From positions 562 through 64,561 of the forward strand of contig JBBSOY010000001.1 in NCBI GenBank assembly GCA_038259265.1: a stretch of 64,000 nt of DNA, in the 5' to 3' direction. Positions 1 to 64,000 of the stretch are shown piece after piece. Position 1 is the first letter of the stretch; every line of letters starts with the position of its first letter. A program made the translations under genes and the position numbers. The notes below the pieces were generated by a model. The model worked only from the letters and a program-made list of their open reading frames with translations. It was not told the origin of the DNA and did no database searches. The stretch comes from Minisyncoccia bacterium. GTDB taxonomy: Bacteria > Patescibacteriota > Minisyncoccia > Phycocordibacterales > DATGWK01.

Positions 1-445
1 CGATCATAAGACGTTCGCGCTTTGTGTATTTTGCGAGCTCGCCCTTTTCTTTCTGCATGGTGAGGTCTTCGAGCTTCATGACTCGTTTTCGAATCTGAGT
101 AAAGTTTGTGAGCGTACCGCCGATCCAGCGACCGTCAACAAACGGCATGTCGATGCTTTCGGCACCAGCCTTGACCGCTTTGCGAGCTTCGTCTTTACCC
201 CCCACAAAAAGCACTGACATACCTGCTGCTCCAAGGCCTTTTACGTATTCAAGGGCCTGGTCGAGGGCCGCGCTTGTTTTTTCAAGATCAAAAATTTCGA
301 TGCGGTTTTTTACGCCGAAAATGTAGGGTTTGGTGGAAGGGTGGCGGCGTGAACGTACGAAGGCAAAATGCGCACCGACTTTAAAAAGGTCGGCAACGCT
401 TTGTGAGTCATTTTTAACGTCTTTTGTTTTTGTAGTGGTTGTCAT
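1..445 (-). CDS. rpsB: 30S ribosomal protein S2 (partial; C-terminal part runs off the window start)
   Basis: Manual minus-strand translation from the ATG at 445..443 gives MTTTTKTKDV...VGAHFAFVRSRRHPSTKPYIFGVKNRIEIFDLEKT...LFVGGK...RWIGGTLTNF, typical S2 motifs. Absent from the ORF track because it has no stop in the window. Confidence 0.85.
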   Translation of the reverse strand, partial: MTTTTKTKDVKNDSQSVADLFKVGAHFAFVRSRRHPSTKPYIFGVKNRIEIFDLEKTSAALDQALEYVKGLGAAGMSVLFVGGKDEARKAVKAGAESIDMPFVDGRWIGGTLTNFTQIRKRVMKLEDLTMQKEKGELAKYTKRERLMI

Positions 446-518
446 TCGTTATAAAAAATAAGACGTTTCCCGAGGAAAACGTGTGAGAAGTCTAGCAAAA
501 TGAGCCAAATATTGCAAA

Positions 519-1517
519 TCAGGCTTCATCTTCGCCAGTTTCTGGCAATTCACCACTTTTGCCGGCACTTTTTTCCTGCAAAGACTCGATGATAGCATCC
601 ATGTCGCCGGCGAAAATCGATTCGATGTTGTGCCAGGATTCCTTGAGCCGATGATCTGTGATGCGATCCTGAAGAATATTGTAGGTCCGGATTTTCTCGG
701 ACCGGTCGGCGGTACCGACGAGGTCCTTGCGCTCCGCCGAATGTTTTTTGGCTTCTTGTTCTTCGTGCAACACATCGAGCTTGGCCTGCAAGACAACCAT
801 AGCCCGTTCGCGGTTCGCAGACTGGCTGCGTTCAGACGTACATTTGGCATCAATACCCGTTGGTGTATGAATAAGTCGGACCGCGGTTTCGACTTTGTTG
901 ACGTTTTGGCCACCAGCACCGCCCGAACGAGAAAATTCCATTTCGATGTCAGCTGGGTTGATTTCGATCTTGGTTTTCTTGCGGATAGGCAAAATCGCGA
1001 TTGAAGCGGTCGACGTGTGAACCCGTCCCGATTTTTCGGTGGCTGGCACACGCTGTATGCGATGCACACCCGATTCAAATCGCAAATCTTTGTACACTCC
1101 CCGACCCTTTATTTCAAACGATGCTTCCTTGTAGCCGCCGAGGCCGTTTTTTGACTCTTCCAACACTCGTGCTGTCCAGCCGCGACGTTCCGCGTATTTT
1201 CGATACATAGTCGCCAATTTTTCCGCAAAAAGTGCAGCTTCGTCTCCCCCGGCCCCCGCTCGGGCTTCAAGAATAATTTCATTTGGAAACTCTTCTTCGA
1301 CGGCATCTTTTGCCACAATTTCCTTCATCTGAGTCATAAGCGATTCCTTCTGGACCATGAGACTTTCGAGCTCGTCTTTGGCAAGAGCCACAAAAGACAG
1401 GTCCGATTCGGCCATCTTTTTTATTTCCGCTTCCTCTTTTTCAAGTTTGGAATATAGTTCGGCAAGAAACGAGGTTTTGGAATTTTGTTTGAAACTGTCG
1501 AGATTCGCTGGATTCAT
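519..1517 (-). CDS. prfA: peptide chain release factor 1
   Basis: GGQ motif ([24 protein letters not shown]) and the PxT-type tripeptide ([14 protein letters not shown]) that marks RF1 rather than RF2. 332 aa. Confidence 0.93.
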
Positions 1518-1858
1518 TAGGCTGCAGCTTCCTGCGCGTCGGCTGAAGTTGCGGCAGTATCTGAAGTTGCGGCGGTGTCTGCAGAATGTGCAGCTGCGGT
1601 AGTGGTTTTTTCGGCTTTTGGAGCAGGCTGAGCTTTTGCTTTAGGTGCCTTTGGAGCGGCGGCGGCCCGGCGGTTTTTGAATTTTTCCACGCGACCGGCG
1701 CTGTCGAGAGATTTTTCAGTACCAGTATAAAAAGGATGGCATTTGCTGCAGATTTCAACGTTAATAGTCTCCTTGGTTGAACCAACGGTGAATTTATTGC
1801 CGCAGGCGCATTCTACGCTTGCTTGTGGAAAATATTGTGGATGGATTTCTGCTTTCAT
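1517..1858 (-). CDS. rpmE: 50S ribosomal protein L31 with about 50-aa Ala/Lys/Thr-rich C-terminal extension
   Basis: [10 protein letters not shown]...CxC...[10 protein letters not shown] matches the L31 zinc ribbon. The stop overlaps the prfA start (TAATG). The tail [26 protein letters not shown] is low complexity. Confidence 0.88.
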
Positions 1859-1906
1859 ATTTGTGGGATTACTATACTAAAACCTTCGACTTTTGCAAGT
1901 TTCATA

Positions 1907-3334
1907 TTACAACCCCTGCAATGGGTCGATCATTGTTTCCTGGATATTTTTTGCATGATTGAGAACCGAGTCGGCATAAGCCAAGCCACGAGTTGCCCAG
2001 GCACCGCCGGCATAATACCGACCGGCGGCTTCACGCTCGGCAGTATAGCTACCGTTCACACCACCGAGATCGGCTACAAACAAACCGGTGGCCATGAAGG
2101 CGTCTTTTGGTGACCAAGGATTTGCAGTTTGGGTACCCAATGCTGCTGCGACACGGGATTCATAGGTTACCCACGTTGAAGGAATAAACTGCGAAGGACC
2201 CATCGCACCGCCGTAGCCACCCGGCTGCGGACACGACACCGGCTGAGTGTAGGGGTCGAAACCAAGCCGGGCCGCCAGCGCAAGGAACACCGGCACGTCT
2301 CGGGTCGGATGCATGATGCCTGAAAATGGCGTGCCAGTGTTTTTCCCGACGCCGTCGCCGGTTTTTGGATCTTTCACATAACACTGCCCAACGTTTTTAC
2401 CGAGGTTGGATTCTTGGGTCAGAATGGCCAAAATGAATGCCGGACGGACGCCTGTTTTTTTAGAAACTTCGTTGGCGTAACTCAAGGCCGTGCCGAACGG
2501 AATCGCCGCAGTGTCTCGCAAAGCAAAAAGGGCGGAGCGGATTTGGGCCGCCTTTTTCTGACGATCTGCCAATACCTGTTCGTAGGTTTTTTCCTGCGTC
2601 TTGCTGATCTTAAGAAGCGCCTGCTTTTCGGCTTCGGTTTTTTCGACGCTGCTTTTTTGAGTTTCAATGACCGCCTTTGCGTCAGTTTCCTGGTTTTTTT
2701 TAGTATTGAGCGCCTGCTTTTCGGCTTCGGTCAACGTTTTGGTGGAGCGAACATCGTGGAATAAATCCTGCATCGCTACTTTAATCGAGCTGTAGGAATC
2801 TAGATCAGCAAAAAAGTCGGAAAGGTTTTTATTCGAAAGGGCGACCTCGACAACGGAATACGAATCGATTTCATTTGTTTTCCGAATAAGCTCTGAAAGC
2901 GACTCTTTGCCGCGACCGATTTTTGAATCAAGCTGACCGATCACCTGCTCCTTTTCAACAATATCCTTGCCGAGATTTTGGATGGCTAAATTTTTGGCCT
3001 TTATGACAAGCTTTGCTTGTTCGATTTTACCGGCCAATATTTCGGTATCGCGCTGAATCGAACCAGTTTCCTGGCGTTTCGCATTCAAAACGGTGGTCCA
3101 TTCAGCAATTTCAGCTTCGGTTTTTGCGAGTTCGGCCCTGAGCACGGCTTCTTTTGCGTCAACATCGTCTGCAGTCGCCGCTTCGGCGATAGTTTCTGCA
3201 TAAGCGGTCGGCAAAGACGACATAAAAAAGGATGGCATGAATGCAGGAATTGCAGAAAAGAACGGAGCGACCAAAGAAAAAATGAGCAAAAAGCCGAGGG
3301 CAAAAAGATTCGTTCTTTTGTGTAAAAAACGCAT
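1907..3334 (-). CDS. secreted coiled-coil protein with C-terminal lytic transglycosylase-like (GH23/SLT-like) peptidoglycan hydrolase domain
   Basis: N-terminal signal/TM, long EAKL/EKQ-rich coiled coil, C-terminal ILTQESNLG ... GAMGPSQFIPSTW resembling the SLT catalytic Glu and substrate-binding motifs. Confidence 0.55.
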   Translation of the reverse strand: MRFLHKRTNLFALGFLLIFSLVAPFFSAIPAFMPSFFMSSLPTAYAETIAEAATADDVDAKEAVLRAELAKTEAEIAEWTTVLNAKRQETGSIQRDTEILAGKIEQAKLVIKAKNLAIQNLGKDIVEKEQVIGQLDSKIGRGKESLSELIRKTNEIDSYSVVEVALSNKNLSDFFADLDSYSSIKVAMQDLFHDVRSTKTLTEAEKQALNTKKNQETDAKAVIETQKSSVEKTEAEKQALLKISKTQEKTYEQVLADRQKKAAQIRSALFALRDTAAIPFGTALSYANEVSKKTGVRPAFILAILTQESNLGKNVGQCYVKDPKTGDGVGKNTGTPFSGIMHPTRDVPVFLALAARLGFDPYTQPVSCPQPGGYGGAMGPSQFIPSTWVTYESRVAAALGTQTANPWSPKDAFMATGLFVADLGGVNGSYTAEREAAGRYYAGGAWATRGLAYADSVLNHAKNIQETMIDPLQGL

Positions 3335-3415
3335 ACGGGTAATTCTATCACATCAAAAAAGAGGCCGAAGCCCCTTTTTTGATTTCTGTTTTTACAGCGT
3401 ATGCGCTAGAAAATT

Positions 3416-4081
3416 TTATTTCTCTGCGGATTCCCCACCTTCTGCACCAGGTTCACCCTCTTCTTCTTTCTTACCCTTCTTTTCGACTTCGATTGCAGAG
3501 AGATCGACGGCGGTTTCAGTTTCTTCGACTTCTTCTTTTGGAACGGTTATGAGGGCAACGACTTCTTCGGCACCTTCGATGAGCGTAACACCTTCTGGCA
3601 TGTGTAGGTCTGCAGCAATAAGCTGGCTGTCGAGCGTCGAAAGAGAGGAAATGTCGACTTCGATTTTCTGAGGCAAGTCTTTTGGCATCGCTTCGATTTT
3701 TACATTATGCAAAACTTTGATGAGAATGCCACCGAGATCTTTGACGGCTATAGAAACCCCGATGAATTCGAGCGGCACGTCGATTTCGATTTTGTGACCT
3801 TTTTCGAACACATAAAAATCTGCATGGCGAGGCATTTCGGAGATTGGGTCGAGGTCCACGTCGTGAATGAGGGCTTCGATGTCTTCGCTGCCTTCGTTTT
3901 TGAGCGTCACAACCGCAGACTCACCGGCCTGTTTCCACACTTTCAAAAAATCAGCCATGGCCACAGAAACCGGAGTCGATTCCTGTTTTTTACCGTAAAA
4001 AACTGCGGGCATAAACCCGTCTTCACGCATATTTTCGAGACTTTCCCCGACAGCGCGAGGCTTTACCTGTAAATTAATCAT
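3416..4081 (-). CDS. rplY: 50S ribosomal protein L25 / general stress protein Ctc, with acidic C-terminal tail
   Basis: MINLQVKPR...FYGKKQESTPVSV... matches the L25/Ctc family. 221 aa with an EE/GE-rich tail. Confidence 0.85.
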   Translation of the reverse strand: MINLQVKPRAVGESLENMREDGFMPAVFYGKKQESTPVSVAMADFLKVWKQAGESAVVTLKNEGSEDIEALIHDVDLDPISEMPRHADFYVFEKGHKIEIDVPLEFIGVSIAVKDLGGILIKVLHNVKIEAMPKDLPQKIEVDISSLSTLDSQLIAADLHMPEGVTLIEGAEEVVALITVPKEEVEETETAVDLSAIEVEKKGKKEEEGEPGAEGGESAEK

Positions 4082-4159
4082 CTGGCTATTATATTCAAGA
4101 TGCGTAAAAAATCAATGTTTAGGGCGGTTTCGGACAATTTCAAACCAGTATTTTATTTT

Positions 4160-4193
4160 TTGACATAAAAAAGCCCCGCATGATGCGGGGTTT
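4160..4193 (-). terminator. rho-independent terminator downstream of the 4234..4740 gene
   Basis: Stem ccccgca(4174-4180)/tgcgggg(4184-4190) with a 3-nt loop. An A-tract at 4167-4172 becomes the T-tract on the minus strand. Confidence 0.6.
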
Positions 4194-4233
4194 GAAGGGT
4201 GTACATTGAACTCACTAAAGCTTGACGAGGTCT

Positions 4234-4740
4234 TCAGGCAACAGCTCGGGTCCCCTGAGGACGTACGAGCACAAGCCCTGAGCGAATTTGCACAAGCAAG
4301 AGTTTGTATCCGTGTTGGTGGGCCGGCACAGCGGGGTTGTAAATGAAGGCTGGACCCGTCCGGTCCCCTTGCTCGCCAACAATTCGAGCATCGCAGCCGA
4401 TTTCGTAGTCACCGGAAAATTGACCCTGATGATCCTCATAAGACCAGGTCAAGGCCCGCATATTGAAGCGGAGGTCACCCCGAAGGAATGTTGGCGTACA
4501 TTCTGAAAGCGGATACACCTTGAGACCATCGGGTGCCAACGGGTCATGCATGACGACCACCAGGCACGTGGGGTCGCAATCGCCCCACATAAGGGCCTCG
4601 ATGGGATCCGCGTGTTGCCACACTTCGGAAATCAAAGGCCCTCCAAGACTACGCTTAAACGGATACCACATTTCTGCCTCCTTGCAATGTATGGTCATCA
4701 TTCTGACAACCACGAGTTTGGAAAGAACAAAAAACGTCAT
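4234..4740 (-). CDS. hypothetical protein, possibly PEBP/YbhB-YbcL-like
   Basis: 168-aa ORF. LVVVMHDPLAPDG and HQHGYKLLL loosely resemble the PEBP DPDAP and HRY motifs. Weak; the start is uncertain. Confidence 0.4.
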   Translation of the reverse strand: MTFFVLSKLVVVRMMTIHCKEAEMWYPFKRSLGGPLISEVWQHADPIEALMWGDCDPTCLVVVMHDPLAPDGLKVYPLSECTPTFLRGDLRFNMRALTWSYEDHQGQFSGDYEIGCDARIVGEQGDRTGPAFIYNPAVPAHQHGYKLLLVQIRSGLVLVRPQGTRAVA

Positions 4741-4812
4741 CTAAACTATACATGGAAAACAAATAATGTCAAATATACCGTAGTTGGTTCAGCAGCTTTG
4801 AGATACCCCCTT

Positions 4813-6450
4813 TTATGACTTCACGATGTGCTTTTCCATATAGTCGAGGCTGCCGTTTACTTTTTTGCCGGGATTAAAAATATTAGTTCGATCAAAAATA
4901 TTTTTCGTATCAACAAAAAGCGAGTAGATTTTGGAGCCAAACATTTTGGGCAGGTACGGTGTGCGAACAATGCCGTCATTATGTTCGGCGGTTATCGAGC
5001 CTTCGTATTTGAGGACGAGATCGTAGATTTTATCCGAAACAGTTCGGATCAACGCGCGATTACGCGCCTGCTTCATGTCCATAAGCGGAATAATGTGAAA
5101 GTTGCCGTTACCTGCATGACCGGCGATTGTATACAACAATTTGTGGTCATCAAGAATTGCGCGCATTTTCGGCAAAAATTCTGGCAAAAATTCGGGACGA
5201 ACAATGACATCGTCGATAAATGGAGCGGTGCGCATGCCGCGAACATGTTTTCGAAGCAAGTTGAAACTTTCGCGGCGAATCGTCCAATATTTTTCTGATT
5301 CAAATTCCGAGCTGATGATGCGCGTCTTATATTTAAAATGAGCGATGCGCTGCTGCAATGATTGCATCTGTTTCAAAATTTCAGGTTCGCTGTCCCCCGC
5401 AAATTCCACAAGCAAAATAAGTTTCGGAATGCCGCCCGTGAGAATCATGCCGACCTCTGGCAGAAAGCTCACCATGAGTCGCAAAAAATTCGTGGCTTTC
5501 ATAGTCGCCATCATTTCCGGCATGAAACGCATGGCCATTTTCATAGTGCTGTCGTCGTAGGACTCCAAACTTTCCGGTTTGAACGCCAAAATTTCATTTA
5601 CGAGCGTACCGAGATTTTTTAGATCGGGCATAAGCACCACAAACAACTTGGTGATTTTTTTAACTGGCACCAATTTGAGCGTCGCTTCGGTAACAATGCA
5701 CAGCGTTCCTTGCGAACCGACGATGAGTTTTGTGAGGTCGAAGGTTGTGCCGTCCCACACATTCCATAAATAGTAGCCGGCGGAATTTTTTGAAACTTTT
5801 GGCCGAGCAGCGACAATGTCGGCTTGATTTTCTGTAATAAGTTTAAAAACTTGTTTGTAGAGGGTGCCTTCAAAATCAACTTGGGCCATTTTTTCATCAA
5901 GCTCGGTTTTTGAAAGCGGCTTCACGACGTATTCGTTGCCGTCGGCAAACACAGCTTTGAGCTCAAGAACGTAATTTTCCATCTTGCCGTATTGCAAAGT
6001 TTTTTCGCCAGCAGAATTGTTGGCAACCATACCGCCAAGCGCACAGAGATTTTTTGAGGCAGTAAAGCAGGGCAAAATGGCATTAAGCTTCAGAGTTTCG
6101 ACTTCGAAGTCGCGGTAAAAAGTACCGGGCAGCACGACCGCCTGGTCTTTGGTGAGCGACTTGATGCCGTGCATGTACTTCATGAAATCAATAATGATGG
6201 ATTCGTTGAGCGAACCACCAGACATGCAGGTACCAGCCGAACGCGCCGTGAGCGAGAGCGTTTCGTCTTCGCCTTTTTTTTCATTTACAAATTTTACCAG
6301 AGCCTTGATGTCTGCCGCGTCTTTTGGAAAAACCACGAGCTTTGGACGAACCTCAAAAAGGCTCGCATCATGGCTGTATGTGTTGAGGGTTGCATCGTCC
6401 CCCATCACATCGCCTTTGAAAAACGCTTGGATTTCTTCCTTAAGTGTCAT
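4813..6450 (-). CDS. FAD-linked oxidase (FAD-binding PCMH type; GlcD / D-lactate dehydrogenase-like)
   Basis: 545 aa. N-terminal FAD_binding_4-like segment (TARSAGTCMSGGSL), C-terminal AEHNDGIVRTPYL resembling the oxidase C-terminal domain. Confidence 0.75.
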   Translation of the reverse strand: MTLKEEIQAFFKGDVMGDDATLNTYSHDASLFEVRPKLVVFPKDAADIKALVKFVNEKKGEDETLSLTARSAGTCMSGGSLNESIIIDFMKYMHGIKSLTKDQAVVLPGTFYRDFEVETLKLNAILPCFTASKNLCALGGMVANNSAGEKTLQYGKMENYVLELKAVFADGNEYVVKPLSKTELDEKMAQVDFEGTLYKQVFKLITENQADIVAARPKVSKNSAGYYLWNVWDGTTFDLTKLIVGSQGTLCIVTEATLKLVPVKKITKLFVVLMPDLKNLGTLVNEILAFKPESLESYDDSTMKMAMRFMPEMMATMKATNFLRLMVSFLPEVGMILTGGIPKLILLVEFAGDSEPEILKQMQSLQQRIAHFKYKTRIISSEFESEKYWTIRRESFNLLRKHVRGMRTAPFIDDVIVRPEFLPEFLPKMRAILDDHKLLYTIAGHAGNGNFHIIPLMDMKQARNRALIRTVSDKIYDLVLKYEGSITAEHNDGIVRTPYLPKMFGSKIYSLFVDTKNIFDRTNIFNPGKKVNGSLDYMEKHIVKS

Positions 6451-6452
6451 AT

Positions 6453-7322
6453 TTAGGCGAGCTTGTTGAAAACGCGGAGTTTGGCGTCGACGACTTTTTG
6501 AACAGCAGCAACAGCAGGTTTGAGAATTTTATATGGTGCAACTTCTTCGGGGTTTTCCTGCAGAGAAAGTTTGAGGGCGTCGCGGTAGGCAACGCGAATT
6601 TCTGTGTTGATATGCACGATCGCGACGCCCGAGTCGATAGCTTGAGAAAAATCGTCTGACGAATTTCCGGAACCGCCGTGCAAAACGAGCGGCACACCAG
6701 ACGCTTCACGAAGCGCTTTGATTCTTTCAATATTGAGCTTTGGATCCACGCCGCCACGAAGCATCCCATGAAAATTTCCAACTGCCGGAGCCAAAAGATC
6801 GACACCAGTTCGTGCTACGAATTCTTTGGCTTGCTCTGGCTTTGTAAGCGCCGCCTCAGAAAGATCAACACCTTCAGGCAATGCATCCAAGACCTTTGAA
6901 GACTGGCCGATGTAGCCGAGCTCGGCTTCAACCAAAACGTCGTGGTCTGCAGCGCGAGCATATTCGACACATTCGGTTGTTTTTGCAACGTTTTCTTCAA
7001 ACGGAAGCTTTGCACCGTCGAAAATAACCGAGTCGAAACCAGCATCAATCGCCTCTTTTACCTTTTCTACAGAATACGTATGGTCGGCATTGAGAAAAAT
7101 TGGGAAACCGTATTCAGCCCGAAAACTTTTCACGAGCGCCGCAACCTGTCGCACGCCGACGAATTCTCGCTCGCCTTCCGAAACACCAATGATGACGGGC
7201 ACGTTGAGATTTTTTGCCGCATTAAAAATCGCCCAAAGCGCCTCAAGATTTGAAATATTAAAATGACCAATCGCTGTTTTGTTCGTCTCTGCGTCTTGTA
7301 TATATTCGGCAAGTGTTTTCAT
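6453..7322 (-). CDS. fba: class II fructose/tagatose-bisphosphate aldolase
   Basis: 289 aa. Motifs PVIIGVSEG, FLNADHT, VLHGGSG, GVAIVHINTE are typical of class II FBA (TIM barrel, Zn-dependent). Confidence 0.85.
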   Translation of the reverse strand: MKTLAEYIQDAETNKTAIGHFNISNLEALWAIFNAAKNLNVPVIIGVSEGEREFVGVRQVAALVKSFRAEYGFPIFLNADHTYSVEKVKEAIDAGFDSVIFDGAKLPFEENVAKTTECVEYARAADHDVLVEAELGYIGQSSKVLDALPEGVDLSEAALTKPEQAKEFVARTGVDLLAPAVGNFHGMLRGGVDPKLNIERIKALREASGVPLVLHGGSGNSSDDFSQAIDSGVAIVHINTEIRVAYRDALKLSLQENPEEVAPYKILKPAVAAVQKVVDAKLRVFNKLA

Positions 7323-7382
7323 ATCAGTATTGTATCATGCGAAAAACAGCGCCAATTTTGTAATCCTCAGGAGATTTTTTGC

Positions 7383-7415
7383 AAAATTAAACCACCGAGC
7401 TGTCTCGGTGGTTTT
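7383..7415 (-). terminator. rho-independent terminator downstream of the small ORF 7454..7747
   Basis: Stem ccaccgag(7392-7399)/ctcggtgg(7404-7411), loop ctgt, flanking T/A runs on both strands. Confidence 0.55.
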
Positions 7416-7453
7416 GGTTGCGGTTTTGAGTTCTGCACATCTGAGGACAAAGA

Positions 7454-7747
7454 TCAGGGATTTGCCGGCGGCTTCCGCGACGGCTCTGGCTGGTCATCGG
7501 GTAGTTGTGAAAGCGTCAACTCGGGTGGGGTAGGGTTTCCAGTGTACAGCCCAGAAGATTCTTTGGTTGGTGAGTTAATCACCGGTTCAGTGACAGTATG
7601 TTCCATTGGTACCTCATCCACAGGAAGGCACAGCGGTCTGCGGTATCTCCCCATGCGTTTTAAACGATCACAGCTGCTCACCGCAGCATGCCGAAGGCGA
7701 CGACTCGGAAACATCCTGACGTGCCATGGGACCACTATCTCTTTCAT
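7454..7747 (-). CDS. small basic / proline-rich hypothetical protein (97 aa)
   Basis: Strong SD (AAGGAGAG) 4-5 nt upstream of the ATG at 7747, terminator hairpin about 40 nt downstream, GC about 60%. No recognisable domain. Confidence 0.4.
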   Translation of the reverse strand: MKEIVVPWHVRMFPSRRLRHAAVSSCDRLKRMGRYRRPLCLPVDEVPMEHTVTEPVINSPTKESSGLYTGNPTPPELTLSQLPDDQPEPSRKPPANP

Positions 7748-7877
7748 AACTCTCCTTTTTTAAAAGGTGAAGGGTGACGTGTTCTGGTATTTCTCTGATT
7801 ACAATAAAACTTATTCGGAAAAATGTCAATCACTTATAGTTTTTCTGATCTTGAATAAAAATTGATATACTCTGTGA

Positions 7878-8909
7878 ATGAAACAAATAGATTTTCTCGC
7901 CATTGGCGATATTGTGACCGACGCATTTATTCGTTTGAAAGAAGCTTCCGTGCATTGCAACATAAACCACGATAGCTGTGAACTGAGCATGAAATTTGCC
8001 GACAAAATCCCTTTCGAATTTGTCGAGGTGGTGAGCGCTGTCGGCAACGGACCGAACGCTGCGGTTTCTGCCGCGCGTCTTGGGCTCACTTCAGCCAGCA
8101 TGACAAACATCGGCGACGACCAAAATGGCCGTGACTGCATTAGCGCAACCAAAAAAAATGGCGTCTCTACGAAATTTATTTCAAAACATCGCGGGTTCAA
8201 AACAAACTATCATTATGTTCTGTGGTTTGAAGACGAACGCACAATTCTCGTGAAGCACGAAGATTTTCCGTATGTCTTTAACGCGCCGCGCAAAAATCCG
8301 CGCTGGGTATATGTCACATCTCTCGGTGCAAACGCCCTCAACTATCAGATCAAGGTCGGTGAATGGCTCGAGGCAAATCCTGACATCAAATTCGCCTTCC
8401 AGCCCGGCACCTTTCAAATGAGTATCGGCCACGAAAAGCTGAGTGCCTTTTACAAACGTGCCGAAATCTTTTTCTGCAACGTCGAAGAAGCGAAACGAAT
8501 TTTGAAAATCGAACCAGCTGGCACGACCGAAAAAGCGGTCAAAGAATTAATTAGCGCCATGCACGCGCTTGGTCCGAAAGTCGTCGTCATTACAGATGGC
8601 CCGCGCGGCGCATATGCATCTGACGGCACAATTTCAAAGGAAACTGGTCAGCCGGAAGTTTGGTTCATGCCACCATATCCGGATCCAAAACCGCCACTTG
8701 AACGCACTGGCGCTGGCGATGCTTTTGCCTCGACTTTCACAGCCGCGTTGGCTCTTGGCAAAACAATCCCCGAAGCTCTCCGTTGGGCGCCGATTAACTC
8801 GATGTCCGTTGTTCAAAACATTGGGGCACAAAAGGGATTGTTGTCGCTCGAAAAGTTGCTCGAATTTTTGAAAAACGCACCGGCCGAATACGTGCCGAAA
8901 AAAATCTAG
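7878..8909 (+). CDS. PfkB-family carbohydrate kinase (ribokinase/fructokinase/phosphofructokinase-B-like)
   Basis: 343 aa. C-terminal TGAGDAF anion-hole motif and N-terminal GG dipeptide region. A TATACT -10 box lies 6 nt upstream of the ATG (possible leaderless). Confidence 0.8.
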   Translation: MKQIDFLAIGDIVTDAFIRLKEASVHCNINHDSCELSMKFADKIPFEFVEVVSAVGNGPNAAVSAARLGLTSASMTNIGDDQNGRDCISATKKNGVSTKFISKHRGFKTNYHYVLWFEDERTILVKHEDFPYVFNAPRKNPRWVYVTSLGANALNYQIKVGEWLEANPDIKFAFQPGTFQMSIGHEKLSAFYKRAEIFFCNVEEAKRILKIEPAGTTEKAVKELISAMHALGPKVVVITDGPRGAYASDGTISKETGQPEVWFMPPYPDPKPPLERTGAGDAFASTFTAALALGKTIPEALRWAPINSMSVVQNIGAQKGLLSLEKLLEFLKNAPAEYVPKKI

Positions 8910-8967
8910 AAACATTCGGAAAACAGAGGAAAAACCAAATAAAACAAGTGCAAAAATTGGCATAAAG

Positions 8968-8998
8968 AAGGCCCTGGTGTATTTCACACCAGGGCCTT
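8968..8998. terminator. strong 13-bp hairpin (candidate bidirectional terminator between pfkB-like gene and tkt)
   Basis: aaggccctggtgt-attt-acaccagggcctt is a perfect stem. The T-rich run is only on the minus side. Followed by an A-rich caaaaaaa x3 tract at 9020-9048. Confidence 0.45.
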
Positions 8999-9235
8999 CG
9001 TCCAACAAACAATTACAAAAAAACAAAAAAAAACAAAAAAACGAACTATCGGGCAACACGGTGCAAGTGTTATAGAACCTCCCTTCTTCTTTGCACCAAT
9101 GACCCTAAATTGATCTTTTTTAAGTATACCAGCTTATTAAATAATGTCAAGGAAAACAGGATGAAAAGAAATAATTGGGTTGAAATCACAACAAAAACTC
9201 TTATTTCTGGCGCTTTTTGAGAATTTGAAGAGAAT

Positions 9236-10219
9236 TTACTTTCGAGCGATAACTTTTTTCACAGCATTAACGATAGAGTCAGTGTCCATGCCGTAGTGTT
9301 CGAGGAGTTCGTCGGTTTTGCCGGACTGGCCGAAATGATCATCGACGCCGATAAATTCAATTGGCACTGGTTGATGTTTTGCGAGACATTCCGCAATTGC
9401 ACTGCCCATGCCGCCACGAATCTGATGTTCTTCGACAGTCACGATCGCGCCGGCTTTTTTTGCTTGCGTAACAAGCGCCTCTTCATCGAGCGGTTTGATG
9501 GTCGTGAGATTTAAAACGTTTACCTGGATTCCTTCAGCTTCCAAATTTCGAGCGGCAACGAGGGCCTTGTGCGTGAGTGCGCCCGTAGAAATAATTGTTG
9601 CCTGAGGATTTTCTGTTTCCCAAAAAATCTGCGCTTTACCTATTTCAAAAGGTGTTTCTGCCGTTGTCATAACCGGTGTTTTTTCTCGAGCAAGACGAAT
9701 GTAAACCGGCGTATCGGTTTTTGCCGCAGCGATCGTCGCCTTTTTTGCTTCGACGGAATCGCACGGAGAAATGACAACCATGCGCGGAATGACCCGAGTG
9801 ATGGCCATGTCTTCGATGGCCTGATGCGTGCCGCCGTCTGGACCGACAGAAATGCCCGCGTGACTGCCCGCAATTTTCACCGGCTGGTTGTTGTAGCAAA
9901 TGGTCGTGCGGATCTGTTCCCAATTTCGGCCCGGGCTAAACATGGCGTATGAGGTAATGAAAGGAATCTTGCCCATCGCTGCCATGCCGGACGCAGTCGA
10001 AGCCAGATTTTGTTCAGCAACTCCTATCTGCACAAAACGTTCCGGAAATTTTTTCGCAAATAAAAGAGTCTGAGTGGATTCAGTGAGATCGGCACAAAGC
10101 GCCACGACATTTTCGTCGGCTTCCCCCGCCGCGAGCAAGCCTTCACCATAGCCTTTTCGAATTGGCACTTGCTCGACATCGGTATCGAAAACTTTTTGAT
10201 TTAAATTTGAATTAAGCAT
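9236..10219 (-). CDS. tkt: transketolase, C-terminal subunit (pyrimidine-binding + C-terminal domains)
   Basis: 327 aa. GSHAGISVGPDGGTHQAIEDMA... matches the Pyr and C-terminal domains of split transketolase. Confidence 0.88.
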   Translation of the reverse strand: MLNSNLNQKVFDTDVEQVPIRKGYGEGLLAAGEADENVVALCADLTESTQTLLFAKKFPERFVQIGVAEQNLASTASGMAAMGKIPFITSYAMFSPGRNWEQIRTTICYNNQPVKIAGSHAGISVGPDGGTHQAIEDMAITRVIPRMVVISPCDSVEAKKATIAAAKTDTPVYIRLAREKTPVMTTAETPFEIGKAQIFWETENPQATIISTGALTHKALVAARNLEAEGIQVNVLNLTTIKPLDEEALVTQAKKAGAIVTVEEHQIRGGMGSAIAECLAKHQPVPIEFIGVDDHFGQSGKTDELLEHYGMDTDSIVNAVKKVIARK

Positions 10220-10275
10220 GTTGAAATATTTTTTCAGTCTTTAGATAGAAGATAGACCTACTGAAACTTAGAAAC

Positions 10276-11145
10276 TTATTCATGTTCGCTGCGGATTTTG
10301 CCGCCGAATGTTCGGAGGGCAGCAATAGCCATTTCGGCTTCTTCTTTGTTTGGCGGTTTGCCGTGCCATTCGAATTTGCGCTCGAATTCAGGCACACCTT
10401 TGCCGGGAATCGTTCGAGCGATGATGACCGACGGCTTTTCAAAAACTGCTTTGGCTTTGTTCACCGCATCGACGATCTCTTCCATGTTGTGCCCGTCGAT
10501 TTCCTGCACATGCCAATTCCAAGCGCGCCATTTGTCGGCGAGAGGTTCGAGCGGCATAATGTCTTCAGTAAAACCGTCGATCTGAATGTTGTTGCGGTCG
10601 ATGATTGCCACCAGGTTTCGAAGTCGATTTTTTCCTGCAAGCATAGCGGCTTCCCAGATCTGGCCGCAGTCATGTTCCCCGTCGCTCAACAATGCAAAAA
10701 TAGTTTTGTGACTTTCTACGCCATTATCAATTCGGTCGGCCAGCGCCATACCAACTGCCTGCGACAAACCAGAACCGAGTGGCCCAGAACTTGTTTCAAG
10801 CGAGGTTAAAAATTCGCGGTGCGGATGCCCCTGCAAACGACTGCCGAATTTTCGAAGCGTCATTAATTCTTCCATTGGAAAATAGCCAGCGTGAGCCATG
10901 GTCGCATACAACACCGGACAAATGTGGCCGTTTGAAAGAACGACGCGGTCGCGGTCGGGCCAAGCTGGGAGCTTTGGATTGTGATTTAAAATATGGAAAA
11001 AGAGAGCCGTAAACACATCGGCCATACCAAGCGGCCCCGCCGTGTGACCCGAGCCAGCTTCGAGAAGCATAGTGATGATCGACTGGCGAATTTCATTCGC
11101 CTTGAGCTCGAGAGCTTTTATTTCTTTGTCAGTGATGTCAGGCAT
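10276..11145 (-). CDS. tkt: transketolase, N-terminal subunit (TPP-binding)
   Basis: 289 aa. SGHTAGPLGMAD, GDGEHDCGQIWEA and NLVAIIDRN TPP-binding motifs. Directly upstream of the C-terminal subunit. Confidence 0.88.
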   Translation of the reverse strand: MPDITDKEIKALELKANEIRQSIITMLLEAGSGHTAGPLGMADVFTALFFHILNHNPKLPAWPDRDRVVLSNGHICPVLYATMAHAGYFPMEELMTLRKFGSRLQGHPHREFLTSLETSSGPLGSGLSQAVGMALADRIDNGVESHKTIFALLSDGEHDCGQIWEAAMLAGKNRLRNLVAIIDRNNIQIDGFTEDIMPLEPLADKWRAWNWHVQEIDGHNMEEIVDAVNKAKAVFEKPSVIIARTIPGKGVPEFERKFEWHGKPPNKEEAEMAIAALRTFGGKIRSEHE

Positions 11146-11185
11146 TACTAGTTTTTGATGGAATAAGAACTTTTTAACAAAATTT

Positions 11186-11240
11186 GAACGAGATTTGAAC
11201 GAGATTTGAACGAGATTTGAACGAGATTTGAACGAGATTT
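11186..11240. repeat. perfect 11-bp tandem repeat (gaacgagattt) x5 in the rpe-tkt intergenic spacer
   Basis: Five exact head-to-tail copies at 11186-11240 followed by the partial acgaaac. On the transcribed minus strand it reads aaatctcgttc x5. Confidence 0.95.
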
Positions 11241-11970
11241 ACGAAACAAGATTGAAAAATTCATCGATGGCTTCCGGAATATTTTCACTTTCAAAAATTG
11301 CTGAACCGATAACGAGCCGATTGGCACCTGCTTCCACCAAGCGCGGTGCGGTCTCCATATTTACACTGCCATCGACACTAATTGTAACGTCTGGATGCGC
11401 AGCCCGCAAACTGGAAATCTTTTCCAACACACGTTCGTCGAATGGCTGACCCTGAAAACCAATTTTCTGAATGCCCATAAACTGCACAAAGTCGACAAGC
11501 TCCGCGACAATGAGCGGTTCCACAACTTCATTCGGCGTTTCAGGATTCAGGGCAATGCCGATTTCTGTATACAAAAACGAATCAATCGACGGCAAAGTAC
11601 TTTTTATTTCCTGTAAAATCGCTTTCGGCTCAGACATGGATTCAACGTGCACGATAATTCTTTTGGCGCCGGCCGCAATCCATTCAGGTACTGCCACGCG
11701 CGGGTTTGAAACCATCAGGTCGACTTCAAAATCGAGTTCTTCCCACAACGGAAAGCCGCCCTCTTCTTTCACAATTTGTGCAAAATCTGGATCGGCAATG
11801 CCACTTTTTTTCGTGTCATCGTTTTTCACATACGGCCACGAACGACTCGGCACAAAAACGCCGTCCATAACATCGATTTGCACATGCGAAACAAGACCCG
11901 ACACGAGTGAAAGATCTTCGTTTAAATCTTCAAAACTTTTTGGCATTATCGCCGGAATGATTTCGATCAT
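11239..11970 (-). CDS. rpe: ribulose-phosphate 3-epimerase
   Basis: 243 aa. HVQIDVMDGVFVP and VDGSVN motifs. Confidence 0.85.
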   Translation of the reverse strand: MIEIIPAIMPKSFEDLNEDLSLVSGLVSHVQIDVMDGVFVPSRSWPYVKNDDTKKSGIADPDFAQIVKEEGGFPLWEELDFEVDLMVSNPRVAVPEWIAAGAKRIIVHVESMSEPKAILQEIKSTLPSIDSFLYTEIGIALNPETPNEVVEPLIVAELVDFVQFMGIQKIGFQGQPFDERVLEKISSLRAAHPDVTISVDGSVNMETAPRLVEAGANRLVIGSAIFESENIPEAIDEFFNLVS

Positions 11971-11972
11971 AG

Positions 11973-12461
11973 CTACATTTTTATTTCGTCGATTTTTCGA
12001 AGGCGACGCACATGGTTTTCATTTTCACTAAACGGAATCGTGAGAAATGTTTTGACGGCTTCTTTGGCATCAGCGACGGAAATAAATCGCGCACCGAGCG
12101 ACAACACGTTTGCGTCGTTGTGTTCGCGAGCGGTTTTAACTTCGAGCGGAATGTGCTGGCCGGGCTCCACATGTTCTGGCCGATACTGCCCATTGAAAAC
12201 CACCGCACGCACATGTCGAAAACGATTGGCGACGATCGCTTCGCCCTGGCCCGAGCCACCAATGATGATTCCCTGCTTCACGCCGCCGCTTTCAGAAATT
12301 TCTCGCGCGAGCGGGATCATGGAATCTGGATAGTCGTCATCTGCGTTAAATTCATGGGCACCAAAATCCTTTACCTCGTAGCCCATATCGCGCAAAAATG
12401 GGATTAGTTCTTGTTTGAGTTCAAAGCCAGCGTGGTCCGCAGCGATCAGTATTGTTTGCAT
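11973..12461 (-). CDS. rpiB: ribose-5-phosphate isomerase B
   Basis: 162 aa. MQTILIAADHAGFELK...IIGGSGQGEAIVANR matches the RpiB/LacAB family. Confidence 0.85.
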   Translation of the reverse strand: MQTILIAADHAGFELKQELIPFLRDMGYEVKDFGAHEFNADDDYPDSMIPLAREISESGGVKQGIIIGGSGQGEAIVANRFRHVRAVVFNGQYRPEHVEPGQHIPLEVKTAREHNDANVLSLGARFISVADAKEAVKTFLTIPFSENENHVRRLRKIDEIKM

Positions 12462-12620
12462 AAAAATAGTATATCAAAAAATATATGGCCTGCGTTTGCG
12501 CATCGCGCGTTGACTTAAATTAATTTAAATGGTATTAAATAGTTAGAAAGGATTTGTATTCTGTGGCTTTTCCCAGGACTTTTCCCTGTTTTTCACCCCG
12601 TTCCTTGTAAAGGAGTTACT

Positions 12621-13709
12621 ATGAAGATTGCGAGGATTGTTGCGATGCTTTTGTTTGCGATCTTGATCCTGTCGTCTGTTCAACAGGTCAATGCCGGCGT
12701 CCAGTTTTCGGTCACCGACCTCGGCACCCTCGGCGGTATACGAATCAGGCCAACCGCGGTCAACAATAATGGCGAGGTCGTTGGGCACTCATCGACGACG
12801 ATCGACGGAAATGAGGGGCCCGACCAGGCTTTTTTCTGGTCGGCAGGTGTCATGACCGGGCTCAATTCCGCAGATACTTTGTCCTCGTGGGCAACCCACA
12901 TCAATGACAGCGGCGTCATTGTCGGCAGAGCATTCACGGCGGCGGGGTCGCGGGCATTCCGATACGACCATGCCGGCGACATGACCATGACGTATCTTCA
13001 TAATATCGGTTTCGAAGCCCTCACTGAAGCGACCGGCATCAACAATGCCGGGCAAATCACAGGCAATGGTCCCGGCGGCGCCTTCGTTTTTACGAGCGAA
13101 AGCAACTGGCACTACCTGCCGGCTGATGGGGTGCGCATGCATTCAGCACGCGGCATCAACAACATCGGCCAAGTCATCGGCTGGGGTGAGTCAAATGATT
13201 TCGCCCAACGAGCCGCGCTTTACAACGGTACGAATGTCATGGACATCGGGCCGTCGGACGGCACATCGAGTGACGCCTACGCTGTGAATGACCTCGGACA
13301 AGTAGCCGGCTGGCTCTACAACGACTCAAACGAGCAGCATGCTGCCATCTTTAGCAATGGCACGGCCCAAGACCTTGGCGCCATGGGTGGCAGTTCGAGC
13401 ACAGCGCTCGGTATCAACATCTTCGGCGACTGCGTTGGCCGGGCTGAATTTGGCCCAGACCCTTCGGCCTATCGCGCGTTCTACTTCGATGGCGACCACA
13501 TGGTCGACCTCAATTCCTTGATCGACCCCGCGCTCGGTTGGTCGCTTCTCGAAGCGACCAACCTCAACGACCTTGGCCAGATCGTCGGATATGGCGTCAA
13601 CGGTGCCGGTCAAGAACGTGCATTCTTGCTCACGCCCGTTCCCGCTCCGGGAACACTCGGCACCTTTGGCCTACTGGCACTCGCCATCAAGCGTCGCCGC
13701 GCCGCCTAA
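12621..13709 (+). CDS. secreted HAF-family repeat protein with PEP-CTERM-like C-terminal sorting signal
   Basis: Signal peptide, then at least 6 repeats of [IV]N[ND]xGQ[IV][IV]G with downstream (H/R)AF motifs. C-terminus TPVPAPGTLGTFGLLALAIKRRRAA (PAP - hydrophobic helix - RRR). GC about 60%, higher than neighbours. Confidence 0.6.
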   Translation: MKIARIVAMLLFAILILSSVQQVNAGVQFSVTDLGTLGGIRIRPTAVNNNGEVVGHSSTTIDGNEGPDQAFFWSAGVMTGLNSADTLSSWATHINDSGVIVGRAFTAAGSRAFRYDHAGDMTMTYLHNIGFEALTEATGINNAGQITGNGPGGAFVFTSESNWHYLPADGVRMHSARGINNIGQVIGWGESNDFAQRAALYNGTNVMDIGPSDGTSSDAYAVNDLGQVAGWLYNDSNEQHAAIFSNGTAQDLGAMGGSSSTALGINIFGDCVGRAEFGPDPSAYRAFYFDGDHMVDLNSLIDPALGWSLLEATNLNDLGQIVGYGVNGAGQERAFLLTPVPAPGTLGTFGLLALAIKRRRAA

Positions 13710-13797
13710 TTTCTTCAAAACAACTTCAAATTTTCTACAAATCAAGTAACATCCTACACCTCAAGGCCGACGGACATCCGTCGGCCTTTTCTATTTA

Positions 13798-14370
13798 TTA
13801 TAATAAAAGTGATTCTTTTTTAACTAATGATCCGAGCTCTTCCCACACTCCCTTTGGCTCATTAGCAAAATCAGTGGGTAATTCTAGATCGCACGCTAAA
13901 TCTCTAATTTGATCGTAGTCAGTTTCGGTTTCCACAAAAATATAATTGGCTGAACCACATATATTGTAAGCCGCCTCCTGTCGACTAATGAAATTTTTAT
14001 TAGCCAATTCAATGTTCTCCCGGCAATATTGAATGAATTTATACTTTCTAACCCCGAGCGGTAGCGCGTTCACATTGTCCATCTTTTTTTTCATTGCTTC
14101 TATCGCCTGAACTTTTTCATCACTAGGTAGGATCTCTAACGCAGACGTGTAGAGTTTTTTTACTTCCTCAGTCGATCCACCAAACATGAGAAGCTGGTCA
14201 ATATTGAGAACCAGGTCAAAAAGTGGTTCATCAGTATGTATAAAAGCGTGCCAATCAATTTTATTGAATGGATTTTTCGTACCTCCATAGCATATACATG
14301 CCTCTTTCGAATCGAGTTCATAATCTGAAATTATTTTTGCGGCCAGTGAAAGAATTTCTTTTCTCGTCAT
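13798..14370 (-). CDS. hypothetical protein (190 aa), AT-rich
   Basis: Clean ORF with no recognisable motif. Compositionally distinct (about 35% GC) from the adjacent GC-rich HAF gene. Confidence 0.5.
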   Translation of the reverse strand: MTRKEILSLAAKIISDYELDSKEACICYGGTKNPFNKIDWHAFIHTDEPLFDLVLNIDQLLMFGGSTEEVKKLYTSALEILPSDEKVQAIEAMKKKMDNVNALPLGVRKYKFIQYCRENIELANKNFISRQEAAYNICGSANYIFVETETDYDQIRDLACDLELPTDFANEPKGVWEELGSLVKKESLLL

Positions 14371-14387
14371 AAATTAATCATAATTTA

Positions 14388-14434
14388 AAATAGAAATATT
14401 TAAACAACCCCGTGACAGAAATGTCACGGGGTTG
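14388..14434 (-). terminator. rho-independent terminator after small ORF 14443..14670
   Basis: 13-bp perfect stem caaccccgtgaca/tgtcacggggttg with a GAAA loop, followed on the minus strand by a T-rich run. Confidence 0.65.
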
Positions 14435-14442
14435 TGGACAAT

Positions 14443-14670
14443 TTATCGCTTGTCCTTGTGAGTGTTGCAGTGGGCAACCTTGCCACCACCACTAGTTTCC
14501 TTCACGACAACATGGCTGTGATTTTCCTTGCTGCCGCCCTTGTCACACAGATGATGTGTATTGCCCTCATTGTCCACCTTGGTATTGGAAGACGAGCCAT
14601 CATCATTCTTTGCCCAACCAGACCATCCAGCCATAGCACACCGCCTTTCATGAAAAAGAACAGGAATCAT
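14443..14670 (-). CDS. small Cys/His/Gly-rich hypothetical protein (about 63-75 aa)
   Basis: ORF ends 9 nt before a strong terminator. Contains HHLCDKGG...HCNTH. Start ambiguous (14670 or the internal MAGWSGW). Confidence 0.35.
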   Translation of the reverse strand: MIPVLFHERRCAMAGWSGWAKNDDGSSSNTKVDNEGNTHHLCDKGGSKENHSHVVVKETSGGGKVAHCNTHKDKR

Positions 14671-14826
14671 ACTCGCAACACACGAGTAATCCCTCTTAAT
14701 AGATTAAGACTTGTGAAAATGTTGTCCATACACAACAACAGATTCTTTAAAATCATAGTAAAACATCCTTACAATTATCACGAAAGAAGCAAAATGAGCC
14801 GTGGTTTGTTGACGAGAAACGACAGC

Positions 14827-15129
14827 TTATTTTTCACCCTTTAAAATCAATCGAAGATTATAGCCACCACGCTCTTGTAATTTTTTCTGACGGATAGACT
14901 CAACTTCACTATATTCGGGTAATTTTTTGAGAGCCTCGACGACTTCCATAAGATCAGCCAGTTCTTCCGGATCACCGGCTTCGGAAAATTCAGCATATTC
15001 TTCCCCTAGCTTTTTAATAAGTTCGACTTTAAATTCCACACCCTCAGCGATTCTTTTTTCGTACAACACACCCTTCGCATCAAGCATCTCGGGGATTTTA
15101 TCTCGAACGAGTTTGTTGTAAATTGTCAT
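14827..15129 (-). CDS. MazG-like / HisE-like nucleotide pyrophosphohydrolase (small all-alpha NTP-PPase)
   Basis: 100 aa. YNKLVRDKIPE ... EE..E...EE.ADL..V acidic helices typical of the MazG/PRA-PH fold. Confidence 0.6.
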   Translation of the reverse strand: MTIYNKLVRDKIPEMLDAKGVLYEKRIAEGVEFKVELIKKLGEEYAEFSEAGDPEELADLMEVVEALKKLPEYSEVESIRQKKLQERGGYNLRLILKGEK

Positions 15130-15144
15130 GTGTGTAAAAATCTT

Positions 15145-16179
15145 TTATTTAACGTACCCCCCAGTCATCACAACATGGTCAACAAGCGCATGGGTATACC
15201 CCATTTCGTTGTCGTACCAGGCCATAACTTTTACGAGATTGCCATCGACGACGCGGGTCAAGGCGAGATCAGCGATCGACGCATGACTGTTGCCCAAAAT
15301 GTCGGACGACACGAGCGGCTCGCTCGTGACCGCAAAAATTCGCTCCCAGCGTTTTTCAGCAGCAGCTTTGGTCAAAATAGAATTGATCTCCTCAACGGTA
15401 GTATTTCTTTTGGCGAGGAACGTAATGTCGACAATCGAACCTGCAGGCACCGGCACGCGCACAGAAATACCGTCAAACTTTCCCTTAAGTTCTGGCAAAG
15501 CCTGAGTGACCGCAATGGCCGCGCCGGTTGACGACGGCACGATATTTTGCGCAGCCGCTCGGCCTTCGCGAAGGTCTTTTTTGCTTGGACCGTCGACGAG
15601 CGACTGGCTGGCGGTGTAGCCGTGCACGGTGTTGAGAATGGCCTTTTCGATACCGATCGTTTCGTTCAAAATTGCCATGACCGGCGAACCGGCATTTGTC
15701 GTACACGATGCATTCGAACTAATGTCGCAGGTTTCGAGTTTTTCATCATTGATACCGAGGAGCACGGTCGCACCTCGAAGGTCGCCCACTGGTTCGTCTT
15801 TTACCGGAGCTGAAATGACCACACGCTTTGCGCCTGCGTCCAAATGCGCTTTAGATTTTTCGTATGAAGTATAAAAACCGGTCGACTCAACAACGACATC
15901 GACGTCGAATTGTTTCCATGGAAGGTTTGCTGGTTCCTTTTCACTTACAAACGCCACTGACTTACCGTCTATGATGAGCGACTTTTTGTCGGCAGAAACT
16001 TCGACGGTAAAATCTGACTTACCATACACCGTATCGTATTTTAAAAGGTACGCGATACTTTCGATGCTTCCGAGGTCGTTGATCGCCACGATGTCGAGCT
16101 CTTTTCGTTCGCGTGCGACTTTTAAAAAGGCTCGGCCGATTCTTCCCGCTCCGTTAATAGCAATTTTTATTTGTTTCAT
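15145..16179 (-). CDS. gap: glyceraldehyde-3-phosphate dehydrogenase
   Basis: 344 aa. INGAGRIGR Rossmann motif, SNASCTTN active-site Cys, WYDNEMGY C-terminus. Confidence 0.93.
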   Translation of the reverse strand: MKQIKIAINGAGRIGRAFLKVARERKELDIVAINDLGSIESIAYLLKYDTVYGKSDFTVEVSADKKSLIIDGKSVAFVSEKEPANLPWKQFDVDVVVESTGFYTSYEKSKAHLDAGAKRVVISAPVKDEPVGDLRGATVLLGINDEKLETCDISSNASCTTNAGSPVMAILNETIGIEKAILNTVHGYTASQSLVDGPSKKDLREGRAAAQNIVPSSTGAAIAVTQALPELKGKFDGISVRVPVPAGSIVDITFLAKRNTTVEEINSILTKAAAEKRWERIFAVTSEPLVSSDILGNSHASIADLALTRVVDGNLVKVMAWYDNEMGYTHALVDHVVMTGGYVK

Positions 16180-16367
16180 GGCGTGTCTGAATTAAATTTC
16201 TAAATGATTGTAATGGAGTAAGTATATCAGACACGAAAGACGCAAAAAATCATCACCTCATTTTTCATAATAAAAAACCGCCCCGAGGTGGAGCGGCTTT
16301 GATGGCAATACATACGCGAACACACGTCACACATGGTTGCTTGTGTCATATCGGCTTAGAGGGCGTC

Positions 16368-16751
16368 CTAACGGCCCAGAAAATGAAGAGCAAGCTGCGA
16401 ATTAGGTAGGCGCGTATAATGCACCCCAACAGGATCATCCGATACATATACTGCCACGACAGGGATGGTATGAATTTGTTCGATCTGCGACACAATAAGC
16501 AATCGCAGGATCTCAAGAAGAGGGTCAGAACATTGACGTACATACTGTTGAGCGGTACGTTCCAAAGTAACCATCTCATCTTCTGAAAAGACAATCAATG
16601 ATCGTGTTTGAAACGACGTATTTTTAATATGTTCCAGAAGTATGTCTGACAACGACACGAGTCCCAACCCTGTTCTACAATTGAAACTGCGCCACTTTTT
16701 CTTCTCCCATTTCTTCTCTCCACCCTTCTCAACCACGGTCCACCTTTGCAT
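16368..16751 (-). CDS. hypothetical protein (127 aa)
   Basis: Good SD (AAAGGAGA, 5-nt spacer) before the ATG at 16751. No recognisable motif. Confidence 0.5.
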   Translation of the reverse strand: MQRWTVVEKGGEKKWEKKKWRSFNCRTGLGLVSLSDILLEHIKNTSFQTRSLIVFSEDEMVTLERTAQQYVRQCSDPLLEILRLLIVSQIEQIHTIPVVAVYVSDDPVGVHYTRLPNSQLALHFLGR

Positions 16752-16957
16752 CGCTGTCTCCTTTGTTGTTTGAATTGACCGCTTGAATCACGAGCAGAAA
16801 TAAATATTCTGTCGCACATTTCTACACAGAAAATAACTTAAAATAAGGAAGATGTCAATGTTTTATAAAAGCCGAAAATCCGTTTAAAAAAACCGTCCGA
16901 GCCGATAGGCAGGGACGGTTTCATATGTGCGGCGATTTGGTGTGAGCAGACTCCACA

Positions 16958-17392
16958 TCACCGCCGGCTCTTGCGAACCATGTCTTGGATAATTAAATCA
17001 CGGTTGGGGTCATTGCAGTGAGCCACCTGGAAGTCGAAGTGGTCGGCGGCGGCATCAATGTCAGCCTGAGTGATAAACGCGTCTCCGGTGATGCCTGGCG
17101 CATAGAACGATGCGTAGAAACCGCCGTCGCTACGATGTTGGCTCAACACGTAGATACCCGGGAAGATGGGACCGGTCGAACCCATTATTTTTTCTTTGAC
17201 GACGATCACTGCCCCCAGTTTTGCCTCATCCTTCCCGACATCCGTCGGAACAACGAGTCCCGAGACCTTGATCTGGTTCGGCATCGGATTCATGAACTGC
17301 GGAATGACGAGCAAGGCGAGACACACGAGGATCACGACGACGATCAGAATCTCGACTAAATGAAAGGCCCGACTTGCATTGTTTCTTAACAT
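16958..17392 (-). CDS. type IV pilin / pseudopilin-like protein
   Basis: The internal start MLRNNASRA-FHLVEILIVVVILV has a short basic leader and a hydrophobic helix with Glu at +5, the class III prepilin signal, with Ala rather than Gly at -1. The track ORF extends upstream to 17443. Confidence 0.6.
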   Translation of the reverse strand: MLRNNASRAFHLVEILIVVVILVCLALLVIPQFMNPMPNQIKVSGLVVPTDVGKDEAKLGAVIVVKEKIMGSTGPIFPGIYVLSQHRSDGGFYASFYAPGITGDAFITQADIDAAADHFDFQVAHCNDPNRDLIIQDMVRKSRR

Positions 17393-17496
17393 GTTTCTGC
17401 TCCCTCCTGTAAAAGTGCTGGTTGGACGATTCACAATCGTCATTAAATTCTTTCATGAGAATAACATTAAAATTTCATAAATGTCAAGGATTCTAG

Positions 17497-17529
17497 GAAT
17501 AAAAGAAAAAACGCCCAGGCTGTGAAGCC
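17497..17529 (-). terminator. rho-independent terminator downstream of nrdB
   Basis: aaaacgcc...ggcgtttt outer stem, inner 4-bp stem capped by a GTGA tetraloop, then a T-tract on the minus strand. Confidence 0.6.
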
Positions 17530-17675
17530 GAGGCGTTTTAGGGTTTGAGGAACGAGTCATTTAACAACACTTCACCAGCCATCCCACTTCATCTGCTCGG
17601 CAGCAAGGGTGGGTGTCATAGACCTCGCAGATTTCAGGGCCTTTGACGCTCACTTTTGGGTGTATTTTTACTCTT

Positions 17676-18704
17676 CTATTCCTCCCCCATTTTGGCGGTT
17701 TCGGCCTTTTCGGTTTTTGGTGTGGCGGTGTGGGCACGGCCGTCGACTTCGTAGCTTGTGTTTTGGGATTCGAAAAAGTTTACGAGTTCGAAAACGTCAG
17801 ACGCAGTCGACATCCATTTTGCCGGGTTTGAAACATTGTAGTGCTTTGGCATGCCGAGTTCTTCGAGGCGACGGTCGGCGACGTACTGCACGTACTGATT
17901 CACATAGTCGGCGTTCAAACCGAGAATGCCGTTTGGAAAGAGGTCGCGGTTGTAGGCAGTTTCGAGGTTCACGCCTTCGATCACAATGTTGCGAATTTCG
18001 TTCGCGAATTCTTCGGTCAAAAGTTCCTGATTTTCTTCCAGAATGTTGTGGATGAGATTAATGCCGAACTGCAAATGCAAACTTTCATCGCGCAACACCC
18101 AGTTGATCATCGAGCCAAAGTTTCGGAGTTTGTTTCGCTGGCGGAATGAAAGGGCCACCATGAAGCCCGAGTAAAACCAAATGCCTTCCATGACGATATT
18201 CGTCGCAACAAGATTTCGAATGAAATCTTTTTTGCCTTCGATCGTAGTGATGTCGAGCGACTGTTCGGTCATGCGCATCAAATATTTATTAATGAACGCT
18301 TCTTTGGCTTTCATTGATGAAGTTTCTAGGTGAAGGTCGAAGATTTTTTCGCGGTCGAATGGGAAGGTTTCCAAAACGTATTCAAACGCCACGCAATGAT
18401 TCGCCTCTTCCCACATTTGCTTTGCCAAATAGAGATGGCATTCCGGTGACTTTAAATATGGATACACGCCGAGCGCGATCGAACGGTTCACAATGAGTTC
18501 GGCTGGATTGAAAAAGGCCATCAAAAATTTCACTGCATGACGTTCGTCGTCGGTCATTTTTGTGAAGTCATCGAGATCTTCTTTGAGGGCGATTTCATGC
18601 GGAAACCAGGTGTTTCGGACGGCGGTGTTGTAGAGATCGTAGGCCCACTTGTATCGAAGTGGGTGCAATGACATATCTTCCGGTGAGGCTTTTCCAAGTA
18701 GCAT
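17676..18704 (-). CDS. nrdB: ribonucleotide reductase class Ia, beta (small) subunit
   Basis: 342 aa. Di-iron ligand motifs (RDESLH, EGIWFYSGF), C-terminal acidic tail. Confidence 0.9.
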   Translation of the reverse strand: MLLGKASPEDMSLHPLRYKWAYDLYNTAVRNTWFPHEIALKEDLDDFTKMTDDERHAVKFLMAFFNPAELIVNRSIALGVYPYLKSPECHLYLAKQMWEEANHCVAFEYVLETFPFDREKIFDLHLETSSMKAKEAFINKYLMRMTEQSLDITTIEGKKDFIRNLVATNIVMEGIWFYSGFMVALSFRQRNKLRNFGSMINWVLRDESLHLQFGINLIHNILEENQELLTEEFANEIRNIVIEGVNLETAYNRDLFPNGILGLNADYVNQYVQYVADRRLEELGMPKHYNVSNPAKWMSTASDVFELVNFFESQNTSYEVDGRAHTATPKTEKAETAKMGEE

Positions 18705-18930
18705 TGGTGATTTTGATTAGCAGTTTAATAAATTAATAAAATAAGTTTCGTAATTGTAAATTTTCTGCAATTGATTAGCAAATGTTCCAAAGGTGTTCGT
18801 CTGCGTAACTACAGTTCGAAAGGGGCTTGCGGAGCGCGACGGCGCGAGCAGGAGCAAAAACGCAGTCAGCGTTTTATGCGTACCCTGGAGAACTGTGGTT
18901 ACGCAGGCGAAATATCTTTTAAAGGATCAA

Positions 18931-21825
18931 CTACTGACAACTATCGCAAATATTTTCTTCAGCTGGATCACTCGGCGCATGAACTTTCATTTTGGGTGCG
19001 CCTTGAGGTGCATTTTGTGACGCCGAGGGAGCGGTGCGCTGAACGTTTGCAAATCCACCAACAAGTCTTTCTTGCGTAGCTGAAACTGGTTTAGCGATTG
19101 TCATTGAATCCATTGATTCTCGATTCATAACGCCAATTTCGCTCATGTCACCGAAACTTTCAACGGACTCAGCATGCTCGCTCGTTGTTTCGTTCATAGA
19201 TTCATGTGACATATGACTCATCATTTCTTTTGGTGCTGGCGCAATGTCGATTTCAACTTCTGAAGCCCGAGGCTGAACCATAACGAGTTCTTTTTCAACA
19301 TCAGCATGTGTTAAGGGCGAAAGGGTTGCACCAGAGGTCGCGCCGACAGTCACACCTGAAGCATCGGTGGCTATTGATGTAAGAGTTGTCTGAAGCGGCA
19401 TGCTGAACGAACGCGGTTCAGACGCACCGACCTTTGCCGCTCCGCCACCCATGACCGCACCGAAACCAAGCTTGCCGAGTTTCTTTGCTTTGTTGACCGA
19501 AACGGTGCTTTGTTCGGCGGTATGGCGCGGCTTCATATGGAGATAGTACGTAGTCTTCACACCCTTTTCCCACGCCGTTGTGTAGATTTTCATTGTCTCG
19601 TCGATGTCGCGCGTTTCGAGATACATATTTCGAGAAAGTGCCTGGTCGATCCATTTCTGGGCTCGAGCGGCAACTTCGATGAATGCATATGGATCGGTCG
19701 TAAAGGAAGTTTTGTAAATGTCTTTGATGTGCTGAGGAATACCTTCAATGCTTGAAATGTCCCCTTGGTTTTCAATAATTTCACCTTTGACTCGATCCCA
19801 AATACCCATGTTTTTCAAATCCTTCACGAGGTTGTGGTTAATGTCAAGATATTTTCCAGAAATTTTATTTCGTGAAAAAACCTGAGCAAAACGAGGATCG
19901 ATGCCGGGGGTTGTTGCAGCAACCAAACCAATGTTTGCATTTGGAGCGACGGCCATAAGCGTTGCATTTCGCATTCCCTTTCGAACTTTTTCTCGGAGCA
20001 AATCCCAATTCAAACCCTTATGTTTGCTTTCTTTTGAAACGGTAATGGCAACACCACGATCTTCTTCGAGTCGGCGAATTGTGTCGATTGGCACCATGCC
20101 TTTTGACCAGCCAGAACCAGGAAAGTTTTTGTACACACCACGTTCGCGAGCGAGGTTTGCGCTTTCATCGATCGCCATGTAGCTCACAAATTCAAAAATA
20201 CGATCGGCAAAATCCCACGCATGTTCGCTGTCGTAGGGCATGCCGAGCTGTTCGAGCGTGTCAGAAAAACCCATCACACCCAAACCGACCGCGCGGTTTT
20301 CTTGGTCGGAACGAGTCGCTTCGGGAATGGCGAGCTTGTTGATGTCGATGAGGTTATCGAGCTGACGAATCGCAAGACGGACAGATTCTTCGAGGCGAGG
20401 CCAGTTAATTTCACGGTTAGAAATATGAGCAGCGAGGTTGAGCGAGGCGAGGTTGCAGACAGCAATGTGGTCTTTGTCCTGTGGCAAACAAATTTCTGTA
20501 CACAAATTCGACATATGAATGGTGCCAGTATTGTTGTTGAGGGCGCGCATGTTGATGGGATCTTTCCAGGTGATCCATGGGTGCGACGTGGTTTGGAGCG
20601 ACACGAGAATTTGGCGGAATTGTTCGCGGGCAGGAACTTTTTTAAAGAGGCGAAGCTGACCCGCATTGGCTTTTTCAATATATTCAGCATACTTTTTGCT
20701 GAACGCTTTGCCGTAGAGCTCGTTTAATTCTGGCGTTTCTTTTGGGTCGAACATGTACCAGTCTTCACCATTTCGAACACGGTTCATGAATTCGTCTGAA
20801 AGAAAGGCGGCGGTGTTGGCGGTTCGCATGCGGAGCAAATCGTCGCCGGCATTGTGTTTCCAGTTGAGGAAATCGGGGAAATCCACGTGCCAGTTTTCCA
20901 TATAAAAACAAAGGGCGCCTTTTTTCTTGCCACCACGCTGCACGGCACGAATGGCCGTGTCTATGATTTTTGCAAAAGGTGTTGGGCCGCTTGAAGTGGT
21001 GTTACTTGAACTAAGCGGTGAACCAGAAGCGCGGAGTTTGGTGATTGAGGCGCCGATACCACCCGAGTCTTTTGAAAGCAAAAGAACGTCCGAGACTGAT
21101 TTTGCAATGTGATGCATGTCGTCGTGAATTTCCAAAAGAAAACAATTGGAAAGTGCGGGACGGGTGGTGCCGGCGCCGAGGTTGGTTGAACCGCCGGCAA
21201 TATATTCGAAACGAGACATCTTGTCGTAAAACTTTTTTGCCATCGCCGTAGGGTCCGCTTCGTTATATGAAAGACCCATGGCAATACGCATGAAAAAATA
21301 CTGCGGAGTTTCTGAAGGTTCCTGTTTTTTATCCTTTAAGACGTAGCGGTTGAGCAAACCGGAGAGGCCTGCATACTGAAAAAGCTCGTCGCGGCGCATA
21401 TCGATGGCGTCTGCAAGTTTTTTAAGGTCGAATTTATCGAGCATGCGTTGGTCGAGCAGGCCGCTTTCGACTCCCCGCTTGATATGGGACGGGAATTCGT
21501 CGCGATGTTTGCGGCGAAGCGTATCTTTTTCATTTTCGAAGTCGCCAATGACGCGACGGTAGACGGTTTTCAAAAGAAGGCGTGTCGCGATGCGGTCGTA
21601 GTCGGTATCTTCTTTGATATTTTGAACAGCAGCGTTGATGGTCGCTTCGTCCATTTCTTGGGTGGTCATGCCGTCGTAAAGCGTAAGCTGGGTTTCGATA
21701 GCGATCTGGGTGACCTTGCTGACTGGGTCGATGAGACCCTCGCAGGCACGCTCGATCGATCGATTAATTTTGTCAGCATTGAACAATTCTTTTGTTCCGT
21801 CACGCTTGGCGATTGAAATTTGCAT
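18931..21825 (-). CDS. nrdA: ribonucleotide reductase class Ia, alpha subunit, with ATP-cone and a long low-complexity C-terminal tail ending in CDSCQ
   Basis: 964 aa. N-terminal ATP-cone (ISIAKRDGTKELFNADKINRSIERA), catalytic core motifs (NLCTEI, SNLC), then about 190 aa rich in S/A/T/E/M before the terminal CxxC. Confidence 0.9.
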   Translation of the reverse strand: MQISIAKRDGTKELFNADKINRSIERACEGLIDPVSKVTQIAIETQLTLYDGMTTQEMDEATINAAVQNIKEDTDYDRIATRLLLKTVYRRVIGDFENEKDTLRRKHRDEFPSHIKRGVESGLLDQRMLDKFDLKKLADAIDMRRDELFQYAGLSGLLNRYVLKDKKQEPSETPQYFFMRIAMGLSYNEADPTAMAKKFYDKMSRFEYIAGGSTNLGAGTTRPALSNCFLLEIHDDMHHIAKSVSDVLLLSKDSGGIGASITKLRASGSPLSSSNTTSSGPTPFAKIIDTAIRAVQRGGKKKGALCFYMENWHVDFPDFLNWKHNAGDDLLRMRTANTAAFLSDEFMNRVRNGEDWYMFDPKETPELNELYGKAFSKKYAEYIEKANAGQLRLFKKVPAREQFRQILVSLQTTSHPWITWKDPINMRALNNNTGTIHMSNLCTEICLPQDKDHIAVCNLASLNLAAHISNREINWPRLEESVRLAIRQLDNLIDINKLAIPEATRSDQENRAVGLGVMGFSDTLEQLGMPYDSEHAWDFADRIFEFVSYMAIDESANLARERGVYKNFPGSGWSKGMVPIDTIRRLEEDRGVAITVSKESKHKGLNWDLLREKVRKGMRNATLMAVAPNANIGLVAATTPGIDPRFAQVFSRNKISGKYLDINHNLVKDLKNMGIWDRVKGEIIENQGDISSIEGIPQHIKDIYKTSFTTDPYAFIEVAARAQKWIDQALSRNMYLETRDIDETMKIYTTAWEKGVKTTYYLHMKPRHTAEQSTVSVNKAKKLGKLGFGAVMGGGAAKVGASEPRSFSMPLQTTLTSIATDASGVTVGATSGATLSPLTHADVEKELVMVQPRASEVEIDIAPAPKEMMSHMSHESMNETTSEHAESVESFGDMSEIGVMNRESMDSMTIAKPVSATQERLVGGFANVQRTAPSASQNAPQGAPKMKVHAPSDPAEENICDSCQ

Positions 21826-22152
21826 ATGGCGTTATGTTTCAAAAATTACCCAGTTTTTTATAAAACCCTCTTATTAAATTTCCCTTAATTTTTAATTACA
21901 TTGCAAAGTTCAATAATTGTACCGCACAAGAAAATTTTTAAGAATAAAAAAAGCCAAAAAAGAAACCCACAAAACATCAAAAAACCACTGTAAAGTGAAC
22001 GCTGCCATATGAGCCTTTAGATTGCTTACGAGTAGAGAAATTTTCGGTGGGAAATTTTTAAAATCAGGAATTTTTTAGCCAAAATTAAGCCAAAAATGGC
22101 ACGTAGGACCCGAGTTATACACAGCTTGAAGCCGTTTGTTTTAGAAGCTATC

Positions 22153-22695
22153 CTAGAAAACCACCTGGTCACCAACCACAACGCCTTGCTGCAGAGCAAA
22201 ACCAGCCGGAACTTCTAAGACGTACTGGGCAACAACCTCCACACCAAAAGCTTTTGGAAAGGTCTCGGGTGACACAGTATTTTCGATGAGCACAATTTTT
22301 TTCTGCTCATCGAGCCAGAGGATGTCGATCGAAAAATTCATGTCTTTCATCCAAAACCCATAGCTGCCCGGTTTTTCAAAAATAAAAAGCATGCCGCGGC
22401 CGTTTTCGAGCGACGGCCGACCCGAAAGGCCGCGCGTTCTGTCGGCCGGTGTCTGCGCGAGGTCAACCAAAATTTTTGCAGTGCCTTGCGCATTCGACAT
22501 AACAAGACTCGTGGTTGAATATAGATACTGCGAATCTGAGACGTTTTTGGTAACCGCAGAAGTAACAATAGTTTGATCAAGTAAAATATCCTTACTAAAT
22601 CTGAGCAATGAAATCACAATACTGATCACAAAGAAAAGTAATAACGCACCCAAAACAAGGTGTATTTTATTTTTTTTAAATTCTAGAGACTTCAT
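22153..22695 (-). CDS. DUF192 domain protein (COG1430), membrane-anchored
   Basis: 180 aa. TRGLSGRPSLENGRGMLFIFEKPGSYGFWMKDMNFSIDILWLD...YVLEVPAGF matches the DUF192 signature. Confidence 0.65.
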   Translation of the reverse strand: MKSLEFKKNKIHLVLGALLLFFVISIVISLLRFSKDILLDQTIVTSAVTKNVSDSQYLYSTTSLVMSNAQGTAKILVDLAQTPADRTRGLSGRPSLENGRGMLFIFEKPGSYGFWMKDMNFSIDILWLDEQKKIVLIENTVSPETFPKAFGVEVVAQYVLEVPAGFALQQGVVVGDQVVF

Positions 22696-22706
22696 TAAGT
22701 AAACAA

Positions 22707-25235
22707 TTACTGCACCACCTCAAAAGAAACCGGGTTTGAAAGTACACCTTCTTGGGTTTTTATTAAGACAGTATAGTCCCCTAAAGGTGTAGGATGATCG
22801 CACTCTCCACTACACACATAATCCGAAATACGAGAGGGTATAGTAAAATCAATGATTTGATAGCTAGAAAATGTTGGCACAAGCTGCGCATAACCATCTC
22901 CATGATCAAGCCAAACTATTGGATTATCCGAAAAATCAGACCCCAAGATTCTCACCTCTGAACCAACTCTACCCACAGTAGGGTCAATAGAAAATATTAT
23001 CGGCGCAGTTGTTACGCGAATAGTCACCTGTCTGTCGCGGCGGTAACCAGTTGTCTTATTAATTACGCTCACTGTGACAGGATATATACCTGGTGGAACA
23101 TTTTCAGGAAGACTAAAATAAATCTCTTGAGATACAGTCCCTGTATCATTATCATTAGGAATAATAGGTATTTCAGGGGGGTATGCAGGTAACCATGCGG
23201 CTGGGATCGAGCTTTCAACCTTAAATTTTGATTCCGAACAAACCACAGAATCACCATTATCAAAGAAGAGAGTGATGAAACCATCTTGTCCTACAGTTAA
23301 AGTTGAAGAATGATAAAGGATTGGATCAAAAATAGGTGTTCCCCTCTGACATTCGGGCTGTTTTACATCGACATCAAAGGTTATTGATGATGTGGCAGCT
23401 TGAATAAATGGACCGATTGTAATTCCGTTATTTACATCAACAAATACTTGCCCGTAGTTTAAGGTTGCTCTCGACAAATCTGTGTTCCAATCCTGAGCGG
23501 TTGGATTCATGTCTAATAGGTGAGGAAATTGATTAACAGGCGATGAGCGTACAATCTTATTGACGAATAAACCCTGGAGATTGTAGAACGTGTCAAAAAG
23601 AGATCCCTGTGTCATACCTATATCAAATCCAGTTCCATTACGATGCTCAAGATAAAAAGGAATGACGGTAGAATTTTCTCTTTGAATTGTTGCGAAGTTT
23701 TTTGAAATATTAATATTTCCGGCCATGACCCCTGCTTCAAGAGCATCTAGGGTGTATCGACCACTTTGTGTGATTGCGATTTTATTTTGAGGTTCTATCC
23801 AACCTAATAACTCTTTGTAAAATGCATTAAAGTGAGTCGCCCGTACACCTGTACCCATCACATCGAAACTGTTTCCATACTCCACATGATCGCAATTTCC
23901 TCTTAATCTTTGGGTTCCACAATCTAAACCGTTTGCGTGCATAACACCCAAATTGTGCCCTGCCTCATGGCTAAAGACAGATTCAAAGTTGCTCAAAACA
24001 TATGGCCCAAGCGGACCATTATATGACTGGCTTAACTCCAAAATTGACGAAAGACCAACCCACCCAATTGATACCAGGTGCTCTGTGCCTTGTGTGGTTA
24101 ATGATACTTTTCCAACAGTTCCTAAACCTCCATAAGTATCTGAAGTAACAACAAATAAACGATCATACGAGCTTAAATCAATGGTGTTATCCGTAATAAA
24201 TTCTTCTATCTCGGGAATATCAACATACGATGAATGATTTCCGTTTCTTGGAAATGGATACCAACCCAACACATCCCCAGAAAAATTAATTTTATTATAC
24301 GATTGCTCTCGGTAAAAATTGTTAAACTTGCCATCAAAAAGAATATTGTGGATGGCGTTTGGAGAAATATTTATCGGATGGGAGTCTCTGAAATCAAGAA
24401 GGAGTACCAAGGTTCGCTGTTCTCCAACTGAATCTGGCTCCTCACGTGGAGAATACGGGTTAACTGGTGGAACAATATGTTCAATGCCTTCAATGTGAGC
24501 AACGAGCACATTTCCTATGCGTAGCCCTTCAATCGTAAACGTTTCACCCGAAGTCGTATATAGAGGGGAGGTAACATACAGTTCTAGTTTTTCATTTCCC
24601 GCTTTCAGAAAGTACCTGAAGTAAGAATTTTTTGAATCTTTAAAATCATCATAGTGTACGACATCTATTTTCCCTGTGAGTGTTACAGGCTTCTCAATTC
24701 CTAAAACAAACGATTGAGGAATCTTTTTTATTGTTTCATCTTTTAATTGAGCAGAGAAAAATAAATTTGCATCCATTTTTGCGAGAGTCGTCAAAAGACT
24801 CGACCGCTCGTCAATTAAAATTTTTAAAGAGGGAGATTGCGCAACCTGCGTACCATATTCACCGTTTTCCGGAAGTTTCTTAATGGAATTTACTGCCTGA
24901 GCACTCAGAGTATCGACTTCTAAAAATTTTGATTCGGAGTCCTGTTGCTGCAAGCTAGCACCGTTTCTTGAGGTTGGTGTGGGGTCATTCTTTAGAAATA
25001 TTGGGATTTGTTTCTGCACATTAAATTCTCCTATTTGCTGGTTAATTCGACGAACTAATAACAATATTTCTTGAGGATTTATTTTCTCTGAAGAAAATTC
25101 ATTATTTTCTTTTTGACTATTGAGCACCACCGCTGCAAGTCCTTTTTGATTTTGATGTCGAAAAAAGATTCCAGCATACACAGCAGCCATTACAATAACC
25201 AGACCGATAATTATATTTACAAAAAAAAATTTCAT
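22707..25235 (-). CDS. secreted metzincin-type zinc metalloprotease (HExxHxxGxxH) with C-terminal IPT/TIG-like domain
   Basis: 842 aa. N-terminal TM/signal, HEAGHNLGVMH zinc-binding motif, C-terminal APIIFSIDPTVGRVGSEVRILGSDFS resembling IPT/TIG. AT-rich (about 38% GC). Confidence 0.65.
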   Translation of the reverse strand: MKFFFVNIIIGLVIVMAAVYAGIFFRHQNQKGLAAVVLNSQKENNEFSSEKINPQEILLLVRRINQQIGEFNVQKQIPIFLKNDPTPTSRNGASLQQQDSESKFLEVDTLSAQAVNSIKKLPENGEYGTQVAQSPSLKILIDERSSLLTTLAKMDANLFFSAQLKDETIKKIPQSFVLGIEKPVTLTGKIDVVHYDDFKDSKNSYFRYFLKAGNEKLELYVTSPLYTTSGETFTIEGLRIGNVLVAHIEGIEHIVPPVNPYSPREEPDSVGEQRTLVLLLDFRDSHPINISPNAIHNILFDGKFNNFYREQSYNKINFSGDVLGWYPFPRNGNHSSYVDIPEIEEFITDNTIDLSSYDRLFVVTSDTYGGLGTVGKVSLTTQGTEHLVSIGWVGLSSILELSQSYNGPLGPYVLSNFESVFSHEAGHNLGVMHANGLDCGTQRLRGNCDHVEYGNSFDVMGTGVRATHFNAFYKELLGWIEPQNKIAITQSGRYTLDALEAGVMAGNINISKNFATIQRENSTVIPFYLEHRNGTGFDIGMTQGSLFDTFYNLQGLFVNKIVRSSPVNQFPHLLDMNPTAQDWNTDLSRATLNYGQVFVDVNNGITIGPFIQAATSSITFDVDVKQPECQRGTPIFDPILYHSSTLTVGQDGFITLFFDNGDSVVCSESKFKVESSIPAAWLPAYPPEIPIIPNDNDTGTVSQEIYFSLPENVPPGIYPVTVSVINKTTGYRRDRQVTIRVTTAPIIFSIDPTVGRVGSEVRILGSDFSDNPIVWLDHGDGYAQLVPTFSSYQIIDFTIPSRISDYVCSGECDHPTPLGDYTVLIKTQEGVLSNPVSFEVVQ

Positions 25236-25244
25236 TGTTTAGCG

Positions 25245-25730
25245 TTATATCCTATTTGGGTGTAACGAGAATGCCGCTTGGTTGTGACCGATATCATTTA
25301 TTGCGCCAACAATGATACTTCGGTTTTCTTCCTTATACCCTTCCGCCTTTATAAAAACAGAATACATTCCGGCCGGAATACTAAAAATATACGACGAGAC
25401 CTCCGTAGTTACACTTGCAAGAACGAGATTATTTTTGGAAATTGTAATCTCAGCTTTTTTTCTGAACGGAGAATCAAACGTCCCCCCATCAAATACTGAA
25501 ATCTTGAACGGAAAAACCTTCATATTTGAGTTGGTGGTACTGATTGATTTTTGAGACTTTGAAGTGTTCTCAGTTTCAGTCTGTGTAGTTGTTTTTGCTT
25601 GAGGAATATTAGAAGCACCATCGACAGCACCTTTGTTTTTTAAATGATAGTAGATACCTCCAACGATTCCCAACACTGCAATAGTTATTAATATAAACCC
25701 CACAAGAAATCCTCTTTGTAAATTTTTCAT
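25245..25730 (-). CDS. membrane-anchored protein with carboxypeptidase-regulatory-like (CarbopepD_reg) beta-sandwich domain
   Basis: Start trimmed to MKNLQRGF (ATG 25730) because the longer track ORF overlaps the upstream terminator. C-terminal ISVFDGGTFDSP...AGMYSVFIKAEGYKE matches the CarbopepD_reg pattern. Confidence 0.45.
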   Translation of the reverse strand: MKNLQRGFLVGFILITIAVLGIVGGIYYHLKNKGAVDGASNIPQAKTTTQTETENTSKSQKSISTTNSNMKVFPFKISVFDGGTFDSPFRKKAEITISKNNLVLASVTTEVSSYIFSIPAGMYSVFIKAEGYKEENRSIIVGAINDIGHNQAAFSLHPNRI

Positions 25731-25745
25731 ACTATAAATTAGTAT

Positions 25746-25780
25746 AACAAAAAACCCACCGAAGGGTGGGTGTTTTGTTT
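25746..25780 (-). terminator. rho-independent terminator after the RRM protein gene
   Basis: acccacc-cttc-ggtgggt stem-loop followed by TTTTTT on the minus strand, with a T-run on the plus side as well. Confidence 0.65.
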
Positions 25781-25845
25781 GGTCATTTAATTGATTGGAA
25801 GATGTTTGGTGTTCCGTACTCGGTTTCCAAAACCCTCCGTTCGAA

Positions 25846-26124
25846 TTACATGTCTCCACGTCGTGGAGGGCGGTCCGTCATAGGACGAGCTTCGCTCACG
25901 GTGAGATTGCGGCCATCAAAATCCTTTCCGTTCCACATGTCAATCGCTGCCATCGCTTCTTCGTCAGAAGACATTTCGACGAAACCGAAGCCTTTTGAGC
26001 GACCGGTCATGCGGTCAGTGATAACACTTGCGGAAACGACGTTTCCTGCCTTTGAGAAAGCTTCCTTCAAGTTCGAATCAGTCGAGCTATAAGGGATACC
26101 TCCTACATACAATTTCTTTGCCAT
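25846..26124 (-). CDS. RNA-binding protein with RRM domain (glycine-rich RBP-like)
   Basis: 92 aa. RNP-2 (LYVGGIPY) and RNP-1 (KGFGFVEM) motifs. Confidence 0.85.
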   Translation of the reverse strand: MAKKLYVGGIPYSSTDSNLKEAFSKAGNVVSASVITDRMTGRSKGFGFVEMSSDEEAMAAIDMWNGKDFDGRNLTVSEARPMTDRPPRRGDM

Positions 26125-26287
26125 TTGGGCTCAATAACGCTAGTTTTTATTATAAGCCGTAAGCGACTAGACACTCCCCTTATCCTTTTCCGCTGAACGA
26201 GTGAAACACCCAACTCAAAACAGAAAACTTATATGAGACACTTACGGCGAGAATAGTACCGCCGGTTCGGGTTTAAGTCAACAGATT

Positions 26288-27361
26288 TCACCGAACTTCG
26301 CAGACAAGTATTTTTGGTCGAAGATATGCATTAACCGATGTCAGGAATTTAAGTTCGAAGCTTCTGACTATTTTAAATTTTGATTTTAAAAGGATTTTCT
26401 CGAGCATGTCGTGTTCGGTGGTGTATACCACGAGTCTGCCTGCTGATGTCAGCGACTTTTCAGCGTACCCAACGAAACGTATATACAACTTCTCGAGATC
26501 TTGGTTTTTTCCAATGACCATACCAAACGGCAGATCTGCAGTGATGACATCGAACATACCGAGGTCTGCACCGAGATCTGAACCAGCACCTAGACCAACA
26601 TCTGGACCAAGACTTGGCGTATCAAAAATGTCTTTTTCGTGCAGACGGATTCGACCAATAAGGCCGGCTTTTTTAATATTCTGAATCGCGAGCGAGAGAT
26701 ATTTTTTATCAGAATCAAAACCCACCAGCGGACCCGCATTCGGATATTCGAGCCCGGCTTCAATAAGCAAGGTGGCGCTGCCGGAAAAAATATTTAAATA
26801 CGATGTCTTCGTCTGTAGTTCACAGAGCGTATTCATGGCAAACGCAATGGTCGGATCAATCGCACCGCTCATGTTTCGAACCTTATACTCGCGCATCGAC
26901 AACGGCCGAGGCGTGATCTGAACGCCAATTTCCCAGACTTCCCCCAGCTTTATGACATGAATTTTTAGATCCGCCTCTTCCGCCTCAACCAAACCAAATG
27001 TTTCGTTTACATACCGAGCGATGCTTCGGGCTTGAGGAGAATCTGAACCGGCACATGAGAGTTTGAAAGTTTTAAACGCGGTCGGATTTTTATTTTTTAT
27101 GAGCTCAATCAAATCGCCGATAATAGATTTATGTTTTGAAACATAGAGCAAATGATATTCTGGATCCTGCGTCACCAGATATGCACGAGAAACACTTTTC
27201 AGACTCGCAACCTTTGAAAAATCCTCGACGAAATCGAGATAGAGCGAATCAATGTCAGTTCGGGCAATATGAAAATCAGCTCGACTTCGAACTTCGTTTA
27301 AAACAAACTCTTGCAAGCCCCACACAAATGAGAGCTTAATCTGTATCTTTTGAGTATCCAT
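26288..27361 (-). CDS. THUMP-domain RNA methyltransferase (class I SAM MTase, DLPFG motif; Trm14/RlmL-like)
   Basis: N-terminal THUMP-like region, FDVITADLPFG motif IV of N2-guanine/N6-adenine RNA MTases. Start trimmed to MDTQK (27361) because the track ORF overlaps tRNA-Ser. Confidence 0.6.
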   Translation of the reverse strand: MDTQKIQIKLSFVWGLQEFVLNEVRSRADFHIARTDIDSLYLDFVEDFSKVASLKSVSRAYLVTQDPEYHLLYVSKHKSIIGDLIELIKNKNPTAFKTFKLSCAGSDSPQARSIARYVNETFGLVEAEEADLKIHVIKLGEVWEIGVQITPRPLSMREYKVRNMSGAIDPTIAFAMNTLCELQTKTSYLNIFSGSATLLIEAGLEYPNAGPLVGFDSDKKYLSLAIQNIKKAGLIGRIRLHEKDIFDTPSLGPDVGLGAGSDLGADLGMFDVITADLPFGMVIGKNQDLEKLYIRFVGYAEKSLTSAGRLVVYTTEHDMLEKILLKSKFKIVRSFELKFLTSVNAYLRPKILVCEVR

Positions 27362-27365
27362 GATG

Positions 27366-27453
27366 TGGCGGAGGGTAGGAGATTCGAACTCCTGGTGGGT
27401 TGCCCCACACACGCTTTCCAAGCGTGCGCACTAGACCGCTATGCGAACCCTCC
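27366..27453 (-). tRNA. tRNA-Ser (anticodon GGA), CCA encoded
   Basis: Minus strand GGAGGGTTCGCATAGCGGTCTAGTGCGCACGCTTGGAAAGCGTGTGTGGGGCAACCCACCAGGAGTTCGAATCTCCTACCCTCCGCCA. 7-bp acceptor stem, anticodon loop TTGGAAA, long variable arm, T-loop GTTCGAATC. Confidence 0.85.
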
Positions 27454-27520
27454 TACTACGAACACAAACCAGACCAACAAACGTAATACATACTGTGGCA
27501 CGCAAAGCGCGGGCTTGTTG

Positions 27521-28411
27521 TTACTTCCCCATTTCGCGGAGCGCAGCGACGCGTTTTTCAGTCGGCGGATGCGTCATAAAAAGTCCTTTTAACTTTTTTG
27601 AAGTGCTGCCAAACGGATTGGCAATGAACAAATGCGCGGTGGCATTGCTTGCGCGCTGCATCGGCATTGTTCCATATTGGGAAATCTTTTCAAGAGCGCT
27701 TGCGAGCCCGGCAGGATAGCGGGTCAACAGCGCACCCGACGCATCGGCCAAAAATTCACGTTTACGAGAAATAGCCAACTGAATCAACACCGCAATAATC
27801 GGCGAAAGAATGGCGAGGACAATGCCGACTATGAAAAAAATCCCCTGGATATTCCCGCCGCGGTCATTGTTGCTTCGCATACCCAAACCGCGGCTCCGCA
27901 AGAAAAAATCGGAAATGAGCGTCACAAAACCAACGAGCACCACAACGACCGTCGACACCAGCGTGTCGAGGTTGCCGATATGCGAAAGCTCGTGGGCAAT
28001 GACACCTTCAAGCTCATTTTTGTCGAGAATGCCAAGCAAGCCCTGCGTGACCGCCACAGCCGCATGGTCTTTGTTTCGACCGGTCGCAAACGCATTGGGT
28101 TGCGATTCGGGAATAATGTAGAGCTTGGGCATTGGCAAACCCGCGGTAATGGCCAAATTTTCAACAATATTCCAAAGCGCTGGATTGCTTTCATGGGTCA
28201 CCGGTTGCGCTTTGTACATCGACAAGACAATTTTGTCTGACTGCCAATAGCTCAACACGTTCATGAAAATACTGACCGCCACAAACACATAGAGGATCGA
28301 TGGATCGGCGTAGAAATAGCTGAAGCCCCAACCGATAGCGATTACCACCACAAAAAACACGGCCATCAAAAACCAAGTCTTTCGAATATTCGAATCGTGG
28401 TGAGCATACAT
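27521..28411 (-). CDS. htpX: zinc metalloprotease HtpX (M48 family)
   Basis: 296 aa. TM helices and the HELSHI zinc motif. Confidence 0.88.
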   Translation of the reverse strand: MYAHHDSNIRKTWFLMAVFFVVVIAIGWGFSYFYADPSILYVFVAVSIFMNVLSYWQSDKIVLSMYKAQPVTHESNPALWNIVENLAITAGLPMPKLYIIPESQPNAFATGRNKDHAAVAVTQGLLGILDKNELEGVIAHELSHIGNLDTLVSTVVVVLVGFVTLISDFFLRSRGLGMRSNNDRGGNIQGIFFIVGIVLAILSPIIAVLIQLAISRKREFLADASGALLTRYPAGLASALEKISQYGTMPMQRASNATAHLFIANPFGSTSKKLKGLFMTHPPTEKRVAALREMGK

Positions 28412-28464
28412 ACTATGGATCGTACACAGTGGCTACAATTCCGACAGGAAAAGTTCGCGGTGTG

Positions 28465-29019
28465 CTAAAACTTTACTTCGACGTTCTGGCGAGCGACATC
28501 GTTGGCTTCGAGATCAAACAAATCCATCTGGGTAAATTTGAATTGTTTGGCGATAAAATTTCCAGGAAAAGAACCGACGGCAGTATTGAGGTCGCGGACA
28601 TTTGCATTGTAAAAACGACGAGCGGCCTGAATTTTATTTTCCGTATCTGAAAGTTCGGCTTGAAGAGCGAGAAAATTTTGGTTGGCCTTGAGGTCTGGGT
28701 AGGCTTCAGAAATTGCAAAAACGGATTTGAGCGAACTAGCGAGAGTTTTCTCGGCTTCGGCTTTTTCTGCGGGAGCGGTTGCTTGCATAGCGCTCGCCCG
28801 AGCCTGCACAACTTTTTCGAGCGTGCCGCTTTCGTGCGCCGCATACCCTTTCACCGTATTGATGAGATTTGGGATGAGATCGTAGCGACGCTTCAACTGC
28901 ACGTCGATATCCGCCAACGCTTCCTTTGAGCGATTTACTTTGCGGATAAAATTGTTGTACGCCCACACAAGCCACACAACGACAGCCACAATAATGATGA
29001 GAAGTATGTACATGAAATT
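28465..29019 (-). CDS. lemA: LemA family protein
   Basis: N-terminal TM then the LemA domain (DIDVQLKRRYDLIPNLINTVKGYAAHE). Start placed at MYILL (29019); the ORF is open to 29112. Confidence 0.75.
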   Translation of the reverse strand, partial: NFMYILLIIIVAVVVWLVWAYNNFIRKVNRSKEALADIDVQLKRRYDLIPNLINTVKGYAAHESGTLEKVVQARASAMQATAPAEKAEAEKTLASSLKSVFAISEAYPDLKANQNFLALQAELSDTENKIQAARRFYNANVRDLNTAVGSFPGNFIAKQFKFTQMDLFDLEANDVARQNVEVKF

Positions 29020-29123
29020 ATTTAGATAAATAAAATAACCCTTTCGAATGAACGGATCAATTGTAGCATGGAGAATGGCCACACGCGACGAAATAAGGTT
29101 GGCAAACGTCACACGCTCCCTCG

Positions 29124-31574
29124 TTAGCGATTCGTAAAGAGATTGTTGACCCGGATACGAGTGAGAGCCCCAAAGTAGCCGTCGGCGGGCGTAATTCCGC
29201 CAGCAACCTGGTAGCGCGCCAGAGCGGTTTTGGTAAGCTGGCCGAATTCACCATATGCAACCCCGGAAGGAATGACCAGAAAACCTTTTTCCACCAAAAA
29301 TCTTTGCAGCATCGTGACATCTGCGCCTGTACTGCCGATTCCGAGGTCTCGCGTGAAGGTGAATGAACTTGGCAAGCCGGTCGGAGCCGTTGGGGTAGAT
29401 GACTGCGAAGGATTTGCCGGTGCAGACGTTCCCTGCAAGCTTGCGTTTCGAAGTGCAATCTGAGCTTGGAGCTGGAGGATAATCGCCTGCAATTCTTGAA
29501 TTCTTTGCAAAAGTTGGAATGTCTCGATGCGACTTGCGGTGCTGCCAGACGAGCCTCGGTTTCGGGACGAAGACCCTTCAGAAGGCGGACTTCCGGGAAT
29601 GTCTGGGATTGGAGTTGGCCCTGGGGTTGTGCCTTGGTTTGGAGCGATGCGTTCATTTGATGAATATTCTGCATTGTCTTCGGCGCTGTCGCAGCCATAG
29701 TCAAACGGCCAGTCGACATTGCCGTCGCCGTCATTGTCGATATTGTCGAAACATTGGTTAATTCTTAGATCAAGATTTGCCAGAGTGACGGGATACACTC
29801 CTGCACAAATACCCATGTAGAGTGGCGTGAATCCCCAATGGGCCATTTTTTCCATTTCAGTCACACCGCAGTACGGCGGTCGTTCCATGAACGCCCAGCT
29901 TTCTGAACCGTTGTTCAAGTACCGGCTCAATACGTCGGGACCCACGAGTCTGGTTTTGTCGTACTGCGTCCACCAGGTCATCCCAGCTGACGTCACGAAG
30001 TTTGCCATTTTTCGATGCATGATGTCGGGACCCGCGCCTTCGTGAGCAAAAATAATTTTATTGCTCGTTCGCTGTTTCATTTGGTCAATTCGAGTGTATC
30101 GATCCCACAGCGGACCACCGAATGCATCGAGGCCGATTATTTTTGCGCCGCGGTCGTACGCCAGGTCAAGCTGCCGATTCATGAAAGAGGTGTCGGAAGA
30201 ATTATTTGGATTGAAAATATGAACAGAAGACGGATTCCACGCGTCGACGTTTGGCACGTATGAACCTCTTCCCCACCAAAAACCGAGGTCGATGCCATTT
30301 TGTGCGAAGGCACCAAGACTCGACACCGAGTTCTGCAGCGAACTCACAAAATCCATGAATGCCGGGGGATAATTGCAGTTCTGCGAGTTCGGCACATTGT
30401 TTTCGCCTATGACAATGCAAGTTGAGTCCTGGGCATACAAACCGCTCGCCGTCCAAAACATAGTTCTTTTATATCCGCGAGTTTGCAGCTCAGGCAACAC
30501 AAGATTTACAAAATCTTGCCAGTTGCTAAACGGAGCACCGTTGACGTTGGTATATGAACGCGGATTGGTGATGGCATTGTAGACATCGCCATAGGCCAAA
30601 CCCGTGCCGTAAATTGGGCGAAAATCCTGCGGTTTTACCACATCGACATTTCCATATGTTTGTTTAAAAAATTTCTTGTAACCTTCGAGCGTCACAATCC
30701 ACGAACGAGGTTCGGTGAAGCGAAGCGAGACGGTATACGACCGCTGTTCATTTGGCCCTAGGCTTTGGTATGAGTCTGTCGGCACTTGGCGATATTCATG
30801 CCGCCATGTCGATGTTTGCTGACCCGAAGTTACTTTTGTAATTTGAGGAACGATGTCGTGTTTGTATTGTAAATATGGGTACAGGAAACCGGAACCGGCG
30901 ACAAAATCCGTGTCGTTTGTGACAAGCACAGGCGAATAATAAAAATTTGGATAGGTCAGCGGACCGTATTCGTAGTTTTCACCACCTGCTGCGCCAAGAA
31001 ACACGTTGGTGACCGTGCCATTGGCCTTTTTTACATTTCGAAGATATCCCGAAACCGGCTGATCGAGAATGTAGAAATCTCCCGAGGTATGCTGCTTGAT
31101 GCCATCTACCCGGAAGTCTGGAGCGTTTTGGTTTTGGCCAGTTGTGTTACGAACCGTGTACACGATATCCACACCACCGCATTTTTCAACAATGTCGTAC
31201 GTGGTTGCGACTGTGCCACCACTACGATCGAGGAAAAAACGCTCATCAGAAAAATCTTGCCTTACTATTTTATTGTCGCTTCGTCTTTTTGCAATAAAAC
31301 TTTCAGTGCCGTCGTTTTTGGTGAAAACAAGAGTGTCTAGGTTATAGAGATAATCGCGGTCGTCATTGTACCCCGAACAGTATTCATTGCTTGAGGGTGC
31401 TGGTGGTGTTCCTGTCACACCATCTGAAATCAGCCCCGTCGTGTTTTGAATCTGCAAAAGCTGTCCGAGCTGACTCAGCTTAAAAATATTCTGGGTGCCG
31501 GTAAAAACTACGCCAGACACCATCACGATTATCACCGCACCGATGAGCGCAAAAATTATTTTTTTACTGTGCAT
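29124..31574 (-). CDS. large secreted protein with C-terminal peptidoglycan-binding domain (PG_binding_1) and Excalibur-like DxDxDGDG calcium-binding motif
   Basis: 816 aa. Signal/TM, central uncharacterised about 550-aa domain, CFDNIDNDGDGNVDWPFDYGCDS, S/P/G-rich linker, C-terminal GSTGADVTMLQRFLVEKGF...DGYFG. Confidence 0.55.
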   Translation of the reverse strand: MHSKKIIFALIGAVIIVMVSGVVFTGTQNIFKLSQLGQLLQIQNTTGLISDGVTGTPPAPSSNEYCSGYNDDRDYLYNLDTLVFTKNDGTESFIAKRRSDNKIVRQDFSDERFFLDRSGGTVATTYDIVEKCGGVDIVYTVRNTTGQNQNAPDFRVDGIKQHTSGDFYILDQPVSGYLRNVKKANGTVTNVFLGAAGGENYEYGPLTYPNFYYSPVLVTNDTDFVAGSGFLYPYLQYKHDIVPQITKVTSGQQTSTWRHEYRQVPTDSYQSLGPNEQRSYTVSLRFTEPRSWIVTLEGYKKFFKQTYGNVDVVKPQDFRPIYGTGLAYGDVYNAITNPRSYTNVNGAPFSNWQDFVNLVLPELQTRGYKRTMFWTASGLYAQDSTCIVIGENNVPNSQNCNYPPAFMDFVSSLQNSVSSLGAFAQNGIDLGFWWGRGSYVPNVDAWNPSSVHIFNPNNSSDTSFMNRQLDLAYDRGAKIIGLDAFGGPLWDRYTRIDQMKQRTSNKIIFAHEGAGPDIMHRKMANFVTSAGMTWWTQYDKTRLVGPDVLSRYLNNGSESWAFMERPPYCGVTEMEKMAHWGFTPLYMGICAGVYPVTLANLDLRINQCFDNIDNDGDGNVDWPFDYGCDSAEDNAEYSSNERIAPNQGTTPGPTPIPDIPGSPPSEGSSSRNRGSSGSTASRIETFQLLQRIQELQAIILQLQAQIALRNASLQGTSAPANPSQSSTPTAPTGLPSSFTFTRDLGIGSTGADVTMLQRFLVEKGFLVIPSGVAYGEFGQLTKTALARYQVAGGITPADGYFGALTRIRVNNLFTNR

Positions 31575-31628
31575 ATAGACAATTCCACTAAACTTGTTCG
31601 TTCATTATACACTAGTCGCGTACGACAA

Positions 31629-31665
31629 ATAAAAAATCCCCGAACAGTGGGGATTTTTTATTTTC
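31629..31665 (-). terminator. rho-independent terminator after groEL
   Basis: aatcccc-gaacagt-ggggatt hairpin flanked by an A-run and a T-run. Confidence 0.65.
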
Positions 31666-31699
31666 TTTCATTTTTATGCAAACACCTTTCATGCAAACA

Positions 31700-33370
<1,671 letters not shown>

Positions 33371-33400
33371 TCAGAAATTAAAAATTAAAAAATATATACG

Positions 33401-33714
33401 TTAGCTAACAATCGCTAAAATGTTGTCTTCTTTTAAAATGTAGAGTTTTTCTTCGCCTGCACTGACTTCATCAAAACCATATTTAGAAAAAATTACGGTG
33501 TCGCCGGTTTTGACGGACATTGGTACGAGGTTGCCGCTTGCATCGTATCTGCCGCCGCCAACCGCAAGCACTTTGCCACGTTCTGGAGTTTCTTTACTGA
33601 CCGTATCAGGAATAATAATGCCGAAACTATTTTTACCTTGAGTTTCTTCAACTAAAAAAGGCTTGATCAAAATTCGGTCGCCTACTGGTTGAATATTGAA
33701 AGAATTCTTTGACA
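33401..33714 (-). CDS. groS: co-chaperonin GroES (10 kDa); ORF is open upstream to 33853, which would add a 46-aa Lys/Ser-rich N-terminal extension
   Basis: The core MSKNSFNIQPVGDRILIKP...GGRYDASG matches GroES. AGGAA lies 13 nt upstream of the internal ATG; no SD before the 33853 ATG. A candidate sigma-70 promoter (TTGACT-N18-TATACT) lies upstream of 33853. Confidence 0.7.
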
Positions 33715-34062
33715 TCTGGCTTTTTGATTCCTGTCTTGGACTTACAGAATTTTCAGACACCTTTTTTTCGGGCACTTTTGCTTTTACTGACGCCGGCTTT
33801 TTCTTTGGAGAACTTTCTTTTGTCTTCGTCTTTTTTGAATTATCTTTTTTCATGTCTGTATATAAAATTGAGATAATAACGTTTGTTCTGTAGCAAAAGT
33901 ATAGGAGGTGCCGAGTCTTGAAGTCAACGAATCTCTATGTTGAACCTACAGAGAAAAAATTACTAACATGGCAAAATTTTAATTTGACACATGCAAATAA
34001 AGTTATAGAGTTTACATAGAATTGTTACCAGTTCGGAACCCCCAGCAGGAAGGAGATTCGAG

Positions 34063-34593
34063 ATGAAGCTTCCCCGAGTCTCATTTCTTGAGACCCCCAT
34101 TGAACGCGCAGTCTTTCTATTGATAACAGTGCCGGCCATAGCCTTCGGTGTATGGTTCTTACGAAGCTATCGGTCACCTGAGCCTGAAGCGGTCACAATC
34201 ATGAACGCCACTATCAAGCTGACCGATCAGACTATTTACCCGATGCGGGGTGACTTCGTTCAGAGTGTGTCGCGTGAGTTGAGCGAAGACGGCATGAATG
34301 TGGCGTCGGAACCAAAGGAACTCCCGCTCAAGTCGCGACTCGATGGTGTGTATCTCGTCAATGGGATCGATACTTTGAGGATCGAATTGCTTGAACCAAT
34401 CATCGGTAGCCAGAGGCGCGGCAAAATCGGCACCCGGTCACTTGGTTTTTTTAACGGCTACGCACTCAGGGGTTACGAAGAGACACATCGACTCACTCTC
34501 ATCAGCAAAGACGACCCTGGCTACGCTGATGCAAAGCATCGATTTGAGAATCCCCAGACCCCCAAAGGTTCTGCAATCACCATGGCCAAGTAG
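34063..34593 (+). CDS. hypothetical membrane-anchored protein (176 aa)
   Basis: Strong SD (GGAAGGAG) 6 nt before the ATG, one N-terminal TM, and a strong terminator downstream. Confidence 0.55.
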   Translation: MKLPRVSFLETPIERAVFLLITVPAIAFGVWFLRSYRSPEPEAVTIMNATIKLTDQTIYPMRGDFVQSVSRELSEDGMNVASEPKELPLKSRLDGVYLVNGIDTLRIELLEPIIGSQRRGKIGTRSLGFFNGYALRGYEETHRLTLISKDDPGYADAKHRFENPQTPKGSAITMAK

Positions 34594-34616
34594 GCCACTT
34601 CCACACCTCTACCCAA

Positions 34617-34643
34617 GCCCCTCCCTCGAGGGGCTTTGTTTTT
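34617..34643 (+). terminator. rho-independent terminator
   Basis: gcccctc-cctc-gaggggc followed by TTTGTTTTT. Confidence 0.7.
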
Positions 34644-34682
34644 ATAAGCATCCAGAAAAATGTTATAAAAAGACCAGCAAAG

Positions 34683-34710
34683 TTGCCTATTTCATTAGAA
34701 CTAGTATAAT
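34683..34710 (+). promoter_or_regulatory. sigma-70-like promoter of secG (-35 TTGCCT, 16-nt spacer, -10 TATAAT) giving a leaderless or near-leaderless transcript
   Basis: TTGCCT at 34683-34688, TATAAT at 34705-34710. The secG ATG codons are at 34709 and 34718. Confidence 0.5.
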
Positions 34711-34717
34711 GCTCGAA

Positions 34718-34954
34718 ATGGCGTTTTTCATCACTACGGCTTTGCCCGTAATTCAGGTTATCCTCTCGGTTCTCCTCATTGGTGCAATTCTGCTCCAGAG
34801 ATCAGAAGCGGGCCTCGGAAGTGCATTCGGCGCTGACGGCTTTTCTGCTGGCTTCCAAGAAAGACGCGGTTTGGAAAAAACTCTGTTTTACGGCACGATC
34901 GTTCTCGGTGCCCTCTTTGCCATTTCGGCTCTCATCAGCCTTCTTTTTAGCTAA
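34718..34954 (+). CDS. secG: preprotein translocase subunit SecG
   Basis: MAFFITTALPVIQVILSVLLIGAILLQRSEAGLGSAFGADGF...TLFYGTIVLGALFAISALISLLFS has the two TM helices and Gly-rich loop typical of SecG. Alternative start at 34709 (MLEMAFF). Confidence 0.75.
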   Translation: MAFFITTALPVIQVILSVLLIGAILLQRSEAGLGSAFGADGFSAGFQERRGLEKTLFYGTIVLGALFAISALISLLFS

Positions 34955-34996
34955 TTACCAGCTCAAGCATCGCTTGCACATGCAAGCCAACTCTCC

Positions 34997-36787
34997 GTGG
35001 ATCAATACAATCCAATAACTTCACAGAGCCCCTCGCGCGGGCCGTTTCTGCGGTCGTTTTACAAAGCGATACACGACTTTCATTTAACAGAACGGGTGGC
35101 TTTTTATGTCCTCTTGGCCGTAGCGGTCGCTTCTGGCCTCATTTTACTTGCCAACCTCAACAATCGCTTTCTCGTAGCCGTTCCTGACTACGGCGGCACG
35201 ATTACCGAAGGCATCATTGGTGTACCGCGATTCGTAAACCCGGTTCTTGCCATTTCTGATGCCGACAAAGACCTGACCTCGCTCGTCTTTTCAGGCCTAC
35301 TCCGCGCCACCTCACAAGGCGAACTCATCGGCGACCTCAGCCAAAGCCATGAAATTTCTGCGGACGGCCGCACCTATACTTTTACCCTCAAAGACGACAT
35401 CTATTTTCATGACGGAAAAAGAATCACCACCGACGACGTCGAATTCACCATTCAAAAAATCCAAGACCCAACCATCAAAAGCCCAAAGCGCCTCACCTGG
35501 GAAGGTGTTGTCGTTCAAAAAATCGACTCACACAAAATTTCCTTTACCCTCAAACAGCCATACGCGCCATTCATCCAAAATTTTACAATCGGCATTATTC
35601 CGTACCATGTTTGGAAAAACATTCCATCTGATGAATTTTCTTTCAGCGAATTAAATGTTACTGCGACCGGTAACGGGCCGTACAAAGTACGCAAAGTCGA
35701 AAGAAATTCATACGGACTGCCCACCTTCTATGTTTTGAAAGCGTTTAAAGATTACGCTCTAAATGAACCGTTTGTTTCAAATATCATTTTGAGTTTTTAT
35801 CAGAATGAAAAAGAGCTCGTCACCGCGTTTGCAAACGACGAGATCGACAGCATGAGCGGCGTTTCCCCCGAAAACCTCAAAAGCCTCAACCCAGCAGAAG
35901 ACCAGATAATCGCTTCGCCGCTTCCCCGTGTCTTCGGCGTCTTTTTCAATCAAAGCCAAGCAACAGTTTTTCTCAACAACGAGGTCAGAGAGGCGCTTGC
36001 GGTCGCCATAGACAAAGATGCAATCGTCAACGACATTTTTGCCGGTTATGCCACAACCATCGACTCACCCGTTCCTGTCACCACTTCAACCGCAACCTCC
36101 ACCAACGCAGATGTCCTCACCAGCGCCACAAGCACCCAAACAAACACAAGTCCGCTTTCCCATGCCGACCAAGCGATCACCATCCTCACCAAAGCAGGCT
36201 GGACGCTCAACACCAAAACCGGCATCATGGAAAAAAAGATTAGCAATGGTGTCGTACCACTTTCATTTTCTTTGGCCACCGGCGACGCTCCCGAACTTAA
36301 AAAAGCGGCCGAAAAAGTAAAGCGAGACTGGGAAAAGATTGGCGCAGCAGTTACTCTCAAATTTTTTGAAATCGGCAGCTTGAATCAAAACGTCATTCGT
36401 CCCCGAAAGTTTGATGCGCTTCTTTTTGGCGAAGTGGTCGGCCGAGAATTTGACCTGTATCCGTTCTGGCATTCGTCGCAGCGAAACGACCCCGGTCTCA
36501 ATATTGCCTTATACGCAAACATAACCGCAGACAAGATTTTGGAAAATTTGCGTCTGACCCAGGACCGAAACGAGCGCATCCAAAAAGCCAGCGAATTCGT
36601 GTCATTATTCAAAAAAGATTTGCCGGCAGTCTTCATATATTCACCCGACTTCATTTATGTCTTGCCGAAAAAACTCCAAAATATTTCGATCGGCGAACTG
36701 ACTGAACCCGGAGAAAGATTTCTGAATGTGAACGAGTGGTATATGGAAACGAGCAAGGTCTGGAAATTCTTTGCATACGAAGAATAG
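34997..36787 (+). CDS. ABC transporter substrate-binding protein, family 5 (oligopeptide/dipeptide/nickel-binding type) with Thr/Ser-rich insert
   Basis: 596 aa. N-terminal TM/signal anchor, SBP_bac_5-like architecture. No adjacent permease or ATPase genes. Confidence 0.65.
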   Translation: MDQYNPITSQSPSRGPFLRSFYKAIHDFHLTERVAFYVLLAVAVASGLILLANLNNRFLVAVPDYGGTITEGIIGVPRFVNPVLAISDADKDLTSLVFSGLLRATSQGELIGDLSQSHEISADGRTYTFTLKDDIYFHDGKRITTDDVEFTIQKIQDPTIKSPKRLTWEGVVVQKIDSHKISFTLKQPYAPFIQNFTIGIIPYHVWKNIPSDEFSFSELNVTATGNGPYKVRKVERNSYGLPTFYVLKAFKDYALNEPFVSNIILSFYQNEKELVTAFANDEIDSMSGVSPENLKSLNPAEDQIIASPLPRVFGVFFNQSQATVFLNNEVREALAVAIDKDAIVNDIFAGYATTIDSPVPVTTSTATSTNADVLTSATSTQTNTSPLSHADQAITILTKAGWTLNTKTGIMEKKISNGVVPLSFSLATGDAPELKKAAEKVKRDWEKIGAAVTLKFFEIGSLNQNVIRPRKFDALLFGEVVGREFDLYPFWHSSQRNDPGLNIALYANITADKILENLRLTQDRNERIQKASEFVSLFKKDLPAVFIYSPDFIYVLPKKLQNISIGELTEPGERFLNVNEWYMETSKVWKFFAYEE

Positions 36788-38690
36788 AAAATCATCGCAA
36801 AAAGCCCATACACAACCAATTAAAAAATTAATACGTAATATACGAGAAAATAACATGCAGCAAAGAATCGAACGAAGCGGAAGAATGTCAGGAATGAGAC
36901 GACCTCCAAGCCACGGCAACAGACGCGGGCCTTCAAACAACCACGGCGGCCACGGCGGCGATCGCCACAATAATGGCAATCCAAACCGCAAAAAGGAGAC
37001 TGTAAAAATTCCGCCACCGGGGGAAAATTTGCGCATCATTCCTTTGGGTGGTGTCGAAGAAATCGGCAAAAACATGATGATGGTCGAGTACAAAGACGAC
37101 ATTATCGTCATCGACTGCGGAGTGCAGTTTAGCGACAACGAAACTCCTGGCGTCGACTACATTTTGCCAAACGTAAAATATCTCGAAGAAAATAAACACA
37201 AAATCCGAGCTCTCGTCATTACGCACGGTCATTTGGATCATATCGGCGGCGTTCCCTACCTCATCGAACGTCTCGGCAACCCACCAATTTACACTCGTGA
37301 ATTCGGCGCACTTTTAATGAAGAAGCGTCATGAAGAATTTCCGCACGTACCTGCGCTCGATATTAAAATCGTGGGTGCCGACGACGGCGCGGTGCCTTTA
37401 ACCGCCAATTTAAAAGTTCGCTTTTTCGGTCTCACTCATTCCATTCCCGACTCAACAGGCATCATCATCGAGACACCTTTTGGTGACATTGTGAACACTG
37501 GTGACGTCCGCGTCGACAACGAAAACGGCGTGCCGAACCCAAAGGAAGTTGAGCAATACAAAATGTTCAAAGACCGAAACATTCTTCTGCTGGCCATGGA
37601 TTCAACCGGTATTGATCGTCCAGGTTTTTCTATGTCTGAAACCCATGTCATGAACACGATCGACAAGATCGTTGCAGATGTGCCCGGCCGAATCGTCATC
37701 GCTACGTTTGCCTCTCAGGTTGAGCGCATTATTGAATTCATCAAAATGGCCAAAAAATATGGCAAAAAAGTTGTTGTTGAAGGTCGAAGCATGAAAACCA
37801 ACGTCGACATCATCAAACACTTACACCTTGTCGAAACCGACCACATTGTGCCGATCGAAGACATCGACAAATATCCACCGAATAAAATTCTTATTCTTTC
37901 AACCGGTGCTCAGGGCGAAGAATTTGCGGCGCTCATGCGAATGGCCAACAAAACTCACAAGCAAGTAAAGCTCAACAAAACCGATACCATCATTTTCTCT
38001 TCCTCTGTCATTCCGGGAAATGAAAAGGCAGTCGACAAACTCAAAGACAACCTGTACCGTCATGATCCGAAAATCATTACCTACCTCGATTCTGACGTCC
38101 ATGCATCTGGCCACGGCAAGCGTGGCGAGCTCGAATGGATTCACAAGCAGATTCCATACAAATTCTTTATGCCGGTCCACGGTCAGCATTACCGCGTCAA
38201 AATGCATGCTGAACTCGCGCACCTGCTCGGCACACCGAAAGAAAATATCGTCGTACCAGACAACGGGAGTGTTATTGAAATAACTCCCGACGGCAAGAGC
38301 ATTACTATTTTGAAAGAAAAAGCGCCGTCAGACGACATGATGGTTGAAGGCTTCACCATTGGCGACATGCAGGAAGTCGTTATCCGCGACCGAAAAATGC
38401 TCGCCGAAGAGGGCATGTTTGTCATCATTGCCACAATCAATGCGCGGACCGGCAAGCTCCGAAAATCGCCCGACATTATTTCCCGAGGCTTTGTCTATCT
38501 GCGAGAATCCCAGGACCTCCTTCAGCAAACTCGCCTGATCATTAAAAAGACAGTCGAAACCACAACCGAAGGAATGAACCCAATTAACTTCGAATACGTA
38601 AAGTCGAGCGTCACCGACGCCGTCAGCCGCTTCCTCTTTCAAAAAACTGCCAAAAAACCGATCGTCATTCCGGTCGTGCTCGGCATGTAA
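36771..38690 (+). CDS. rnj: ribonuclease J (metallo-beta-lactamase / beta-CASP) with about 80-aa Arg/Gly/His/Asn-rich N-terminal extension
   Basis: IIPLGGVEEIGKNMM, HGHLDHIGG, beta-CASP and a C-terminal domain. The N-terminal RRPPSHGNRRGPSNNHGGHGGDRHNNGNPNRKKE is disordered. Alternative start at 36855 (MQQRIE). Confidence 0.85.
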   Translation: MHTKNRKSSQKAHTQPIKKLIRNIRENNMQQRIERSGRMSGMRRPPSHGNRRGPSNNHGGHGGDRHNNGNPNRKKETVKIPPPGENLRIIPLGGVEEIGKNMMMVEYKDDIIVIDCGVQFSDNETPGVDYILPNVKYLEENKHKIRALVITHGHLDHIGGVPYLIERLGNPPIYTREFGALLMKKRHEEFPHVPALDIKIVGADDGAVPLTANLKVRFFGLTHSIPDSTGIIIETPFGDIVNTGDVRVDNENGVPNPKEVEQYKMFKDRNILLLAMDSTGIDRPGFSMSETHVMNTIDKIVADVPGRIVIATFASQVERIIEFIKMAKKYGKKVVVEGRSMKTNVDIIKHLHLVETDHIVPIEDIDKYPPNKILILSTGAQGEEFAALMRMANKTHKQVKLNKTDTIIFSSSVIPGNEKAVDKLKDNLYRHDPKIITYLDSDVHASGHGKRGELEWIHKQIPYKFFMPVHGQHYRVKMHAELAHLLGTPKENIVVPDNGSVIEITPDGKSITILKEKAPSDDMMVEGFTIGDMQEVVIRDRKMLAEEGMFVIIATINARTGKLRKSPDIISRGFVYLRESQDLLQQTRLIIKKTVETTTEGMNPINFEYVKSSVTDAVSRFLFQKTAKKPIVIPVVLGM

Positions 38691-38741
38691 GGCATACAAA
38701 AAGACAGAGAGTAACTGTGAACAACCGAAAAATGACGTGAT

Positions 38742-39299
38742 TTATTGTGCTCCGATAACAACGGGGATGCGCAGTTCATCATCATTTTCAGACAATCCAG
38801 AAGGATTGTCTTTTTTGAATACCAATGTGCCGTTTTGTTCGACGGAATTTGTGTACGTGAGGGTTGCCGTAAAGGGCACAAAATCTTCAGTCATCCAGTC
38901 ACCCTGCGCTTGGCCGATTCCCTGGGCAATCAGCTGATTATTTTCATCGAATAATTCGATCGGAAAGGAGGCTTCGAAAAACCAATATCCTCGTGCTGTA
39001 CCTGTGGCGGTAAGGGGGCTTTGAATGAGGCTGCGAGGCGTGGGAATAGCCACCGAAATGAGCTTGTGGCTGGACTGGGCTGCGGTATCAGCTGGATTAT
39101 TTTTAATTATTTGTGTAAAAGTACGGCCATCCGAAGTGGTGCATCGCGCAGGATATGATTCCAAAATAAGAAAACCATTTTCTGCACATTGTTCAAAGGT
39201 AGAAATGGTAAGTATGGCCTTTTTTTCCGTCTGATAAAACAGCACGATTCCAGCAATAACTATGAAAGCCAAGACGAGGACGATGATTTTTATTTTCAT
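38742..39299 (-). CDS. Gmad2 immunoglobulin-like domain protein, membrane-anchored
   Basis: 185 aa. ATGTARGYWFFEASFPIELFDENNQLIAQG matches Gmad2 (GerM-associated Ig-like domain). Confidence 0.65.
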   Translation of the reverse strand: MKIKIIVLVLAFIVIAGIVLFYQTEKKAILTISTFEQCAENGFLILESYPARCTTSDGRTFTQIIKNNPADTAAQSSHKLISVAIPTPRSLIQSPLTATGTARGYWFFEASFPIELFDENNQLIAQGIGQAQGDWMTEDFVPFTATLTYTNSVEQNGTLVFKKDNPSGLSENDDELRIPVVIGAQ

Positions 39300-39356
39300 G
39301 ATTTCAATATAGCACCGACCACATAAAACTCAAAAAAGCTGTGATACGATTACGAA

Positions 39357-40127
39357 ATGACAATTTTTCAGACAATAATACTCGGCATTGTCGAAGGAAT
39401 CACGGAATTTTTGCCCATTTCTTCGACTGCTCACCTCATGCTCACCGCTAAACTTTTGAATATTGCCTCGAGTGATTTTTTAAAAAGTTTTGAAATTATA
39501 ATTCAGCTTGGGGCAATAGCAGCAGTCGTGTATCAGTTTGGTCCACGCCTCGCCAAGAATTTTGTACTGGTAAAAAAGGTCAGCCTCGCTTTCATTCCCA
39601 CTGCAATTATCGGTTTTATTCTCTATTCATTTATTAAGGAGTTTTTGTTGGGAAACCTAACGATAGCGGTTTGGAGTTTAATCGTCGGCGGTATCGTTCT
39701 TGTTGTCGTCGAACGCGTGTATGTGAAAAAAATAAAAGCTAATGAGTCTACAGCTGAAGATATTAGCTACAAGCAGGCATTCTGCATCGGCGTAATTCAG
39801 TCTTTAGCTGTTGTGCCCGGAGTTTCCCGAGCAGCAGCGACGATCGTGCCCGCTTTGCTTTTTGGCAAAAGTCGAAAAGCCGCGGCGGAATTTTCGTTTC
39901 TCTTGGCCATACCGACGGTGGCCGCCGCGGCGCTGTACGACTTACTCAAAAACTTCAACTCGCTCAGTGGTAACCTTCTAAACCTCAGCATCGGTTTTAT
40001 AGTCTCAGGCATTGCAGCTCTCATCACCATCCGCTTTCTCCTTTCATACATCCAAAACCATACCTTTACCCCTTTTGGCATATACAGAATTGTCATCGCC
40101 GTTCTTTTTCTCACCTTCATCCTGTAG
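39357..40127 (+). CDS. uppP: undecaprenyl-diphosphate phosphatase (BacA/UppP)
   Basis: GIVEGITEFLPISSTAHL signature, polytopic membrane protein, 256 aa. Confidence 0.9.
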   Translation: MTIFQTIILGIVEGITEFLPISSTAHLMLTAKLLNIASSDFLKSFEIIIQLGAIAAVVYQFGPRLAKNFVLVKKVSLAFIPTAIIGFILYSFIKEFLLGNLTIAVWSLIVGGIVLVVVERVYVKKIKANESTAEDISYKQAFCIGVIQSLAVVPGVSRAAATIVPALLFGKSRKAAAEFSFLLAIPTVAAAALYDLLKNFNSLSGNLLNLSIGFIVSGIAALITIRFLLSYIQNHTFTPFGIYRIVIAVLFLTFIL

Positions 40128-40262
40128 TCCATCCTGCAGTCAGTCAACCAGCCATCATCCTATCCCCGCCCTTTCCCCACGCTCTCCACATCCTCAATTT
40201 TGCGTATTTTCCCGTATTGGTCTATTTTGTTGTCAGTTACCAACAACAGATAATACATTCCT

Positions 40263-40931
40263 ATGCGCATACTGATAATTGAGGACAACGAAGAAATTCG
40301 CGAGCATTTAAAGATTGGCCTAGAGTCAGAAATGTTTTCCGTCGACACCGCCGAAGACGGCGAACGCGGTTCATACATTGCAAGAACAAACGACTACGAT
40401 CTCATACTCCTGGACAACAACCTCCCAAAGAAAAGTGGTATCGAAGTTTGCCGAGATATTAGAAAAGCTGGCAAAAGCATTCCAGTCATTTTGATTTCTG
40501 TCATCACCGACCCCGAAGAAAAGGCGAAGCTTCTGAGCGCCGGAGCGGATGACTACGTCGCCAAACCTTTTTCATTCAAAGAATTGTTGGCAAGAATCCG
40601 AGCCATACTGCGTCGACCACACGCTGTCATTCCTGAAAATCTGGTCATTGGCGATCTGGTTCTCAATTCAAAAACCCATGAAGTAAAGCGCGGCAAAAAT
40701 GACATCTACCTGACACGGAAAGAATATTCATTGCTCGAACTTCTCATTCAACACAGCGGCGAAGTAGTTTCTCGGGGAACGATTCTAGAACATGTATGGG
40801 ATCTCGATGGTAATCCATTTTCAAATACCATCGAAACACACGTTTTTAATTTAAGAAAAAAACTTGAAAATGGCAAAGATCGTCTGATCTGGAACGTACC
40901 TGGCCGTGGATACAAAATCGCTTCCCGCTAA
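40263..40931 (+). CDS. two-component response regulator, OmpR/PhoB family
   Basis: Receiver domain (DLILLDNNLP, phospho-accepting Asp) plus winged-helix DNA-binding C-terminus. Confidence 0.88.
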   Translation: MRILIIEDNEEIREHLKIGLESEMFSVDTAEDGERGSYIARTNDYDLILLDNNLPKKSGIEVCRDIRKAGKSIPVILISVITDPEEKAKLLSAGADDYVAKPFSFKELLARIRAILRRPHAVIPENLVIGDLVLNSKTHEVKRGKNDIYLTRKEYSLLELLIQHSGEVVSRGTILEHVWDLDGNPFSNTIETHVFNLRKKLENGKDRLIWNVPGRGYKIASR

Positions 40932-41742
40932 CACATTCATCCTGATCCAAGCCACCACCATGAAATCAGAACTTCGTCTGCCAAGTGTCCATAAAATCGG
41001 AGAGATTGCCGAACTCGCCGAGCTTGGCAAAAAAGCCCGAATTGTCTTTCATGATCTTTCTAACCACATTACAGCCTTAACGCTTTCCATGGATCAACTG
41101 CAGGAAAATTTACACCGCGACAGCGAACGGTTACTTCAATATTCAAAAAAATCAGAACAAACCCGGTTGCACATGGAACATGTTTCCTCTCTTCTCAAAT
41201 CACATATCACTCGTATAGCCGACGCGCCGTTCGACCCAAATACTGAAATAAAAAACATCCTCGGGACATTCGCTGCCACAGCAGCACAGAAAAGCATTCA
41301 ATGTTCGTTTCAAGCAAAAACCAAAACACAGCTTATTGGTAGCAGAATTGCCTTTATTCACTGCATCACAAATTTAATTTCAAATGCGCTCGAATCATTC
41401 GAGGATTACTCAAGTCCGTCTGAACGCCGAATCAACGTATCGACGATGGCTCAAGCCAAAACTCGCCACTTTTTGGTTTTTGTCAGCGACACCGGGAGTG
41501 GCATTCGGAAAGAATTGCTCAAAAAGATTTTTGAAAACAATTTTACAACCAAAGCAAATGGTCACGGCATCGGCTTATATGCCACCAAACAATATGTGGA
41601 AGAAAGTTTCAGGGGCACCATCACGGTCGAAAGCTCGAAACTAGGCTCGACGTTTTTGATCACTATTCCGGTATCTCGTTCAAAAACCATTCTCCTAAAA
41701 AAGACTGCAGTCGCAGGAAGTTATATAAACTCTACAGACTGA
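40906..41742 (+). CDS. histidine kinase lacking TM/sensor domain (DHp + HATPase_c only)
   Basis: H-box FHDLSNHITAL, N/G boxes (NALESF, DTGSGI, GHGIGL). 278 aa with no hydrophobic segment. Overlaps the response regulator gene by 26 nt. Confidence 0.8.
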   Translation: MDTKSLPANTFILIQATTMKSELRLPSVHKIGEIAELAELGKKARIVFHDLSNHITALTLSMDQLQENLHRDSERLLQYSKKSEQTRLHMEHVSSLLKSHITRIADAPFDPNTEIKNILGTFAATAAQKSIQCSFQAKTKTQLIGSRIAFIHCITNLISNALESFEDYSSPSERRINVSTMAQAKTRHFLVFVSDTGSGIRKELLKKIFENNFTTKANGHGIGLYATKQYVEESFRGTITVESSKLGSTFLITIPVSRSKTILLKKTAVAGSYINSTD

Positions 41743-42521
41743 ATCATCCGCTCAAAATTTCTCAAAATCAAATCGTCGGGCGTAAGGTATTGGAGAGAGA
41801 ACGAATATACATAATCTTCGGTGGCTGCAACAATACTTCGCGCTTCATACAAACCGCTCCAGGTGTACGAATACGCCGCTCGCTCGGCCAGAGTGGTTGG
41901 CTGCAAGTCGCCCACAGACAAGGAATAGTTTGAAAAAGAGCTTGTTTTCACCCAAGAATCCGCGGTGAGGGTGTCGGTATTTTCATATACGTCGACCGTG
42001 ATCGAGGTGGGACCATCGCGAGCCGGGGATGACGAGGCAAACATTGCTCTATTTTCTTTCGTATCTTCCACGAGCGTTAAATTCCATTTTCCGTAAACAC
42101 TTTCGCTTTCTGTGGCTTCGGTCAAAAGATAATAGGCGGGGTATTCAAAGCGAATTCCAAGTTTTTCAAAAATTTTCGGGCCGTCCTCATCCACAAAACC
42201 AGAAACGACAATGCCTTCCAAACCGACTTTATAATCGAACCGTGACCGGTACGCAACATGACCATCTTCGTATTCAACTCTACCAGTGTCAACACCTTCA
42301 ACATACACATCGGTCACATAAAAAGTTCCGCCCACCTCGGGCACATGCTGCGTCAAACTATTGATGTTGTCGCGAACATATTCCTCAATTCGTGTTCGCT
42401 CTTCATCTGGCGAAACGACTACAGGCGTGCCCCGATACCCGGGCAAAGAAAAATTTATAATGGCAATAATTACCACAAATACAACAAGTAGGATTCCGAT
42501 GGTTTTGTTTGACATAGGCAT
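41721..42521 (-). CDS. hypothetical membrane-anchored protein (266 aa)
   Basis: N-terminal TM then an extracytoplasmic domain. No motif recognised. Confidence 0.5.
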   Translation of the reverse strand: MPMSNKTIGILLVVFVVIIAIINFSLPGYRGTPVVVSPDEERTRIEEYVRDNINSLTQHVPEVGGTFYVTDVYVEGVDTGRVEYEDGHVAYRSRFDYKVGLEGIVVSGFVDEDGPKIFEKLGIRFEYPAYYLLTEATESESVYGKWNLTLVEDTKENRAMFASSSPARDGPTSITVDVYENTDTLTADSWVKTSSFSNYSLSVGDLQPTTLAERAAYSYTWSGLYEARSIVAATEDYVYSFSLQYLTPDDLILRNFERMIQSVEFI

Positions 42522-42602
42522 ATACTAGCCAATGTATAACAAATACGGAAGCCTTTCTCGCTTCCGTATCGCCATATTCCTTTTTTGCACATTTTGAAAA
42601 AA

Positions 42603-43040
42603 CTATTTTCCAGCAGCCTTCTTCTTTGAAGCCATGCTTTTGGATTTTGTTGCTGGTCGTTTTTTACCTTTTACTGCAACTTCAAGCCCTTTTCTAATAT
42701 TTTTCCAATGAGTGAGGAGTTCGGTTCGAAAATTGTCGATTTCGGTTGGGTCAATCTGCTTCAAACCCTGGTAGCGATCGGTAATTTCTCGCACAATTTT
42801 TCCGTAAACTTCTTCATTTACTTCGGTCAAGTTTTCAAGTTTTTCAAGAATCTCTCCCTTAGCTTTAAGCGCCCAGCCTTTGATCTGCGCTCGGCGTTTG
42901 CCGGCACCCTTTGAGCCGTACAGAAAATATGTGCCAGCTACTGCAGCCAAGGCAGCGATACCTGCACCCATGATCAAGCCCGCATGACTATCCCCTTCGG
43001 TCTTTGCTGCCGTCTTTTTTGAAGATTTCGTGTCTTTCAT
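42603..43040 (-). CDS. YtxH-like protein (DUF948-associated, GvpP-like)
   Basis: GLIMGAGIAALAAVAGTYFLYGSKGAGKRR then coiled coil, typical of the YtxH family. Confidence 0.5.
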   Translation of the reverse strand: MKDTKSSKKTAAKTEGDSHAGLIMGAGIAALAAVAGTYFLYGSKGAGKRRAQIKGWALKAKGEILEKLENLTEVNEEVYGKIVREITDRYQGLKQIDPTEIDNFRTELLTHWKNIRKGLEVAVKGKKRPATKSKSMASKKKAAGK

Positions 43041-43058
43041 ATAAATATCTGGATTAAT

Positions 43059-43352
43059 TTATTCAGTAATAATCGTATGCTTCGCCCGGGTTTTGGTTTT
43101 ACGGCCAAAAAGTCCTGGAATAAAACCTGTCAGCCATTTCAAGCGATCACCCTGCGACATGGCAGTCGCTCGCAATTTTTCAATATCACCGACCAACTTA
43201 CTGCTTTCTTCCTGAACCGTTTTCGAAATATGTTTAATGTCATTTAAAATTCGGATGACAAAAAACGCAATCACGATGATGCAAATTGTAAAGATTACAA
43301 CCGCAATGCTGGTTATGAGAAAAAAGATGTCGGCGTGGATTATGCTCTCCAT
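43059..43352 (-). CDS. DUF948-like membrane protein
   Basis: 97 aa. N-terminal TM then amphipathic helix, adjacent to the YtxH-like gene. Confidence 0.45.
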   Translation of the reverse strand: MESIIHADIFFLITSIAVVIFTICIIVIAFFVIRILNDIKHISKTVQEESSKLVGDIEKLRATAMSQGDRLKWLTGFIPGLFGRKTKTRAKHTIITE

Positions 43353-43364
43353 ATACTGATTTTA

Positions 43365-43610
43365 TCACAACCCTTCCATGATGCCCATACTGTCAGTGTC
43401 CATAAGCCCCGCACCAACATATGAATTCAGAAAGGATGGAATGGCGATTAAAAGGCCGATGAGTGGCAGCACGAATGCAATGACGCTGACCCAAAAAATG
43501 ATCTGAAAATAGCGCCTCGTTTTTTCTACAGACGCATGAATGGCGTCGATTTTGACCTCTAACTCTTGCAATTTATTTTGAATACTTGGTTCCATTTCTT
43601 TAGTATACAC
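43365..43610 (-). CDS. small membrane protein (81 aa)
   Basis: Coiled-coil N-terminus then TM. Third member of the ytx-like triad. Confidence 0.4.
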   Translation of the reverse strand: MYTKEMEPSIQNKLQELEVKIDAIHASVEKTRRYFQIIFWVSVIAFVLPLIGLLIAIPSFLNSYVGAGLMDTDSMGIMEGL

Positions 43611-43645
43611 CCGACAAATAACTCTAGTAATTTATCCGTGAAAAA

Positions 43646-43990
43646 TTATGCAGCAAGCGAACCGGGGGGAATAGTGCTATTGGGTTCGAGAATTGAAAAA
43701 CCATCTGGACCAGAAACTGCAAAAAGCATACCGTTGCTTTCGAAACCGCGAATTGTTCTTGGTTCGAGGTTAGTAACAAACATACATGTCCTGCCCACAA
43801 GCGTCAGTGGGTCTTGAAAATGTGTGGCGATACCCGAAACGATTTGCCGAGGCTGCATGCTGCCCGCTTCATCTTTTTCGTTGAAATCAACCGAAAGCTT
43901 TAGCAGTTTTTCAGTATCAGGAATTTTCTCGGCAGAAATAATTTTTCCAGCCCGAACTTCAACTTTTTTAAACTCTTCGTACGTAATCAT
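43646..43990 (-). CDS. tRNA-binding protein (CsaA/Trbp111/MetRS-C-terminal-like OB fold)
   Basis: 114 aa. MITYEEFKKVEVRAGKIISAEKIPDTEKLLKLSVDF matches the tRNA_bind domain family. Confidence 0.75.
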   Translation of the reverse strand: MITYEEFKKVEVRAGKIISAEKIPDTEKLLKLSVDFNEKDEAGSMQPRQIVSGIATHFQDPLTLVGRTCMFVTNLEPRTIRGFESNGMLFAVSGPDGFSILEPNSTIPPGSLAA

Positions 43991-44064
43991 TGGATTTTAA
44001 TATTATTCTCAAACGATATACAACTATACCCCACCTGAGAAAAATATCGAGTGCTGCACACTCA

Positions 44065-45282
44065 CTATGGGCGCTGCTCAAAAATATTAATTTTAAAAAG
44101 ATAAAGGGGCATAATGAGAAACAGCCCGACGATGCAGATGAGAAGTATTGCAAAAAGAAGCGAAAAGCGGTCAATTAAAAACCCCACCGTCATTGGCGCG
44201 AATATCTGCGAAATTTGCGTGACGCTTAAAAATGCTGCGCTCAGGCTGCCCATGCGCATTCGACTTTCATGAATGGTCGCACCACGGTCTAGACAAAGCA
44301 TACTGTAATAGACACAGAGGCCGATACTAAAAATTACCGCGAGCGTCAGTGCGAGCGAATGTAAAAATGGCAGCAGAGCAAACAAACAGATAGCGGAAAA
44401 AATAACCCGACGAAGGATCCAGGGATTCGATTTATCAGCCAAAATTCCAAGCGGCACTCCGAACACAAACGGCAGAATAGCAAACGAGGTAAGCAAAAAA
44501 ACTTGCGAATAGCTTTGATTGCCAATGAACGATACGATCGGCAGAAAAAAATACAGAATAACAGTAATGACGCTCAAAAAAGCATAGAGTACTGCTGCGT
44601 ATTTTTGTTCAAGATTCCATTTTTTTACAAAGCTAAAGAGCAAGCGGTAATCGGTATATATTTCCGGGAATACGCCTTTGAATTTGCTTTTTCGGCCCTC
44701 GGGCTCCCGCGGTATATGGTAGATGAGAAATGCCGCGATCGCCGTAGTTGGGATAATGAGCAAAAATAAATAATGGATCGGGACGTTTGTAACAAAAATT
44801 AAACCGACGGCGGCAGCCACGAGCCACCAAAAGTACGAGAGAGTATCAAAGTATCCAAAAATTACGCCGATGCGGTCGTGTCCATAGCGGCGCATGTAGG
44901 TTTTTTTGCCCACACTGTCGAGCGCATAGCTGATCCCGTTAATAAACCTGGCGATGACGATAAAAATCACCGCCCCAAAAAAACCGGCGAAGAAGTAGCA
45001 AAGGGCAATGAGCGGATACAGCGCCAGTCCCGAAAGAATAATTTTACGGCTCGATGTTCGGTCGGCCATGCGCGAGACAATCGGCAAAACCGCAAGAAAA
45101 ACAATGTCGTACACAGATCGCAGCATGCCAGCTTCGGCGTACGTATCAACAAAAGACAGAATAAAAATCGGAATGAACATTTCCACAAAACCCCAGCCAA
45201 TAAAACGTACGGCGGTAGCCCAGGAAATAATTCTGATTCCTTTCGGAATATGCAAAATATTGAGATCTTTGTGGAACAGCAT
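44065..45282 (-). CDS. MFS transporter
   Basis: 405 aa, 12 predicted TM helices, MFS loop motif region (GILADK / DRGATIHESRMRMG). Confidence 0.8.
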   Translation of the reverse strand: MLFHKDLNILHIPKGIRIISWATAVRFIGWGFVEMFIPIFILSFVDTYAEAGMLRSVYDIVFLAVLPIVSRMADRTSSRKIILSGLALYPLIALCYFFAGFFGAVIFIVIARFINGISYALDSVGKKTYMRRYGHDRIGVIFGYFDTLSYFWWLVAAAVGLIFVTNVPIHYLFLLIIPTTAIAAFLIYHIPREPEGRKSKFKGVFPEIYTDYRLLFSFVKKWNLEQKYAAVLYAFLSVITVILYFFLPIVSFIGNQSYSQVFLLTSFAILPFVFGVPLGILADKSNPWILRRVIFSAICLFALLPFLHSLALTLAVIFSIGLCVYYSMLCLDRGATIHESRMRMGSLSAAFLSVTQISQIFAPMTVGFLIDRFSLLFAILLICIVGLFLIMPLYLFKINIFEQRP

Positions 45283-45440
45283 AACTTTGTACGACTTCTT
45301 GGCGAATTTTTGAATGATTACGGGTGAGACTAGCGACCTAAAAGTTCATCGATATATACCGAGGCGCGAGTGATCGGGCCAAAATAGCCCACTGACGGAA
45401 CAACATCTGCCGCATGTGCAGCTTGAGATACGGAAAAATG

Positions 45441-45851
45441 TTATGTGTTTTTATTTTCATATCTTTTTTCAGTATATACATTTTCTGCACTGAAAACGAC
45501 GGACAAAAGAGCGATCGAAAGACCGATATCTCGAACCATGGTCGGACCGGAAAGAAGAAACGTGGTGTGAACAAGACTCACGCACAAAATAAAAGCCGAA
45601 AGCCTTGTATATACACCAAATGCAAGCAACAAACCGAAAGTCAGCTCAACAAGGCCATGAATTTTTACCAACGTAGCGGCGGGAGCAATATCTCCAGTCC
45701 ATGCAGGCACGAGCCCAGTCCAAAGCTCGGTATTGAAAATGCCACTCCAACCAAACCAGACGAATACAAAAGCCAAACCAAGTCGCAAGACGAGCGGCGA
45801 ATACCGAGCATATCTGTTCACAAAACGTTCGATCGAATGAATGTAGTTCAT
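45441..45851 (-). CDS. DoxX family membrane protein
   Basis: 136 aa, four TM helices, RLGLAFVFVWFG typical of DoxX. Confidence 0.7.
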   Translation of the reverse strand: MNYIHSIERFVNRYARYSPLVLRLGLAFVFVWFGWSGIFNTELWTGLVPAWTGDIAPAATLVKIHGLVELTFGLLLAFGVYTRLSAFILCVSLVHTTFLLSGPTMVRDIGLSIALLSVVFSAENVYTEKRYENKNT

Positions 45852-45897
45852 GTGTGAAAAAAGTTAGTGGGAATTTTTAAATGTATTTATTTTCAAA

Positions 45898-46260
45898 CTA
45901 TTCCGCAAGCACGCCAATTCGAAACGTCGCCAGTGCTTCTTGCGCCTGAGAATCCGAACCATGCTGGCCTCTGAACGCTATGGTGCCGTCTTTGCCGCAA
46001 ATTCCAAGAATTGCACTCGCACCGCCCGGATGCTGTTTGATCCATTCGGTCAGGTCGTAGACTGCGTCACCAACGATCGTGTAGCAACTGGTTCGAGCAG
46101 CATGCTTTGCAACCTCAGATGTAGAAATTTCTGCAGCCGGGGCGGATGATTCCTGATTCAAAACACTGCTTGTGTGTGAGCTATCTGAAAAGATAAAGTA
46201 TACGCTGCCGATAAAAATGATTGCTATTGCGAAAATTAAAATGCGAGTATTTTTTTTCAT
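45898..46260 (-). CDS. cytochrome b5-like heme-binding domain protein, membrane-anchored
   Basis: N-terminal TM. CYTIVGDAVYDLTEWIKQHPGGASAILGICGKDGTIAF has the HPGG motif and flanking His of the cyt-b5 fold. Confidence 0.65.
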   Translation of the reverse strand: MKKNTRILIFAIAIIFIGSVYFIFSDSSHTSSVLNQESSAPAAEISTSEVAKHAARTSCYTIVGDAVYDLTEWIKQHPGGASAILGICGKDGTIAFRGQHGSDSQAQEALATFRIGVLAE

Positions 46261-46275
46261 ATAATTATTTCTGAA

Positions 46276-46917
46276 TTATTTATTTTTACGAGCGTGGCCG
46301 CCATATGCGCAACCAAGCGTTTGCAAAACATTTTTATGATCTGTATCGAGGCTGACAATCGTAAATCCTGCCTGGGTAATCAGCTCATCGATCTTCCGGT
46401 TCAAATGGCAACCGCCGGCAATTTTTTTCCAAAACGGTGTCAACCATTTCTGATATCGCGCAACTCGCACATTCGGCGACCGGCCATGCTCAACAAAGAT
46501 AAAATTTCCGCCAGGCTTCAGCACGCGACGAATTTCACCAAGCGCCGCTTCAACATGTGGGATCGAACACAGAGTCCAAGTGCTCACCACCGCATCGACA
46601 CTTTCGTCCGGAAGCGGAATGTGTTCCGCAGAAGCACAGAGATATTCTACCGGAAAATGTTCGGATATTTGTTGCTGCTGTTCGCCAGAATTCCACATGT
46701 CTTGGGATGGCTCAAGAGCAATGAGCTTTGTCACGTCCAGAGAATAGTACGGAATGTTGGCGCCAGACCCAGCGCCGACTTCGAGTACAACACCTTTTGC
46801 AAGCGGCACGTACTGCGCACGTTCTTTACGCACTCCTGCATCATCAAGAAGCCATTTCATAAACTTCGGCAAAATATACGTGTCGTAGAGGCGCATAAGT
46901 ATTAAAGTCTGAGTCAA
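46276..46917 (-). CDS. class I SAM-dependent methyltransferase (Methyltransf_11-like)
   Basis: VLEVGAGSGAN motif I, LKPGGNFIFVEH motif post II. Confidence 0.75.
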   Translation of the reverse strand: MTQTLILMRLYDTYILPKFMKWLLDDAGVRKERAQYVPLAKGVVLEVGAGSGANIPYYSLDVTKLIALEPSQDMWNSGEQQQQISEHFPVEYLCASAEHIPLPDESVDAVVSTWTLCSIPHVEAALGEIRRVLKPGGNFIFVEHGRSPNVRVARYQKWLTPFWKKIAGGCHLNRKIDELITQAGFTIVSLDTDHKNVLQTLGCAYGGHARKNK

Positions 46918-46994
46918 TATCTAAGCCAATGTCTACGTCATCATCGGAATCATCTTTTGGTTCAACTATCTTTTGGTCAACAAATCTGCTAAAA

Positions 46995-47441
46995 CTAATC
47001 AGCCAAAACATCTTCGGAACTTGTTAGCACCTGAGTAATAAGTATATGTGTGCCAAAAAAACGACCGAGCAAAAGTCCGGTCAAAATAACCAAACCAAAT
47101 GCATTGAGCGCCGCGCCGGTCAGCCAATGTTCAAAAAGCCATTTTCGCCCGAGCTCAACCGAAATATAGAGCGCGAGCAACACGACACCTTGGCGGTCGA
47201 GATGCGCCACGACCTTCCCCTTTTCTTCATGCCAATAAATTTTAAACATTCGAGACATGAGCAGACCAATGCCGCCCGCCAGAAAAAAACCACTGATTGA
47301 AAGAGTTGGACCGATGATGCCTCTATACATATTTACAATACAAATCGCCAGCAGCACTGCCGCAATGACCAAAAAAATTACCTGACGTACAAGTAAACCG
47401 GCGTGGACATTGTCGGTATACAGCCTTATTTTTTCTCGCAT
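46995..47441 (-). CDS. hypothetical integral membrane protein
   Basis: Start placed at ATG 47441, preceded by TATACT 6 nt upstream (leaderless candidate). The longer track ORF begins at a GTG. 4 TM helices. Confidence 0.5.
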   Translation of the reverse strand: MREKIRLYTDNVHAGLLVRQVIFLVIAAVLLAICIVNMYRGIIGPTLSISGFFLAGGIGLLMSRMFKIYWHEEKGKVVAHLDRQGVVLLALYISVELGRKWLFEHWLTGAALNAFGLVILTGLLLGRFFGTHILITQVLTSSEDVLAD

Positions 47442-47515
47442 CAGACTAGTATAGCAAGCTTTATGACGATATCTGCGCAGACGCACAGTATATGTATATA
47501 TGTATAATAGAGTGC

Positions 47516-48328
47516 ATGATTATCGGTATTACCATTGCTGCATTTGTTTCAACTTTTTTGGGCGGGCTTTTTGCTATTGCGTTTAAAGACAAGCTGCATC
47601 TCATTCTCGGTTTCAGCGCCGGCGCAGTCATTGGGGTCGCATTTTTTGATCTTCTCCCTGAAGCAATCGAACTCACCAATGGACACTTTTCAGTTGCAAC
47701 AATGACGTCTATCGTCGCCTTCGGCTTCATTATTTTTATGATTCTCGATCGGTTTGTACTCCTTCATTCGCATCACAGTGACTGCGACAATCACCACCAT
47801 GTTCACGAATCTCACGCCGAACACATGGCAGTCCTTCAGTCGCACGGCGATCCGAAAATGGGCACGTCTCATACCCACGATTCCGCGAACGGATATCGCG
47901 GCAAAATCGGCGCCGGAAGTTTGGCGATCCATAGCTTTCTTGACGGTGCCGCAATCGGTCTCGCCTTTCAGATTTCAGTTGCGGTCGGAGTAATCGTCGC
48001 GGTCGCCGTGCTTGTGCACGATTTTTCCGACGGCATCAATACGGTCAACCTCATTTTGAAAAATGGCGGCACAAAAAAACAGGCTTTCAAATGGCTGGCG
48101 ATTGACGCTGTCGCCCCTGTCCTCGGCGTTATTTCCACCCTGTTTTTTACCCTACCCAAAAGCGCGCTTGGTGTCGTACTCGCCTGTTTCTGCGGTTTCT
48201 TTATATACATCGGCGCAAGCGACCTGCTGCCGGAAAGTCACCACAACCATCCCACATTTCTCACCACTTTCATGACCATCCTCGGCGCCGGTGTTTTGTA
48301 CATCGCCATTCATGTTGCAGGTGTGTAA
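47516..48328 (+). CDS. zupT: ZIP family metal transporter (ZupT-like) with His-rich cytoplasmic loop
   Basis: Start placed at ATG 47516, 7 nt after the extended -10 TGTATAAT (47501-47508). The HSHHSDCDNHHHVHESHAEH loop and HDFSDG ZIP signature are present. Confidence 0.75.
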   Translation: MIIGITIAAFVSTFLGGLFAIAFKDKLHLILGFSAGAVIGVAFFDLLPEAIELTNGHFSVATMTSIVAFGFIIFMILDRFVLLHSHHSDCDNHHHVHESHAEHMAVLQSHGDPKMGTSHTHDSANGYRGKIGAGSLAIHSFLDGAAIGLAFQISVAVGVIVAVAVLVHDFSDGINTVNLILKNGGTKKQAFKWLAIDAVAPVLGVISTLFFTLPKSALGVVLACFCGFFIYIGASDLLPESHHNHPTFLTTFMTILGAGVLYIAIHVAGV

Positions 48329-48349
48329 CCCGGTGCATACAATGGGGCA

Positions 48350-48386
48350 CAAAAAACCGCCAAACTGTGCAAGTGGCGGTTTTTTA
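48350..48386. terminator. bidirectional rho-independent terminator between convergent genes
   Basis: accgcca...tggcggt stem with an A-run upstream and TTTTTT downstream. Confidence 0.55.
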
Positions 48387-48400
48387 CTATTTTTTTCTTA

Positions 48401-48793
48401 CTATTCTTCGATTTCTTTTTCTTTAATATCTGCCGTGAGTCGTTCCGAGCGAAGATCGACACGGATGAGCGCAAACAAACTCATGTATACATTGGCGATC
48501 CAGACAATACTAAACCCTGCAAGCACATAGCCACGCCAGTCGGGCAGCAAAAGCGTGTAGCGGGTAAAAATCAAAAGCAAAATCGTCACATAGTGGCTGA
48601 AGCAATATTCACAAGTGAACAGGTAGAAAAATTTGCGGCCGAACACGGTCTTTTCGGACCGACTTCGCTTCACAAAATATTCATGGAATTCTCGAAACAC
48701 TTCTTCATGCGTAACCGTCCAGGCTATGCTCGCAACCGGAATCGCCAGTACGAACAAAATGAGAATTTGGCCAATGAGGTCGAGCGTCGTCAT
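48401..48793 (-). CDS. hypothetical integral membrane protein (about 130 aa)
   Basis: Start at ATG 48793, 1 nt after the upstream M14 gene stop. 3-4 TM helices. Confidence 0.5.
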   Translation of the reverse strand: MTTLDLIGQILILFVLAIPVASIAWTVTHEEVFREFHEYFVKRSRSEKTVFGRKFFYLFTCEYCFSHYVTILLLIFTRYTLLLPDWRGYVLAGFSIVWIANVYMSLFALIRVDLRSERLTADIKEKEIEE

Positions 48794-48794
48794 A

Positions 48795-49685
48795 TTATTT
48801 TTTACTAAAATAATTGAGAACTGCTTTGATGCCTGCAAGGTTTTGGTCGAACTCGACAGACTCATGCGTTTTGAGCTCAACGGTAATCGCCGGAATTTTT
48901 ATAGAGGCCAGCCAGCCTTCGGCGTCGCCAGTGATGGCGTAGCTGTCAAAAACTTGCGATGTTTGGTAGCCAGCTGCTGCTGCGTAGGAGTTCATGATGT
49001 CGAGCGTGACAGGCAAAATGCCGTCGTTGCACTCTGAAGCATACACAGTGTTCGCCTGACTGTGCCAAAACACCACAGCGCTCGGCGAATTTTTCAGAGC
49101 GAAATTTTTAATTGCCTGAGACTCGGGTTCGGAAAATGCAGCCGTGCCAGCACTGACTGTTTTACTTTGCCAAGTACTTTCGGGTTTCCAGTTACAGTCG
49201 AAATTGCGGTTAAGATCGACTTCGTGAGCGTTAAACCGAGCAGACTTTAGAAGATCGGCATTGGTCGAGACGTCGGCAATTTCAAACCGACCCTCTGTGC
49301 CAGTAACCTTGAACACTGCGTCAGGATTGGCATTTGGAATGATGGTGATACGGAGATTTTCTGGCACCACGCTCGGATATTTCGCCAAATAGTCCATGAA
49401 TTGATACGCAAGCAAAACACTGTTCCATTCGTAGCCACCATGAATGCCGCCGACAAAAGCCACATGCGTGGTGCCTGTGCCGTATGTGAAAGACTCTATC
49501 TTTCGACCGCCGACGGAAATACCGAGAACTTCTTGTTTTGGACCAACATCTTTTGGAATTTCAACTGGCTGCATAATTTCAGGTGGTGGTAGTTTTTTTA
49601 ATGTGAAAATCAAAAACACCCCAACGGCCGAAACCGCTAGGATGAGAATGATCGTCACGATTGGATTTCTAAAAAGGGATCGCAT
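48795..49685 (-). CDS. M14-family zinc carboxypeptidase (MpaA/gamma-D-glutamyl-meso-DAP peptidase-like), membrane-anchored
   Basis: GGIHGGYEWNSV zinc-binding region, NANPDA, HEVDLNRNFDC. Confidence 0.65.
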   Translation of the reverse strand: MRSLFRNPIVTIILILAVSAVGVFLIFTLKKLPPPEIMQPVEIPKDVGPKQEVLGISVGGRKIESFTYGTGTTHVAFVGGIHGGYEWNSVLLAYQFMDYLAKYPSVVPENLRITIIPNANPDAVFKVTGTEGRFEIADVSTNADLLKSARFNAHEVDLNRNFDCNWKPESTWQSKTVSAGTAAFSEPESQAIKNFALKNSPSAVVFWHSQANTVYASECNDGILPVTLDIMNSYAAAAGYQTSQVFDSYAITGDAEGWLASIKIPAITVELKTHESVEFDQNLAGIKAVLNYFSKK

Positions 49686-49703
49686 ATCAACGCAAAAGTA
49701 GAA

Positions 49704-64000: not shown

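Follow-up and report, generated by a model that had tools for sequence, protein, structure and literature searches.

Bacterial intergenic VNTRs are known as MLVA loci and as the intercistronic MIRU-VNTRs of Mycobacterium tuberculosis; coupling mini-ORFs are carried by the MIRUs, which measure 40-100 bp. In Neisseria and Haemophilus, phase-variable simple-sequence contingency loci hold repeats with units of 1-8 nt, placed within ORFs or between -35 and -10, and OmpR/PhoB-family boxes are direct repeats phased at 10-11 bp that lie at promoters. In plasmid R1, the parC centromere/operator has its 11-bp iterons in two sets of five, and one ParR dimer binds each iteron (PMC2241845). For rut sites, the first-step criteria of RhoTermPredict are 78 nt with a C/G ratio above 1, a C every 11-13 nt, no structure and no ribosomes (PMC6407284).

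In the window, by which we mean the whole 64-kb stretch of DNA that was analysed, a tandem array of period 11 lies between rpe and tktN (Table 1). TRF gave it 5.4 copies, 100% matches and a score of 118, the maximum in the window, and an exact-match search of the window recovered five occurrences of GAACGAGATTT on the plus strand (11186-11240). The five exact 11-bp copies reported in the initial annotation were thus confirmed, as was the 93-nt length that it gave for the rpe-tkt spacer. The junction has the transcribed-strand sequence ...GTT TCG TAA (ATCTCGTTCAA)x5 ATTTTGTTAAA AAGTTCTTATTCCATCAAAAACTAGTA ATG, so that the start of the array falls within the rpe stop codon: in the minus-strand register TAA is followed by (ATCTCGTTCAA)x5, periodicity begins right after the T of the stop (11239-11241), and the two A's of the stop are part of the array. 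The repeat takes up 55 of the 93 nt of the spacer, and 38 nt separate the array from the tktN start. By direct reading, ATG, GTG and TTG are all absent from the periodic sequence, and none of its sense frames contains a stop codon. A run of 44 consecutive periodic matches cannot be attained by chance.

Tandem repeats can mis-assemble, and this one comes from a single lineage and a single sample. However, an independent assembly of SRR24807092 (Logan, k=31) reaches into the array from either side, with matching sequence: contig L001 ends inside the array after an identical rpe, and contig L085 begins inside it and runs on into tktN-tktC, with identical flanks. These contigs break within the array, as expected of a tandem repeat that exceeds k=31, and do not reveal the copy number. 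The array, at 59 nt, would also fit within a read of usual length and within the usual final k. It is not an assembly artefact, and an origin in faulty assembly or sequencing is scarcely credible.

Table 1. Features of the rpe-tktN junction and of the arrays and leaders compared with it. Positions are those of the window unless a related locus (L number) is named.
Feature	Position	Strand	Basis
tktC, transketolase pyrimidine-binding and C-terminal half, 327 aa	9236..10219	-	Pfam
tktN, transketolase N-terminal half, 289 aa	10276..11145	-	Pfam
rpe-tktN intercistronic spacer, 93 nt	11146..11238	-	sequence
Ten-codon mini-ORF UUG...UAG (UAGUAAUG), ending 2 nt before the tktN AUG	11148..11180	-	sequence only
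Degenerate sixth unit ATTTTGTTAAA, 8/11 matches, in register, tkt-proximal side	11173..11183	-	sequence
Perfect 11-bp tandem array, 5.4 copies	11182..11240	-	sequence and TRF
rpe, ribulose-phosphate 3-epimerase, 243 aa	11239..11970	-	Pfam
rpiB, first gene of the unit, 162 aa	11973..12461	-	Pfam
Extended -10-like box TGATATACT, ending 6 nt before the rpiB ATG	12468..12476	-	sequence reading
11-bp array, eight phased units, between the DUF192 stop and the gap promoter	L003:114-201		sequence
L003-type array, seven units	L087:~637-713; L088:~47-123		sequence
Degenerate 11-bp arrays, CTTTATCA core	L080:3319-3403; L080:7209-7283		sequence
Conserved gap promoter/leader	16180-16240	-	sequence comparison
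Conserved gap promoter/leader	L003:247-287; L086:1283-1333; L089-L091 ~5955-6000		sequence comparison

The initial annotation had placed the repeat within an apparent rpiB-rpe-tktN-tktC operon, which was borne out by the junctions and by the extended -10-like box before rpiB. From their arrangement, the four genes most plausibly form a single transcription unit in which tktN is an internal cistron, because only 2 nt separate the rpiB stop from the rpe start, tktN has neither a Shine-Dalgarno (SD) sequence nor a -10 box of its own, and the spacer (11146-11238) contains no SD, promoter-like or terminator-like site. The box before rpiB is likely the operon promoter and would yield a leaderless mRNA. 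An SD-like 4-mer is found in only 5 of the 70 ORFs of the window, and the genome is SD-poor. TAnnnT boxes of the (extended) -10 type lie 5-8 nt before the ATG of many genes, including rpiB (e.g., 12462-12486, 7323-7347 and 43596-43620), which suggests that leaderless mRNAs are widespread. Unlike many leaderless genes of this genome, tktN has no TAnnnT box 5-8 nt upstream of its ATG. An intrinsic terminator or attenuator, which would need a GC-rich hairpin and a U-tract after it, was rejected, as 11146-11240 contains no terminator-like site.

Rpe ends in a C-terminus (...EFFNLVS*) as long as that of the sister species, and the start of TktN (MPDITDKE) is conserved among relatives. Pfam Ribul_P_3_epim matches residues 77-226 of Rpe only (model positions 56-198); the N-terminal ~75 residues are divergent, yet they are conserved over their full length in Paceibacteria relatives (50-75% identity). 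The mini-ORF that ends before tktN shares its frame with an ORF at 11148-11327. It could relay re-initiating ribosomes and is not conserved in the sister-species locus L002. Beyond tktC, in the convergent gap between this gene and a pfkB-family kinase gene, we noted an A-rich low-complexity repeat (AACAAACAAAAACAAAAA, 2.4 copies, 9004-9046).

Like contingency loci, the array is a slippage-prone repeat of a kind able to change expression in steps. A phase-variation contingency repeat was nevertheless rejected, as the array follows the rpe stop, ends 38 nt short of the tktN start and has no flanking promoter hexamers. Since it is outside ORFs and promoters, changes in unit number cannot switch a gene on or off.

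We compared the junction with those of the nearest genomes, which are uncultured Patescibacteria (Paceibacteria, Zambryskibacteria-like). Synteny of rpe and tktN was kept in 70 of the fetched loci; L054, in which the rpe stop was mis-called, was excluded from the spacer count. The spacer had a median of 5 nt, measuring 0 nt or less in 31 loci, 1-60 nt in 27, 61-150 nt in 2 and more in 10. In the 10 longest, other genes appear to be inserted, as confirmed only for L080. Neither the array nor its unit was present in ~70 other Paceibacteria rpe-tkt junctions. In the sister species (L002 and ENA contig L086), whose TktN and Rpe are 92% and 74-75% identical to those of the window, the coding flanks align, and the 48-nt spacer contains no repeat and is unalignable. 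The window spacer, reduced to one unit, would measure 49 nt. By these comparisons, the array is lineage-specific. Exact-protein look-ups with Rpe, TktN and TktC and a homologue search yielded no second strain of the window lineage, which is represented by one NCBI contig and one Logan run. The closest non-identical Rpe in the homologue search had 74% identity, and a scan of JGI metagenomes returned distant relatives only (33-55% identity).

Occurrences of the 11-mer elsewhere in the genome, which the initial annotation had contemplated, were sought in the 64-kb window, which holds no further copy of the unit beyond chance; none was found in 91 loci or in IMG/VR viral contigs. GAACGAG matched 11 times outside the array in the window, compared to 8.3 matches expected by chance in total.

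Two other rpe-tkt spacers carry short duplications. In L006, a long gene-free spacer of 77 nt holds a 17 nt x2 tandem duplication (1630-1664), and the spacer of L012 holds one of ~13 nt x2 (~3965-3995). Judged from sequences of this kind, the rpe-tkt spacer seems to lengthen repeatedly through local duplication.

Our preferred explanation, to which we assign a probability of about 0.6, is that the array is a young, slippage-generated, lineage-specific minisatellite (VNTR) without a dedicated function. The array belongs to an already known kind of element, the intergenic VNTR or minisatellite. Like VNTRs and MIRUs, it is arranged head-to-tail, is non-coding and lies between genes of one operon. 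As in VNTRs, decay affects the older copies and the newest are perfect (5.4 copies at 100% plus one decayed unit), and the element is absent from or different in sister species (here 48 nt without a repeat in L002 and L086, and ~70 junctions without the unit). Unlike MIRUs, it has a unit of only 11 nt and a host in the CPR/Patescibacteria, and whole-unit change is known here from a sibling array.

A mechanism that accommodates these features is that an 11-nt stretch just past the rpe stop was duplicated and then expanded by replication slippage. This would have produced five identical units and one older, decayed unit and enlarged the intercistronic spacer from ~49 nt to 93 nt. The array would be transcribed in the rpiB-rpe-tktN-tktC mRNA as a single strand. 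Because the genome is SD-poor, and because the normal arrangement of rpe and tkt is an overlap or a gap of a few nt, the additional 44 nt could loosen the termination-reinitiation coupling of tktN to rpe. The expansion would also expose a ribosome-free, unstructured stretch richer in C than in G, a rut-like Rho-loading site if the organism has Rho, and the tkt:rpe ratio would then change as units are gained or lost. Any consequence of the array is likely only quantitative.

We scanned 722 kb, made up of the window and related loci, for arrays with periods of 5 to 33. Of the five strongest non-coding arrays, one had period 7 and four had period 11: the window array, one array in L003 and two in L080. 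The TktN of L003 is 87% identical to that of the window, and its array begins with a unit that encodes the last DUF192 residues and the TGA stop. Two copies of TGAACGACCTC come first, and the later units are increasingly decayed. All eight units share T, C and G at unit positions 1, 5 and 6, the first six have a T[GA]AACG core, and the filler varies. VNTRs change by whole units through slippage, and this was seen here: two independent contigs, Logan L087 and ENA L088, whose GAPDH shares 99% identity with that of L003, have exactly one perfect unit fewer, with identical flanks. At 89% GAPDH identity (L089), ~3 degenerate units with broken cores were left, and at 84% there was no L003-type array. 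Together, these differences show that L003-type arrays gain or lose whole units and then decay, which is how a VNTR behaves, with no purifying selection on the core. Copy-number hypervariability is therefore, by analogy, the best supported of the earlier interpretations; it is carried by the sibling array (eight units in L003, seven in L087 and L088), the window locus being known from one contig and one run.

The window and L003 units match at 8 of 11 positions, with TGAACGA in common (P ~0.03 per pair and ~0.08 corrected for three comparisons, by our own estimate), and the two arrays have opposite orientations relative to their flanking genes. A common function of the two is not established. 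In L080, a PemK/MazF-like toxin gene follows each array (genes at 3425-3988 and 7616-7963), and one array starts 6 nt past the rpe stop. From this placement, both arrays likely serve as operators of toxin-antitoxin cassettes, of which one is inserted between rpe and tkt. As they are probably operators, one-turn arrays can be functional in this group. The dominance of period 11, which is one helical turn, together with the TGAACG core shared by one of the arrays, hints at selection for phasing and not pure neutrality.

These arrays bear on a second explanation, raised already in the initial annotation, in which the repeat forms phased binding sites. Five head-to-tail TTGAACG-containing sites, one per turn, would be occupied cooperatively by a protein that recognises direct repeats and acts as a roadblock or as an activator of tkt. 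The candidates are a response regulator of the OmpR/PhoB type or, as at R1 parC, a protein of the ribbon-helix-helix class. The spacing fits, in that 11 bp is one helical turn and period 11 dominates the non-coding arrays; the eight phased units of L003, with invariant T..CG, lie upstream of the gap promoter, and the L080 arrays with their common CTTTATCA core precede PemK-like genes. The window encodes an OmpR/PhoB-family regulator (Response_reg and Trans_reg_C; gene at 40263-40931) with an adjacent histidine kinase (40263-41742), and OmpR/PhoB boxes are one-turn direct repeats as well. However, the 64-kb window contains no second site or phased motif pair, the region upstream of the regulator gene lacks the motif, and no promoter follows the array on either strand. 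The array is missing from the sister species, the L003 core is lost in L089, the 8/11 match between window and L003 units has a corrected P of ~0.08 and their orientations are opposite. Perfect identity among units points to recent expansion, not to maintained sites. We consider phased binding sites quite unlikely, and the regulator-site reading found little support.

Specific candidates of this type were rejected. An OmpR/PhoB site array would adjoin a promoter-like site, and here there is none, nor is there another phased pair in 64 kb; conservation is also lacking, and five identical units would be atypical of such boxes. A link between the array and the encoded OmpR/PhoB regulator failed on the same grounds, the absence of an upstream motif, of a second phased site and of an adjoining promoter. 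R1 parC resembles the window array in its five direct head-to-tail repeats of exactly 11 bp (PMC2241845). Unlike parC, the window array is a single set with no promoter between sets, is chromosomal, has rpe and tktN of a metabolic operon as its flanks, and comes with no parM or parR; the sequences are unrelated. We likewise discarded oriC/DUE, CRISPR and iteron-replicon assignments, as the contiguous units lack spacers, sit in an operon and have no dnaA, rep or cas genes in their vicinity. The OmpR/PhoB pair is among the few regulators seen in the window.

A broader proposal combines the window and L003 arrays. In it, 11-bp T[GA]AACG arrays are evolvable cis-elements at central-carbon genes (tkt in the window, gap in L003) of the Zambryskibacteria-like branch, born by slippage and kept because they are read by a direct-repeat-binding protein or by Rho. 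We find this very doubtful. If true, copy number would tune the dosage of glycolysis and pentose-phosphate genes in organisms with very few regulators.

We also considered whether intrinsically curved, UP-like DNA might drive an internal promoter for tkt. The A/T triplets of the array are phased at 11 bp, and its predicted curvature is above average, at the 94th percentile (36 degrees, with approximate wedge parameters). Yet at least 12 separate peaks in the window (>100 bp apart) are much stronger, at 55-65 degrees; the 38 nt between the array and the ATG contain no -35/-10 pair, and tktN has no TAnnnT box 5-8 nt before its ATG. Strong intrinsic curvature was rejected, with the array only at the 94th percentile, and an internal promoter of this kind is highly improbable. 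The top predicted curvature in the window belongs to the DUF192/ribonucleotide reductase intergenic region (22040-22110, minus strand), where A/T tracts are phased at ~11 bp and a near-duplicate TTTTGGCTTAA/TTTTGGCTAAA occurs.

We examined the junction at the RNA level. The 201-nt junction RNA folded at -15.2 vs -25.5 kcal/mol (z = +2.97), more weakly than 200 of 200 dinucleotide shuffles, and Rfam gave 0 hits at E<=1 for 9000-13000. A known structured RNA (riboswitch, leader or sRNA) was rejected on these results. When folding was modelled for 0-10 repeat units, the unpaired fraction of the array was ~75-80% at five or more copies and 0.38-0.72 at 1-4 copies. The cost of opening -15 to +15 around the tktN AUG was 4.2-4.3 kcal/mol at 1-10 copies, compared to 5.2 kcal/mol at 0. 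In this model the array RNA is an inert single-stranded extension and not a structural switch. The RNA-level repeated motif proposed in the initial annotation was not supported by the fold, by Rfam or by access to the tkt start, which was equal at 1-10 copies, and the RNA-motif reading as a whole found little support.

An unstructured array could still be a selected RNA element, either a Rho-loading site that lowers tkt relative to rpe through intra-operon polarity or an S1-type landing pad for tktN, with copy number as a rheostat. In the S1-type version, an unstructured pyrimidine/A-rich pad would sustain initiation at the SD-less tktN, which also lacks a promoter of its own. The case for Rho is compositional: the 78-nt spacer window has a C:G of 17:6 (2.8), at the 99.9th percentile of minus-strand windows, and a C exactly every 11 nt. 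The untranslated 93-nt spacer agrees with the rut definition in composition, spacing and predicted structure (PMC6407284), and a one-unit spacer (49 nt) would be too short for Rho, the five-unit spacer (93 nt) sufficient. The array thus resembles rut sites in being a ribosome-free, unstructured stretch of ~78 nt with C>G and a C every 11-13 nt; rut sites are not tandem repeats. Against a selected element, the array is conserved in no relative, the C/G ratio is equalled or exceeded in nine other minus-strand windows, and the modelled access to the tkt start is independent of copy number. There is no rho gene in the 64-kb window, and tblastn with E. coli Rho (an approximate query) gave no match in 0.73 Mb of window and loci, an uninformative negative. 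We found no literature on Rho in this clade. We regard a selected RNA element as unlikely.

The value of the array as a minisatellite is mainly practical, as a marker: this perfect 11-bp VNTR of a CPR genome breaks short-k assemblies and could serve for strain typing of the window lineage. If its copy number does tune tkt, it would be a case of repeat-based expression tuning in a setting of minimal regulators, almost no SD sequences and normally tight rpe-tkt coupling. The recurrence of one-turn arrays in related genomes would be of more interest than the single window locus.

A further sequence, CTTAYTCCAT, is common to the tkt and gap leaders, with two exact hits. Allowing one mismatch, 6 were found and 6.8 expected, and none occurred in relatives; it was rejected as a shared motif, and we treat the sharing as a coincidence. 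The tktN leader holds CTTATTCCAT (11158-11167), which is similar to the gap leader sequence, and this motif is not enriched. The gap promoter and 5' leader (TGCTATACTTAnTCCATTACC...) are themselves conserved across species, whereas the surrounding intergenic DNA is not, and the leader may be a conserved element of the GAPDH mRNA.

Follow-up and report, generated by a model that had tools for sequence, protein, structure and literature searches.

PEP-CTERM proteins are defined as being restricted to bacteria that possess an outer membrane, EPS genes and EpsH, and they usually occur as many proteins per genome, with a median of 8 (PMC1569441). Proteins that combine this tail with HAF repeats (TIGR02913 and TIGR02595) are found in Planctomycetota, Acidobacteriota, Cyanobacteria and Proteobacteria (e.g. 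P0004, P0014, P0029, P0046). Patescibacteria are proposed to lack an outer membrane (PMC12102498). The literature searched contained nothing relevant linking exosortase or PEP-CTERM to CPR, Patescibacteria or Parcubacteria, nor anything relevant on the HAF repeat. Here, a HAF-repeat gene is described in a 64-kb stretch of DNA (the window, i.e. the whole stretch that was analyzed), whose GroEL shares 74-78% identity with proteins that bear the names Parcubacteria, Taylorbacteria and Paceibacterota; judged by this marker, the host can be placed in the Parcubacteria/Paceibacteria (CPR, Patescibacteria). The gene encodes another HAF-repeat protein, belonging to an ordinary family in an unusual host and carrying no new kind of signal. 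The gene neighborhood, in which transketolase is split and a type IV pilin-like protein is encoded, is in line with this placement of the host. The features of the locus are collected in Table 1.

Table 1. Features of the HAF gene and its surroundings, in window positions
Feature	Position	Strand	Details
rpiB, conserved left border	11973..12461	-	PF02502 133.7 bits; 81-83% identical to RpiB of L011 and L012
Lineage-specific insert	12462..15144	.	HAF gene and two AT-rich small genes; ~2.7 kb between rpiB and GAPDH
Possible sigma-70-type promoter	12510..12538	+	TTGACT, 17 nt, TGgTATTAA; weak candidate from direct reading of the sequence
Putative Shine-Dalgarno sequence	12610..12615	+	AAGGAG, 5 nt upstream of ATG; read from the sequence
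HAF-repeat protein CDS	12621..13709	+	Intact, 362 aa, ATG start
Predicted signal peptide	12621..12695	+	aa 1-25, MKIARIVAMLLFAILILSSVQQVNA, cut before G; basic N-terminus, hydrophobic core, V-N-A motif; read from the translation
Predicted seven-bladed beta-propeller	12699..13637	+	aa 27-339, 7 HAF repeats; AF2 model m25ac22666773
P341-A342-P343	13641..13649	+	CCC GCT CCG; occupies the position of the PEP motif
Hydrophobic segment, then KRRR, AA	13650..13706	+	GTLGTFGLLALAI (13 aa); AF2 helix at residues 343-361
Predicted intrinsic terminator	13763..13798	+	11-bp stem with 8 G-C pairs, then T-rich run; same stem as inverted repeat I6
190-aa near-orphan in insert	13798..14370	-	Convergent
100-aa helical hypothetical in insert	14827..15129	-	39.6% GC
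GAPDH, conserved right border	15145..16179	-	Gp_dh_N and Gp_dh_C; 83% identical to GAPDH of L011

The open reading frame was found exactly where it had been predicted, full length and free of frameshifts and internal stops, and its product is identical to P0001, a protein of an NCBI contig 65,319 nt long. The protein scores 123 bits over 7 stretches against NCBIfam TIGR02913 (HAF_rpt; cutoff 22.65), which bears out the original prediction of a secreted HAF-repeat protein; TIGR02913 is also the correct model for this repeat, and not TIGR03803, which had been named for it. Repeat cores of the form [IVL]N[ND]xG[QEV][IV]xG lie at aa 47, 94, 140, 179, 222 and 315, with a degenerate core at aa 265, a pattern far above chance expectation. 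The repeat is shared with DUF3466 (PF11949; 37.5 bits against a gathering threshold of 25.1), with an overlap that covers profile positions 437-526 of 609 and thus lies at the level of the repeat, not of a full-length family. With a ribosome-binding site and a terminator of its own, the gene reads as a complete transcription unit. The candidate promoter, whose -10 element has A at position 6, was not called by a consensus promoter scan.

The HAF protein is predicted to be extracellular, with an N-terminal signal peptide, on the evidence of its n-h-c region, the VNA motif directly before G, and the AlphaFold2 (AF2) model, in which an N-terminal helix of residues 2-25 lies outside the propeller; equivalent N-termini are present in its homologues. 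The model (pLDDT 93.5, pTM 0.89) comprises 28 beta-strands, i.e. seven times four, and a helix at each terminus. The best Foldseek matches in the PDB are all beta-propellers (E 3e-8 to 1e-5, TM-scores 0.42-0.61), and a sequence search of the PDB returned no relative.

At the C-terminus (...AFLLTPVPAPGTLGTFGLLALAIKRRRAA), the last 24 aa, residues 339-362, form a PEP-CTERM-like tail of P-A-P, 13 hydrophobic residues and KRRR, which agrees with the ~24 aa expected at the extreme C-terminus of such proteins. The hydrophobic stretch and basic cluster typical of PEP-CTERM are both present; the near-invariant Pro-Glu-Pro is replaced by PAP. The tail, VPAP-GTLGTFGLLALAI-KRRR, aligns column by column with the "AFLLTPVPEP..." and "AFLLTPVPEPxTL..RR" tails of homologues that have PF07589 matches or PEP-CTERM protein names, the latter from Thermoguttaceae, Acidobacteriaceae and Coleofasciculus. 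In an alignment of 65 sequences (A1), every sequence has the Pro at 341, and conservation of E342 and P343 is 90% or more; the window protein has Ala at 342. PEP is present in 117 of the 127 homologous tails, and PAP in the window protein only; the hydrophobic length of 13 aa falls at the 5th percentile of homologues (median 16). With TIGR02595, the isolated tail reaches 16.7, 15.8 and 17.8 bits in three framings against a cutoff of 16, and the full-length protein is not reported; PF07589 gives 13.8 bits against 20.7. The tail is best read, from its alignment, as a degenerate PEP-CTERM domain that is homologous to real ones and has undergone a Glu-to-Ala change. The PEP-CTERM architecture originally ascribed to it therefore stands, with the columns P339, P341, E342 and P343 pointing to descent from true tails. 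The original prediction was to be given up if neither HAF nor PEP-CTERM models matched and the C-terminal helix appeared to be an ordinary single-pass anchor; the HAF match is strong, the PEP-CTERM match is borderline, and the helix may indeed be a plain anchor.

Partner genes were sought in the window and in related loci. As noted from the sequence alone, exosortase and EPS genes are both missing from the 64-kb window, whose polytopic membrane proteins are HtpX, UppP, MFS, ZIP, DedA and YdjM; 580 kb of related loci likewise lack an exosortase, EPS genes and any further PEP-CTERM tail. A tail HMM run over the window and 80 related loci (644 kb) matched the window HAF protein alone, with no second PEP or PAP tail, whereas the positive control, 120 kb of Gram-negative loci, yielded 8 or more tails. 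An exosortase elsewhere in the genome is possible, as the window represents 64 kb of it.

The gene lies in an insert that separates two conserved neighbors. The distance between GAPDH and rpiB is 0-40 nt in the relatives L015, L017, L024 and L029 and 2684 nt here, and in the closest relative, L011, it is 677 nt with an unrelated 214-aa gene inside. GAPDH-rpiB is a variable slot that carries different cargo in the closest relative. None of the three insert genes has a match in the loci of relatives, and for the HAF gene, a singleton, no relative has an orthologue. No transposon-type repeats or mobile-element borders flank the insert, where only chance-level short repeats are found, and PHROGs gave no phage link. 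The AT-rich orphan flanks that had been described are present on the downstream side; upstream lies rpiB, a housekeeping gene of 50% GC. The next gene, said to be an orphan, is a near-orphan and not a strict one: it has no Pfam or NCBIfam match, and 35 weak relatives were found at E<1e-3 among 1.84 billion representatives, each half of the protein matching separate ~100-aa proteins. The 100-aa hypothetical has no match in Pfam or NCBIfam and no meaningful one in the PDB, and is absent from relatives.

The composition of the HAF gene is also extreme. Its GC (58.3%) and GC3 (68.3%) are both the highest of the 63 window ORFs (z = 2.6-3.2), in a window of 45.0% GC, i.e. ~13 points lower, and a host GC3 of ~48%; the figures estimated beforehand, ~60% GC for the gene and ~35% for the next, compare well with the 58.3% and 37.5% measured. 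A high GC arising from Gly/Ala-rich composition alone was considered and ruled out, since no other window ORF has as high a GC3. The gene stands out only mildly in codon-usage distance (0.199 vs 0.154 +/- 0.037). The closest homologues are 38-43% identical over nearly the full length, and genome matches come from Planctomycetota, Acidobacteriota, Proteobacteria and Gemmatimonadota of 48-72% GC. The mosaic acquisition proposed from the sequence alone is therefore supported, and more strongly than could then be known, by an insert that breaks the conserved GAPDH-rpiB adjacency and by a composition test that places the gene at the extreme of 63 ORFs in GC and GC3.

The explanation that we favor, and regard as fairly probable, is that this is a horizontally acquired, secreted HAF propeller, exported by Sec and anchored in the membrane by a degenerate tail without exosortase processing. 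A Parcubacteria/Paceibacteria genome would have taken the gene from a GC-richer bacterium, presumably one using PEP-CTERM and exosortase, and the gene would have landed in the variable GAPDH-rpiB slot. The N-terminal signal peptide would direct Sec export, with cleavage after VNA25, and the C-terminal hydrophobic segment and KRRR would act as a stop-transfer anchor; with the C-terminal segment held in the membrane, the propeller would therefore be displayed on the cell surface, where it may act as an adhesin or lectin-like binding module, with no processing by an exosortase. The change from Glu to Ala is in keeping with a relaxation of selection for exosortase recognition, the host probably having neither the enzyme nor an outer membrane. 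Two observations on the tail count against this account: a segment of 13 residues is short for a stable bilayer anchor, and the same length is found in P0241, which has a canonical PEP; and PVP, PLP or PIP occurs in a few homologues whose organisms presumably have an exosortase, so that E-to-A need not abolish recognition.

Among the alternatives, a recent neutral or decaying passenger, poorly transcribed or mis-sorted, with E-to-A as a first step of decay, appears rather unlikely. Its GC3 has not been ameliorated toward that of the host, it is a singleton in a slot with other cargo in the closest relative, and it has lost the signature residue. However, the reading frame is full length and uninterrupted, all seven blades are retained in a model of high confidence, and the gene is served by a strong ribosome-binding site (AAGGAG) and a clean terminator. 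Reduced CPR genomes, moreover, seldom retain dead weight, which also counts against a passenger.

The tail is unlikely to work as a sorting signal, a reading in which an exosortase-like enzyme encoded outside the window would recognize VPAP/VPEP tails, cleave them, and attach or release the propeller. All PEP-CTERM features other than the Glu are kept, and the isolated tail is at the TIGR02595 cutoff in 2 of 3 framings. The proposal also draws on low-GC relatives of the protein, namely P0005 (L091) and P0241 (L095), which are the nearest by neighbor joining (NJ), and P0242/P0346 (L096-98), all with canonical PEP and encoded by genes of 42-47% GC in contigs of ~38% GC; these genes are partly ameliorated (P0241 has a GC3 of 0.32, like its neighbor genes), and their retention of PEP suggests that in low-GC hosts the motif has long been under selection. 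Like the window protein, they have short hydrophobic tails (13-16 aa), and P0005 and P0242 share with it an idiosyncratic degenerate blade, "GNGxGGxF...NWxxLP", which has diverged in P0241; unlike it, they keep PEP in place of PAP, and their genomic contexts differ from that of the window. NJ bootstrap values are 57% for window, P0005 and P0241, 100% for P0005 and P0241, and 3% for the five-member clade that adds P0242/P0346; the subclade of the window protein with P0005/P0241 is tentative because repeat proteins align ambiguously. If the hosts of P0005 and P0241, which group with the window protein and have canonical PEP, are also Patescibacteria, selection may maintain the signal in that group. 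Against a working signal, however, there is no exosortase in the 64 kb and no second substrate in the 644 kb of lineage DNA, compared with a median of 8 in genomes that have the system; the literature searched offers no link between exosortase and Patescibacteria or CPR; and the one copy proven to lie within a CPR genome is precisely the one without the Glu. Membership of the low-GC contigs in Patescibacteria is itself hypothetical; their genes (L091, L095-98) had no more than weak BLAST matches in the CPR loci. That PEP-CTERM-type tails are maintained and used in monoderm Patescibacteria is a distinctly doubtful proposition.

A truly new "PAP-CTERM" signal with an undescribed processing enzyme of its own, close to the novel variant sorting signal first proposed, is highly improbable. 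A motif other than PEP and an atypical host do speak for it, but the remainder of the tail is ordinary PEP-CTERM, and the PAP amounts to a single E-to-A substitution in 1 of 127 homologous tails, with no second such tail in the 644 kb of window and related loci. Known sorting systems all have multiple substrates per genome (PMC1569441), and the absence of a second PAP- or PEP-tailed protein therefore argues against a dedicated new signal, which should have several. Nor is it at all plausible that a GC-rich Gram-negative gene was misjoined to a CPR contig by assembly or binning, a reading suggested by the 58.3% GC of the gene against 45.0% in the window and 37-40% in its insert neighbors, but already largely refuted: both flanks are syntenic CPR genes, and Logan contigs from a second assembler (SRR24807092) cover window positions 11211-13598 and 13651-15842 at 100% identity, one linking rpe-rpiB with the gene's first 978 nt, the other linking its last 59 nt with the near-orphan and the GAPDH side, so that the 52-nt gap between them falls within the gene and not at a junction and, with both junctions reproduced, the join is not chimeric.

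On the favored account of an acquired and membrane-anchored propeller, a PEP-CTERM-derived protein that is cleanly assembled in Patescibacteria constitutes a natural experiment on the fate of a sorting signal after transfer to a recipient that probably cannot process it. The locus documents the acquisition, between phyla, of a surface-binding module by a lineage of episymbiont type, and in the closest relative the GAPDH-rpiB slot is occupied by the gene of another surface protein. Attachment between CPR bacteria and their hosts is most likely mediated by surface proteins, so that the HAF gene is a reasonable candidate adhesin. If the hosts of the low-GC relatives are CPR bacteria, either an undescribed exosortase-like enzyme would work without an outer membrane, or episymbionts would display a host-type surface protein directed to the EPS matrix, a display that would serve docking onto Gram-negative hosts producing PEP-CTERM proteins and EPS.

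Compared with known systems, the window protein is closest to HAF-repeat PEP-CTERM proteins of the P0004, P0014, P0029 and P0046 type, which likewise have 350-380 aa, a signal peptide and about seven HAF repeats and are 38-43% identical to it. Both end in a common last blade, "DLNSLIDPxSGWxLxxAxxINDxGQIVGYG", followed by "AFLLTPVP.P", a hydrophobic stretch and Arg/Lys. The window protein differs from them in its Patescibacteria host, in having Ala for Glu in the motif, and in its short hydrophobic segment of 13 aa; it is also encoded by a singleton gene, whereas the Gram-negative proteins are often encoded beside paralogues (four tails within 13 kb in L002). The tripartite logic of motif, hydrophobic helix and basic cluster is shared with LPXTG/sortase and MYXO-CTERM tails. 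Gram-positive-type signals would be expected in Patescibacteria, but the last 40 residues contain no LPXTG motif, and none was matched when the tail was scanned against NCBIfam at E<=10; MYXO-CTERM (TIGR03901) scores 12.8-13.3 bits on the tail, below its cutoff of 20. For the propeller, the best solved structural matches are the PknD sensor domain, the Pizza NHL designs and the seven-bladed PHL/PLL lectins of Photorhabdus, which are all-beta propellers like the HAF protein, with six blades in PknD and Pizza compared with seven here. At 12-17% sequence identity and without kinship at the sequence level, the likeness is one of fold analogy only, and as extracellular propellers that bind ligands or sugars, these proteins provide a functional analogy for what the HAF propeller may do.

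The HAF gene is confirmed as an intact ORF at the position first given. HAF repeats had been proposed for the protein that it encodes, and NCBIfam TIGR02913 recognizes them with 123 bits over seven stretches (cutoff 22.65); TIGR03803, the identifier originally given for the HAF model, is not the correct one. The Pfam model DUF3466 matches with a portion of its profile (37.5 bits), and cores of the form [IVL]N[ND]xG[QEV][IV]xG are found at residues 47, 94, 140, 179, 222 and 315, with a degenerate core at 265. The protein ends in AFLLT-P-V-P-A-P-GTLGTFGLLALAI-KRRR-AA and its homologues in AFLLTPVPEPxTLxLL...RRR, many of them with PF07589 matches or PEP-CTERM names (Thermoguttaceae, Acidobacteriaceae, Coleofasciculus). 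P341 is invariant in the alignment, and P339, E342 and P343 are conserved in at least 90% of sequences, with alanine at position 342 in the HAF protein. Because its columns match those of PEP tails and alanine stands at 342, the tail descends from a PEP-CTERM domain but no longer has the characteristic glutamate, in agreement with the architecture assigned to it in the original prediction. TIGR02595, named there as a check, is borderline on the isolated tail, with 16.7, 15.8 and 17.8 bits in three framings, two of them above the cutoff of 16, and PF07589 reaches 13.8 vs 20.7 on the protein. The MYXO-CTERM model scored under its cutoff on the tail, which has no LPXTG motif, and the hydrophobic segment of 13 residues lies at the 5th percentile of homologue tails (median 16).

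Positions of sequence features in the window
Feature	Position	Strand	Description
Ribosome-binding site	5 nt before HAF ATG		AAGGAG
HAF gene	12621-13709	+	362 aa, ATG start, uninterrupted
Inverted repeat within HAF coding region	13536-13563		perfect, 13 nt: GGTTGGTCGCTTC ga GAAGCGACCAACC
Intrinsic terminator of HAF gene	13763-13788		strong; 11-bp stem, 8 G-C pairs
190-aa near-orphan gene	13798-14370	-	
Palindrome just upstream of 190-aa gene start	14404-14435		perfect, 14 nt: ACAACCCCGTGACA / TGTCACGGGGTTGT, 4-nt loop
Type IV pilin-like gene	16958-17443	-	N-terminus matches GspG/ComGC class III signal region
AT-rich island	22707-25859		38.9% GC; 842-aa and 204-aa proteins
RMKL-like methyltransferase ORF	26288-27421		mechanical call, TTG start
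tRNA-Ser(GGA)	27366-27453		overlaps 5' end of methyltransferase ORF
GroEL	31700-33364		
PF06983	upstream edge of 56001-64000		Pfam
HIT and NUDIX genes	within 56001-64000		Pfam
S66-peptidase-like gene	within 56001-64000		N-terminus read by eye
MetRS	62411-63832		N-terminus read by eye

A metagenome scan with RpiB yielded 80 related loci. The gene order RNR-alpha, RNR-beta, GAPDH, rpiB, rpe, tktN, tktC is conserved. The end of GAPDH lies 0-40 nt from rpiB in loci L015, L017, L024 and L029. In the window the two genes are 2684 nt apart, and three others lie between them: the HAF gene, which runs on the opposite strand, a near-orphan of 190 aa and a hypothetical gene of 100 aa. No matches to these three were found in the related loci. 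In the closest relative, L011 (RpiB 81% and RNR-beta 94% identical to those of the window), the gap is 677 nt and codes for an unrelated protein of 214 aa whose N-terminus has a membrane helix (L011 5336-5980). Of 63 ORFs called mechanically, the HAF gene also has the highest GC (58.3%) and GC3 (68.3%), with z from 2.6 to 3.2 by comparison set and a window GC of 45.0%, so that the mosaic origin first suspected from composition is upheld by both base content and the insertion between genes adjacent in relatives. Because a gene of 58% GC lies beside two of 37-40% GC, more than one acquisition at a permissive GAPDH-rpiB slot is suggested; no transposon-like borders were found around the insert. 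With a different protein there in L011, variable envelope or secreted proteins seem to be gained at this slot as at a hotspot. The AT-rich orphan flanks originally described exist downstream, where the near-orphan (37.5% GC) has only 35 weak relatives (E<1e-3) among 1.84 billion representatives, but not upstream, where the neighbor is rpiB. Since residues 1-85 and 93-185 of the near-orphan match different standalone proteins, each about 80-110 aa long, it appears to be two rare small domains fused into one protein. The palindrome might serve as an operator or as a terminator in both directions.

The gene neighborhood of the window fits a Parcubacteria/Paceibacteria lineage, with split transketolase, rpe, rpiB, GAPDH, ribonucleotide reductase, a type IV pilin-like protein, UppP, HtpX, RNase J and M14 carboxypeptidases. 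Its GroEL is 80-87% identical to unnamed metagenomic proteins; its identity to proteins named Parcubacteria group, Candidatus Taylorbacteria and Candidatus Paceibacterota is 74-78%. Patescibacteria are proposed to have no outer membrane (PMC12102498). PEP-CTERM, by contrast, was defined as confined to bacteria that have an outer membrane, EPS genes and an EpsH homologue, and its median copy number per genome is eight (PMC1569441). As had been noted from the outset, partner genes are missing from the 64-kb window, with no exosortase among its polytopic membrane proteins and no EPS genes. A tail HMM built from HAF homologues found only the HAF protein, and no second PEP-CTERM-type tail, among 2557 ORFs of the window and the 80 related loci (644 kb); in 120 kb of Gram-negative loci it detected at least eight, four of them in 13 kb of L002. 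We infer that exosortase is probably absent from the whole source genome.

Apart from an identical NCBI entry, the best matches of the HAF protein are 38-43% identical, and its genome matches (Planctomycetaceae, Pirellulales, Phenylobacterium, Pyrinomonadaceae, Gemmatimonadota, Methyloversatilis) have 48-72% GC. The homologue P0005 (41% identical) has in common with it an idiosyncratic degenerate blade, GNGxGGxF...NWxxLP, and a search from P0005 led to the homologues P0241 (59% identical to P0005) and P0242/P0346. All have canonical PEP tails; their genes have 42-47% GC on contigs whose remaining DNA has 37-39%, and GC3 of the P0241 gene (0.32) is similar to that of its neighbors. NJ bootstrap values were 57% for {window, P0005, P0241} and 100% for {P0005, P0241}, with P0242 outside. 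On contigs of about 38% GC (L095, ERZ27298648 k119_516428; L096-L098; L091), HAF homologues with canonical PEP-CTERM tails have as neighbors uvrA, uvrC, ddl, a >2094-aa protein, an IS200-type transposase, and NERD and HEPN genes, with no exosortase in their flanks. Should the hosts of the low-GC contigs prove to be Patescibacteria as well, it would seem that this group maintains the PEP motif, and interest would rise considerably; that monoderm CPR bacteria use PEP-CTERM, with the HAF gene as an indication of it, is quite unlikely.

Elsewhere in the window, positions 56001-64000 have 37.0% GC vs 46.1% for 1-56000; because contig L099 of the second assembler, Logan, matches 55207-58208 at 100% across the shift, this is not an obvious mis-join. 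The AT-rich island is possibly a further module for the surface or for secretion that was acquired, and its 842-aa protein has a membrane helix at the N-terminus and weakly matches reprolysin/M11-like zinc proteases. The type IV pilin-like gene has the second highest GC3 in the window (0.64), and no match to it was found at the corresponding position of L011. Given the overlap with the tRNA, the true start of the methyltransferase ORF lies further downstream.

The course of events that we favor, and consider probable as a whole, would begin with acquisition of the HAF gene from a GC-richer bacterium using an exosortase system. The protein would be exported via Sec, and its short hydrophobic helix together with the KRRR cluster would keep it in the single membrane, displaying a seven-bladed propeller as a putative binding module, and the E-to-A change in the tail would stem from relaxed selection on exosortase recognition. 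That the gene is instead a neutral or decaying passenger seems rather unlikely. A functional exosortase elsewhere in the source genome is unlikely, given that the window holds none and that the HAF tail stands alone in 644 kb. The novel sorting signal first envisaged, a truly new PAP-CTERM, is highly improbable: among 127 homologues with a recognizable tail, 117 have PEP, a handful PVP, PLP or PIP, and only the HAF protein PAP, in a tail homologous to PEP-CTERM. The gene adds one member to a known family, and its host is an unusual one. An assembly artefact is just as improbable, as Logan contigs of run SRR24807092 match the window at 100% over 11211-13598 (rpe, rpiB, first 978 nt of the HAF gene) and 13651-15842 (the final 59 nt of that gene with the tail, both small genes, part of GAPDH). 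The inverted repeat in the HAF coding region lies about 35 nt upstream of the end of Logan contig L009 (13598) and may have caused the assembly break or be coincidental.

The N-terminus of the HAF protein, MKIARIVAMLLFAILILSSVQQVNA|G, is organized like a Sec signal peptide. The AlphaFold2 model from an alignment of 65 homologues is confident (mean pLDDT 93.5, pTM 0.89) and contains a helix at 2-25, 28 beta-strands forming seven four-stranded blades from 29 to 339, and a helix at 343-361. A PDB sequence search gave no sequence-level relative; the closest solved structures are all beta-propellers, with TM-scores of 0.42-0.61 and identities of 12-17% for the top matches. These best structural matches are the extracellular sensor domain of PknD, the Pizza designs based on that domain, and the seven-bladed lectins of Photorhabdus.

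Follow-up and report, generated by a model that had tools for sequence, protein, structure and literature searches.

A long, variable and predicted-disordered tail between the catalytic core and the terminal cysteine pair of a class I ribonucleotide reductase from Patescibacteria

The window analysed here is a stretch of 64,000 nucleotides from a Minisyncoccia bacterium (GenBank assembly GCA_038259265.1, contig JBBSOY010000001.1), on the minus strand of which nrdA forms an unbroken reading frame of 964 amino acids with an ATG start (Table 1). The product scores 1244.9 bits with NCBIfam model NF005101 (cut-off 988), the 822 profile positions of which cover residues 1-804 and then stop. Its top match in PDB is NrdA of Pseudomonas aeruginosa (5IM3, E=1e-192), with an alignment that extends through residue 810. 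An all-alpha domain (Pfam PF00317, E=2.4e-18) is found at residues 148-222, in addition to the ATP-cone and the catalytic barrel listed in Table 1. Residues C228, N440, C442, E444, C457 and the pair Y760/Y761 are invariant in an alignment of 105 sequences. C442 is the catalytic cysteine, while C228 and C457 constitute the active-site pair that the tail would re-reduce; we take their E. coli counterparts to be the C439/N437/E441 finger loop and the redox-active pair C225/C462. Y760/Y761 is the radical-transfer pair, equivalent to Y730/Y731 of E. coli. Possessing the barrel and the all-alpha domain, the catalytic residues, the YY pair, an adjoining beta subunit gene and a terminal double cysteine, the protein is, as judged from its sequence, a genuine class I ribonucleotide reductase (RNR) alpha subunit, encoded in a Parcubacteria/Patescibacteria genome.

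The beta subunit gene, nrdB, is located 226 nt downstream of nrdA on the same strand. In class Ia enzymes, NrdB carries a Tyr at the radical-harbouring position (Y122 in E. coli) and an Asp as first metal ligand, whereas class Ic RNRs of the Chlamydia type possess a heterobimetallic Mn(IV)/Fe(III) cofactor. The top PDB match of the window's NrdB is the Chlamydia trachomatis R2 protein (1SYY, E=1.8e-74), with which it has the Glu/Phe class Ic signature in common: FFNPAELIV aligns with FFSTAESLV of C. trachomatis, placing a Glu (FFNPAE) at the first metal ligand, and EEANHCVAFEY aligns with EEAVHTHTFLY, placing a Phe (EEANHCVAF) at the position of the radical Tyr. With Phe for Tyr, Glu for Asp and C. 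trachomatis R2 as closest structure, the sequence identifies the enzyme as class Ic-type (Chlamydia-type) and not as class Ia, the class in terms of which the first-pass annotation discussed it. In class Ic, Mn functionally replaces the Tyr (PMC8463856).

A crude six-frame scan of the window for thioredoxin, glutaredoxin and NrdH active-site motifs yielded no plausible candidate, and a Pfam scan of ten neighbouring genes, which returned DUF192, a weak reprolysin-like peptidase, GAPDH, a methyltransferase and an M48 peptidase, revealed no redox-related gene among them. An Rfam scan of the whole window found tRNA-Ser only, and promoter and terminator counts around nrdAB were near shuffle expectation.

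Table 1. Coordinates of nrdA, nrdB and the regions distinguished within NrdA (positions in the window; aa, residues of NrdA)
Feature	Residues	Positions	Strand	Evidence or remark
nrdA, ribonucleotide reductase alpha subunit	964 aa	18931..21825	-	NF005101, PDB match; stop codon 18931-18933 counted in
ATP-cone domain	aa 4-86	21568..21816	-	Pfam PF03477, E=1.7e-11
Catalytic barrel with C228, N440, C442, E444, C457, Y760/Y761	aa 226-762	19540..21150	-	Pfam PF02867, E=3.9e-163
Conserved proximal tail (LHMKPRHTAEQSTVSVNKAKKLGKLGFGA)	aa 762-790	19456..19542	-	near-invariant, 120 homologs
Variable, predicted-disordered spacer	aa 791-944	18994..19455	-	AlphaFold, no Pfam/PDB match, high pN
Semi-conserved short motif 1, FSMPLQTTL, pattern F-x-x-P-L-Q	aa 807-815	19381..19407	-	relatives' spacers
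Met/His-rich patch, species-specific (MMSHMSHESM...MSEIGVMNRESMDSM)	aa 868-908	19102..19224	-	spacer Met content
Weak short motif 2, GFANV, pattern G-[FYW]-x-x-[LVI]	aa 924-928	19042..19056	-	relatives' spacers
Conserved terminal redox motif (KMKVHAPSDPAEENICDSCQ; C960, C963)	aa 945-964	18934..18993	-	alignment, low pN
nrdB, beta subunit, class Ic-type signature	342 aa	17676..18704	-	Pfam PF00268, E=2.8e-76

Beyond Y760/Y761, NrdA continues for 203 residues, 198 of which separate the YY pair from the first tail cysteine, so that the earlier estimate of about 190 amino acids was a fair one. The C-terminus reads ...SDPAEENICDSCQ, with C960 and C963 (C960-D-S-C963-Q) as the only two cysteines in the tail. 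D953, P954, C960 and C963 of the terminal motif are invariant (alignment A1), and the motif has its homologous counterpart in the ...DP.C[ED].CQ ends of the wider NrdA family; the proximal piece is partly common to Pseudomonas-type NrdA. Residues 781-964 comprise 22 A, 22 S, 16 E, 15 G, 14 V, 13 T, 12 M and 12 P, in agreement with the S/T/A/E/M-rich character first noted. Core and terminal CxxC are indeed set apart by a long segment that appears, from the AlphaFold model, to be disordered. The description of this segment as low-complexity holds in part: entropy per 20-residue window is slightly lower (3.23 bits in the tail compared to 3.41 in the core) and aromatic residues are fewer (2.0% compared to 8.5%), but the effect is mild and no DNA tandem repeats were found in the tail-coding region, so that replication-slippage arrays are not the source. 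Searched alone, the tail had no match in Pfam at E up to 10, and its best hit among the PDB sequences, full-length yeast Rnr1 included, was an unrelated glucanase (E=1.3).

AlphaFold2, run on the 105-sequence alignment, gave a pLDDT below 50 over residues 761-946, without helices or strands. Confidence is about 30 in the spacer and climbs to 45-59 in the last approximately 15 residues of the tail. The charge-hydropathy and TOP-IDP composition indices are equivocal, with the tail on the 'folded' side of the charge-hydropathy boundary, and the tail is therefore predicted to be intrinsically disordered mainly on the grounds of the AlphaFold model and of its non-conservation. Neither the length nor the sequence of the spacer is conserved in the homolog conservation profile. 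Compared to the closest relative (P0002, 80% identical overall), the nonsynonymous difference (pN) reaches 0.45 for the spacer (aligned positions 791-940) but stays at 0.065 for the core and 0.08 for the terminal motif, and the protein alignment contains many indels; since synonymous sites between the two loci are saturated (pS 0.69-0.82), pN alone is quoted and no dN/dS.

Within this variable spacer, two short motifs recur. F..PLQ is present in the spacers of 75 of the 188 distinct relatives, compared to 0.1 expected from shuffles that ignore shared ancestry, and keeps a fixed distance from YY, with a median of 44 aa downstream of the pair. G[FYW]..[LVI] is present in 80 of the 188 spacers (3.7 expected, shared ancestry again ignored), at a median of 49 aa from the C-terminus. 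A likeness of motif 1 (Q-x-x-L-x-I) to sliding-clamp-binding peptides was discarded as a weak fit, the most conserved F and P falling outside the pattern. What had been described as an insertion of low-complexity sequence is not a clean one but a spacer in rapid drift, with two semi-conserved short motifs inside it.

The tail is indeed unusually long for an NrdA. In a wider sample of 118 representatives at 50% identity, all ending in CxxC, the post-YY tail has a median of 44 aa (IQR 36-54, 95th percentile 105, maximum 174), compared to which the tail of 203 aa has about 4-5 times the length usual in NrdA. Among relatives, by contrast, it is no oddity: homologs possess the same tail, an outcome that the first-pass annotation itself had named as a refutation of its observation. 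All 120 of the closest database homologs are long-tailed (77-237 aa), and so are all 80 species-representative genomes of Parcubacteria (61-233 aa). The 188 distinct Parcubacteria/Patescibacteria tails range from 61 to 237 aa with a median of 144, and within this clade the tail of the window ranks at approximately the 94th percentile. A long NrdA tail is thus a trait of the whole clade. Despite many indels between relatives, a CxxC end is present in 176 of these 188 tails. Ten of the relatives (about 5%) have lost every tail cysteine while retaining the long tail and the motifs; for one of these (L003), the other frames downstream were searched for a hidden CDSCQ and none was found.

Three known systems help to place this architecture. 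P. aeruginosa NrdA (5IM3) has the catalytic residues and the YY pair in common with the window's NrdA, and its proximal tail piece (..E[KQ]ST..) and terminal ...DP..C..CQ motif are homologous. The two differ in tail length, a Pseudomonas-type representative having about 57 aa after YY compared to 203; in a third tail cysteine, which members of the Pseudomonas-type group commonly possess and for which the window's NrdA has Ala950; and at the N-terminus, NrdA of the window having one ATP-cone while the Pseudomonas-type match begins about 145 residues into the chain. Long flexible C-terminal arms are known from the fungal proteins Rnr1 of Saccharomyces cerevisiae (888 aa) and UN-24 of Neurospora crassa (about 923-929 aa). 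In these two class I alpha subunits, the terminal CxxC is borne by a flexible arm that varies in sequence and exceeds 100 residues; the arm reaches into the active site of the neighbouring subunit, after which thioredoxin or glutaredoxin reduces it again (PMC3618301; PMC4078304). With its tail of 203 aa, variable spacer and terminal CxxC, NrdA of the window has an arm of this type, the resemblance being functional only: the expansion is independent, and the tail by itself is not detectably similar to any chain in PDB, full-length yeast Rnr1 among them. Moreover, the enzyme is bacterial with a class Ic-type beta subunit, unlike the fungal RNRs, and the fungal arms have documented roles in Sml1 regulation and heterokaryon incompatibility, of which the window tail bears no evidence. 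[quoted passage not shown] These class II extensions are folded and cysteine-rich, whereas the tail described here, with its two cysteines, has no predicted secondary structure, no Pfam match and no conservation of sequence or length.

Taken together, we consider it probable that the tail tethers, as a disordered chain, the CxxC pair of an otherwise usual disulfide shuttle, and that its spacer drifts in length. Such a tether would consist of three functional layers, namely the proximal piece (762-790), the spacer (791-944) and the terminal motif D-P-x5-C-D-S-C-Q (945-964). The conserved proximal piece would leave the barrel. After each turnover, the C960/C963 dithiol would swing into the active site of its own or of the partner protomer, reduce the C228-C457 disulfide there and depart, whereupon a protein of the thioredoxin or glutaredoxin type would reduce it again. 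Constraint on the exact sequence and length of the spacer would be weak; it would grow and shrink through indels that do not shift the terminal motif out of frame. Directly established are the continuity of the ORF, the domain identities, the invariance of the catalytic and terminal cysteines and the long tails throughout the clade, as well as, for the spacer, the lack of conservation and of predicted structure. The shuttle chemistry is proposed by homology with studied class I enzymes, the disorder is a prediction, and the spacer length appears to be largely neutral. That the cysteine pair shuttles reducing equivalents into the active site, as suggested earlier for this tail, is reasonable because the active-site cysteines C228 and C457 and the catalytic C442 are invariant, and the fungal Rnr1 and UN-24 arms show that such a shuttle can work on a tether of great length. 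The further suggestion of the first-pass annotation, that the length may alter how access by thioredoxin or glutaredoxin is governed, is speculative.

Several points nevertheless speak against this reading. By simple polymer reasoning, a tether 4-5 times longer would reduce the effective concentration at which the active site meets the dithiol, which should be a cost unless offset; the composition indices are equivocal on disorder; and no redoxin partner motif was found within the window. Moreover, the minimum of 61 aa among the 188 tails, together with two motifs above shuffle expectation, implies that the spacer is not purely neutral filler. An alternative is that the spacer acts as a functional docking platform, with F-x-x-P-L-Q (807-812) and G-F-x-x-V (924-928) as binding sites for a partner, be it the reductant, the beta subunit, the alpha core or a regulator. 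The tail would then serve a second purpose apart from the CxxC shuttle, comparable to the Sml1-regulated or nonself-recognition tails of fungal Rnr1 and UN-24. Both motifs lie far above shuffle expectation at conserved offsets, relatives without any tail cysteine keep both of them, no tail among the 188 relatives falls below the minimum just mentioned, and the extra functions of fungal RNR C-terminal arms provide a precedent (PMC3618301). However, more than half of the relatives are without the motifs, the shuffle control takes no account of shared ancestry, the partner is hypothetical and motif 2 occurs in the window as a degenerate copy (GGFANV). Nor does AlphaFold confidence rise at either motif, pLDDT remaining flat at 35 and 31 in the blocks spanning 801-820 and at 29 in 921-930. 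On balance we regard a docking role as unlikely. The long tails devoid of cysteines hint that the tail does something besides carrying the CxxC, and a bolder version holds that the Parcubacteria tail is a conserved interaction platform (F-x-x-P-L-Q plus G-F-x-x-L) for recruiting the reductant, the beta subunit or a regulator, which was kept when several lineages independently dropped the CxxC; we find this version doubtful.

The remaining alternatives fare worse. The Met/His-rich patch could have a local chemical role, for example in soft-metal binding or in supplying sacrificial methionines close to an enzyme that generates oxidants. Met makes up 7.2% of the spacer, above the 95th percentile of the relatives (5.9%), and clusters in MMSHMSHESM; the patch, however, is unconserved in P0002, has no similarity in Pfam or PDB, and one such outlier is expected by chance alone among 188 drifting sequences, which renders such a role very improbable. 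A folded domain hidden in the C-terminus, for which the long RNR C-termini that can conceal folded domains offer a model (PMC9669993), is strongly disfavoured by the absence of secondary structure at a pLDDT of about 30, by the presence of two cysteines only, by the fruitless Pfam and PDB searches and by a tail that is conserved in neither length nor sequence. An artefact, be it a frameshift, a mis-assembly or a read-through fusion of NrdA to unrelated downstream sequence, had nothing in its favour other than the unusual length that prompted the question, and is effectively refuted: the same ORF recurs in an independently made Logan assembly (SRR24807092), which differs by 1 mismatch over 4895 nt, the 176 relatives with a CxxC end keep the NrdA-type terminal motif in the same frame despite their indels, and the tail-coding stretch contains no competing ORF, the sole other minus-strand frame of at least 60 aa (78 aa, 19418-19654) being out of frame and without any sign of being a gene. 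The check for a frameshift or a separate downstream ORF that the first-pass annotation called for thus found neither.

If the reading of the tail as a disordered tether is right, the 964-aa gene model should be kept whole, neither split nor trimmed, and the annotation should read class Ic-type instead of class Ia. It would mean that the tail of a class I RNR can drift four- to five-fold in length within a bacterial clade while the terminal redox motif is retained, and such drift would bound the importance of tether length for the disulfide shuttle. If, on the other hand, the tail were an interaction platform, this would represent a re-reduction route or a regulatory use of the tail undescribed for bacterial class I RNRs. 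The long-tailed relatives without tail cysteines would offer a natural experiment on class I RNR re-reduction without a C-terminal pair, in organisms of minimal redox metabolism.

The nrdA gene forms an unbroken reading frame whose product, the alpha subunit of ribonucleotide reductase (RNR), ends in KMKVHAPSDPAEENICDSCQ. The NCBIfam alpha subunit model NF005101 (822 profile positions) matched this protein with 1244.9 bits over residues 1-804 only, and the alignment to its nearest solved structure, P. aeruginosa NrdA (5IM3, E=1e-192), reaches residue 810. C228, C457, C442, N440, E444 and the radical-transfer pair Y760/Y761 are all present and are invariant across the clade in a full-length alignment of 105 sequences. 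Past Y760/Y761 the chain continues for 203 residues, and the sole cysteines after C457 are C960 and C963. The first-pass annotation, which described a core ending near residue 770 and about 190 additional S/T/A/E/M-rich residues closed by a terminal CxxC, was accurate on these points.

Features of the NrdA protein and of the nrd locus (aa, NrdA residues; other positions are nucleotides of the window, with strand)
Feature	Position	Remark
nrdA	18931-21825 (-)	964 codons
ATP-cone	aa 4-86	Pfam
All-alpha domain	aa 148-222	Pfam
Catalytic barrel	aa 226-762	Pfam
Proximal tail	aa 762-790	LHMKPRHTAEQSTVSVNKAKKLGKLGFGA; near-invariant among aligned homologs
Spacer	aa 791-944	weakly conserved, many gaps in homolog alignments
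Motif 1	F807-S-M-P-L-Q-T-T-L815	F..PLQ; stands out within spacer alignment
Met/His-rich patch	aa 868-908; 19102-19224 (-)	MMSHMSHESM...MSEIGVMNRESMDSM; inside spacer
Motif 2	G924-F-A-N-V928	G[FYW]..[LVI]; weaker than motif 1, stands out within spacer alignment
Terminal motif	aa 945-964	conserved; D953, P954, C960 and C963 invariant
Ala950	18976-18978 (-)	third tail Cys in many relatives
nrdB	17676-18704 (-)	beta subunit
NrdB C-terminal appendix	17676-17750 (-)	K/E-rich, 24 aa (VDGRAHTATPKTEKAETAKMGEE)
nrdA-nrdB gap	18705-18930	226 nt
DUF192 protein	22153-22695 (-)	upstream of nrdA
842-aa protein	22707-25235 (-)	upstream of nrdA; N-terminal hydrophobic segment; borderline reprolysin-like metallopeptidase match, E=2e-4

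As far as sequence data go, the two artefacts raised in the first-pass annotation, a premature stop around codon 780 and a downstream ORF fused to the gene, can be ruled out. The independently assembled Logan contig SRR24807092 encodes an identical NrdA protein (one mismatch in 4895 nt), the terminal motif stays in frame downstream of many indels relative to the closest relative P0002 (80% identical), and distant NrdA proteins have a homologous C-terminus, ...DP.C[ED].CQ. The long tail is real and its coordinates are right. In a codon-by-codon comparison with the P0002 locus, the proportion of nonsynonymous differences rises from 0.065 in the core to 0.45 in the spacer and falls back to 0.08 over the final 23 codons. 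Among the database homologs, P0093 ends in ...GGCLLYTSPSPRD, recognisable as the translation of sequencing-adapter read-through at a contig end and so a database artefact instead of a variant tail, and P0026 ends in CDSGQ, its second Cys codon possibly hit by a sequencing error.

The subdivision of the tail was derived from an alignment of the tails of the 120 best database homologs together with the full-length 105-sequence alignment. AlphaFold2, run on the 105-sequence alignment, gave residues 761-946 a pLDDT below 50 without helix or strand, with slightly higher confidence (45-59) only in the final ~15 residues; this favours the disorder proposed earlier, whereas the charge-hydropathy criterion alone does not class the tail as disordered. 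The supposed low complexity proved mild (entropy 3.23 bits in the tail, 3.41 in the core), the main bias being a scarcity of aromatics (2.0% versus 8.5%). Searched alone, the tail matched nothing in Pfam at E up to 10 and gave no meaningful PDB match; no tandem repeats were found in its coding DNA. The Met/His-rich patch is specific to this sequence and absent from P0002; spacer Met amounts to 7.2%, compared with a 95th percentile of 5.9% among relatives, and drift is the simplest reading of the patch. A third tail cysteine (CPxDPxxxxxCDSCQ or CxIDNPxCExCQ) occupies the Ala950 position, about ten residues ahead of the CxxC, in many relatives and in most of the distant NrdA proteins of the Pseudomonas type; the relatives closest to the window protein carry Ala or some other residue there.

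The tail had been called unusual, a view which does not hold within the clade; a lineage-typical tail is just what the first-pass annotation had named as refuting it. All 120 closest homologs (66-85% identity, 839-1001 aa, those named being Patescibacteria or Paceibacterota) possess the same kind of tail, of 77-237 aa (median 143.5). A scan of species-representative genomes found relatives in at least 560; the best 80 all bear Patescibacteria-group titles (Taylor-, Kaiser-, Nomura-, Zambryski-, Staskawicz- and Jacksonbacteria, Paceibacterota, Parcubacteria, and in many cases 'uncultured Candidatus Saccharibacteria bacterium') and have tails of 61-233 aa (median 144), 77 of them ending in CxxC. 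Pooling and dereplicating both sets gave 188 distinct tails of 61-237 aa (median 144), none shorter than 61 aa, with a CxxC end in 176; the window tail ranks 177th counting from the shortest. In a 50%-identity representative library, which reduces the Patescibacteria clade to very few clusters, the 118 members with a recognisable YY and terminal CxxC have a median tail of 44 aa (IQR 36-54, 95th percentile 105), and just four exceed 106 aa, each of Patescibacteria type. The window tail is thus four to five times the general NrdA norm and ordinary for its own clade: a clade-typical long form of a well-known device and no singular oddity. None of the papers listed in our literature search describes this tail in Patescibacteria.

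The best-supported explanation, which we consider probable, is that residues 762-964 constitute a disordered redox tail whose long spacer is under weak constraint. The C228-C457 pair would be oxidised in each turnover and then reduced by the C-terminal pair, which in studied class I enzymes is re-reduced by thioredoxin or glutaredoxin (PMC4078304; PMC3618301); in class I RNRs this double-Cys motif is almost always borne on a disordered tail (PMC9669993). A longer leash would lower the local dithiol concentration at the active site but let the dithiol reach further, towards the partner protomer or a reductant, at a kinetic cost that may be bearable in slow-growing organisms with small genomes. 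By homology the enzyme groups with the Pseudomonas/Chlamydia-type class I RNRs. It has both the proximal and the terminal element of the tail in common with them, separated by a far longer spacer. The closest functional precedents are fungal large subunits, such as yeast Rnr1 (888 aa) and N. crassa UN-24, whose variable flexible C-terminal arm of ~120-135 aa ends in a redox pair and gained a nonself-recognition function (PMC3618301). The tail-only PDB search revealed no similarity to these fungal arms, so the expansions are independent.

Class I enzymes in general use the tail shuttle, but the former assignment to class Ia probably does not hold. The best PDB match of NrdB is the C. trachomatis R2 (1SYY, E=1.8e-74): FFNPAELIV aligns to its FFSTAESLV, placing Glu as first carboxylate ligand, and EEANHCVAFEY to EEAVHTHTFLY, placing Phe at the radical-tyrosine position, a combination that is the class Ic (Chlamydia-type) signature. 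The RNR of this clade is therefore probably Mn/Fe-dependent. In such enzymes an oxidised Mn ion functionally replaces the Tyr (PMC8463856). The NrdB appendix follows a conserved NFFExQNTSYEVD; in the window and 77 related loci (L001-L084) it is 3-40 aa long and unconserved, so that together with the NrdA spacer both RNR subunits of the clade appear to have drifting disordered ends. The gene order DUF192-nrdA-nrdB-GAPDH is common to the window and the related locus L001, where the nrdA-nrdB gap is 47 nt (23 nt in L003). The longer gap of the window holds a G+C-rich stretch (..GCTCCTGCTCGCGCCGTCGCGCTCCGCAAGCCCC..) and has no Rfam match.

An alternative, which we judge unlikely, is that the spacer, besides carrying the CxxC, has a further role as an interaction platform. 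It is kept alive by features which the redox-tail reading does not explain, namely by the 61-aa minimum tail among the 188 relatives, by F..PLQ in 75 and G[FYW]..[LVI] in 80 of the 188 spacers (composition-preserving shuffles, which ignore shared ancestry, predict 0.1 and 3.7), both at conserved offsets, and by ten distinct tails that lack any Cys yet remain long, most with F..PLQ and GF..L. AlphaFold confidence, however, is no higher at either motif, more than half of the relatives miss the motifs, and the spacer has no known partner. The Cys-less tails (P0046, P0048, P0049, P0050, P0056, P0066, P0071, P0108; loci L003 7400-7760, L014, L056, L062) make up about 5% of the Parcubacteria NrdA relatives and measure 76-150 aa, with intact active-site cysteines in their cores. 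Since the relatives closest to them in the core (identity up to 0.92) do have the CxxC, these sequences imply several independent losses; at L003, with its short nrdA-nrdB gap, a search of all frames revealed no hidden CxxC remnant.
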